A stretch of DNA of 64,000 nucleotides. Source: an uncultured Rhodobacter sp. GTDB lineage: Bacteria > Pseudomonadota > Alphaproteobacteria > Rhodobacterales > Rhodobacteraceae. The stretch is from the NCBI GenBank assembly GCA_945952585.1, contig CAMFII010000008.1, positions 53,234 through 117,233 on the forward strand, in the 5' to 3' direction. The position numbers and the translations under genes are program-made. Numbering within the stretch: position 1 is the first letter of the stretch; the number at the start of each line of letters is the position of its first letter. This document shows, in pieces, positions 1-64,000 of the stretch. The notes under the pieces were generated by a model. It worked only from the letters and a program-made list of their open reading frames with translations. It searched no databases and was not told the origin of the DNA.

Positions 1-559
1 CCGGTGCAAGGGCTTGGGCGGACGTGCGGGTCAGCGCCCACAGACCCATCTTGGCGATGGTGTAGGACATGAACTCGGGTGTCAGCTTGTTGATGCGCTG
101 GTCCAGCATGTTGACGATCAGCGCCTGCGCCTGCGGTTCGCCGCGGGCATCGGTCAGCGGCGATGGTGCCTGTGCACCAAACGCCTGGGTTAGCACGAAA
201 GGTGCCCTCAGGTTCGATTCGATGTGGCGGTCCCAACTCTGGCGGCTCGCCGTGTGGATGTTGTCATATTCGAACACGGAGGCGTTGTTCACCAGCACGG
301 TCAGCGAACCGCCCAGGGCCTCGACGGCCCTTGGAACGAGCGTCTGCGTCTCGGCTTCGACCAGCAGATCGGCGTGGAGAGCCACCGCGACCCGGCCCAA
401 TGCCCGGATTTCATCGACGGTCGACTGCGCGTCGGCTTCCGACGACGCATAGTGAACGGCGACGTCATAGCCGCGACCCGCAAGATAAAGGGCCATCTCG
501 CGGCCAAGGCGGCGCGCCGCGCCAGTCACAAGGGCGCGCTTCGGGCTTGCCTTCGTCAT
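1..559 (-). CDS. SDR family oxidoreductase (pteridine reductase-like); runs off the left edge
   Basis: Manual translation from ATG at 559: MTKASPKRALVTGAARRLG (Rossmann TGxxxxLG), NNAS motif, YTIAK (YxxxK). ATGA overlap with the upstream ORF. Confidence 0.85.
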   Translation of the reverse strand, partial: MTKASPKRALVTGAARRLGREMALYLAGRGYDVAVHYASSEADAQSTVDEIRALGRVAVALHADLLVEAETQTLVPRAVEALGGSLTVLVNNASVFEYDNIHTASRQSWDRHIESNLRAPFVLTQAFGAQAPSPLTDARGEPQAQALIVNMLDQRINKLTPEFMSYTIAKMGLWALTRTSAQALAP

Positions 560-732
560 GCCTTCCTCTTTTCGCAGGCGCAGGGCCCCCTGCCGATCAG
601 GTAGGCGCCGCAACGCGGGCAGGTCCCCGGGCCAGCGAGCCTGTTTTTCGGCCGCTTTGGCCGGACGATCGCGCGGCTGAACAGCGCGACAAGCACCATG
701 CCGAGGAGAAAGAGAAGTGCCGCCTTGGCCAT
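556..732 (-). CDS. Small hypothetical membrane protein with a C-terminal Cys cluster (CPRC...CAC)
   Basis: 58 aa, N-terminal hydrophobic helix; sits between two co-oriented genes with 4-nt spacing/overlap. Confidence 0.6.
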   Translation of the reverse strand: MAKAALLFLLGMVLVALFSRAIVRPKRPKNRLAGPGTCPRCGAYLIGRGPCACEKRKA

Positions 733-736
733 TGGA

Positions 737-1534
737 TCACAATCCGTACTGCGCCCAGAGCGCGCGCTCCTCGAGCGCACCCATCGCTTCACCCGCCATC
801 TGCATACCAAAGCGGCGCAGCAGCGACCGGCGCGGACCGTAGGGAACCAGTCGCACCTTATCGCCGTAGATTTCCTTCATCTTTGGTACGAGATGGCCGA
901 CCCCGTCGGCGAGGCCGACCTTCACAGCACCGCTGCCCACCCAGATGTCAGCGTTGAAGAGATCGGCGCTCTCATCGAGCCGACCGGCCCGGCGCGCCTT
1001 CACATGCTCGATGAACGCCTTGTGGATTGGCTCCTGCAACGCCTTCAGCCGGGCGACATCCTCGGGCTTTTCCGGCAGGAACGGATCGGCGAGGCTCTTC
1101 GACCGGCCTGAGGTCACGACTCGGCGCTCGATCCCTTGGCGGGCCATGAATTCGGGGAAGCCGAAGCTGGCGAAGATGACCCCGATCGAACCGACGATGG
1201 AACTCTCATCGAGCCAGATGTGGTCACCTGCGCAGGCGAGCCAGTAGCCGCCGGAAGCCGCGACGTCCTCGACAAAGGCATGGACCTCGATCCCCTTCTC
1301 GGCTGCGAGGCGGCGAATGCGGGCAGCAATCAGCGAGGATTGGACCGGCGATCCGCCCGGGGAATTGATGATCAGCGCCACGGCGCGCGGCTTGCCGCGG
1401 GCGAAAGCCTTTTCGATCACCGGCGCCATGCCGGCGTCACTCAGCGCCCCACCGCGTCCCGAGGCGATTGCGCCCTGTAGGCGAATGACCGGGATCAGCG
1501 GATGGCGGTTTCGGAACGGGATGATGGACCACAT
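737..1534 (-). CDS. S49 family (SppA-like) signal peptide peptidase
   Basis: Motifs INSPGGS, VAASGGYWLA, SIVGSIGV. Confidence 0.9.
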   Translation of the reverse strand: MWSIIPFRNRHPLIPVIRLQGAIASGRGGALSDAGMAPVIEKAFARGKPRAVALIINSPGGSPVQSSLIAARIRRLAAEKGIEVHAFVEDVAASGGYWLACAGDHIWLDESSIVGSIGVIFASFGFPEFMARQGIERRVVTSGRSKSLADPFLPEKPEDVARLKALQEPIHKAFIEHVKARRAGRLDESADLFNADIWVGSGAVKVGLADGVGHLVPKMKEIYGDKVRLVPYGPRRSLLRRFGMQMAGEAMGALEERALWAQYGL

Positions 1535-1624
1535 GATCCGGACTTAGGGCAGCCAGACGCCTGCAACAAGCGCCATCCACCGCCAAGGTTGCCGGAGACG
1601 CAAATTGCTGCGATCACCGGCAGC

Positions 1625-2512
1625 ATGATCGACAAGCTCGAGATGTTCATCGCTCTGGCGAACGAGCGGCACTTTGGCCGGGCAGCAGAGGTCTGCGGCG
1701 TGACCCAGCCCACCCTGTCCTCGGCGATCCGCCAGCTCGAGGACCAGTTGGGCGTGCAGCTTGTCTTTCGCGGCTCGCGGTTCCAGGGCCTGACACCGGA
1801 GGGTGAGCGGGTGCTCGAGCGGGCGCGCGGGATCGTCGGCGACATGCGGGCGCTCAGGTCAGAGATGAAGGCGGTCCGGAGCGGCCTGTCCGGCACGTTG
1901 CGGCTGGGGGTCATCCCGACCGCCCTGCCGATGGTGTCGGACCTGACCGGCCCGTTCACGGCGCGCCATCCGAATGTGCGTGTGTCGGTCTATTCCCGCA
2001 CCTCGGCCGAGATCCTGGCCGGCATCGAGCGGCTTGAGCTGGATGCGGGCATCACCTACCTGGACAACGAGCCGCTCGGGCGCGTGGCGCAGATCCCGCT
2101 TTACACCGAGTTCTACCGGCTCCTTTGCGCGCCAGGTGTGCCTCTGGCCAATCGCGCCCATGTCACCTGGGCCGAGGTGGCGGAACTACCGTTGTGCCTT
2201 CTTACGTCTGACATGCAGAACCGCCGGATCGTGAACCAGCACCTCGCCGATACCGGGGTCATGGTGATGCCGCAGATCGAGTCCAATTCGACCATCGCCC
2301 TGATCGGGCATGTCCTGACTGGACGGTGGGCCTCGGTGGTGCCGACAAAGCTCGCGCAGATGTTCACCGGCGGAGACCGGCTGCGGGCAATCCCGATCGT
2401 CGAGCCGGAGGCAGAGCATATCGTCGGCCTCGTGACGGCCCGGCGCGAGACGGTGACGCCGGTGCTGACGGCGCTTCTGCTCGAAGCCGAGCGCTTCGGC
2501 GCCCATCGATAG
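1625..2512 (+). CDS. fdsR: LysR-type regulator of the formate dehydrogenase operon (FdsR-like)
   Basis: N-terminal HTH (HFGRAAEVCGVTQPTLSSAIRQLE), 295 aa, directly upstream of fdsG. Confidence 0.85.
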   Translation: MIDKLEMFIALANERHFGRAAEVCGVTQPTLSSAIRQLEDQLGVQLVFRGSRFQGLTPEGERVLERARGIVGDMRALRSEMKAVRSGLSGTLRLGVIPTALPMVSDLTGPFTARHPNVRVSVYSRTSAEILAGIERLELDAGITYLDNEPLGRVAQIPLYTEFYRLLCAPGVPLANRAHVTWAEVAELPLCLLTSDMQNRRIVNQHLADTGVMVMPQIESNSTIALIGHVLTGRWASVVPTKLAQMFTGGDRLRAIPIVEPEAEHIVGLVTARRETVTPVLTALLLEAERFGAHR

Positions 2513-2525
2513 ATGATCTCTATCG
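2507..2525. promoter_or_regulatory. LysR-type operator (CGATAG-N7-CTATCG, T-N11-A)
   Basis: Perfect inverted repeat with T-N11-A spacing, 75 nt upstream of the fdsG start; a weaker second site CGATTG-N6-CTATCG lies at 2541-2558. Confidence 0.6.
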
Positions 2526-2599
2526 TTTGACGGGATTTCACGATTGAATCCCCTATCGTTACAGCGCAAAATTCCGGCCAGCCAACCGGAGGGCCAGCC

Positions 2600-3073
2600 A
2601 TGAGTTCAGCCAGCGCGGAAATCGCCGCGCGCGTCGAGGATATCCTTGCCGCGCATGATGGGGTCGAGGGGCCGCTGCTGCCGATCCTGCATGCCATTCA
2701 GGAGAGCTTTGGCTACGTCCCGCAAGACGCCCTGCCGCTGATCGCCGCCAACCTGAATCTCGGCCGCGCCGAAGTGCATGGGGTGATGAGCTTCTACCAC
2801 GACTTCCGCGAAAATCCGGCGGGGAAGCATGTGCTGAAGCTGTGCCGGGCGGAAGCGTGCCAGTCGATGGGCGCCGACCGGGTGGCGGCCCATGCGCAGC
2901 GTCGCCTTGGGATCGAGTGGCATGAAACCACCAAGGACGGCGCGGTGACGCTGGAGCCGGTTTTCTGCCTTGGCCTTTGCGCCTGTGCCCCCGCGGCGAT
3001 GCTGGATGGCAAGCTCGTCGGCCGCGTCGATGAGGCGCAGGTCGATGCGTTGATCGCGGAGGTCCGGGCATGA
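2600..3073 (+). CDS. fdsG: NAD-dependent formate dehydrogenase gamma subunit (NuoE-like, 2Fe-2S)
   Basis: CRAEAC and CLGLCAC Cys motifs; position in the operon. Confidence 0.95.
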   Translation: MSSASAEIAARVEDILAAHDGVEGPLLPILHAIQESFGYVPQDALPLIAANLNLGRAEVHGVMSFYHDFRENPAGKHVLKLCRAEACQSMGADRVAAHAQRRLGIEWHETTKDGAVTLEPVFCLGLCACAPAAMLDGKLVGRVDEAQVDALIAEVRA

Positions 3074-4599
3074 AGATCTACGTTCCCCGCGACGCCGCCG
3101 CGAAGGCGCTCGGCGCCGATGCGGTCGCCGCCGCCGTGCAGGCCGAGGTGACGCGGCGCGGTTGTGATACGCAGATCATCCGCAACGGCTCGCGTGGGAT
3201 GATCTGGCTGGAACCGCTGGTCGAGATCGAGACGTCGACCGGCCGTTACGCCTTCGGCCCCATGACGGCCAAGGACGTGTCGGCGCTGTTCGACGCCGAA
3301 CTGCACGATCACCCCAAGGCGCTTGGCCTGACCGACGATCTGCCCTGGATGAAGGCGCAGACCCGGCTGACCTTCGCCCGCGTCGGGCTGATCGATTCGT
3401 TGTCGCTGGCGGATTACGAGGCGCAGGGCGGTCTGGCCGGTCTGCGCCGGGCCCTGTCCATGTCCTCGGGCGAGGTCGTCGCCGAAGTGACCGAATCCGG
3501 CTTGCGCGGCCGGGGCGGCGCGGGTTTCCCGACCGGCATCAAGTGGAAGACGGTGGCCGAGGCCAAGGCCGACCGCAAATACATCGTCTGCAACGCCGAT
3601 GAAGGCGACAGCGGCACCTTCGCCGACCGGATGCTGATGGAAGGCGATCCCTTCTGCCTGATCGAGGGGATGACCATCGCTGGCATCGCGGTGGGGGCGA
3701 CGAAGGGCTACGTCTATATCCGCTCGGAATATCCCGATGCGATCGAGGTGATGCGGGCCGCTATTCGCCTGGTGCACGAGGCGGGCCTCTTGGGCGCGTC
3801 GGTGCTCGGCTCGGGCCGCGCCTTCGATCTGGAAGTGCGGGTCGGCGCGGGCGCCTATGTCTGCGGCGAGGAAACCTCTCTGCTCAATTCGCTGGAAGGC
3901 AAGCGCGGCGTGGTGCGCGCCAAGCCTCCGCTGCCGGCGCTGCAGGGCCTGTTCGGCAAGCCGACGGTGGTGAACAACGTCATCTCGCTCGCCACCGTGC
4001 CGGTGATCCTGGCGAAAGGGGCCGCCCACTACCGCGACTTCGGCATCGGCCGGTCGCGAGGCACGATGCCGCTGCAGATCGCCGGCAATGTGAAGCATGG
4101 CGGCCTGTTCGAGGCGGCCTTCGGCCTGACGCTCGGCGAGATCGTCGAAAAGGTCGGCGGCGGAACGGCCTCGGGTCGCCCGGTGAAGGCGGTGCAGGTC
4201 GGCGGTCCGCTCGGCGCCTATTTCCCGGTGTCGATGTTCGACACGCCCTTCGGCTACGAGGAATATGCAGCCAAGAACGGGCTGATCGGCCATGCCGGGA
4301 TCGTCGTGTTCGACGACACCGCTGACATGCTGAAACAGGCCCGCTTTGCGCTGGAGTTCTGTGCCATCGAAAGCTGCGGCAAGTGCACGCCCTGCCGGAT
4401 CGGCGCCGTCCGCGGGGTCGAGACGGTGGACCGCATCGCCCGCGGCGACGCTGCCGCGGTGCCGCTGCTGACCGACCTGTGCGAGACGATGAAAGCCGGG
4501 TCGCTTTGCGCGCTTGGCGGCTTCACGCCCTATCCGGTGATGTCGGCGTTGACGCATTTCCCCGACGATTTCGCACCGCTGAAAGAGGCCGCGGAATGA
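3070..4599 (+). CDS. fdsB: NAD-dependent formate dehydrogenase beta subunit (NuoF-like, FMN/4Fe-4S)
   Basis: GLRGRGGAGFPTG, CNADEGDSGTF, GAGAYVCGEET, ESCGKCTPCR motifs. Confidence 0.95.
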   Translation: MKIYVPRDAAAKALGADAVAAAVQAEVTRRGCDTQIIRNGSRGMIWLEPLVEIETSTGRYAFGPMTAKDVSALFDAELHDHPKALGLTDDLPWMKAQTRLTFARVGLIDSLSLADYEAQGGLAGLRRALSMSSGEVVAEVTESGLRGRGGAGFPTGIKWKTVAEAKADRKYIVCNADEGDSGTFADRMLMEGDPFCLIEGMTIAGIAVGATKGYVYIRSEYPDAIEVMRAAIRLVHEAGLLGASVLGSGRAFDLEVRVGAGAYVCGEETSLLNSLEGKRGVVRAKPPLPALQGLFGKPTVVNNVISLATVPVILAKGAAHYRDFGIGRSRGTMPLQIAGNVKHGGLFEAAFGLTLGEIVEKVGGGTASGRPVKAVQVGGPLGAYFPVSMFDTPFGYEEYAAKNGLIGHAGIVVFDDTADMLKQARFALEFCAIESCGKCTPCRIGAVRGVETVDRIARGDAAAVPLLTDLCETMKAGSLCALGGFTPYPVMSALTHFPDDFAPLKEAAE

Positions 4600-4811
4600 C
4601 GGAAGACAAGGTCAAGGGACCGGCCAGCTACTTTCCATCGATCGAAAAGACCTACGGTCAGCCGATCGCGCACTGGAAGTCGCTGATCCGCGAACAGGCC
4701 GGACTGAAGCACATGGAGCTGGTCAACTGGCTCAAGGAACACCACGGCCTCGGGCATGGCCACGCCAACGCGCTGGTCGCCCATACGCTGGCCGAGGACG
4801 GTAAGAAATGA
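4596..4811 (+). CDS. DUF4287-type small protein
   Basis: 71 aa; SYFPSIEKTYG...LKEHHGLGHGHANALV matches the DUF4287 pattern as recalled; ATGA overlap with the fdsB stop. Confidence 0.75.
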   Translation: MTEDKVKGPASYFPSIEKTYGQPIAHWKSLIREQAGLKHMELVNWLKEHHGLGHGHANALVAHTLAEDGKK

Positions 4812-4854
4812 CTGGGGAAGCCACGCCCTGCGGGCGCGAGTGAGGACGCAAGCC

Positions 4855-7734
4855 ATGAAAGACTTCATCATCCCCGACCGCGATTTCGGCACTCCCGCCG
4901 CGAAATCGAAACAGATGGTCACATTGACCATCGACGGGTTCGACGTGACCGTGCCGGAAGGCACCTCGATCATGCGGGCCGCCGCAGAAATCGGCATCTC
5001 GGTGCCGAAGCTTTGCGCTACGGACTCGGTCGATGCCTTTGGCTCCTGCCGCCTGTGCCTCGTCGAGATCGAGGGCCGGGCGGGCACGCCCGCCTCCTGC
5101 ACCACGCCGGTTGCGCCGGGGCTCAAGGTCCACACCCAGACCGGAAAGCTCAAGCAGCTGCGCCGGGGCGTGATGGAGCTTTACATATCGGACCACCCGC
5201 TCGACTGCCTGACCTGCGCGGCGAACGGCGATTGCGAGTTGCAGGACATGGCGGGCGCCGTGGGCCTGCGCGATGTGCGCTACGAGGCGATCGATACCCA
5301 TTTCCGCGCCAAGAACACCAGCGGCGAGGCCAATCCGCAATGGCTGCCCAAGGACGACAGCAACCCCTACTTCACCTATGACCCGTCGAAATGCATCGTC
5401 TGCTCGCGCTGCGTGCGGGCCTGCGAAGAGGTGCAGGGTACCTTCGCGCTGACGATCCAGGGACGGGGCTGGGACAGCCGCGTATCGGCGGGGACCAAGG
5501 CCGACAGCTTCCTGACCTCGGATTGCGTGTCCTGCGGCGCCTGTGTGCAGGCCTGCCCGACCGCGACGCTGCAGGAGAAGTCGGTGATCGACATCGGCAC
5601 GCCCGACCGGTCGGTCATCACCACCTGCGCCTATTGCGGCGTCGGCTGTTCCTTCAAGGCCGAAATGCGGGGCGACGAACTTGTCCGCATGGTCCCCTAC
5701 AAGCACGGCAAGGCGAACCGCGGCCATTCCTGCGTCAAGGGTCGCTTCGCCTATGGCTATGCCACGCACCGCGACCGCATCCTGAACCCGATGATCCGCG
5801 ACACGATCCACGAGCCGTGGCGCGAGGTCAGCTGGACCGAGGCGCTGACCTTTGCCGCCAACCGCCTGCGCGGCATCCAGGAGCAGTACGGTCGCCAGTC
5901 GATCGGCGTCATCACCTCGTCGCGCTGCACCAACGAGGAAACCTACCTCGTGCAGAAGCTGGCCCGCGCGGTGTTCCGCAACAACAATACGGATACCTGC
6001 GCCCGCGTCTGCCATTCGCCGACCGGCTATGGCTTGGGCCAGGCCTTCGGCACCTCGGCCGGCACGCAGGACTTCGACTCGGTCGAGGAAACCGATGTCG
6101 TGATCGTCATCGGCGCCAACCCGACCGACGGGCACCCTGTCTTCGCCAGCCGGCTGAAGAAACGGCTTCGCAAGGGTGCGCAGCTGATCGTCGTCGATCC
6201 GCGCCGCACCGACATGGTGAAGTCGGCCCATATCAAGGCCGCGCATCACCTCGCGCTCAAACCCGGGACCAACGTCGCCGTGGTGACGGCGCTGGCGCAT
6301 GTGATCGTGACCGAGGGCCTGTGCGACGAGGCCTTCATCCGCGAGCGCTGCGAATGGGACGAGTTCCAGGATTACGCGGAATTCGTGAGCGATCCGCGCC
6401 ACAGCCCCGAAGCGACCGAGATGCTGACCGGCGTCCCGGCAGAGGAGATGCGCAAGGCCGCGCGCCTGTTCGCCACCGGCGGCAACGGCTCGATCTATTA
6501 CGGCCTTGGCGTAACCGAGCACAGCCAGGGCTCGACCACCGTCATGGCCATCGCCAACCTCGCCATGCTGACCGGCAATATCGGCCGACCGGGCGTGGGC
6601 GTGAACCCGCTGCGCGGCCAGAACAACGTGCAGGGCTCCTGCGACATGGGTTCTTTCCCGCACGAGCTGCCGGGCTACCGCCATGTCAGCCGCGATGACG
6701 TGCGCGAAGTCTTTCAGCAGATCTGGGGCGTCGAGATCGACAACGAACCGGGCCTGCGGATCCCCAACATGCTGGACGCGGCGGTGGAAGGCACCTTCAA
6801 GGGACTGTACTGCCAGGGCGAGGACATCCTGCAATCCGACCCGGACACCAAGCATGTTTCGGCGGGTCTTGCGGCCATGGACTGCGTGATCGTCCACGAC
6901 CTGTTCCTGAACGAGACCGCGAACTACGCCCATGTCTTCCTGCCGGGCTCGACCTTCCTCGAAAAGGATGGGACGTTCACCAATGCCGAGCGCCGCATCA
7001 ACCGTGTCCGCAAGGTGATGGCACCGAAGAACGGCTATGCCGACTGGGAGATCACCCAGATGCTGGCGAATGCCATGGGCGCCGGCTGGGCCTATACCCA
7101 TCCGAGCCAGATCATGGACGAGATCGCCCTGACCACGCCGAGCTTTGCCGGCGTGACCTATGAAAAGCTCGAAACCATGGGCTCGGTCCAGTGGCCCTGC
7201 AACGAAGGCGCGCCGGAAGGCACGCCGCTGATGCACGTCAACGGCTTCGTCCGCGGCAAGGGCAAGTTCATCCGCACGGAGTATGTGGCGACCGATGAGA
7301 AGACGGGTCCGCGCTTCCCGCTGCTGCTGACCACGGGGCGCATCCTGTCGCAGTACAACGTCGGCGCGCAGACCCGGCGGACGGCGAACGTCGTCTGGCA
7401 TGACGAGGACGTGCTCGAGATCCATCCGCATGACGCCGAGGTTCGTGGCGTGAACGAGGGTCAGTGGGTGCGCCTTGCCAGCCGCTCGGGCGACACGACG
7501 CTGCGGGCGAAGATCACCGACCGGGTCTCGCCCGGCGTGGTCTACACAACCTTCCACCACCCCGACACGCAGGCCAACGTCATCACCACCGACTATTCGG
7601 ATTGGGCCACCAACTGCCCGGAATACAAGGTGACGGCGGTGCAGGTCAGCCCGTCGAACGGCCCGTCGGAATGGCAGGAGGAATACAACCAGATGGCCGG
7701 CCTGTCGCGCCGGATCCTGCCTGCGGCCGAGTGA
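4855..7734 (+). CDS. fdsA: Formate dehydrogenase alpha subunit (Mo-bis-MGD, Cys ligand)
   Basis: N-terminal Fe-S motifs (CRLCLVE, HPLDCLTC, CIVCSRCVRAC, CVSCGACVQACP), TCAYCGVGC, active site CARVCH, LRGQNNVQG. Confidence 0.95.
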   Translation: MKDFIIPDRDFGTPAAKSKQMVTLTIDGFDVTVPEGTSIMRAAAEIGISVPKLCATDSVDAFGSCRLCLVEIEGRAGTPASCTTPVAPGLKVHTQTGKLKQLRRGVMELYISDHPLDCLTCAANGDCELQDMAGAVGLRDVRYEAIDTHFRAKNTSGEANPQWLPKDDSNPYFTYDPSKCIVCSRCVRACEEVQGTFALTIQGRGWDSRVSAGTKADSFLTSDCVSCGACVQACPTATLQEKSVIDIGTPDRSVITTCAYCGVGCSFKAEMRGDELVRMVPYKHGKANRGHSCVKGRFAYGYATHRDRILNPMIRDTIHEPWREVSWTEALTFAANRLRGIQEQYGRQSIGVITSSRCTNEETYLVQKLARAVFRNNNTDTCARVCHSPTGYGLGQAFGTSAGTQDFDSVEETDVVIVIGANPTDGHPVFASRLKKRLRKGAQLIVVDPRRTDMVKSAHIKAAHHLALKPGTNVAVVTALAHVIVTEGLCDEAFIRERCEWDEFQDYAEFVSDPRHSPEATEMLTGVPAEEMRKAARLFATGGNGSIYYGLGVTEHSQGSTTVMAIANLAMLTGNIGRPGVGVNPLRGQNNVQGSCDMGSFPHELPGYRHVSRDDVREVFQQIWGVEIDNEPGLRIPNMLDAAVEGTFKGLYCQGEDILQSDPDTKHVSAGLAAMDCVIVHDLFLNETANYAHVFLPGSTFLEKDGTFTNAERRINRVRKVMAPKNGYADWEITQMLANAMGAGWAYTHPSQIMDEIALTTPSFAGVTYEKLETMGSVQWPCNEGAPEGTPLMHVNGFVRGKGKFIRTEYVATDEKTGPRFPLLLTTGRILSQYNVGAQTRRTANVVWHDEDVLEIHPHDAEVRGVNEGQWVRLASRSGDTTLRAKITDRVSPGVVYTTFHHPDTQANVITTDYSDWATNCPEYKVTAVQVSPSNGPSEWQEEYNQMAGLSRRILPAAE

Positions 7735-8549
7735 TGCGCACACACCGCCCCCTGCCCCGGACGCTCGTGTCCGGCTCGACCTTCGAGCCGGGTGCGCGCG
7801 TGCTGCCGGAAGAGGTGGCGGTGGCGCTGAGCTACAACGGCTCGACCCAGGCGGTGATGATGTCGACACCTGCCGACCTGACCGACTTCGCCTATGGTTT
7901 TACCCTGACCGAGGGGATCGCCCGCCCGGATGAGATCGAAAGCGTCGAGGCGGTCGAGACCGACCTTGGGATCGACCTGCAGATCTGGCTGAAGGGGGAG
8001 GCGGGCGAACGGCTGGCACAGCGCCGCCGCACGATGGCCGGACCGGTCGGATGTGGCCTATGCGGGATCGACAGCCTGTCAGAGGCGGTGCGCCGGGCGC
8101 AGCCGATCAGACCAACTGACTTTGCCCTGCACGCGAGCCAGGTGCGCTCGGCCATCGCGAGTTTGCCGCAGCACCAACCCCTTCACGATGCCACCCGCGC
8201 CGCCCATGCGGCTGCCTTCTGGACGCCGGTGCGCGGGATCGTCGCGCTACGCGAGGATGTCGGGCGGCACAACGCGCTGGACAAGCTGGCCGGTGGGTTG
8301 GTTCGCGGGACCGTAGATCGGGATCAGGGCGCGCTCATCATCACCTCGCGCGTTTCCATCGACATGGTGCAGAAGGCTGCCGCGATCGGCTCACCGATCC
8401 TGATTGCCGTTTCCGCCCCAACCGCCACGGCAGTCGAGCAGGCAAATGCCGCGGGCATCACCCTGATCGCCCTGGCCCGCGCCGATCACTTCGAGGTCTT
8501 CAGCAGACCGGACCGCATCTTTCCCGACGAGGCAACCGATGTCGCATGA
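7734..8549 (+). CDS. fdsC: Formate dehydrogenase sulfurtransferase FdsC/FdhD
   Basis: CGLCG, REDVGRHNALDKL, TSRVSIDMVQK motifs; TGATG coupling to fdsA. Confidence 0.92.
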   Translation: MRTHRPLPRTLVSGSTFEPGARVLPEEVAVALSYNGSTQAVMMSTPADLTDFAYGFTLTEGIARPDEIESVEAVETDLGIDLQIWLKGEAGERLAQRRRTMAGPVGCGLCGIDSLSEAVRRAQPIRPTDFALHASQVRSAIASLPQHQPLHDATRAAHAAAFWTPVRGIVALREDVGRHNALDKLAGGLVRGTVDRDQGALIITSRVSIDMVQKAAAIGSPILIAVSAPTATAVEQANAAGITLIALARADHFEVFSRPDRIFPDEATDVA

Positions 8550-8760
8550 CAAGCTGGTCTACATGGCCAACCAGATCGCCACCTTTTTCGAAAGCAAGCC
8601 CCATGACGAAGGCGTCGAAGGCGTTGCAGGCCATATCAATGCCTTCTGGGAACCGAGAATGCGGCGCCACCTGTTCGAAGTTCTGGACGCGGGCGGTGAA
8701 AGCCTGAAGCCGCTTGTGCGCGAAGCCGCCGCGATGATCCGCCGGCCCGTCGCCGCCTGA
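8539..8760 (+). CDS. fdsD: Formate dehydrogenase delta subunit
   Basis: LVYMANQIATFF...HINAFWEPRMR signature; last gene of the operon. Confidence 0.92.
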   Translation: MSHDKLVYMANQIATFFESKPHDEGVEGVAGHINAFWEPRMRRHLFEVLDAGGESLKPLVREAAAMIRRPVAA

Positions 8761-8786
8761 GCGAAGCTGCGGGCCGACCTGCCCGA

Positions 8787-9488
8787 TCAGTGGCCGGTGC
8801 AGTGAAGGACAACCCGGACTGTCCCGGCAAGCACCTTCAGATCGGTGCCGAGGGACAGATCGCGTTCGTAGTCCTCGTCAAACACTGCCCGCGCGGCAAA
8901 GGAAGAGTCGTTGCGCGCCGAGATCTGCCAGTAACCGGTCACGCCGGGCCGCAGGGAATAATAGGCCTGCCCGGGATAGAGCGGCATCTGCGAGGTCATC
9001 ATCGGCCGGGGACCGACCAGGCTCATGTCGCCGACCAGTACGTTCCAGAGTTGCGGCAGTTCATCGAGCGAGCACTTGCGCAGCAGGCGGCCCAGACGAG
9101 TGATCCGAGGATCGCTTTTCAGCTTCTGGGTTTCGTCCCATTCCCGACGCGCCTCGGGATGGCGCGTCAGATAGGCCTCCAGCCGTGCATCGGCATCGAC
9201 CACCATGCTGCGGAGCTTCCAGATGCGGAAAGTTTTGCGGCCCAGCCCGACGCGGTCCTGCGTGTAAAAGGGCGATCCGCCGTCACGAGCGATGAGCAAG
9301 GCCAGCAGCAGCACCAGCGGCACCCAGACCGGCGCCGTCACCAGCACCGCGGAAACATCGAAGGCTCGTTTGAAAACCCGTTTGTAGGCGCCATGCTCGC
9401 GGGTCGGTTGCCACACTGCAGATCCACCGGCAATCGAGGCGACTGGCGTGGATGTTCTGGTGGGAAATTCCGGGTAGCTCAGCGTCAT
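8787..9488 (-). CDS. Priming glycosyltransferase (bacterial sugar transferase, WcaJ/ExoY-like C-terminal domain)
   Basis: KRAFDV, KLRSM, DPRITRLGRLLRKCSLDELPQLWNVLVGDMSLVGPRP, RPGVTGYWQI. Start codon uncertain (9488 or 9545). Confidence 0.9.
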   Translation of the reverse strand: MTLSYPEFPTRTSTPVASIAGGSAVWQPTREHGAYKRVFKRAFDVSAVLVTAPVWVPLVLLLALLIARDGGSPFYTQDRVGLGRKTFRIWKLRSMVVDADARLEAYLTRHPEARREWDETQKLKSDPRITRLGRLLRKCSLDELPQLWNVLVGDMSLVGPRPMMTSQMPLYPGQAYYSLRPGVTGYWQISARNDSSFAARAVFDEDYERDLSLGTDLKVLAGTVRVVLHCTGH

Positions 9489-10010
9489 TGTCAGTAACTC
9501 CGGGACAATTGAGTTAACAGAACAGCCTGAGCGGGGGGCTGACATTCAGTTTTCATCGTTTTGGCGCTCATTCTCGCACGATCATTCTGCAACTGCGTCC
9601 CAGCCCGATGCCCCCATCCCTGGCCGGAAGCACAGCTTTAACCTTACGGAAGAGTTTAGCTCATCCTTGGCATTTGACGCGAATGCTTTCTGCATCGCAG
9701 CGCAAACTTGCGTGATTTTCGGAGCTACTCGGCGGTATGGCGCCCGCCAGACTCTCCGGGCTGCCCCCTTTCTGACAATTCGTGACGAATTATCGATCAA
9801 GGATTCAGCAAATCCGGACATCACCGATTCTCTTGTCGCGCAGCCTGCCTTAGGGAAAGAGGCTCCGGCTTCTCAAGACCCGCTGCATTGCAGAATTTCC
9901 GATAGCTTCCGTCGGCCATTTCTCATTGTTTCCAAATCGAAAATAGACGGTGGCGAACCGGCGCAGGGGCGTTGGGCTTGACGGCGCGACTGGCTGCGGT
10001 AAGCGGCAGC

Positions 10011-10661
10011 ATGACCGAATTCCAGTACGCCCCGCCCGACTTGCCGCTGCGCGTGATGCATCACGACGGTGAAATCGTGGTCGTCGACAAGCCGGCGGGT
10101 CTTCTTTCGGTGCCAGGCCGGGGCGAGGACCGAGCCGATTGCCTGATTGCGCGGCTGCGGGGGGTCTTCCCCGAAATCCTGCTCGTCCACCGGCTGGATC
10201 TCGACACTTCGGGCGTGATGGTCTTCGCGCTGACGCGGCGGGCACAAGCCGATCTTGGCCAGCAGTTCGAGAAGCGGCAGGTCCGCAAGACCTATGTCGC
10301 CCGGCTTTGGGGCAAGCTGGAGCCGGTCGAGGGCCGCGTCGACCTGCCGCTGATCGTCGACTGGCCGAACCGGCCCCGGCAGCATGTGAACCACGAGACC
10401 GGACGCCCGGCCCAAACCGACTGGAAGGTGCTGTCGCTCGACGGGCAGGAGACGCGCGTCAGGCTGATGCCGCTGACCGGTCGCAGCCATCAGCTGCGCG
10501 TCCACATGGCCGAAACCGGGCATCCGATCCTTGGCGATCCGCTTTATGCGGAAGGAGCGGCGCGTGATTTCCCGCGCCTCATGCTGCATGCCGAGAGCCT
10601 GCGCTTCCGGCATCCGGAAACGCGCAAGACGGTCACCTTTACCGCCCCGGCCCCATTCTAG
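10011..10661 (+). CDS. rluA: RluA family pseudouridine synthase
   Basis: VDKPAGLLS, HRLDLDTSG (catalytic Asp), TGRSHQLRVH, GHPILGDPLY. Confidence 0.9.
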   Translation: MTEFQYAPPDLPLRVMHHDGEIVVVDKPAGLLSVPGRGEDRADCLIARLRGVFPEILLVHRLDLDTSGVMVFALTRRAQADLGQQFEKRQVRKTYVARLWGKLEPVEGRVDLPLIVDWPNRPRQHVNHETGRPAQTDWKVLSLDGQETRVRLMPLTGRSHQLRVHMAETGHPILGDPLYAEGAARDFPRLMLHAESLRFRHPETRKTVTFTAPAPF

Positions 10662-12637
10662 AGTGCCAACGCCGCCTTTCGCCCTTCGTGGAAGGCATAG
10701 GCGGCAAGGCGCGGCGCGGAGCAGTCGCCGATCCGGATCGTGGTCTTGCCGTCGAACCTCTCGGGGAACGGATCGAAGGCCACGTTCGTGGTCGCCATCA
10801 CGAGGGCCGAGGCCGGAATGGTCTGTTCCGCGCCGGTCAGCAGGCTTTGGACCGTCACCCCGTTGCCGTGCCAGCGCAGAAGCCGGGTCTCGGTCAGGAA
10901 CTGCGTGCCCAGACGGGCCAGCCGCTGGCGGGCGGGACCATCGGCCGAGGTCCGGGTGATTTCCTTGCCGACATAGGGATCCGGCGTGACGATGGTGACC
11001 TTGATCCCCTGTTCTGCCATCGTCCAGGCGGTCCCCACCCCGCGCCAGTTGCCCCCCTCGTCATAGACGACGACCGCGTCGCCCAGCCGCGCCTCGCGAC
11101 GCATCACCGCCTCGGGCGACCACACCCCCGCGTCGATCCCGGGAAGCCGCGGCTCGCGCGGCTGCCAGCGCTGGAACCCCGTCTCGTCAGGAAGCGAGCC
11201 GGTGGCGAGGATCACCATGTCGGCGGGATGGTCGGCGATCTCGTCGGCGTCGAGGAAGGTATTCAGACGCAGGGTGACGCCAAGCCGGTCGAACTGCCGT
11301 TCGTACCAGTCGAGCAGGTCGAGGATCTGGGCCCGACGGGGCTGCATTCCGGCAAGCCTGAACTGGCCGCCGACCCTGGATGCGGCCTCGACGATCTCGA
11401 CGCGGTGGCCGCGTTCGGCGGCGGCGCGGGCGGCCTCCAGCCCGGCCGGACCGGCGCCGACGACGAGAACGTTTTTCTTCTCGGCGGCTTCGGTGAACCT
11501 GTCGCCGCCCCATTCCCACTCGCGGCCGACCGACGGGTTGATGAGGCAGGAAATCCAGTAGTCGCGGCTGCGTCGGCCCCAGCACATCTGGTTGCACGAA
11601 ATGCAGCCGCGCACATCCTCGGCCCGGCCTTCGGCGGTCTTGCGGGCAAGGTGCGGGTCCGCGATCTGGCCGCGCACGATCGAGACCATGTCGGCCTGCC
11701 CGGAGGCGATGACCGCCTCGGCATTCTCGGGGGTGCGGACATGCGCCTCCGAGGTGATCTTTGCGTGTTTCACCACCTGCTTCAGCCGTTCGGTGACCGG
11801 CGTGGTCAGCTTTTCGGCGAAAAGGAAGGTCGGCATCAGCCGCTCGAAATCGAGGTAGCCACCATGGCCGACGGTGACATAGTCCACGTCGCCCGTTGCG
11901 TCGTGGAGGGCGATGATTTCGCAGAGGTCTTCGATCGTTGGCAGGACACCGGGAAAGGCGTCGGACCAGGAGATCGCGAGGCCGATGATGAAATCCGGGC
12001 CACATTCCTTGCGGATGCGGTCGATCAGGGTCCGGGAAAAACGCGTGCGGTTCTCAAGACTTCCGCCCCATTTATCAGTGCGCTTGTTCGACCAGGGCGA
12101 CCAGAACTGGTCGAGCAGCGAATGGTAGGCCGCCCAGACCTCGACCCCCTGAAAGCCGCCCTTCTGGCAGCGGATGGCAGCGGCGACATGGGCGTCGAGA
12201 AGCTCCTCGATCTCGGCCTCGGTCATGGCGTGGGAACCGTCACTGTCGTGGTAGGACGGACCGCCGGACGGCGACCAGTGCGGGGCGAAGGAGAGGTCGG
12301 AATCTCCATGTGCGCCAACATGATAGAGCTGCTGGAGGATCACCGCGCCGGCGGCCTTGATGGGTTCGGTGACCTTCTGGAAATACGGGATCACCTCGTC
12401 GGTGGAGTGCAGGAAGTTGCCGCGGGTCAGGACGCCGGTGCGGTGAACGGGCATCGGCTCGGCCACGATCATCCCGGCCCCGCCGAGGGCGCGCTCAAGA
12501 AGGTAAGCGGCGGTGCGGGGGCCCGGAAGCCCTTGATCCGACATGTTGTTCGTGTGGGCCCCAAAGACGATCCGGTTGCGCAGGGTATGGCCGCGCAGGG
12601 TGATCGGGGACATGACGTGGGGGTGCTGGCTGGGCAT
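10658..12637 (-). CDS. NADH:flavin oxidoreductase (OYE TIM barrel + Fe-S + FAD domain; TMADH/2,4-dienoyl-CoA reductase-like)
   Basis: LRNRIV start, RTDKWGGSLENRTRF, CISCNQMC...CLINP Fe-S motif, VVGAGPAGLEAA; AGGAG RBS before the ATG at 12637. Confidence 0.85.
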   Translation of the reverse strand: MPSQHPHVMSPITLRGHTLRNRIVFGAHTNNMSDQGLPGPRTAAYLLERALGGAGMIVAEPMPVHRTGVLTRGNFLHSTDEVIPYFQKVTEPIKAAGAVILQQLYHVGAHGDSDLSFAPHWSPSGGPSYHDSDGSHAMTEAEIEELLDAHVAAAIRCQKGGFQGVEVWAAYHSLLDQFWSPWSNKRTDKWGGSLENRTRFSRTLIDRIRKECGPDFIIGLAISWSDAFPGVLPTIEDLCEIIALHDATGDVDYVTVGHGGYLDFERLMPTFLFAEKLTTPVTERLKQVVKHAKITSEAHVRTPENAEAVIASGQADMVSIVRGQIADPHLARKTAEGRAEDVRGCISCNQMCWGRRSRDYWISCLINPSVGREWEWGGDRFTEAAEKKNVLVVGAGPAGLEAARAAAERGHRVEIVEAASRVGGQFRLAGMQPRRAQILDLLDWYERQFDRLGVTLRLNTFLDADEIADHPADMVILATGSLPDETGFQRWQPREPRLPGIDAGVWSPEAVMRREARLGDAVVVYDEGGNWRGVGTAWTMAEQGIKVTIVTPDPYVGKEITRTSADGPARQRLARLGTQFLTETRLLRWHGNGVTVQSLLTGAEQTIPASALVMATTNVAFDPFPERFDGKTTIRIGDCSAPRLAAYAFHEGRKAALAL

Positions 12638-12905
12638 CGGTGGCGCTCCTTGATCGCGCCAAGCTAAGCGCAACTGCTTAATGAGCACGACCCGCGATGC
12701 GACCTGCAGACGGGCCCTCATGTCGGAAATGACCCAAGCGCAGCGCAGCACAGGTGACAGCCGGGTAGCCCGATTTGACACACCGCCGCTTGATCGTTTG
12801 GGCCAAAGCGGTCAGGCTTCCGGTAGGCCCGACATCAAGGCGGGGCGGAGGGGCGGCATGGTCGAGCTTTTGGGACAGGCTCACGAACAGAGAGTGTTTG
12901 CGACG

Positions 12906-14093
12906 ATGTGCAAAGTGGCTAGGGGATCGCTGATTGGTTGCCTTGTGGCGCTTTGCGGCTCGGCCGCTGCCGCCCAGGAACGGCCGGCGACCGACTTCGA
13001 CTACGACGACCTCCAATCCGAAGTCCCGATCGAATCCGAGGTGTTCACGCCGAAACTGACCTATGACAGCCCCGGCGGGAACGTCTTCACCTTCTACGGT
13101 CAGGTCAACCTGACCTATCAAAGCTTCGATGACGGAACCGAGACCACCAGCGGGCTTGTCGACAACGGCAACTGGAATACCCGGATCGGCTTTACCTATC
13201 TCCAGCCGCTCGATGAATTGACGCTGCGCTATCGCTTTGAGACCGGCCTTGGCCTGCGCAACAGCGCGCTTGTGTCGCAGACATTCGAGCCGCCCTGGAT
13301 CGACTGGCAAAAGACCTCATTGCGTTGGTTCGAGGTCGCCGCGGATGCCCGTATCGGGACATTCTCCTTCGGTCAGGGCAGCACCGCGTCGGACGGCACG
13401 GCGGGGCTCGACGACAGCTTTACCTTCGTGGCCGGCGCGACGAACTCGACCGATGGCTTCGGCTCTTTCCGGTTCCGGGATGCGGATGGCAACCTGACCA
13501 ATGTCTCGATCGGTCAGGTCAACAACGCGTTCAACGGGACCCGCCGCTTTCGGGCCCGCTACGACACGCCGATCTTCAACGGCGTGATGCTGTCGACCTC
13601 CTACGGCCGCAACATCCTGACCGACGGCGACAACGCCGATTACTACGACCTTGCCATCCGCTGGACCGGCAACATCGGCGATATCGAGGTCAGGACGGCG
13701 GCCGGATACCAGTGGATCGATGATCCGGATAACGGCCTGACCCGGCGCGTCGCCGGATCGGTAACGGGTGTTCATGTCCCGACAGGGCTGAACCTGTCCG
13801 TGTCGGCCGGTCAGCAGATCAACGGCGCGAGCTATTACTGGGCGCGGGCGGGGTGGCAGACCGACCTGATCGCGGCCGGGACGACCTACCTGTCCGTCGA
13901 CTACTACAATGGAAGCGATTTCCTGTCCGACGGTGCAAGGACCGAGAACTACGGGGTCTACGCCGTCCAGGACATCGACGCGCTGTCGCTGAACCTCTAT
14001 GCCGGTTGGCGGCGATTCACCTATGGCGACCGCTTGGGCAATACCTATCAGGATGCCGACGGCCTTCTTTTCGGCGCCCGCTGGTTCTTCTGA
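12906..14093 (+). CDS. Outer-membrane porin
   Basis: Signal peptide, FYGQVN first strand, amphipathic beta strands, C-terminal aromatic WFF. Start codon uncertain. Confidence 0.75.
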   Translation: MCKVARGSLIGCLVALCGSAAAAQERPATDFDYDDLQSEVPIESEVFTPKLTYDSPGGNVFTFYGQVNLTYQSFDDGTETTSGLVDNGNWNTRIGFTYLQPLDELTLRYRFETGLGLRNSALVSQTFEPPWIDWQKTSLRWFEVAADARIGTFSFGQGSTASDGTAGLDDSFTFVAGATNSTDGFGSFRFRDADGNLTNVSIGQVNNAFNGTRRFRARYDTPIFNGVMLSTSYGRNILTDGDNADYYDLAIRWTGNIGDIEVRTAAGYQWIDDPDNGLTRRVAGSVTGVHVPTGLNLSVSAGQQINGASYYWARAGWQTDLIAAGTTYLSVDYYNGSDFLSDGARTENYGVYAVQDIDALSLNLYAGWRRFTYGDRLGNTYQDADGLLFGARWFF

Positions 14094-14099
14094 CGCCAG

Positions 14100-14840
14100 T
14101 CAGGGGTTCGGCAGCCAGCCCGTCGCAAGGACGCCGGCCCAGTCGGGCCGTCCGCGCGCGGCGGCAAGGGCGGCTGCGCGCGTTGGGTCATAGGCCACGC
14201 GCCGGAACGCGACCGACCAGCCGCCCGGGATCGCATCAAGGATGGCATAGCAGGCGTGGGGAGTTCCCGCCTCGGCGCGGTGATGGACCGGATGGTCATC
14301 CTCGAACCCCGGACAGCCGACCGAACCCGGGTTCACCACCATCCGTCCGTCCGGCAGCTGGACAGCGGCCGCCAGATGGGTATGGCCGGAAAGCAGAAGC
14401 CCGGCCTCGACATCCCCGGCAATGCGCGCCACCCGAGCAGGCGCACTTGGGGCGAACAGGCCATCAGGCCGGACGTCATGCAACCAGTAGGTCGTATCGT
14501 CTTGCGGCGTCGCGTGGCAGAGGAAGATGTCGTCGATCCTGCGTGTCGCGGGAAGCGTTGCCAGCCAGTCAAGTTGCGCGGGTCTCAGGTGTGGCAGCGA
14601 ATCCGCTTCCCACGGCCCAAGCGGATCTGGGTGCTCGACCAGCCAGCGGTCGTGGTTACCGCGGACTGTCGGCCAGCCGAGTTGCTTCAGAACATCGGCG
14701 GTTTCCCCGGGCCAGAGCGGCCCGGAGAGGCAATCGCCAAGGTTGACCGTAAGGTCGGGCGATTGCAGCGCAAGGTCGTCCAGAACCGCGTTCAGGGCAT
14801 CAAGGTTGCCATGAACATCGGCAAGGACGGCAAGCCTCAC
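14100..14840 (-). CDS. Metallophosphoesterase family protein
   Basis: ADVHGN, NLGD, RGNHD, SGHTH, NPGSVG motifs. Confidence 0.88.
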   Translation of the reverse strand: MRLAVLADVHGNLDALNAVLDDLALQSPDLTVNLGDCLSGPLWPGETADVLKQLGWPTVRGNHDRWLVEHPDPLGPWEADSLPHLRPAQLDWLATLPATRRIDDIFLCHATPQDDTTYWLHDVRPDGLFAPSAPARVARIAGDVEAGLLLSGHTHLAAAVQLPDGRMVVNPGSVGCPGFEDDHPVHHRAEAGTPHACYAILDAIPGGWSVAFRRVAYDPTRAAALAAARGRPDWAGVLATGWLPNP

Positions 14841-16294
14841 TCGGCCGCCATGTCGATCGCGGAATCCCAGCCCGAGATCGCCTTGACCTCGAGGAATTCC
14901 TCCAGCCCCCAGATGCCGCCTTCGCGGGCGCGGCCCGAGGCCTTCACGCCACCGAAGGGCGAACCGGCACCACGGCTCTTGCCGTTCATCTGCACCATGC
15001 CCGACTTCAGTTGCAGCGCGAGGCGGTTGCGGCGCGCGCCGTCCTGGCTTTGCACGTAGTTGGTCAGGCCATAGGGCGTGTCATTGGCGATCTGCACCGC
15101 TTCCGCCTCGGTCTCGAAGGGGATCATGCACAGGACCGGGCCGAAGATCTCTTCCTTCTCGATGGTCATGCCGGGCTTCACATCGGCGAAGATCGTCGGC
15201 TTGACGTAGAAGCCGCGGTTGAAGCCTTCGGGCAGGCCGGGGCCACCGGCGATCAGCCGCGCGCCTTCGTCGATGCCCTTCTGGATGTAGCCCTGGATCT
15301 GCTCCCACTGGCGCTTGTTCACCACCGGGCCCATGTGCGGACCTTCCTCGTGGGCGGAGCCGACCTTGATCTCTCCCGCGACCTTGGCCGCGATTTCCAC
15401 CGCGCGGTCGTAGATCGGGCGTTCGACCAGCATCCGGCTCGGCGCGTTGCAGGACTGGCCCGAGTTGTCCATCATGTGGCGCACGCCGCGCTCCACCGCC
15501 CGGTCATCGGCATCGGCGAAGATCAGGTTGGCGCCCTTGCCCCCCAGTTCCAACGTGACGCGCTTCAGCGTTTCGGCGGCGGCCTTGGAGATGGCGCGGC
15601 CGGCACGGGTCGAGCCGGTGAAGGAGATCATCTCGACATCCGGATGGGTCGACAGCTGCGCGCCGACGCCCATGCCGTCGCCGTTCACCAGGTTGAATAC
15701 GCCCGGCGGCAGGCCCGCGTCATGGCAGAACTCGGCGAAGATCATCGCGTTGATCGGGCTTTCCTCGGACGGCTTCAGCACGCAGGTGCAGCCGGCCAGG
15801 ATCGCCGGGATCGCCTTGAGCGCGATCTGGTTCATCGGCCAGTTCCACGGCGTGATGAGGCCGACGACGCCGATCGGCTCCAGCGCGATACGGTCGTTCG
15901 GCGCGTGGGGGCCAAGCGGGCGGACCCATTCGATATGGTCGAAAGCAGTCAGGAAGTTCTTGAGGTGCCAGGGCAGGCAGGGCGCCTGTTCGCCCCGGGC
16001 ATGGTCGAGCGGCGAGCCCATTTCCATGCTGATCGCCTGCGCCAGTTCCTCTTTCCGCTTCTCGTATTGTTCGAGGATGCGGACGACGGCGGCGCGGCGC
16101 TCGGCCGGGGGCGTCGCTGCCCATTTCGGGAAGGCAGCCTTGGCGGCGGCGACGGCGGCATCGGTATCGGCCTTGTCACCGAGCGAGATGATCGCGCAGA
16201 CCTCTTCGTTCGACGGGTCGATGACGGCGCAATCGCGCGGCGTGGCCGGGGCCACCCATTTGCCGTTGATGTAGAACTCGCGTCTTTCGATCAT
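14837..16294 (-). CDS. Aldehyde dehydrogenase family protein
   Basis: ITPWNWP, SFTGSTRAG, LELGGK, catalytic GQSCNAP, EEIFGPV; GGAGG RBS. Confidence 0.93.
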   Translation of the reverse strand: MIERREFYINGKWVAPATPRDCAVIDPSNEEVCAIISLGDKADTDAAVAAAKAAFPKWAATPPAERRAAVVRILEQYEKRKEELAQAISMEMGSPLDHARGEQAPCLPWHLKNFLTAFDHIEWVRPLGPHAPNDRIALEPIGVVGLITPWNWPMNQIALKAIPAILAGCTCVLKPSEESPINAMIFAEFCHDAGLPPGVFNLVNGDGMGVGAQLSTHPDVEMISFTGSTRAGRAISKAAAETLKRVTLELGGKGANLIFADADDRAVERGVRHMMDNSGQSCNAPSRMLVERPIYDRAVEIAAKVAGEIKVGSAHEEGPHMGPVVNKRQWEQIQGYIQKGIDEGARLIAGGPGLPEGFNRGFYVKPTIFADVKPGMTIEKEEIFGPVLCMIPFETEAEAVQIANDTPYGLTNYVQSQDGARRNRLALQLKSGMVQMNGKSRGAGSPFGGVKASGRAREGGIWGLEEFLEVKAISGWDSAIDMAAE

Positions 16295-16534
16295 GGAATC
16301 CTCCACAGGAATTTGATCAAATTATGTCAGGTCGGACCGGCTTTCGCAAGGCACCCGGTCCGCAGGCTCTTGCCGCCACCCTTCGGAGCGGAGAATGACG
16401 CTTTCGTCACAGGAGGGTGCGACAGAAAGCGACGTTCTTTCCGACATGTAATGTCGCGGCCCACGCCTTTGGGGCTGGTCTTGGCCGACAGGCGGATTAT
16501 CAATCTCCCGCAACCATTTGACTTGGAGGATTCC

Positions 16535-17194
16535 ATGGGACTTCGCATCAATGACATCGCCCCTGACTTCACCGCGGAGTCGACCGCCGGCACCATCCGG
16601 TTCCATGACTGGATCGGCGACGGCTATGCACTGATCTTCTCGCATCCGCGGGATTTCACGCCGGTCTGCACGACGGAATTCGGCGCGGTGGCGCAGCTCG
16701 CGCCGGAATTCGAAAAGCGGAAGACCAAGGTGATCGGTGTATCGGTCGATTCGGTCACGGATCACGAGAAGTGGAAGAAGGACATCGAGGCAGTGGCCGG
16801 CGTGCCCGCGAACTTCCCGATCATCGATGACTCATCGCTCGCAGTGGCGAAGGCCTTCGACATGCTTCCGGCCGATTACTACACCCCGACCGAGGGCCGC
16901 ACCCCGGCCCATACCGCCACCGTGCGCAGCGTCTACCTGATCGGGCCGGACAAGAAGATCCGCTGGACGCTAACTTATCCGATGTCGGTCGGCCGGAACT
17001 TCGCCGAGATCCTGCGGGCACTCGACGCGGTGCGCGCGACCGACGGCGTGCCGCTGGCGACGCCGGCCAACTGGGTGCCGGGGCAGGACGTGATCGTGGC
17101 GCTTGCACTGAACAACGACCAGGCCAAGGAACGCTTCGGCGAGCTGGACATCAAGCTGCCCTACCTGCGCTTCGCCAAGGCGCCAAAGGCTTGA
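16535..17194 (+). CDS. 1-Cys peroxiredoxin (Prx6)
   Basis: HPRDFTPVCTTE motif, single Cys, YPMSVGRNF; GGAGG RBS. Confidence 0.92.
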   Translation: MGLRINDIAPDFTAESTAGTIRFHDWIGDGYALIFSHPRDFTPVCTTEFGAVAQLAPEFEKRKTKVIGVSVDSVTDHEKWKKDIEAVAGVPANFPIIDDSSLAVAKAFDMLPADYYTPTEGRTPAHTATVRSVYLIGPDKKIRWTLTYPMSVGRNFAEILRALDAVRATDGVPLATPANWVPGQDVIVALALNNDQAKERFGELDIKLPYLRFAKAPKA

Positions 17195-17210
17195 TCCAGC
17201 CGATAGCGCG

Positions 17211-17266
17211 GCGAGGGGGGCTTTGCGCCCCCCTCGCCCCCCGCTGGATATTTGTGCAAAAGAGAC
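17211..17266 (+). repeat. REP-like GC hairpin repeat, copy 1
   Basis: GCGAGGGGGG-CTTTGCG-CCCCCCTCGC hairpin followed by CCCCCGCTGGATATTTGTGCAAAAGA; related copy at 55249. Confidence 0.65.
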
Positions 17267-17324
17267 AGACAGAGGGGGCCGTCCGGGAACCGGGCGGCAC
17301 TTTTCATTGCAGGGAGGGGAGCGG

Positions 17325-18497
17325 ATGACACCCGAAACGGTTGCACGGCTGCGGCGCGAGACACCGGCCTGCGCGACGCTTCTGCATTTCAACAATGCCG
17401 GGTCGTCCCTGATCCCCGATCTGGTGCACCAGACGGTGCTGGACTATCTCGAGGCCGAGCGGCGGATGGGCGGCTACGAGGCCGAGGCGGCGCTCGCCGC
17501 GCGGCTGGAGCGGTTCTACACCGGCTTTGCTGAGTTGCTTGGCGCTGAGCCGGCCGAGATCGCCTGGGCGGAAAGTGCGACCCGGGCCTGGGATTCGGTG
17601 TTCTACGGGCTGGATTGGCAGGAGGGGGACGAGGTCATCATCCATGTCTCCGACTACGGCTCGAACACGCTGTCACTCCTGCAGATGCAGGCGCGGAAGG
17701 GGATCGCGGTCCGCGAATGTCCGTCGGACGGTAGCGGGCAGATCGATGTCGATGCGCTGGACCGGATGATCGGACCGCGAACGAAGCTGGTCGCGCTGAG
17801 CCATATTCCGACGCAAGGGGGCCTTGTGAACCCGGGCGCCGAAGTGGGGCGGGTGACGCGCGATCACGGGGTCTTCTACCTGCTCGACGCCTGCCAGAGC
17901 CTGGGGCAGGTCGAGGTGGACGTGCGTGCCATAGGTTGCGACGCGCTGTCCGGAACCGGCCGGAAGTTCCTGCGCGGGCCAAGGGGCACGGGCGTCCTGT
18001 GGGTGTCCCGCGCGGCGCTGGATCGGTTGGACCCGCCCTTCATCGACGGGCATTCGGCCTTCGTGTCGGGCGATGGCTTCGAGTGGGAACCGGGGGCAAA
18101 GCGGTTCGAAGCCTTCGAGCAGAACTATGCCGGCAAGGCCGGGCTGGCGCGGGCGGTGGACTACGCGCTGGAGATCGGCATGGCGGCGATCGCCGAGCGC
18201 ATCGCCGGGCTGGCAGAGCAGCTGCGCGAAGAGCTTGCCAGCCTGCCGGGCGTGACGGTGCGCGACCAGGGCGAGCGCAAGGGCGGGATCGTGACCTTCA
18301 CGGTCGAGGATAAGCCGTCGCGCGGGATCGTCGCGGCGCTCGGGGCGCAGGGCATCAACTGCTCGCTGTCCTACGCGCGATGGGCGCCGAGGGACTTTGC
18401 CCGGCGGCACCTGCCCGAAATGGTGCGCGCCTCGGTCCATGCCTACAACACCCCGGCCGAGATCGGGCGCTTTGTGGCGGCGGTGGCGGAGCTTTAG
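17325..18497 (+). CDS. Aminotransferase class V-fold PLP enzyme (C-S lyase-like)
   Basis: HFNNAGSS, LDACQSLG, GTGRKFLRGPRGTG (PLP Lys), RASVHAYNT. Confidence 0.85.
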   Translation: MTPETVARLRRETPACATLLHFNNAGSSLIPDLVHQTVLDYLEAERRMGGYEAEAALAARLERFYTGFAELLGAEPAEIAWAESATRAWDSVFYGLDWQEGDEVIIHVSDYGSNTLSLLQMQARKGIAVRECPSDGSGQIDVDALDRMIGPRTKLVALSHIPTQGGLVNPGAEVGRVTRDHGVFYLLDACQSLGQVEVDVRAIGCDALSGTGRKFLRGPRGTGVLWVSRAALDRLDPPFIDGHSAFVSGDGFEWEPGAKRFEAFEQNYAGKAGLARAVDYALEIGMAAIAERIAGLAEQLREELASLPGVTVRDQGERKGGIVTFTVEDKPSRGIVAALGAQGINCSLSYARWAPRDFARRHLPEMVRASVHAYNTPAEIGRFVAAVAEL

Positions 18498-18539
18498 GGT
18501 CAGCGGCAAATCCGAAGTATTTTTGTCGGCATTGTTGAT

Positions 18540-18556
18540 CTGACTGTTTCTGTCTG
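18540..18556. promoter_or_regulatory. Possible Iron-Rhodo-box/IscR-like operator
   Basis: CTGAC-N7-GTCTG (one mismatch to CTGAC-N7-GTCAG) 40 nt upstream of an iron-uptake pair; weak match. Confidence 0.3.
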
Positions 18557-18596
18557 GTATTCCGCGCCACAGAGCAACTTCCGGGATCATGCAGTC

Positions 18597-18941
18597 ATGA
18601 CACGTCATCGCCCCCTCTCCCTTCTTGCGGCCCTGGGGCTGGTTCTGGGTCTGGGGCCTGCCCTTGCCGAGACATCGGCTCTGACGGTCACGCTGACGGA
18701 TGGCGTGGTTGCCCCGCAGACGATCGAGCTTCCCGCCGATACCGCCGCGACGCTGACCGTGGTCAACGCGGGAGCGACGCCGGCCGAGTTCGAAAGCAAG
18801 CAACTGCGTATCGAAACCATCATCGCGCCCGGCCAGACGACAACCATCGAGTTGCAACCCCTGCCGGCGGGCAGCTATTCCTTCGTCGAGGAGTTCCACG
18901 AGAATCTCGATACCGCGCGCGGCACCATCGTCGCCAAGTAA
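18597..18941 (+). CDS. Periplasmic cupredoxin-domain protein (FtrB/EfeO-N-like)
   Basis: Signal peptide; EFES..LR.E.IIAPG and YSFVEEFH motifs; adjacent to FTR1. Confidence 0.8.
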   Translation: MTRHRPLSLLAALGLVLGLGPALAETSALTVTLTDGVVAPQTIELPADTAATLTVVNAGATPAEFESKQLRIETIIAPGQTTTIELQPLPAGSYSFVEEFHENLDTARGTIVAK

Positions 18942-18965
18942 GCCCTTCCAAGGCGAGGCTCCCCC

Positions 18966-42920: not shown

Positions 42921-43715
42921 TCAGATCGAGGCGCGTCGGAGCCCCACGCTTGCCGACAGCGCGAAGGCTAGCGCCGCGCAGACCACGATCGACGGACCTG
43001 CGGGCGTGTCCTGCCACAGCGACAGGGCAAGCCCCGCGACCGACGCTGCCGCGCCGATGATTGAGGCGAGAACCGCCATCGCCTCGGGTGAGCGGGCCAC
43101 GCCCCGCGCCGCCGCTGCCGGGATGATGAGCATGGCCGCGATCAGAAGCGCGCCCACGACTTTCAGCGCCACAGCCACCACGACCGCCAGCGCCAGCGTC
43201 AGGATCAGGCGTTCACGCCGCGGGTCGATGCCGGCGGAAAAGGCCAGATCCTCGTTCAGCGTCGCGGTAAGCAGCCGCGACCAGCGCCACACGATGATCG
43301 CCAGAACCAGCCCCGCCCCGCCCCAGATATAGGCAAGATCGGCCTTAGAGACGGCAAGGATATCGCCGAACAGATAGACCGACAGATCGGTTCTGATGCC
43401 ATGGACGAAACTGATCGCGACAAGGCCAAAGGCCAGGGCCGAATGCGCCAGCGTGCCTAACGTCGTATCCATCGCCCAGCCCTTGCCTGCCAGCGCCGAG
43501 ACGGTCACCGCCATCGCCAGCGCCACGACCAGCGTGCCAAGGCCGATCGGCAGATCCATCGCCAGCGCCAGCGCCACGCCAAGGATCGCCGCATGAGAGG
43601 TCGCGTCGCCGAAATAGGCCATCCGCCGCCAGACGACGAAAGAACCGAGCGGCCCGGTCGCGAGCGCCAGCCCGATCCCGGCCAGAGCAGCGCGCATCAG
43701 GAAGTCGTCAAGCAT
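42921..43715 (-). CDS. znuB: Zinc ABC transporter permease
   Basis: WRRMAYFGDATSHAA, YLFGDIL, VGALLIAAMLIIPAAAA. Confidence 0.93.
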   Translation of the reverse strand: MLDDFLMRAALAGIGLALATGPLGSFVVWRRMAYFGDATSHAAILGVALALAMDLPIGLGTLVVALAMAVTVSALAGKGWAMDTTLGTLAHSALAFGLVAISFVHGIRTDLSVYLFGDILAVSKADLAYIWGGAGLVLAIIVWRWSRLLTATLNEDLAFSAGIDPRRERLILTLALAVVVAVALKVVGALLIAAMLIIPAAAARGVARSPEAMAVLASIIGAAASVAGLALSLWQDTPAGPSIVVCAALAFALSASVGLRRASI

Positions 43716-44493
43716 CGCTCTCTGCCTTTGCCGGATGGGGGTGGTGGTGATGGGGCTCGTGCGAATGGTCGTGACCGTGATCATGGGTGTGATCATGGTC
43801 ATGGACGTGCTGGTACAGTGCCAGCGCGCCATGGGTGCCCAGGCCGAACAGCGCCCGGTACTCCGGCGCGTTCGACACGACATGGGGCGTGCCTTCGCAA
43901 CAGATATGGCCGTTGAGACAGATCACCCGGTCGGACGCCGCCATGACGACATGCAGGTCATGGCTGACCATCAGCACCGCCGCCCCGGTTTCCTTGCGGG
44001 CCTCCTCGATCAGGCGGTAGAACCCCGCCTCGCCCGGCTGGTCGAGGCCCTGGGTCGGTTCATCGAGGACAAGGATCTCGGGTTCGGTCAGCAGCGCGCG
44101 GGCAAGAAGCACCCGCTGCAACTGCCCGCCTGAAAGGGCTGTCAGCATCCGGTCTGCGGCCTCGGGCACCCCTACCCGGCGAAGGGCAGCCATCACCGCC
44201 TCGGGGCGGTGGCGTTGTGGCAGCGACAGGAACCGTCGCGCTGTCATCGGCAGCGACCGGTCGATCTGCAACCGCTGCGGCACATAGCCGATCCTCAGCC
44301 CCGGCTTGCGCGCGACTTCTCCCGCCGCAACCGGCACGATGCCAAGCAGAGCGCGCAGCAGGGTCGACTTCCCGGACCCGTTCGGGCCGACGATCGTCAC
44401 GATCTCCCCTGGGTCGACCTTGAGCGAGATGTCGTGCAGCACCTCGGTTTCGCCGAAGCGGACGCAGAAATGCGCGGCAGAAAGCAGGCTCAT
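43708..44493 (-). CDS. znuC: Zinc ABC transporter ATPase with a His-rich tail
   Basis: GPNGSGKST, LSGGQLQRVLLARAL, LDEPT, CLNGHICC. Confidence 0.93.
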   Translation of the reverse strand: MSLLSAAHFCVRFGETEVLHDISLKVDPGEIVTIVGPNGSGKSTLLRALLGIVPVAAGEVARKPGLRIGYVPQRLQIDRSLPMTARRFLSLPQRHRPEAVMAALRRVGVPEAADRMLTALSGGQLQRVLLARALLTEPEILVLDEPTQGLDQPGEAGFYRLIEEARKETGAAVLMVSHDLHVVMAASDRVICLNGHICCEGTPHVVSNAPEYRALFGLGTHGALALYQHVHDHDHTHDHGHDHSHEPHHHHPHPAKAESDA

Positions 44494-44981
44494 TCCTGCA
44501 TCCCCTGGCAAGCCGGACACAGGCCGAGCGCCTCGATGTTGCTGCGCTCGATCACGAAACCGAGCGAAGCCGCTGCAGCATCCAGCGCGGCGCGAACGGA
44601 GTCAGCCGGCGCCTCGGCAACGGTGTCGCAGCCCCGGCAGATCAGGAAGGCGGGGGCATGTACCTCGCCCGGATGCATGCAGGCGGTAAAGGCATTCAGC
44701 CGCCTCACCCGATGGGCCAGCCCGTTCTCGACCAGAAAGTCGAGGGCGCGATACGCGACCGGCGGCTGATGGCCGTACCCTTCTGCCACCAGTCTTTGCA
44801 GCATGTCATAAGCCCCGATAGCGCGATGGGACTCGAGCAGGATTTCCAACACCCGGCGGCGCACCGGCGTCAGCCTGACGCCGCGCTCGGCCGCAAGCGA
44901 CTCGGCCCGCGCCATCACGCCGCCCGCGCAATGCGCATGGTCATGTTCCACGAATGCCTGTCCGTCGAGACTGTCCGCCAT
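44490..44981 (-). CDS. zur: Zinc uptake regulator (Fur family)
   Basis: HDHAHC, LTPVRRRVLE, PPVAYRALDFL, CMH..H, CRGC, C..C. Confidence 0.92.
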   Translation of the reverse strand: MADSLDGQAFVEHDHAHCAGGVMARAESLAAERGVRLTPVRRRVLEILLESHRAIGAYDMLQRLVAEGYGHQPPVAYRALDFLVENGLAHRVRRLNAFTACMHPGEVHAPAFLICRGCDTVAEAPADSVRAALDAAAASLGFVIERSNIEALGLCPACQGMQE

Positions 44982-44995
44982 CACCGCCCCTTGAC

Positions 44996-45012
44996 ATGTT
45001 ACGATATAACAT
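44996..45012. promoter_or_regulatory. Zur box
   Basis: ATGTTA-CGATA-TAACAT palindrome between the divergent zur-znuCB and znuA. Confidence 0.85.
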
Positions 45013-45050
45013 ATGATAAGCCATCCGAACCGAGTCCAGAGGGCATCCCG

Positions 45051-45917
45051 ATGCGTTATATCATATCTATTGCGCTCGCCAGCGCGCTCGCAACTGCTGC
45101 CTCGGCCGAGGTGCCGCGCGTGGTCACCGATTTCGCGCCGGTTCAGTCGCTGGTCCAGCAGGTGATGGGCGATCTGGGTCAACCGGCAATGATCCTGCCC
45201 GCAGGCGGTGATCCCCATGATTTCCAGATGAAGCCGTCGCAGGCCTCGGCCCTTGCCGATGCCCAAGTGATCTTCTGGGTCGGGCCAGAGCTGATGCCGG
45301 CGCTTGGCGACGCGATCGGCACCCTTGGCGGCAAGGCGACGGTGGTGGACCTGCTGAGGGACGGAGGCGGCCATGTCCGCCAGTTCGCCGATGGCGAAGG
45401 CACTGATCCCCATGCCTGGCTTGATCCCGAAAACGCGATTGCCTGGCTTGGCACCATCTCTGCGACGCTGTCCAGCGCCGATCCTGAGCATGCCGCAACC
45501 TACCGCGCCAATGCCGATCAGGCGGTGACGTCGATCCAGATGCTTGATGCCGACCTGACCGCCCTGCTGGCCCCGGTCAAGACCAAGCCCTTCATCGTCT
45601 TTCACGACGCACTTGGTTATTTCGGCGACCATTACGGGCTGAACATCGCCGGCGCCATCGAGCTGGGGGACGCCACAACGCCGGGCGCGGCGCAATTGCA
45701 GAAGATTCGGGGCCTTGTGGCCGATTCAGGGGCTGTCTGCGTGTTCCCCGAAGCCGGGCGCGACCCGAAATTCATCGCGACCATCATCGACGACAAGGCG
45801 CGTGTCGGTGCACCGCAGGATGTCGAGGCCCTGACGCTGACCGCGGGGCCCGAGCTTTACGCGACGCTCCTGCGCAATCTGGGCCAAAGCATTTCCGACT
45901 GTCTTGCCAAAGACTGA
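45051..45917 (+). CDS. znuA: Zinc ABC transporter substrate-binding protein
   Basis: Signal peptide, DPHDFQMKPS, DPHAWL, FHDALGYF. Confidence 0.92.
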   Translation: MRYIISIALASALATAASAEVPRVVTDFAPVQSLVQQVMGDLGQPAMILPAGGDPHDFQMKPSQASALADAQVIFWVGPELMPALGDAIGTLGGKATVVDLLRDGGGHVRQFADGEGTDPHAWLDPENAIAWLGTISATLSSADPEHAATYRANADQAVTSIQMLDADLTALLAPVKTKPFIVFHDALGYFGDHYGLNIAGAIELGDATTPGAAQLQKIRGLVADSGAVCVFPEAGRDPKFIATIIDDKARVGAPQDVEALTLTAGPELYATLLRNLGQSISDCLAKD

Positions 45918-45980
45918 CCCGCTTGACCGTGCTTCATCTTTCCGCGCAGGTTGCCCGCGTGGAAGAGGGAGACATGAGCG

Positions 45981-46970
45981 ATGCCGGGACAGATCACGAC
46001 GTTCGGATATGGGTCGGACGGTCGCCGCGTCGATGCCGTGACCATTGGCGGGGCTGGGCTGACGGCGACCATCCTGACCCGCGGCGCGATCCTGCAGGAT
46101 GTGCGTCTGCAGGGCGTCGACTACTCCCTTACGCTCGGCGGCGACAGTGTCGCCGCCTATGAGGGACCTATGGGCTATTTCGGCGCCCTTGTCGGACCGG
46201 TAGCGAACCGGATCGCGGGAGCAACAGCAGAGGTCGGCGGCAAGACCTGTCACTTCCCTGCGAACGAGCGCGGGAACCTGCTGCATTCCGGCCTGCGCGG
46301 CCTGCATGCCCGCATCTGGACTGTCGACACGATCACAGAGGATGCGGTCACGCTGCGGATCGTGCTGGAGGATGGCGATAACGGCTTTCCCGGCCGGCGA
46401 GAAATCCGCGCCATGTTCCGCGTCGAAGGTGCCACCTTGCATCTGGGTGTGACCGCGACGACGGATGCGCCGACGCTGATGAACCTCGCCAATCACGCCT
46501 ACTGGAACCTCGATGGGACTGAGACTTATGCGGGCCATATGCTCCGGGTCGGGGCCGATCATTACCTGCCCGTCGATGCGGCCCTGATCCCGACGGGCGA
46601 GCAGCGCGCCGTGTCCGGCGCCTTTGATCTGCGCCAGACACGCGCTCTGGACCTGACCGAAGGCTATGACCACAATTTCTGCGTTGCCGACTCGGCGGGT
46701 GAGCCCGCCGAGATTGCGGAACTGACCGGCACATCCGGCATCCGAATGTCAATCACGACAACCGAGCCGGGCCTGCAGATCTATTGTGGCGAACGGCTGG
46801 CAACCGGCCCCTGGCTTGGCCATAATGGGGTGCCCTACGGCGCCTTTGCCGGCTTGGCGATGGAACCGCAGCGCTGGCCGGACGCGCCGCATCATCCGGC
46901 CTTTCCGTCGATCACGCTTTCACCGGGCGAGACCTATCGCCAGGACACAAGGTGGAGCTTCAGCCGCTGA
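45981..46970 (+). CDS. galM: Aldose 1-epimerase (mutarotase)
   Basis: GPVANRI, LLHSG, NLANHAYWNL, YDHNF, EPGLQIY, AMEPQRWPDA. Confidence 0.9.
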   Translation: MPGQITTFGYGSDGRRVDAVTIGGAGLTATILTRGAILQDVRLQGVDYSLTLGGDSVAAYEGPMGYFGALVGPVANRIAGATAEVGGKTCHFPANERGNLLHSGLRGLHARIWTVDTITEDAVTLRIVLEDGDNGFPGRREIRAMFRVEGATLHLGVTATTDAPTLMNLANHAYWNLDGTETYAGHMLRVGADHYLPVDAALIPTGEQRAVSGAFDLRQTRALDLTEGYDHNFCVADSAGEPAEIAELTGTSGIRMSITTTEPGLQIYCGERLATGPWLGHNGVPYGAFAGLAMEPQRWPDAPHHPAFPSITLSPGETYRQDTRWSFSR

Positions 46971-46973
46971 GGC

Positions 46974-47951
46974 TCAGACCGTCGCCCGCGCCCCGCGCGC
47001 CCAGGCCTTGAGGCACAGCATTTCGACCGCAAGGATCGCGGCCGCGTTCGAGGTCATCTCGGCATGGTCGTAGGGTGGCGAGACCTCGACCACGTCCATG
47101 CCGACGAAGTCCATGCCCTTCATCGCCCGCAGGATCGACAGCGCCTGAAAGCTCGTCATACCCCCCGGAACCGGAGTACCGGTGCCCGGCGCCGTCGCAG
47201 GATCGAGGAAGTCGATGTCGAAGGTCAGGTAATTCGGCCCCGATCCGAGCGTCTTGCGGATCACCTCCGCCACGCCCTCGGCCCCCATCGCATGGACCTG
47301 ATCGGCATAGAGCACGGTCATGCCGTGGGTCCGCTCACCGGTGAAGCAAGTCCGGATGCCGACCTGCACGGTGCGCTTGGGGTCGATGATCCCGTCCCGG
47401 ACCGCGTAATACATCATGCTGCCGTGGTCGAGACGGCCGCCCGCATCCTCTTCCACGTCGCGATGCGCGTCGAACTGGACCATGCCGAGCGGCCCGTGCT
47501 TTGCCGCGTGGGCCTTGAGGACGGGGTAGGTCGAGAAGTGGTCGCCGCCCAGCATCAGCGTATCGGCGCCCGCCGCGATGATCCCGGCGAAATGCTCTTC
47601 GATCGCCGCCGGGATCGCCATCGGCTCGCCCCAGTCGAAGGCGACGTCGCCGAAATCGGTCACCGCCAGCGTGTCGAAGGGATCGAAGCGCCAGGGCCAG
47701 ATCGGACCCCACGCATGTTGCGCGCTCGCCCGGCGGATCGCCTCGGGTCCAAAGCGAGTGCCGGGGCGGTTGCTGACGGTCAGGTCGAGCGGGATGCCCG
47801 TCACCGCCACGTCCACCCCGGTCAGGTCGCGCGTGTACTTGCGCCGGAAGAAACTCAGCGCGCCCGCATAGCTCGCCTCGATCAGCGACCCTTTCAGCGC
47901 CTCGCGCCGGAAGGCGGCATCCGCCAGCGCCTCGCCCACTTCCTTTGGCAT
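46974..47951 (-). CDS. speB: Agmatinase-like ureohydrolase
   Basis: RPGTRFGP, GGDH, DAHRD, DIDFLDP..APGTG, DVVEVSP. Substrate is not established. Confidence 0.8.
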   Translation of the reverse strand: MPKEVGEALADAAFRREALKGSLIEASYAGALSFFRRKYTRDLTGVDVAVTGIPLDLTVSNRPGTRFGPEAIRRASAQHAWGPIWPWRFDPFDTLAVTDFGDVAFDWGEPMAIPAAIEEHFAGIIAAGADTLMLGGDHFSTYPVLKAHAAKHGPLGMVQFDAHRDVEEDAGGRLDHGSMMYYAVRDGIIDPKRTVQVGIRTCFTGERTHGMTVLYADQVHAMGAEGVAEVIRKTLGSGPNYLTFDIDFLDPATAPGTGTPVPGGMTSFQALSILRAMKGMDFVGMDVVEVSPPYDHAEMTSNAAAILAVEMLCLKAWARGARATV

Positions 47952-47960
47952 GGTGACCCC

Positions 47961-49199
47961 TTAGCCTTGAATGCCCTGAGCGGCTTCCGCCGCCTGGAAC
48001 CAGCGGCGGATGGTCTCGCGCTCGGCCGGTTCGATGAAACTCACGTTGGCGGGCGGCATCGCATGGGTCAGCCCCGCCTGGACATAGATGCGCCGCGCCT
48101 CGTGCGCGATCTGGGCCGGCGTCTCGAGCACGACGTCCTTCGGCGGCCAGTGGATGCCGTCCCAGCCCGGCTCGGCCGCATGGCACATCGAGCATCGGCC
48201 CTGCACGATGCTGGTCACATCGTCAAAACCGGGCGCGGAGGCATAGCGCAGCGCCTCGCCCTGCAGCGCAGCCTCCTCGGGGGCATGCCGCATCGGTGCG
48301 GTCGAAAGCCAGGCGCAAATCACCAGCAGGATCGCGGTGACGGCCCAGGTCCACCATGGCGTGCCCTTGCCTGCGTGCATGGTGTTGAAGAAATGCCGGA
48401 TCGTGACGCCCATCAGGAAGACGAGGCTCGCGATCAGCCAGTTCCACTCGGTCGCGAAGGCGAGCGGGTAATGGTTCGACAGCATCATGAAGATCACGGG
48501 CAGCGTCAGGTAGTTGTTGTGGGTGCTGCGCTGCTTGGCGATCTTGCCGTATTTCGGATCGGGAACGCGCCCCGCCTTGAGATCGGCCACCACGATGCGC
48601 TGGTTCGGCATGATGATGAAGAACACGTTGGCCGACATGATCGTGGCGGTGAAGGCGCCCAGATGAAGCAGCGCCGCGCGGCCGGAAAAGACATGGGTGT
48701 AGAAGTAGGCCATGCCCACGAGGATCAGGTAGAGCAGCACCATCAGCCCGGTCGAATTCTCGCCCAGACGGCTCTTGCAGAGCTGGTCGTAGACGATCCA
48801 GCCAACGGCCAATGACGCCGCAGAGATCAGCACGGCCTGCCAGACCTGCAGCTCCATCACCTGCGGATCGACCAGGTAAAGGTCGGCACCAAGGTAATAG
48901 ACCAGCACCAGCATGGCAAAGCCGGTCAGCCAGGTGGAATAGCTTTCCCACTTGAACCAGGTCAGGTGCTCGGGCAGCCGTTCCGGGGCCACGAGGTATT
49001 TCTGGATGTGGTAGAAGCCGCCGCCGTGAACCTGCCATTCCTCGCCATAGGCGCCGGGCGGCAGTTCGGGCACTTTCCGCAGGCTCAGGTCCAGCGCAAT
49101 GAAGTAGAAGGACGATCCGATCCAGGCGATGCCGACGATGACATGCGTCCAGCGCACCGCGAACTCGATCCATTCGCTGATCACGACCCAGTCATACAT
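47961..49199 (-). CDS. puuD: Urate hydroxylase PuuD (membrane domain + C-terminal cytochrome c)
   Basis: RWTHVIVGIAWIGSSFYF, WQVHGGGFY, RSTHNNYLTLP, heme motif CSMCH. Confidence 0.92.
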   Translation of the reverse strand: MYDWVVISEWIEFAVRWTHVIVGIAWIGSSFYFIALDLSLRKVPELPPGAYGEEWQVHGGGFYHIQKYLVAPERLPEHLTWFKWESYSTWLTGFAMLVLVYYLGADLYLVDPQVMELQVWQAVLISAASLAVGWIVYDQLCKSRLGENSTGLMVLLYLILVGMAYFYTHVFSGRAALLHLGAFTATIMSANVFFIIMPNQRIVVADLKAGRVPDPKYGKIAKQRSTHNNYLTLPVIFMMLSNHYPLAFATEWNWLIASLVFLMGVTIRHFFNTMHAGKGTPWWTWAVTAILLVICAWLSTAPMRHAPEEAALQGEALRYASAPGFDDVTSIVQGRCSMCHAAEPGWDGIHWPPKDVVLETPAQIAHEARRIYVQAGLTHAMPPANVSFIEPAERETIRRWFQAAEAAQGIQG

Positions 49200-49311
49200 G
49201 CGTTTGCCCCTTCTGCCGGATGCAAAACGCTATACCGGGCAGGACTGTCAGGTTAATCCATCAAATGCGGGATCACTTTCAAACCCGCGGAGAGAATGGA
49301 ACGAGGGCGCA

Positions 49312-50244
49312 ATGTCCTACGTCAACAACATCCGGATGTTCGTGCGTGTCTACGAATTGGGCAGCATGAGTGCGGCGGCGCGCGACCAGCGGACCTCGGC
49401 CGCCGTCGCCTCGGCGCGAATCTCCGAGCTGGAAAAGCACCTCGGCGTCCGTCTGTTCAACCGCACGACCCGCTCGCTGCAGCCAACCGAGAATGGGCGG
49501 ATCTTCTACGAGGGCGCGCGCAAGGTCCTCGAGGCGATCGAAGAGGCCGAAGCGGCGGTTATCGACGTGACGCAGAACCCGCGTGGGTCGATCTTCGTCG
49601 CAGCCCCGCTCGGCATCGGCCGACGGTTCATTGCGCCGCATGTGCCGGTCTTCAAGGATGCCTACCCGCTGATCGACGTGCGCCTGCGCCTGTCGGACCG
49701 CAACGTCGACCTGACGGCGGAGGGGCTGGACGTGGCGTTCCATCTTGGGATGCTTGAGGATTCCACCCTGAAGATCCGTCTGATCGCGGACTGCCCCCGT
49801 GTCCTTTGTGCCGCGCCCGCCTATGTCGAACGGCGCGGAATGCCCGCGGATGGCGCGGCGCTGGTGGCGGACAGACATGACTGCCTGAACCTGCGGTTCC
49901 CCGGTGCGAAGGAATTCCAGTGGACGCTGCAGACGCCCGACGGCCCCCGCCGCTATGAAATCGGCGGCCCGTTCGAGTCGGACGATGGCGACGTCCTGAC
50001 AGGTTGGGCGCTGGACGGTCGCGGGATCGTGCTGAAGCCGATTTTCGAGATCGCCGATCACCTGCGGGCCGGGCGCCTGATTCCGGTGGCGGCCGGAACA
50101 CCGCCTCTGCCAACCCAGCTTTCGGTCCTGACCCAGCACCGCCGCCTGCGCGACCCGAAGATCCGGCTGTTCAATGATTTCATGGTTGCCCGGATCAAGG
50201 CCGATATGGCGGCTCAGGTCGAGGGGCTGAAGGTCGGTCTTTAA
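49312..50244 (+). CDS. LysR family regulator, likely of purine catabolism
   Basis: N-terminal HTH (GSMSAAARD...ELEKHLGVRLFNRTTR), divergent from puuD. Confidence 0.9.
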   Translation: MSYVNNIRMFVRVYELGSMSAAARDQRTSAAVASARISELEKHLGVRLFNRTTRSLQPTENGRIFYEGARKVLEAIEEAEAAVIDVTQNPRGSIFVAAPLGIGRRFIAPHVPVFKDAYPLIDVRLRLSDRNVDLTAEGLDVAFHLGMLEDSTLKIRLIADCPRVLCAAPAYVERRGMPADGAALVADRHDCLNLRFPGAKEFQWTLQTPDGPRRYEIGGPFESDDGDVLTGWALDGRGIVLKPIFEIADHLRAGRLIPVAAGTPPLPTQLSVLTQHRRLRDPKIRLFNDFMVARIKADMAAQVEGLKVGL

Positions 50245-50843
50245 GCCGAACGGTCCAGATCGAGCCACAGTCTGCCGTCGCGGTAGCCTCCGCGGATCAG
50301 CTGCCCGGGGTTGCGAACCTCTGGATGTTGTTCCGCCCAGTCACGATAGCGATCGTTCGACACCACCCGTGCGCCCAGGTCCCGTGCGGCCGCCAAAACG
50401 ATCGTGTCGGCCTGGGTTCCCTTCTGCACCACCATCACCCGATCCTCCGGCAGGCCAAGCAACCGCGAGAACGGGCCGTGATGCATGTAGCGTCCAGTTA
50501 GCAGATAGCCGGCGTTTGCATCGAACACCACGCCGGGCGTGAAGCCCAGGCCCGTCAGATGCGCGAGGATCTCCTTCACCGGAGCAAGCTGAGGGCTGTT
50601 GTCGCGCCAGTACATGACGTTCGATCCGTCGACGACGATCCAGTTAGGCGCCGCGGTAGGCTCGGAAGTTCGCCTCGACTTTGGGGCGCGGGACGATTTC
50701 CGTGACCGGACCCGCAGCAGCAGTATCGCAGCGGCAAGGGCACAGGGACCGGCAATCAGGATGAGGTCGGAATATGCCGGCAGCACAAGCGCAGATGCGA
50801 CGCCGACAATCGAAACCAGAAACAGGATGAACGGCACAACCAT
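50241..50843 (-). CDS. Membrane-anchored NYN/PIN-fold ribonuclease (Zc3h12a-like)
   Basis: Two N-terminal TM helices, then IVVDGSNV, VFDAN, ADTIVL, VVSNDRYRD acidic catalytic pattern. Confidence 0.75.
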   Translation of the reverse strand: MVVPFILFLVSIVGVASALVLPAYSDLILIAGPCALAAAILLLRVRSRKSSRAPKSRRTSEPTAAPNWIVVDGSNVMYWRDNSPQLAPVKEILAHLTGLGFTPGVVFDANAGYLLTGRYMHHGPFSRLLGLPEDRVMVVQKGTQADTIVLAAARDLGARVVSNDRYRDWAEQHPEVRNPGQLIRGGYRDGRLWLDLDRSA

Positions 50844-50993
50844 CCGATGAGTGTATCGGGCTTGGCCTCGACTTGCAAAGCCTGAGGCCGGCACCGGCCG
50901 GCACTCGCATCGTAATGTGAGTCAGGAATACGACATTCCGTGGTATGCTTTGTTATGGGCCCGCAAGACCCGACTCAGCGTGGGAGGAAATCC

Positions 50994-51635
50994 ATGACGC
51001 CCTGGGAGATCGACGCACTCGAACTTGCGAACTGCAACTGTGCCTTTGGTTGCCCCTGTCAATTCCTGTCGCCACCGACCCACGGCCACTGCGAAGCAGC
51101 GGTCGGCTTTCACATCAACAAGGGCCATCATGGCAAGGTTTCGCTGGATGGCCTGAACGTCGCATTCACCGCCTCGTGGCCCGGTGCCATTCACCAGGGC
51201 AACGGCACGATCCAGTTGATCGTGGACGACCGCGCCTCGCCCGAGCAGCGAAAGGCGCTGGAGAGCATCTTTTCGGGCGGCGATACCGAGGACATGGCGA
51301 CCGTCTTCTGGATCTTCGACAAGATGTCTCCGAACCGGCTGGAAACCCTGACCAAGCCGATCGACATCTCGATCGATATGGCGGCGCGCCGGGGTCACAT
51401 CCGTGTTCCGGGTGTCTTCGAAACGACGGCAAAACCGATCCGCAACCCGGTGACGGGCGCCGAGGTTCGGGCCCGGATCAACCTTCCCGCCGGATTCGAA
51501 TTCCGCCAGGCCGAGGTTGCGACCGGAACGACATCCACGTCTGGAGCGATTTCACTGCCCAACAACAAGGGCACCCACGTGCACTTCTGCCGGGTCTACA
51601 TGAACGGCAAGGGCGTGATCGACCACGCGGCCTGA
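50994..51635 (+). CDS. DUF1326-type Cys-motif protein
   Basis: CNCAFGCPC...HCEA, SWPGAIHQGNG, IVDDRASPEQRKAL; GGAGG RBS. Confidence 0.8.
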   Translation: MTPWEIDALELANCNCAFGCPCQFLSPPTHGHCEAAVGFHINKGHHGKVSLDGLNVAFTASWPGAIHQGNGTIQLIVDDRASPEQRKALESIFSGGDTEDMATVFWIFDKMSPNRLETLTKPIDISIDMAARRGHIRVPGVFETTAKPIRNPVTGAEVRARINLPAGFEFRQAEVATGTTSTSGAISLPNNKGTHVHFCRVYMNGKGVIDHAA

Positions 51636-51639
51636 CGCG

Positions 51640-52458
51640 ATGGGCAGACCGCACCTCATCGGTCGCCTGCTGGAGCGGGACCGGTGGATCGTCATTGCGG
51701 CGATGGCTGCCGCTGTCGCCGCTTGTGTGGTGTTCACTGTAACCGGTGGCGGCACGGGGATGTCGAGCCTCGACATGACCCGCATGACCGGACCAGCCGG
51801 TGCGCTGATCGCGCGGACACCCGACATGATGATGCCGACGGTCTGGACCCCCAGTTATGCCGTCGTGATCTTCCTGATGTGGTGGCTGATGATGGTCGCC
51901 ATGATGGTGCCAAGCGTGGCGCCGGTGGTTCTGCTGTACGGCGCCCTGAAACCTGAACGCGGGGCGTCCGCCCAGCTTGAATTCCTTGCCGGATACCTTG
52001 GGATCTGGGCGGTGTTCAGCCTTGGCGCAACAGCCCTTCAGGCCACGCTCAGCGCAAGCGGCCTGATCTCGTCGATGTTCATGTCGGTGACCGGTGGCTT
52101 TCTCGGGGCATTGCTCCTGATCGGCGCGGGGCTGTACCAGTTTACCCCCCTCAAGTCCGCCTGCCTCGCCGCCTGCCGCGGCCCGGTCGAGTCCTTGACC
52201 CACCATCGCCGGACCGGCCGCGCCGCCGCGTTCCGGATGGGCCTCTCGCACGGGGCCTATTGCCTCGGATGCTGCTGGGCGCTGATGGTCCTGCTGTTCG
52301 TCGGCGGGGTGATGAACCTGTGGTGGGTTCTGGCGATCGCTGTCTATGTCGCGATCGAAAAGCTTGCACCGGGCGGAGACCGGCTGGCGCGCCCCATGGG
52401 CGCCGCGCTTGTCCTCGCCGGGGTGGCCCTCGCCGTCCGAACGACAGGGCTTATCTGA
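51640..52458 (+). CDS. DUF2182-type predicted metal-binding membrane protein
   Basis: MWWLMMVAMMVPS, YQFTPLKSACL..C, YCLGCCWALM, GVMNLWW, EKL. Confidence 0.82.
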   Translation: MGRPHLIGRLLERDRWIVIAAMAAAVAACVVFTVTGGGTGMSSLDMTRMTGPAGALIARTPDMMMPTVWTPSYAVVIFLMWWLMMVAMMVPSVAPVVLLYGALKPERGASAQLEFLAGYLGIWAVFSLGATALQATLSASGLISSMFMSVTGGFLGALLLIGAGLYQFTPLKSACLAACRGPVESLTHHRRTGRAAAFRMGLSHGAYCLGCCWALMVLLFVGGVMNLWWVLAIAVYVAIEKLAPGGDRLARPMGAALVLAGVALAVRTTGLI

Positions 52459-52474
52459 GCCTGCGCGCGCCGGA

Positions 52475-52834
52475 TCAACTGCCCCGGTACGTCGAATAGC
52501 CGAACGGCGAGAGCAGCAGCGGCACATGGTAATGTGCGTCCGCGTCCGGGATGCCGAAGCGGATCGGGATCTCGTCGAGAAACAGAACGCCCTCACTCGC
52601 CTGGCCGCTTGCGCGCAAGTAGTCGCCGGCGGCGAAAACAAGTTCGTAGCTGCCCTCGGCCATCTTGTCGCCCATCAGCAGGGGGCTGTCCGTACGGCCG
52701 TCATGGTTGGTGACCGCCTCCGCGATCTTGCGGTGACTCTGACCGGAGATCCGGTAGAGCGTGATGCGGATGCCTTCGGCCGGTTTCCCCCGCGCCGTGT
52801 CCAGAACATGCGTCGACAACCGACCGCCTGCCAT
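52475..52834 (-). CDS. uraH: 5-hydroxyisourate hydrolase (transthyretin-like)
   Basis: [33 protein letters not shown]. Confidence 0.96.
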
Positions 52835-52982
52835 TCAACCCTCCATGCTTTACCGCCATCCTGCCCCCTAATCGGGCGGATGGCGATGCCTCAGGTGCAA
52901 GGAAGATGTTTCCGTGAGAATTTGATAAACCCCGCTGTGTCTAGGGCCTAGAACAAAGGCAGCAAGAGAAGGCGCCCTACCG

Positions 52983-54404
52983 ATGACAACGCCCCCCCGT
53001 TATCCCCGCGACTTCACCGGTTACGGCGGCACGCCGCCTGACGCAGCCTGGCCCGGTGGGGCGAAGGTCGCGATCAGCCTCGTGCTCAATTACGAGGAAG
53101 GCGGCGAGAACTCGGTCCTGCACGGCGATGCCGCGTCCGAGGCGTTCCTGTCCGACATCGCCGGGGCCGCGCCCTGGCCGGGGATGCGCCACTGGAACAT
53201 GGAGTCGATCTACGACTACGGCGCGCGGGCTGGCTTCTGGCGGCTGCACGACCTTTTCACCGCGCGCCGCCTGCCGGTGACGATCTACGGCGTGGCAACG
53301 GCCCTCGCCCGGGCGCCCGCGCAGGTCGCGGCGATGAAGGCGGCGGGGTGGGAGATTGCCAGCCACGGGCTGAAATGGGTCGACCACCGCGACATGCCCG
53401 AGGAGGAGGAGCGCCGCCAGATCGCCGAAGCGATCCGCCTGCATACCGAGGTCACGGGGAGCCGCCCGACCGGTTGGTATACCGGGCGCTGCTCGGTCAA
53501 CACGGTGCGGCTGACGGCGGAGCAGGGCTTCGACTGGATCTCGGACACCTACGACGACGACCTGCCCTACTGGATCGAGGCGGGGGATCGCGACCAGCTG
53601 GTGATCCCCTACACGCTCGAAGCCAACGACATGCGCTTTGCCACGGCGCCGGGCTACATCACCGGCGAGCAGTTCTTCCAGTATCTGAAGGACAGCTTCG
53701 ACACGCTCTATGCCGAAGGCCTGGCGGGTAGCCCGAAGATGTTCTCGATCGGCCTGCACTGCCGCCTGATCGGCCGTCCGGGCAAGATCGCCGGCCTGAT
53801 CCGCTTCCTCGACTATGCCCAAGGGAAAGAGGGCGTCTGGTTCGCCCGCCGCCTCGACATCGCGCGCCACTGGACCAAGACCCATCCGGCGCGACGCTTC
53901 GAGCGGCCGAGCCGGATGGACAAGGCTGCGTTCGTCGCGCGCTTCGGCGGCATCTTCGAACATTCTCCCTGGATTGCCGAGCGGGCCTGGGCACTGGAAC
54001 TAGGGCCGGCGCATGACTCCGCTGTCGGCTTGCATTGCGCGCTGGCACGGATGTTCCGCTCGGCCAGCGAGGCGGAGCGGCTTGGCGTGCTAACCGCGCA
54101 CCCGGACCTTGCCGGGAAACTCGCACAGGCCAAACGGCTGACGGCGGAAAGCACCTCGGAACAGGCGAGCGCGGGGTTGGACGCGCTGACCGATGAGGAA
54201 CGCGCGACGTTCCAGAAGCTGAACGCCGACTATGTGGCGAAGTTCGGCTTCCCCTTCATCATCGCCGTGCGGGATAACAGCAAGGCCTCGATCCTTTCGG
54301 CCTTCCAGACCCGCATCGCAAATGACCGCGCCACCGAATTCGCCACCGCCTGCGCCCAGGTCGAACGCATCGCCGAACTGCGCCTGAAGGATCTTCTCCC
54401 ATGA
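52983..54404 (+). CDS. puuE: Allantoinase PuuE fused to OHCU decarboxylase (UraD)
   Basis: NYEEGGE, ESIYDYGARAG, HGLKW, GLHCRLIGRPG, followed by FEHSPWIA, AHPDLAG, YVAKFGFPFIIAVR. Confidence 0.92.
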   Translation: MTTPPRYPRDFTGYGGTPPDAAWPGGAKVAISLVLNYEEGGENSVLHGDAASEAFLSDIAGAAPWPGMRHWNMESIYDYGARAGFWRLHDLFTARRLPVTIYGVATALARAPAQVAAMKAAGWEIASHGLKWVDHRDMPEEEERRQIAEAIRLHTEVTGSRPTGWYTGRCSVNTVRLTAEQGFDWISDTYDDDLPYWIEAGDRDQLVIPYTLEANDMRFATAPGYITGEQFFQYLKDSFDTLYAEGLAGSPKMFSIGLHCRLIGRPGKIAGLIRFLDYAQGKEGVWFARRLDIARHWTKTHPARRFERPSRMDKAAFVARFGGIFEHSPWIAERAWALELGPAHDSAVGLHCALARMFRSASEAERLGVLTAHPDLAGKLAQAKRLTAESTSEQASAGLDALTDEERATFQKLNADYVAKFGFPFIIAVRDNSKASILSAFQTRIANDRATEFATACAQVERIAELRLKDLLP

Positions 54405-55237
54405 CCGCCTATTACGCTCCGCCCGGCGGCCTACCGCCGCAATCCGCGATCCACACCGGCCGCGCGGTCTTTACTGAAGCCTATGCGGTGATCCCGAAAG
54501 GCGTCTTCTCGGACATCGTGACCAGCTACCTGCCCGGATGGACCGACACCCGCCTGTGGATGATCGCCCGGCCGATGTCCGGCTTCTCGGAAACCTTCAG
54601 CCAGTATGTCATGGAGGTGGAGCCCGGCGGCGGGTCGGACCGGCCCGAGAACGATCCGGCGGCGCAATCGGTTATCTTCGTGACCGCTGGCGAACTGACT
54701 CTGGCGATCGGGGATGCGAAGCACCACCTGACCTCGGGTGGCTACGCCTATATTCCAGCCGGGACGACGTGGCGGCTTTGGGCTGTCGGCACCGAACCGG
54801 CCCGCTTCCACTGGGTGCGCAAGATCTGGGAACCCGCCGAGGGGATCGAGAAGCCGACCGCCTTCGTGACCAATGAACGGCAGATCGCCCCGATCGCGAT
54901 GCCGGATACGGATGGTCGTTGGGCGACGACCCGCTTCGTCGATCCGGCCGACCTGCGCCACGACATGCATGTGAACATCGTCACCTTCCTGCCGGGGGGC
55001 GTCATCCCGTTCGAAGAGACCCATGTCATGGAGCACGGGCTTTACGTCCTGGAGGGCAAGGCGGTCTACCGGCTGAACCGTGACTGGGTCGAGGTCGAGG
55101 CGGGTGATTTCATGTGGCTGCGCGCCTACTGCCCGCAGGCCTGCTATGCCGCCGGGCCGGGGCCGTTCCGCTACCTGCTCTACAAGGACGTGAACCGCCA
55201 TGCACGATTGCGCGGACCCTGGTCGGCAGGGCGCTGA
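54401..55237 (+). CDS. allE: (S)-ureidoglycine aminohydrolase / bifunctional allantoicase (bicupin)
   Basis: FEETHVMEHGLYVLEG, GDFMWLRAYCPQ, YLLYKDVNR. Confidence 0.9.
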   Translation: MTAYYAPPGGLPPQSAIHTGRAVFTEAYAVIPKGVFSDIVTSYLPGWTDTRLWMIARPMSGFSETFSQYVMEVEPGGGSDRPENDPAAQSVIFVTAGELTLAIGDAKHHLTSGGYAYIPAGTTWRLWAVGTEPARFHWVRKIWEPAEGIEKPTAFVTNERQIAPIAMPDTDGRWATTRFVDPADLRHDMHVNIVTFLPGGVIPFEETHVMEHGLYVLEGKAVYRLNRDWVEVEAGDFMWLRAYCPQACYAAGPGPFRYLLYKDVNRHARLRGPWSAGR

Positions 55238-55248
55238 CCGGAGGCGTC

Positions 55249-55324
55249 GAGGGGGGCTTTGCGCCCCCCAGGTGCGGACTTGCGTCCGCCCCTCCCCCCG
55301 CAGGATATTTGGGCAAAAGATACG
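55249..55324 (+). repeat. REP-like GC hairpin repeat, copy 2, with an extra internal hairpin
   Basis: GAGGGGGGCTTTGCGCCCCCC + GCGGAC-TTGC-GTCCGC + CCCCCCGCAGGATATTTGGGCAAAAGA. Confidence 0.65.
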
Positions 55325-55339
55325 GGACATTTTAGTCAA

Positions 55340-55831
55340 ATGCAGATCATCAGCGCCGAGCCCCTGACGCCGCAGGCCTTTGCCGCCTTCGGCGACGTGC
55401 TGTCGGCGGAGGGCGCGCCGGAGCGGATGATCAACGAAGGGCTCTGCGCCAGGCATCACGACCGCGCGCGGCTTGACTTCAGCAGCGGGCGGGCGGGGAT
55501 ATCGATCTTCGACGCCGTGCCGCGTGAACTGCCTTACGAGTTCGACCTCGTCGAGCGTCACCCCGACGGGAGCCAGTCCTTCATCCCGATGACCGCGGCG
55601 CCCTTCCTGGTGATCGTGGCGCCGGACGAGGGCGGGCGGCCGGGGCGGCCGCGCGCCTTCCTGACCAGCGGTGGGCAGGCAATCAACCTGCATCGCGGCA
55701 CTTGGCACGGGGTACTGACGCCACTGGCGGCGCCGGGTCTGTTCGCCGTGGTGGACCGGATCGGCGAGGGGGCAAATCTCGAGGAATACCGCTATCCCGA
55801 GCGTTTCTGCGTAGTCGCCCCGGGCCGCTGA
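55340..55831 (+). CDS. allA: Ureidoglycolate lyase
   Basis: EPLTPQAFAAFGDV, VERHPDGSQSFIP, GTWHGVL, FAVVDR. Confidence 0.92.
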   Translation: MQIISAEPLTPQAFAAFGDVLSAEGAPERMINEGLCARHHDRARLDFSSGRAGISIFDAVPRELPYEFDLVERHPDGSQSFIPMTAAPFLVIVAPDEGGRPGRPRAFLTSGGQAINLHRGTWHGVLTPLAAPGLFAVVDRIGEGANLEEYRYPERFCVVAPGR

Positions 55832-55837
55832 TCGGCC

Positions 55838-56806
55838 TCAGGCCATCAGTCTCGCCACATCGAGCATCCGGTTCGAAAAACCCCATTCATTGTCATACCA
55901 ACCAAAGACCCGGACCATCCCGCCCTTCGTAACGCGGGTCTCGGGCAAAGCCATGACAATGCTTTCGGGCCGGGCCCTGAGATCGGTCGAAACGAGGGGC
56001 CGATCAGTTACCCCGATTACCCCGCCCGCCGCGCCAAGCACGGTGTTCACCTCGGCTGCGGTCGGAACCCGCTCGACCATCACCGCAAGGTCGACGGCCG
56101 AGACGCTGGCGGTCGGCACCCGCACGGCCGAGCCTTCGATCCGGCCGGCGATCTCGGGCAGGACCTGATCGAGCAGGCGCTGCGCAGAGGTCGTGGTCGG
56201 GACCATCGACAGGGCGGCCGCGCGGCTGCGGGCGAAATCAGCAGCCGGGGCATCGACCGTCGGCTGGCTACCGGTGTAGCAATGGATGGTCGTCATGGAG
56301 CCGGTCACGACCCCGAAGGCCCGGTGCAGGACCTTCGCCAGAGGTGCGAGCGCGTTGGTGGTGCAGGACGCGTTCGAAACGATGCGCTGGCCGCGCAGGG
56401 CAGCCTCGTTCGCACCCAAGACCACAGTCAGCTCTGCTGCGCGCGACGGGCCGGAGATCAGGACGCGCCCGGCACCGGCGGCAAGCCCCTGCCCCGCAAC
56501 CTCCGCACTGTCGGCGCGACCAGTGCATTCCATGACCAGATCCACTCCGGTCAGATCAAGCCTCTTCAGGTCGGGAGTACGGTGAAGGGGAATCGCGTTG
56601 CCGTTCACGACAAGCGCGCCGTCCTGTAAGGCAACGCTGCCGCGGAATGGGCCGAAGACACTGTCATATTCGAAAAGGTAGGCGCACATCGCCGCGTCTG
56701 CGATGTCGTTGATCCCCGCGATCTCAAGCCCGGGCGCGGCTCCGCCCGCCCAGGCCCGCAGGACCGACCGGCCAATCCGGCCGAAACCGTTTATGAAGAT
56801 GCGCAT
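55838..56806 (-). CDS. Type I GAPDH-family dehydrogenase, divergent (possibly Epd-like)
   Basis: INGFGRIGR, ECTG, SNASCTTNALAP, RVPT..VS, WYDNEWGFS. Confidence 0.88.
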   Translation of the reverse strand: MRIFINGFGRIGRSVLRAWAGGAAPGLEIAGINDIADAAMCAYLFEYDSVFGPFRGSVALQDGALVVNGNAIPLHRTPDLKRLDLTGVDLVMECTGRADSAEVAGQGLAAGAGRVLISGPSRAAELTVVLGANEAALRGQRIVSNASCTTNALAPLAKVLHRAFGVVTGSMTTIHCYTGSQPTVDAPAADFARSRAAALSMVPTTTSAQRLLDQVLPEIAGRIEGSAVRVPTASVSAVDLAVMVERVPTAAEVNTVLGAAGGVIGVTDRPLVSTDLRARPESIVMALPETRVTKGGMVRVFGWYDNEWGFSNRMLDVARLMA

Positions 56807-56887
56807 GACCCGCTCCGTCCTTGTCTTGGGGGCAGTCAGATCATGGCGCGCGGGCGGGTTCAATGCCCCGCCCGGACGACAAGGGCA

Positions 56888-57547
56888 TCAAGCTTTCGGA
56901 AAGAGCGCATCCGTCTGAGCCTGTACCTGCGCGGCAAGACCCGGATCAACGTTCATCTTCTGCGCCAGCAGCGCAAGATAATCCCTCTCGGCTGGGGTGT
57001 CGGGATCCACGACCAGCACCGACGCCGTGTAGATCTGCGCGGCTTCCTCCGCCGATGTCGCCATCGCCGCAATCCGGTCGATGTCGAGCGGCTGGGCAAG
57101 TTCTTCCTGGATCAACTGCGCGACCTCTGGTCCGAGCCCAAGGGTCTGGATCTGCTGCTTGATCTTTTCCTGTTCGTCGATGGTGACGTTGCCATCCGCC
57201 TTTGCGGCCGCGATCATGGCCCGAACCAGGCGCGCATTCAGCTGATCCGTCACCTGTGGCGCCGCGGTATCAAGGCCGAGCGCGCCGGTAATCGCATCCA
57301 TCGGAGATTTTCCGGCCTGATAGTCGGCATAGGCGCGCGAGGCGAGGCTGCCGATCAGCGCGGCACCTCCGACACGGGCGACACCCGCCAAGCCGCCCTT
57401 CCCTCCCAGCAATACGCCGAGCAGGCCGCCCGCGAGGGCACCCTTTGTGCCGGTCGACTGGGCGTCCCAGCCCTGCCTGGCCTTGTTCACGAGGTCGCTT
57501 CCGCCACCGGCAAGGAGCTGGTCCATCAGCTTCGATACGTCTCTCAT
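56888..57547 (-). CDS. DUF533/TerB-like membrane-associated protein
   Basis: Gly-rich hydrophobic N-terminus, RAMIAAAKADG, IYTAS, ERDYL..LA..L. Confidence 0.8.
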   Translation of the reverse strand: MRDVSKLMDQLLAGGGSDLVNKARQGWDAQSTGTKGALAGGLLGVLLGGKGGLAGVARVGGAALIGSLASRAYADYQAGKSPMDAITGALGLDTAAPQVTDQLNARLVRAMIAAAKADGNVTIDEQEKIKQQIQTLGLGPEVAQLIQEELAQPLDIDRIAAMATSAEEAAQIYTASVLVVDPDTPAERDYLALLAQKMNVDPGLAAQVQAQTDALFPKA

Positions 57548-57824
57548 CCTCAAGATCCCCCATACGAAAAACAACTGGCGCCTATGAAGCGAAGGTATGG
57601 TCAGGATCACGACGTTTCAACGACCAGGCGGAGGCTTCCGGCTGCGGCCACCTCGTGCGATCCCCTCGCAGACAGAAATCGGCGAAAGTCCGCGCTGGTC
57701 GCGTCCCTTCACCGCTTCGCTCCCTCCAACGGGCAAGTTCATCTTTGCCAACCGCGCCACTGCCGGTCGCTCGCCTAGGCCCGCGGCAGCCGACCCGCGA
57801 CGCGGTCAAGCACGGCGTTGAACG

Positions 57825-59816
57825 TTATGCCGTCTTCCGGTCGGCCCGGATCGGATCGAACAGCAGGCGCAGGCCATTCAGCACAACAAGCACCGTCCCG
57901 CCCTCGTGCCCGATGACCGCAAGCGGCAAGGGCAGTTCGAACGCCAGCGCGCCAATCACCAGCAGGATCATGGCAGACAGAGCGAAGATCAGGTTCTGGC
58001 GGATCACGCGCCCGGTCCGCCGCGCCAGGCGGTGCGCCGCCGCGAGCCGGTCCATGTTGTCGGACAACAGCGCGACGTCCGCCGCCTGCAGCGCGACTTC
58101 GCTGCCGGCCGCCCCCATGGCAATCCCGACATCGGCCCGGGCCAGCGCCGCGGCATCGTTCACTCCGTCGCCGACAAAGGCGACCTTGCCCGCCTTGTGC
58201 AGGTCGGCCACCAGCAGCACCTTGTCCTCCGGCAGAAGGTCCGCATGGATCTCGTCATCACGCAGGCCGAGTTCCCGGCCGATGCGCAGTGCAACCGGGC
58301 GGCGGTCGCCCGTCATCATTGCCAGCGTGGTGATCCCACCCTCGCGCAGGGCCTCCAGCCCCAGACGCGAGGTCGCCCGGGGACGGTCCGCGACCGTCAC
58401 CGCGCCATAGACCTGGGCATCGCGGCCCAGATAGACGATCGTTTCGGCATCGTCGTCCAAAGCCTGCAGGCCAGCCTGCTCCGGACTGGCGCCCATGCGG
58501 GCAGCCATCCTTGCATTGCCCGCCCACAGCAGGTTCATCCCGTCAAAGCTCTGGTCATCGCGGCCGGTGATCCCTTCGCTCGGATGGGCAGTCACGCCAG
58601 AGACTTCGACCGGAACCAAACCGCGAACCTCGACGGCGCGCCGGACGGCGTCGGCGATGTGATGTTCGGAATGCGCCTCGATCCCGCCAAGAAGCGCGAG
58701 GAAGCGGTCTTCATCGCCGGTCAGATCGGCGATGCGGGTCACCTCGGCCTGACCGGTGGTCAGTGTGCCCGTCTTGTCGAAGGCAAAGCTCTTGACCGCC
58801 CCGAGGGTTTCCAGCGCGGCCCCACCCTTGAAGAGGACGCCGCCCCGGCCCGCCGCCGCCAGGGCCGACAATATTGCCGCCGGCACCGAGATCACCACGG
58901 CGCATGGGCTGGCAGCCACCAACAATGTCGCAGCCCGGTAAAGTGCATCGCCAAATGGCCACTTCAGCCAGAGAAGAACGCCGAATGCCACAATCGATCC
59001 CGCCAGCACGCCAACAGTATAGCGTTGCCCGAACCAGGCGCTGAACCGTTCCGAAGGCGCCTTTGCGGCCTGGGCCTCGGTTACCAACTTGATCATCCTG
59101 GCGATGGTGCCCTCGGATGCTGTGCGGTCCACCCGCACCTCAAGCACGGCATCCACGTTCACTGTCGCTTCGAAAACCGGCTGTCCGGGCCGTTTGTGCA
59201 CCGGAACGGACTCGCCCGTGATCGTCGCCTCGTTGATCGAGCCTTCGCCCTCGACGATCGTGCCATCCGCTGGCATCCGCGCGCCCGGGCGAATGACCAC
59301 GCGATCTCCGACCGCCAGGTCGCCGACTGCAATCTCCAAGACCTGACCGTCCGGTCCACGGCGCAGCGCCGTTTCTGGCCGCAGGGCCATCAGCGCCTCA
59401 ACCGCCCGCCGCGCCTTTCCCATCGCCAGTTCTTCAAGGGTGGTCGACAGGCTGAACAGCATCAGCAGGACCGCACCTTCCATCGGTGCGCCGACGACCG
59501 CCGCAGCGACAGCAGCCACGACCATCAGAAGGTCGACATCAAGGACGTGATCATTCCAAAGTTCGGACAGCGCCCGCACGGCTGGCGGAACTCCACCGGC
59601 CAGGTAGACGACGCCAAGCGCAAGGACCTGAACTTCCCACGGACCACCGCCAAGCATCATGGCAGCGGCCAACAGGAGCCCCCCGACAGTAAGGCCGGTC
59701 AGCAAGGTATCTGCCCGCGTGTCGTCGCCCCGATCCGCAAGCGAATGCGCCATCGGCCCGGCCGCCTCGGCCGGCGCCGTGGCCGCAATTCCGTGCGTCA
59801 AATCCTGCCCGTCCAT
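57825..59816 (-). CDS. Heavy-metal P1B-4-type ATPase (Co/Zn/Cd/Fe)
   Basis: TGES, SPC in TM6, DKTGTLT, MTGD, GDGVNDA, HEGGT; no N-terminal CxxC domain. Confidence 0.92.
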   Translation of the reverse strand: MDGQDLTHGIAATAPAEAAGPMAHSLADRGDDTRADTLLTGLTVGGLLLAAAMMLGGGPWEVQVLALGVVYLAGGVPPAVRALSELWNDHVLDVDLLMVVAAVAAAVVGAPMEGAVLLMLFSLSTTLEELAMGKARRAVEALMALRPETALRRGPDGQVLEIAVGDLAVGDRVVIRPGARMPADGTIVEGEGSINEATITGESVPVHKRPGQPVFEATVNVDAVLEVRVDRTASEGTIARMIKLVTEAQAAKAPSERFSAWFGQRYTVGVLAGSIVAFGVLLWLKWPFGDALYRAATLLVAASPCAVVISVPAAILSALAAAGRGGVLFKGGAALETLGAVKSFAFDKTGTLTTGQAEVTRIADLTGDEDRFLALLGGIEAHSEHHIADAVRRAVEVRGLVPVEVSGVTAHPSEGITGRDDQSFDGMNLLWAGNARMAARMGASPEQAGLQALDDDAETIVYLGRDAQVYGAVTVADRPRATSRLGLEALREGGITTLAMMTGDRRPVALRIGRELGLRDDEIHADLLPEDKVLLVADLHKAGKVAFVGDGVNDAAALARADVGIAMGAAGSEVALQAADVALLSDNMDRLAAAHRLARRTGRVIRQNLIFALSAMILLVIGALAFELPLPLAVIGHEGGTVLVVLNGLRLLFDPIRADRKTA

Positions 59817-59903
59817 GTCCGACCTTCGTTTATCCGCGCAAAACACTCCGAAGGTCGCACGGAATGACGGAAGCTCCAATGATCTGCCGCAAGTCGTGAA
59901 GTC

Positions 59904-60212
59904 TCAACGCACGTCTTCCCCGATGCGGACCGTCAGGAACCCGTTGTTGGGAAAGGTCTCGATTGCCCCATCTGCATATGTGATGCGGAACTCGCCTTCA
60001 TAAAGCCCGGCATCCGTCGTATCGGCTGCGGCCCAGCCATATTCCACGACCGCTCCTTCAAGGATGTCACAGGGCGCATCGATGATCGTCGCTCCGCCAC
60101 GCAGCCGCATCTGGAACTGCGCGGTGGCACCGACCAGACTGACCGCAGGCTCAAGCACATAGCGCAGGGCGGGCGAGGTATCGCCGCGCTTGATGTAGAA
60201 GGTCTCGCTCAT
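59904..60212 (-). CDS. BppU-like (phage baseplate upper protein N-domain) small protein
   Basis: MSETFYIKRGDTSPAL...YGWAAADT...YEGEFRITY.DG.IETFPN.GF resembles this phage family from recall; no HMM was run. Confidence 0.65.
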   Translation of the reverse strand: MSETFYIKRGDTSPALRYVLEPAVSLVGATAQFQMRLRGGATIIDAPCDILEGAVVEYGWAAADTTDAGLYEGEFRITYADGAIETFPNNGFLTVRIGEDVR

Positions 60213-60226
60213 TCGCTTTTCTCCTC

Positions 60227-62428
60227 TCAGACGATCCCGCTCGCGCCGCTGCCGTCCAGATGCCAAAGCTGGAACAGCCCGGTCTCGTTGCCGGCATAGG
60301 GCGCCGTCGGCGGCGTGAAATCCGCGATGTAGCGCTCCGTAAGCCAGACCGCGTGTTCATCGCTGGTCCCGGGCCACTGATAGGTCGCGGGGCTCGATCC
60401 GAAGGCGTTGACGCCATAAACCGAGCTGCCCGCTGCCCGGACCGGGATTGCCGCCCCCTCGCTCGCGACAAGCGCACCGTCCAGGTAAAGCCGGCGCTGC
60501 GCTGGTGTGCAGACCAGCGCCACATGGTGCTCAAACCCGTCAGCCACTAAAGGGTTGGTGCCAGCGACCGAGTTGGTGCTGTCGCCTACATAGCTGTCGG
60601 CAGAACTGGCGTTGCGGAAGTTGCCCACGATCCGTCCAGCACTGTTCACGCCGATCCAGCCCTTGTTGGACATGCCGGCCAGGACGCGCGCGGCAGCCGG
60701 TGGCGCAGACAGGGTGAATCGCGCCTCGATCGTCCAGGTCGCAACGGACGGAAGGGCGGCCCCCGCCGTCGAGGTCAGGCCATATCCCGCCGTCGCGCGC
60801 TGGCCAAAGCCGGTGATTGACGTTCCATAGGCCGCCGACGTCATGGTCAGGGCCTGCGCCGCTGTGCTGGCCACGATCGGCGCTGCGGTCACCGCCCGGA
60901 CAGTTCCATTCAGAGGACGTCCGATGCCAAATCCGTCCGCGCTGTTGTCATAGATCATGTCGGCGCCACCATCCGCCACAGGGTCGCTGCCGCGCACGAA
61001 CCAGACGTCCAGCGCCACCCCATCGGCTTGCGCAGCGGCAAGCTTCAACGTGATCGTGTTGCCGCTGATCGTGATCGGCGTTGTCGCGTCCAGGGGAAGG
61101 GCCGTGCCGGTATCGCCCCGCGCATAGACCTTGAACCGCGTTGCCGGTGACCCGATCGAACTCAGCCCGGTCGCCCCCGAGGGAAGGGCCACCGTCAGTG
61201 CGATGTCCGTCTGGCTCGCCCGCAGGGCCGAAGTGATAACGGGCAGCGCATTGCCCCGCATCGCCCGGCTGAAGGCCCGCGCCAGCGCAACGCCGCCAGT
61301 CTGCGTTTCGTGGACTCCATCGACCAGCGCCACGTCAACCGGCTGAACGTAGGTTCCACCATTTGCGGCCGCCCAATCCGCCTGCGTCTGCCGGATGCTG
61401 GCAATCCGGTCGCCCGTACCCCAGCTGGTCGACGAAATGTTCGGCAGGGCGCAAAGAAGCTTTCCGAAGCTCGCGCCCATGACCCCATTGTGGGCGGTGA
61501 TGCTGGCAAACAGGCTGTTGAGCGCCTGCCGGTAGACCAACGGAGCCGTACCGGCGCTTGAATCGCTGTGCCCCTGGAACCAGATGAACTGCTCGAACCC
61601 GCCGACCGAGTCGAGCACCGCCAGAAGTGGCGTGTTTTCCGTTCCGCCGGGCACGAACGCGCTGATGGCCTGCGCGCCCCGGGCATGCCCGACCAGGGCA
61701 CACGTCACGCCATGCGCCGAAATCTGATCCTTGAGCAGCACGGCCGCCCCGGCACTGTCATATTTGCCGCTGTCTGTGGGGAACGCCCAGGCCGGCGTCA
61801 GGTCAGTTTTCTGGCTGTCCTGATAGGTACCATAGATCACCCCGTTCGCATCCGGCGTGATCGCCAGGTCGGTCAGCGTGGTGGTCTGGCTGTCCATCTT
61901 GGCAAAGAGGCGAACCGCCAACGACTGCCCTGCCAACGCGATGACCCGACCGACACCCAAGGGATGCGCATAGCTGTGAATCGCCGTCGCCCCATTCGTT
62001 CGGAACTGGATGGTCAACCAGCCCCTTCTGGCAGGGACATCCGGGCAGACAATCGCGGCGGTCCCCGCCCCGAGCCCGGTCGCTGCGACAGTCCAGTCCT
62101 TCAGCACCGTCCCGTCTTCGGCCTTCAGCACCCGATAGTCGAGCGTTGCGGCCGCACCGCTCAACGTAACCTGGAAGGTAAGTGTTCCTACGCCCTTCCC
62201 CCCTTCGCCACCGCTCACCGTCCGACGCTGTGCGACTGAATAGGCCGCAGGGCCGGAGACTGCCGTGATGACGTTCACCGCAGTGTCCGCCACCGTAAGT
62301 TCACCGGCGGCCATGACCCCCGCAATCGCCTTGTAGGTTCCCGGCACGGTCGGCTTCACAGCCACACCTTCTGCCGCGTCCAACTCGATGATCGTCGTGG
62401 CCGCAGGGATGAAATATTGCTTCACCAT
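60227..62428 (-). CDS. SGNH/SASA-type carbohydrate esterase with a C-terminal LamG/ConA lectin-like domain; no signal peptide
   Basis: VGRVIALAGQS, FIWFQGHSD, DGVH; C-terminal WTIEARF, HHVALV, RLYLDG, FTPP, LWHLDG; GAGGGAG RBS. Confidence 0.7.
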   Translation of the reverse strand: MVKQYFIPAATTIIELDAAEGVAVKPTVPGTYKAIAGVMAAGELTVADTAVNVITAVSGPAAYSVAQRRTVSGGEGGKGVGTLTFQVTLSGAAATLDYRVLKAEDGTVLKDWTVAATGLGAGTAAIVCPDVPARRGWLTIQFRTNGATAIHSYAHPLGVGRVIALAGQSLAVRLFAKMDSQTTTLTDLAITPDANGVIYGTYQDSQKTDLTPAWAFPTDSGKYDSAGAAVLLKDQISAHGVTCALVGHARGAQAISAFVPGGTENTPLLAVLDSVGGFEQFIWFQGHSDSSAGTAPLVYRQALNSLFASITAHNGVMGASFGKLLCALPNISSTSWGTGDRIASIRQTQADWAAANGGTYVQPVDVALVDGVHETQTGGVALARAFSRAMRGNALPVITSALRASQTDIALTVALPSGATGLSSIGSPATRFKVYARGDTGTALPLDATTPITISGNTITLKLAAAQADGVALDVWFVRGSDPVADGGADMIYDNSADGFGIGRPLNGTVRAVTAAPIVASTAAQALTMTSAAYGTSITGFGQRATAGYGLTSTAGAALPSVATWTIEARFTLSAPPAAARVLAGMSNKGWIGVNSAGRIVGNFRNASSADSYVGDSTNSVAGTNPLVADGFEHHVALVCTPAQRRLYLDGALVASEGAAIPVRAAGSSVYGVNAFGSSPATYQWPGTSDEHAVWLTERYIADFTPPTAPYAGNETGLFQLWHLDGSGASGIV

Positions 62429-62452
62429 CGGGTCGCTCCCTCGTCCTGTCTT

Positions 62453-62758
62453 TCAGTGCCGAAACATCAGATGGCCGCCATTGCGGCTGTCCGAAGGAAG
62501 CGCCCCGCGACGCCCCGAGGGCATCACGTCGCCCGCAACGCCCCTGCTGCCCCCAGTCAATGGCAGCATGCCACCTGCAACAGCTGCAGCCTTAACGGCA
62601 GCCGTCGCTGTTCCGCCAAGATCCAGCACGCCCGCGCCCGAGGCGCTGGCGCCCCCGCCCGTCCAGGTCGCGCCCGATGCAGAAATCGCGTTTGCAACTG
62701 GCGCGTCGCCGGTCCAACTCGCGCCGTCGGCGGCGATCGTGTTCAGCATCTCTGTCAT
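62453..62758 (-). CDS. Small Ala/Gly-rich hypothetical protein with two WTG repeats
   Basis: TIAADGASWTG / AISASGATWTG repeats; fills the gap between co-oriented cassette genes. Confidence 0.5.
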   Translation of the reverse strand: MTEMLNTIAADGASWTGDAPVANAISASGATWTGGGASASGAGVLDLGGTATAAVKAAAVAGGMLPLTGGSRGVAGDVMPSGRRGALPSDSRNGGHLMFRH

Positions 62759-62764
62759 CTGCAA

Positions 62765-63166
62765 TCAGGCCCCGCCCGCCGTAAGGCTGAAGGCCGTGAC
62801 CGTCACCGCTTGCCCCAAGGCCAGAACCGGATTGTCCAGGGTCATGGCCCCACCACCGCCAGTCGCGGTGACATCACCCTGGATGTGGCAGACCGATCCC
62901 TGATGAATCCGGAAATGCCCGGCTGTGCCCGCCGCATCCGCGGACAGATCCTGCCAGACGCCAAGCAATTGCTTGCTTCCCGTTGCCGCCGCCGCCAGCC
63001 AGTCGGAAGGCAGAGCGACCGTTGCAAGGACAGTTCCGCTGTCTGCCTGACCGCAATCCGCGGGAGCGGGACCGTCACGCAATGTCAGCACCGGGGACGC
63101 CCCCACCGCGACCTCCATCGCGTCAAGTGCCGCGTTTCTCAACACCGTCGAAAACTGAAAGGCCAT
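62765..63166 (-). CDS. Phage-type hypothetical structural protein (MAxQFS...RNAxLD family)
   Basis: MAFQFSTVLRNAALD...GTVLATVALPSDW...SADAAGTAGHFRI...QGDV...LDN..L..GQ.VTVT.F.LT.G, a pattern recalled from tailed-phage late genes. Confidence 0.65.
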   Translation of the reverse strand: MAFQFSTVLRNAALDAMEVAVGASPVLTLRDGPAPADCGQADSGTVLATVALPSDWLAAAATGSKQLLGVWQDLSADAAGTAGHFRIHQGSVCHIQGDVTATGGGGAMTLDNPVLALGQAVTVTAFSLTAGGA

Positions 63167-63353
63167 CTGCCACCCCGTGAAATCCGTCGGGCGCATGCCA
63201 TTCGCGCCCTATGGACCTCATGGGTAAGCGGTAAGGCCTAACGCCCTCCTGGGGCTGCGGACGCTGACAGAACGGCGACGCAACGCCACCCGGATGCCAG
63301 GATGCGCTGCCTCCATCGCATCCTGGGCCGGCGGATCGGTGCTTGGTCAGGGA

Positions 63354-64000
63354 TCAGCTGGCAGCAGCGTCGGCTTCGCTTGCAGTCTGTGCCAGACGGA
63401 TGACCGTCGCGCTGCACGGGGCCTCGGCAACGACCTGGCTAGAGACGGATCCCAGGTACCGCCGGGTCGAGGAATGCCCGCGTGCGCCCATCAGGATATG
63501 ATCGACGTGGTTGTTCGCCGCATAGTCGAGCAGCGCCCTGCCTGGATCGCTGTGTTCGAGAATGGTGTAGGTCAGCCGCTCTTCCGGCAGTTCCAGCTTC
63601 TCGGCCCACGCCCTCAGCGTGACCAGCCGCGAGACATGGATGTTCTCACCGTCGTCGGTCGTGATCGGGTCCAATCCGATCCGCGCCGTCTTGATGACGT
63701 TCACGCAGGCCACCCGTGCATCGGGCTGGATCACCAACATCCGCTGGACCCATGTCAGCAGGCGGTGCGCCAATTCCTCCATCTCGGCCGACAGGTCGAC
63801 CGCGACCATCAGGATCGGCGCGCGGTCGATCTGGCTCAGCATGGTTGGTGGTGCCGCAAAGCGGCGGACTTTCCGCATCTTCCGCCAGCGCCGGAACACC
63901 GTCCAGAACCCGTCCCGCTGCGTCTTCAGGCCACGGGCGGTGATCTTGACCTGCTTCGGATGGCTCAGGTCGAACAGCATTTGCGAGGCCGACTGATAAC
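63354..64000 (-). CDS. C-terminal part of a probable Ser/Thr kinase-universal stress protein fusion; runs off the right edge
   Basis: Frame stays open to the edge (YQSASQMLFDL, like a kinase C-lobe end); USP motifs MVAVD and LMGARG...LGSVSSQVVAEAPCSATVI. Confidence 0.75.
   Translation of the reverse strand, partial: YQSASQMLFDLSHPKQVKITARGLKTQRDGFWTVFRRWRKMRKVRRFAAPPTMLSQIDRAPILMVAVDLSAEMEELAHRLLTWVQRMLVIQPDARVACVNVIKTARIGLDPITTDDGENIHVSRLVTLRAWAEKLELPEERLTYTILEHSDPGRALLDYAANNHVDHILMGARGHSSTRRYLGSVSSQVVAEAPCSATVIRLAQTASEADAAAS

Follow-up and report, generated by a model that had tools for sequence, protein, structure and literature searches.

Four tightly packed genes in the genome of an uncultured Rhodobacter sp. 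may have been domesticated as a peripheral receptor-binding module that serves the GTA of their host, a reading to which, on the genomic evidence, we assign a probability of about 0.5. The cassette clearly originates from a prophage tail module. It is isolated among cellular genes, and the purifying selection acting on it is as strong as that on its housekeeping neighbours.

An isolated cassette under purifying selection

In the window (the whole 64,000-nt stretch of DNA that was analysed), the cassette occupies positions 59904–63166 of the minus strand and consists of four co-oriented open reading frames, p1 to p4 (Table 1), whose coordinates follow the start codons of the original prediction. 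The intergenic gaps are 6 nt (p1–p2), 24 nt (p2–p3) and 14 nt (p3–p4), RBS-like purine-rich strings stand ahead of each of the four starts, and by inspection no signal-peptide-like N-terminus is seen in p1–p4. A Pkinase+Usp gene flanks the cassette upstream and an E1-E2 (P-type) ATPase gene downstream. The original description of packed, co-oriented, intact genes with RBSs, without signal peptides and between kinase-USP and ATPase bounds is thereby confirmed by the ORF list, Pfam and inspection. When about 13 kb on the downstream side and about 15 kb on the upstream side, including DNA past the end of the window, were scanned with Pfam, nothing but metabolic, transport and regulatory genes was found and no phage genes, in agreement with the claim that no prophage surrounds the cassette. 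There are no paralogues of the cassette elsewhere in the genome, and PADLOC and NCBIfam searches gave no matches. The four-gene unit is equally isolated in three further genomes (G310, G313 and G308).

Table 1. Coordinates of the cassette genes and of the region preceding them.
Feature	Position	Strand	Length (aa)	Description
p1	62765..63166	-	133	Garland / tail-fibre-network-connector-like; module opener
p2	62453..62758	-	101	Ala/Gly-rich, low-complexity, G-x-L-x-L-x-G-type repeats
p3	60227..62428	-	733	Predicted receptor-binding fibre, SASA/SGNH esterase + LamG lectin
p4	59904..60212	-	102	BppU-N-like Ig-fold domain; module closer
Leader	63167..63300	-		Putative leader/promoter region, conserved in free-standing cassette

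In three species (G000, G313 and G310) the cassette occupies the same chromosomal slot with identical gene lengths. At synonymous sites it has diverged as much as its flanks (equal dS, up to about 1.0 across the three species). Values of ω are 0.10–0.15 for p1, 0.05–0.12 in each domain of p3 and 0.04–0.11 for p4, compared to 0.03–0.11 for the flanking genes, with p2 being the least constrained gene of the cassette (0.37–0.49). Since dS equals that of the flanks and ω is 0.04–0.15 for p1, p3 and p4 together, the cassette is not decaying. Recurrence outside prophages in relatives at dN/dS below 1, put forward originally as a check, is thus seen in the three-species synteny and in these ω values.

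The complete p1...p4 bracket has been kept in several independent slots, and free-standing copies were seen in no fewer than four different slots of the chromosome. The distribution is patchy: p1 is present in 4 of the 301 sampled genera of the family, and about 7 of 16 members of the genus carry the module. The GTA, therefore, does not need the cassette, a point against the proposed link between the two. An empty-site comparison defined no insertion borders, because the kinase–ATPase synteny is already broken in more distant members of the genus.

Phage counterparts of the four proteins

In Rhodobacteraceae prophages, the tail-tip genes are directly followed by p1, variable receptor-binding genes and a p4 homologue, which make up the end of the tail operon. 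Close p1 relatives are preceded there by the gene order TMP / ~219 aa / ~220 aa / DUF6950 / Phage-tail_3. In three such prophages (L051–L053) the p1 homologues are 71–73% identical to p1, and the 118-aa closing gene of the module is homologous to p4 (hhalign probability 97%, tblastn E 6e-8); the p1...p4 bracket is also found in G103 and G308. This native setting in phages suggests a place at the tail tip and not on the head, and speaks against the head-type placement that had been suggested by analogy with ghsA/ghsB.

The AF2 model of p1 (pLDDT 95.6) retrieves as its top Foldseek match 9rkv_A, from the tail fibres of Agrobacterium phage 7-7-1 (TM 0.79, probability 1.0), a chain which from its size and the chain count would be gp014; A511 gp105 is a weaker fold match (TM 0.42–0.51). 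The p1 A1 profile finds 44nx_B (E 2e-11) and 9rkv_A (E 2e-6) in the PDB, and PHROG 3758 'virion structural protein' matches p1 at E 2e-25. Together with the BppU_N likeness of p4 described below, the PHROG and Foldseek searches proposed originally have thus returned phage-structural homologues. The p1 family comprises 1,617 clusters at 50% identity, and some of its members are fused to GDSL esterases, a polysaccharide deacetylase or beta-helix+LamG proteins. We count these as Rosetta-stone fusions for the module, along with one of a p4-like domain to a GDSL esterase. Homologues of p1 precede fibre-like genes in Pan4, Seuss, G036 (a Peptidase_S74 fibre), G103 and three prophages. The genes downstream in Pan4 or Seuss were considered as counterparts of p2–p4 and dropped, pairwise BLAST and hhalign being too weak.

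By profile and fold p1 resembles the garland proteins of Agrobacterium phages 7-7-1 (gp014) and Milano (gp125/gp127), which belong to the fold class of the T4 gp8 / A511 gp105 tail-fibre-network (TFN) connectors and for whose role we rely on published work (PMC12796354, PMC10811340). Like them, it is small and its gene lies directly beside a fibre or tailspike gene. The sequence identity is, however, only 23%, and the garlands of 7-7-1 and Milano are myophage baseplate decorations whereas p1 belongs to a siphophage-type module that is free-standing in a bacterial chromosome. Profile and model suggest that p1 connects a fibre network and is no adaptor on the capsid, which corrects the adaptor role originally inferred.

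For p2, searches of Pfam, PHROG, the PDB and a phage database returned no family, PDB or phage match. Repeats like those of p2 also occur inside Pan4_26 and in a middle gene of prophage L051, and similar repeats are fused N-terminally to a p3 homologue in P0126. We infer that p2 could serve the p1 dimers as an extended 'string' or linker; in Milano, a candidate 'string' gene lies between the garland genes.

The domains of p3 are predicted to be an anchor (residues ~1–50), a beta region (51–160), a SASA/SGNH esterase (~161–400), a middle domain and a LamG lectin (~541–733). Laminin_G_3 (PF13385) matches residues 554–695 (E 2.5e-7, 31.4 bits against a cut-off of 27.6), and SASA (PF03629) matches at E 4.7e-5 with 23.5 bits, slightly below its cut-off of 24.8, with p3 homologues above threshold; the original assignment as an esterase-lectin stands. 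The predicted catalytic triad is Ser169, Asp370 and His373. Given that the catalytic motifs G167-Q168-S169, W283/Q285/G286/D289 and D370/H373 are invariant in 12 p3 homologues, the esterase is likely active. Only 13 homologues of p3 were found among 5.8 billion proteins. Among them N-termini have been swapped, and fibre bodies and N-termini are visibly shuffled. The N-terminus of p3 itself reads MVKQYFIPAATTIIELD..., and its first 60 residues have no match in the phage database.

SGNH/SASA tail fibres that deacetylate polysaccharide are known from Pectobacterium phage Possum and from the receptor-binding proteins of temperate Klebsiella phages. These share with p3 an SGNH-type esterase, a carbohydrate-binding domain and a modular build with an exchangeable N-terminal anchor. 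Unlike them, the p3 gene lies outside any phage genome and is under uniform purifying selection with no arms-race signature. The cassette would offer a clean natural case in which a phage receptor-binding module has exchanged arms-race evolution for housekeeping-like constraint.

The original prediction had called p4 BppU-like, which holds at the level of the family and of the fold, but p4 itself has no Pfam match at E<=0.1. Of the 37 members of its family, 14 match PF10651 BppU_N (best E 5e-8) and 16 match Rib; the G103 homologue reaches 20.5 bits against the BppU_N cut-off of 23.1. The AF2 model of p4 (pLDDT 91) has its best TM-scores (0.63–0.70) with siphophage baseplate proteins. It superposes on the 294-aa chains of the TP901-1 baseplate (4v96; TM 0.66–0.70, with generic Ig folds similar by E-value) and also matches baseplate proteins of 80alpha, Douge and NF5. 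In Bacillus siphophage vB_BhaS-171, a p4-homologous domain stands N-terminally in a GDSL-esterase protein whose gene follows TMP and Dit and is adjacent to the latter, an arrangement resembling that of a BppU adaptor. In contrast to BppU, p4 is the Ig-like domain alone (102 aa), lacking the helical and C-terminal parts, and its gene comes after the fibre gene, not before it. On its model, p4 is a candidate baseplate or fibre anchor.

Proposed association with the host GTA and rival readings

The cassette would thus be a domesticated copy of the module that ends the tail operon of Rhodobacteraceae siphophage-type prophages. Here p3 would form the fibre, with its esterase removing acetyl groups from a polysaccharide of the surface (capsule, EPS or LPS), to which its LamG domain would bind. 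Dimers of p1 would act as 'beads' that clasp an extended peptide, probably p2 or the N-terminus of p3, as garland/TFN-connector proteins do, and so tie fibres together, with p4 anchoring the complex at the periphery of a siphovirus-type tail tip.

The genome is 99.96% complete and encodes one HK97 capsid and one large terminase, both in an intact RcGTA-type cluster on a contig other than that of the cassette, C6. Genome-wide searches with a handful of Pfam families gave no match to TerL_ATPase, Terminase_3 or sheath. A GTA, a tailocin or a prophage encoded elsewhere had been named as the possible partner; the first of these is the only particle detected, and neither a sheath nor another terminase was found for the others. 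In G310 and G308 the GTA is likewise the only particle detected. As the GTA is the only head-tail particle detected, the complex would most likely be made, and perhaps co-regulated, together with GTA particles. It would be set free alongside them at lysis, because none of p1–p4 has a signal peptide.

Two observations on tail and fibre genes count against this link. The genome has a single DUF2793 gene, the canonical Rcc00171-type fibre, on contig C4 (PF10983, DUF2793, matches none of p1–p4), and there is no BLAST-level similarity between host GTA tail proteins and the tail-tip proteins of module-bearing prophages. Homology of the tails of module-bearing phages to the host GTA tail was rejected, tblastn giving no matches. 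The two tails are alike in gene order and in the Phage-tail_3 domain only.

In Rhodobacter capsulatus, ghsA/ghsB (rcc01079/rcc01080, the head spike) and rcc00171 (the tail fibre) lie outside the GTA structural cluster (PMC5026251, PMC7296036). These RcGTA adsorption genes are phage-derived, patchy and off-cluster, with synteny limited to close relatives (PMC5026251). The off-cluster loci have homologues at the ends of prophage late operons and polysaccharide targets (PMC5026251, PMC7296036). The cassette resembles them in consisting of phage-derived receptor-binding genes away from the GTA cluster, patchy and syntenic among close relatives. There is, however, no homology: Rcc01079 is an 84-aa jelly-roll base and p1 a 133-aa garland fold, p3 has neither the (I/L)-G plug of GhsB nor the DUF2793 of Rcc00171, and the cassette consists of four genes including an esterase. 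The PDB chains of Rcc01079 were matched neither by p1 nor by its profile and were not retrieved by the p1 fold search; as a positive control, RcapNL gp29 matched 6tb9 at E 3e-30. No GhsA homologue is present in the genome, the sole weak tblastn match lying within a 641-aa ORF that is unrelated and runs on the opposite strand. Homology of the cassette to GhsA/GhsB is therefore rejected, and the parallel with the head spike drawn in the original prediction fails in that sense. The cassette would be an extra adsorption and host-range device, a functional analogue and not a homologue of ghsAB and rcc00171.

An alternative that we consider unlikely is that the cassette, as a prophage remnant, has been retained for a particle-free function, for example as a soluble esterase-lectin complex that is released by lysis and remodels the capsule or EPS of the population; it might thereby influence biofilm dispersal, hide phage receptors or bring about superinfection exclusion. 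The clear prophage origin, the conserved esterase triad and the patchy distribution agree with such a role, and purifying selection shows that there is a function, not which one. However, p1 and p4 are structural connector and anchor domains constrained like the enzyme (ω 0.04–0.15), which is hard to explain if enzymatic activity alone mattered, and the complete bracket has been retained in several independent slots. Moreover, with no signal peptide or export system, release needs lysis, which is GTA-linked in this genome.

Rather more improbable is a chromosomal store of RBP genes for visiting phages, which would supply modules to, or recombine them with, infecting or transient prophages carrying the p1...p4 bracket and would persist as a selfish or mutualistic portable cassette, not as a host device. 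Identity of ~70% in p1 across thousands of phage and prophage copies would provide long homology arms that flank the variable RBP genes on the p1 and p4 sides, the classic layout of a recombination cassette, and the shuffling of fibre bodies and N-termini and the free-standing copies in several slots with a common leader fit this as well. Yet the cassette has co-diverged with its flanks in three species (equal dS) with no recent exchange seen, G000, G310 and G308 are now without such a prophage, and ω near 0.1 is not expected from selection on an unexpressed store.

We regard it as very unlikely that the module decorates the head, on GTA capsid vertices, as the ghsAB analogy would have it, instead of being a tail appendage. 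In phage L032 a p3 homologue does lie in the head module, beside capsid and cement genes, two p3 homologues (P0129 and P0132) have (I/L)-G repeats at their start that resemble the head-fibre plug of Rcc01080 and RcapNL gp30, and the genome is without GhsA. However, the p3 of the cassette lacks these repeats, p1 is not GhsA-like, the relatives of p1 and p4 map to tail fibres and baseplates, and in prophages the module natively follows the tail-tip genes. A 130-aa ORF upstream of the L032 fibre was rejected as a p1 homologue (hhalign probability 1.7%).

Finally, a neutrally decaying, unexpressed prophage fragment, the alternative named originally, would suit the isolation of the cassette from all other phage genes and the patchiness of the family, but four intact ORFs of equal length in three syntenic species at dS up to about 1.0, invariant catalytic residues and ω of 0.04–0.15 (p2 0.37–0.49) exclude it, the selection analysis effectively refuting this reading.

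A leader specific to free-standing copies

Free-standing copies in at least four slots have in common a leader of roughly 100 nt that starts CGTTGCGC, the sole 8-mer common to cassettes in four independent chromosomal slots. None of the seven phage and prophage contexts examined has this leader ahead of p1. In the window it carries CGTTGCGT at 63278–63285; it contains no sigma-70-like promoter and has no Rfam match. We take it to be the putative regulatory region of the free-standing cassette's own. The extended motif has just 10 matches genome-wide, mostly intragenic and none at GTA loci, and the idea that it marks a regulon or a promoter element in common with the GTA was rejected. The leader motif was looked for ahead of the host GTA cluster and of its DUF2793 fibre gene and was not found there, which also counts against the GTA link.

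It is conceivable, if somewhat doubtful, that the free-standing cassette and its leader are a portable 'tropism cartridge' for GTAs, self-contained, separately regulated and split once from prophage tail operons. Such a cartridge would have acquired the leader, would move between slots and species and would exchange the fibre bodies that lie between its conserved ends, p1 and p4. In this way, populations of Rhodobacteraceae could change which neighbours receive GTA-delivered DNA.

GTAs are regarded as a major force behind gene exchange among the Alphaproteobacteria of marine and freshwater habitats, and to our knowledge the determinants of their target range are known for one model organism only, via the two loci ghsAB and rcc00171. 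If the association with the host GTA is true, the cassette would be a third, unrelated and, by prediction, enzymatically active type of off-cluster adsorption module. If it fails, bacteria still keep orphan phage fibre modules under selection, and another explanation is needed. The leader motif and the p1/p4 bracket give a recognisable signature of the free-standing form that could be used to find modules in other genomes, and the four genes offer a small genetic system for the study of garland/TFN-connector proteins.

Two further elements of the leader may be mentioned. A TTACCCA box at 63221–63227 resembles a CtrA half-site with one mismatch; it is kept only in the three syntenic species, that is in one slot, which speaks against the GTA link, and was rejected as an element travelling with the cassette. 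The other is an inverted repeat, GGGCGC-N9-GCGCCC, at about 63189–63209.

Layout and surroundings of the cassette

The ORF listing confirmed four co-oriented minus-strand ORFs within positions 59904–63166 of the window, as the original prediction had described. The genes are separated by gaps of 6 nt (p1/p2), 24 nt (p2/p3) and 14 nt (p3/p4), a purine-rich, RBS-like string precedes each start codon, and none of the products carries an export signal. We consider the cassette, with a probability of about 0.9, to be a phage-derived receptor-binding module that has been kept by selection as a free-standing unit. It combines a garland or tail-fibre-network connector protein, a BppU-N-like anchor and an SGNH-esterase/lectin fibre.

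Cassette genes in the window, with start codons as chosen in the original prediction; ω (Nei-Gojobori) is from comparisons of the window's genome with G313 and with G310, two syntenic species
Gene	Product	Position	Strand	Length	ω
p1	connector-like protein	62765-63166	-	133 aa	0.10-0.15
p2	repeat protein	62453-62758	-	101 aa	0.37-0.49 (looser)
p3	esterase-lectin fibre	60227-62428	-	733 aa	0.07-0.08
p4	BppU-N-like protein	59904-60212	-	102 aa	0.04-0.11
five flanking housekeeping genes					0.03-0.11

The claim that no prophage surrounds the cassette also held. Pfam scans found no phage genes over ~13 kb downstream (purine catabolism, GAPDH and DUF533 genes) or over ~15 kb upstream, contig sequence beyond the window included (phosphoesterase, MFS, Kup, TerC and TetR genes). 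The immediate neighbours are a Pkinase+Usp gene upstream, extending past the window end, and downstream an E1-E2 P-type ATPase gene with its own sigma-70-like promoter. The GC content is unremarkable, and PADLOC and NCBIfam gave no match for any of the four proteins.

Phage relatives of the four proteins

PHROG and fold searches gave p1 the phage-structural relatives that the original prediction had anticipated. It matches PHROG 3758, 'virion structural protein' (E 2e-25), and its family is large, with 5,378 matches in a clustered protein collection (1,617 representatives at 50% identity); the top 120 are at least 69% identical and nearly all exactly 133 aa long. An AlphaFold2 model built from 105 sequences (pLDDT 95.6) has one strong PDB fold match, chain A of 9RKV (TM 0.79, prob 1.0), from a record entitled 'Agrobacterium phage 7-7-1 tail fibers'. 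The p1 sequence profile also matches this chain (E 2e-6) and 44nx_B (E 2e-11), and weaker fold matches include A511 gp105 and phi812 arm proteins. The 9RKV structure comprises long and short tail fibres with small homodimeric 'garland' proteins, gp014, which clasp distal parts of the fibres and whose gene adjoins the long fibre gene (PMC12796354). Chain A is probably gp014, fitting the entity of ~140 aa present in four chains. Phage Milano has the garland proteins too; their fold is that of T4 gp8 and A511 gp105, 'tail-fibre-network connectors' that sit as dimers, bead-like, on a threaded extended peptide, and a candidate 'string' gene lies between the Milano garland genes (PMC10811340). The p1 domain also occurs, in some relatives, in fusions with GDSL esterases, a polysaccharide deacetylase or a beta-helix+LamG protein.

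Close relatives of p1 (71–73% identity) on long metagenomic contigs lie inside prophages, where a tail-tip block (in order TMP, two ORFs of ~219 and ~220 aa, DUF6950 and a Phage-tail_3 protein of ~770 aa) is followed directly by p1. Variable genes of the size of receptor-binding proteins come next, and a conserved 118-aa gene stands last, near the prophage end; this closing gene is a homologue of p4 (hhalign probability 97.3%, E 2e-11; tblastn E 6e-8). In G103, one of the genomes compared, a comparable tail-tip block is likewise followed by the p1...p4 bracket, and in another, G036, a Peptidase_S74 fibre gene comes next after the p1 homologue. A p1 homologue also stands first in a short group of genes at the end of the structural and lysis genes in Pan4 and Caulobacter phage Seuss. 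The cassette in the window is therefore the receptor-binding module with which a siphophage-type tail operon ends, removed from that setting. The Pan4 homologue (ON968455.1, 9001–9402) is 68% identical to the alphaproteobacterial p1 of the window; this Pseudanabaena phage is recorded as infecting a cyanobacterium and also carries genes annotated 'GTA-like'. Such similarity suggests a recent exchange with alphaproteobacterial phages, or that the recorded host may be questionable.

For p4, the BppU-like assignment was upheld at the level of family and fold. Alone, p4 has no significant match in Pfam; within its family, 14 of 37 members match BppU_N (best E 5e-8) and 16 match Rib. Its model (pLDDT 91) is an Ig-like sandwich whose best TM-scores, 0.63–0.70, are with siphophage baseplate proteins (the 294-aa chains of TP901-1 4v96, 80alpha, Douge and NF5), generic Ig domains reaching comparable E-values in the same search. 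Bacillus phage vB_BhaS-171 has the p4-homologous domain at the N-terminal end of a 'GDSL-like lipase' protein whose gene comes straight after TMP and Dit.

SGNH-esterase/lectin fibres are a well-known type in phages. In Pfam the Laminin_G_3 lectin domain of p3 scores 31.4 bits, above its cut-off; the carbohydrate-esterase domain, SASA, reaches 23.5 bits where the cut-off is 24.8. The SGNH/SASA signature (G167-Q168-S169, W283/Q285/G286/D289, D370-x-x-H373) is invariant in an alignment of 12 homologues, so p3 is likely to be an active esterase. Only 13 homologues were found in a collection of 5.8 billion proteins, and their N-termini are swapped. Two of them, P0129 and P0132, begin with (I/L)-G repeats (MRVGIGIGL..., ...LGISGLGLMG...), which resemble the start of RcapNL gp30 and the head-fibre plug of Rcc01080 (PMC7296036), a five-fold 'star' in RcGTA. 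RcapNL gp30 (L050:20845-21279) starts MGLGLGIGLGL, and its gene adjoins that of the GhsA homologue gp29; we found no GhsA-like gene beside P0129 or P0130. The homologue P0130 is encoded in a Mu-like phage contig (L032:7159-12109) between major capsid/cement and head-tail connector genes, a head-module position that is unusual for an esterase-lectin fibre. One and the same fibre body seems to serve as a head fibre in certain elements and as a tail fibre in others.

The repeat protein p2 had no match in any database searched. Its G-x-L-x-L-x-G type of repeat is also seen in Pan4_26, in one of the middle genes of prophage L051 and, as an N-terminal fusion, in the p3 homologue P0126. The p2 stop (TGA) and the p3 ATG lie in the same frame, exactly 27 nt apart, in all three syntenic species (window 62426–62455, minus strand; likewise in L022 and L023). 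Read-through would thus yield a p2-p3 fusion resembling the natural fusion P0126; in G308, another genome of the genus, p2 and p3 are in different frames, so the shared frame may be coincidence.

Selection and free-standing copies

Two further species of the genus, G313 and G310 (Alitabrizicola rongguiensis / Tabrizicola sp. J26), carry the same four genes at identical lengths in the same slot (Metallophos, Pkinase/Usp, cassette, ATPase). By Nei-Gojobori, cassette dS equals flank dS both against G313 (0.27–0.37 and 0.29–0.48) and against G310 (0.74–1.00 and 0.87–0.98), indicating co-divergence with the chromosome. All four genes show dN/dS below 1 across the three species, as the original prediction had proposed to check, and ω is at most 0.12 in every domain of p3, the distal LamG included, so there is no arms-race signature. 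The intact ORFs of identical length and the low ω in three species rule out a neutrally decaying prophage remnant.

The cassette also recurs outside prophages, as equally isolated versions at other chromosomal slots in other members of the genus. Three genomes (G314, G309 and G306) have a version without p4 beside a sugar-ABC/mannitol locus, and in G308 a gluconokinase-like gene and an SDR gene flank a complete p1-p2-fibre-p4 cassette, the fibre of which shares its first ~50 residues with p3 and continues into a different body (canonical SASA plus fn3). After the fibre gene of G309 and G314 lie integrase/recombinase fragments (L007/L025 12521-13820; L006 13948-19372), with DUF6538 and Phage_integrase, and Resolvase/Recombinase, ParB and Terminase_6C pieces; some free-standing copies thus adjoin mobile-element debris.

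Only one 8-mer, CGTTGCGC, is shared by the sequences upstream of p1 in all four independent slots, always on the coding strand, 96–143 nt before the p1 ATG (genome background ~0.045 per kb per strand). It begins a partly alignable leader of ~100 nt. None of the seven phage and prophage contexts examined has this 8-mer in the 260 nt preceding p1. The free-standing form is therefore marked by an upstream region of its own, which favours a common origin as a separate transcription unit over recurrent, independent decay of prophages. The leader showed no sigma-70-like promoter and no Rfam match, and CGTTGCGC had no regulon-like distribution and no occurrence at the host GTA loci. A CtrA-half-site-like TTACCCAT in the leader is weak evidence, as its conservation is limited to the three syntenic species. 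At 23–43 nt upstream of the p1 start (window 63189–63209, minus strand) lies a perfect inverted repeat, GGGCGC-N9-GCGCCC, which is kept in G310 in reduced form, GGCGC-N9-GCGCC; it may act as an operator or form a hairpin in the 5'-UTR.

The GTA as candidate particle

The genome is 99.96% complete and holds an intact RcGTA-type cluster on contig C6 (TerL, portal, protease, capsid, tail and TMP through to a 1,301-aa GTA_TIM protein), which contains its only PF05065 capsid and only PF03237 terminase; PF03354, PF04466 and sheath had no match genome-wide. G310 and G308 (both 99% complete) have a GTA-type terminase only, and G313 has one extra. The GTA is therefore the only candidate particle detected, and proteins without export signals would need lysis-dependent release, as for GTAs. 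Against a GTA link, BLAST detects no similarity between the host GTA proteins and those of the tail tip in prophages with a native module. The cassette is also rare (of the 301 genera sampled in the family, 4 have p1; of 16 genus members, ~7 have the module), so it can only be an optional accessory. We put the chance that the cassette decorates the GTA tail at about even.

The known system that comes closest in logic is the RcGTA 'multilocus genome', in which the adsorption genes, of phage origin and lying off-cluster, are patchy and fast-moving (PMC5026251). The parallel with ghsA/ghsB drawn in the original prediction fails at the level of homology: p1-p4 are unrelated to GhsA and GhsB, and equally to the tail fibre Rcc00171. 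The literature searched contained no published link between such a module and a GTA, and no GhsA homologue was detectable in the genome. Its one DUF2793 (Rcc00171-type) fibre gene lies outside the window (C4:145446-150480), directly upstream of an rmlC/B/D/A-like dTDP-rhamnose operon, an arrangement reminiscent of R. capsulatus, where rcc00171 is linked to genes for EPS synthesis. The AT-rich region upstream of this gene contains TTAAG/TTAAGC strings.
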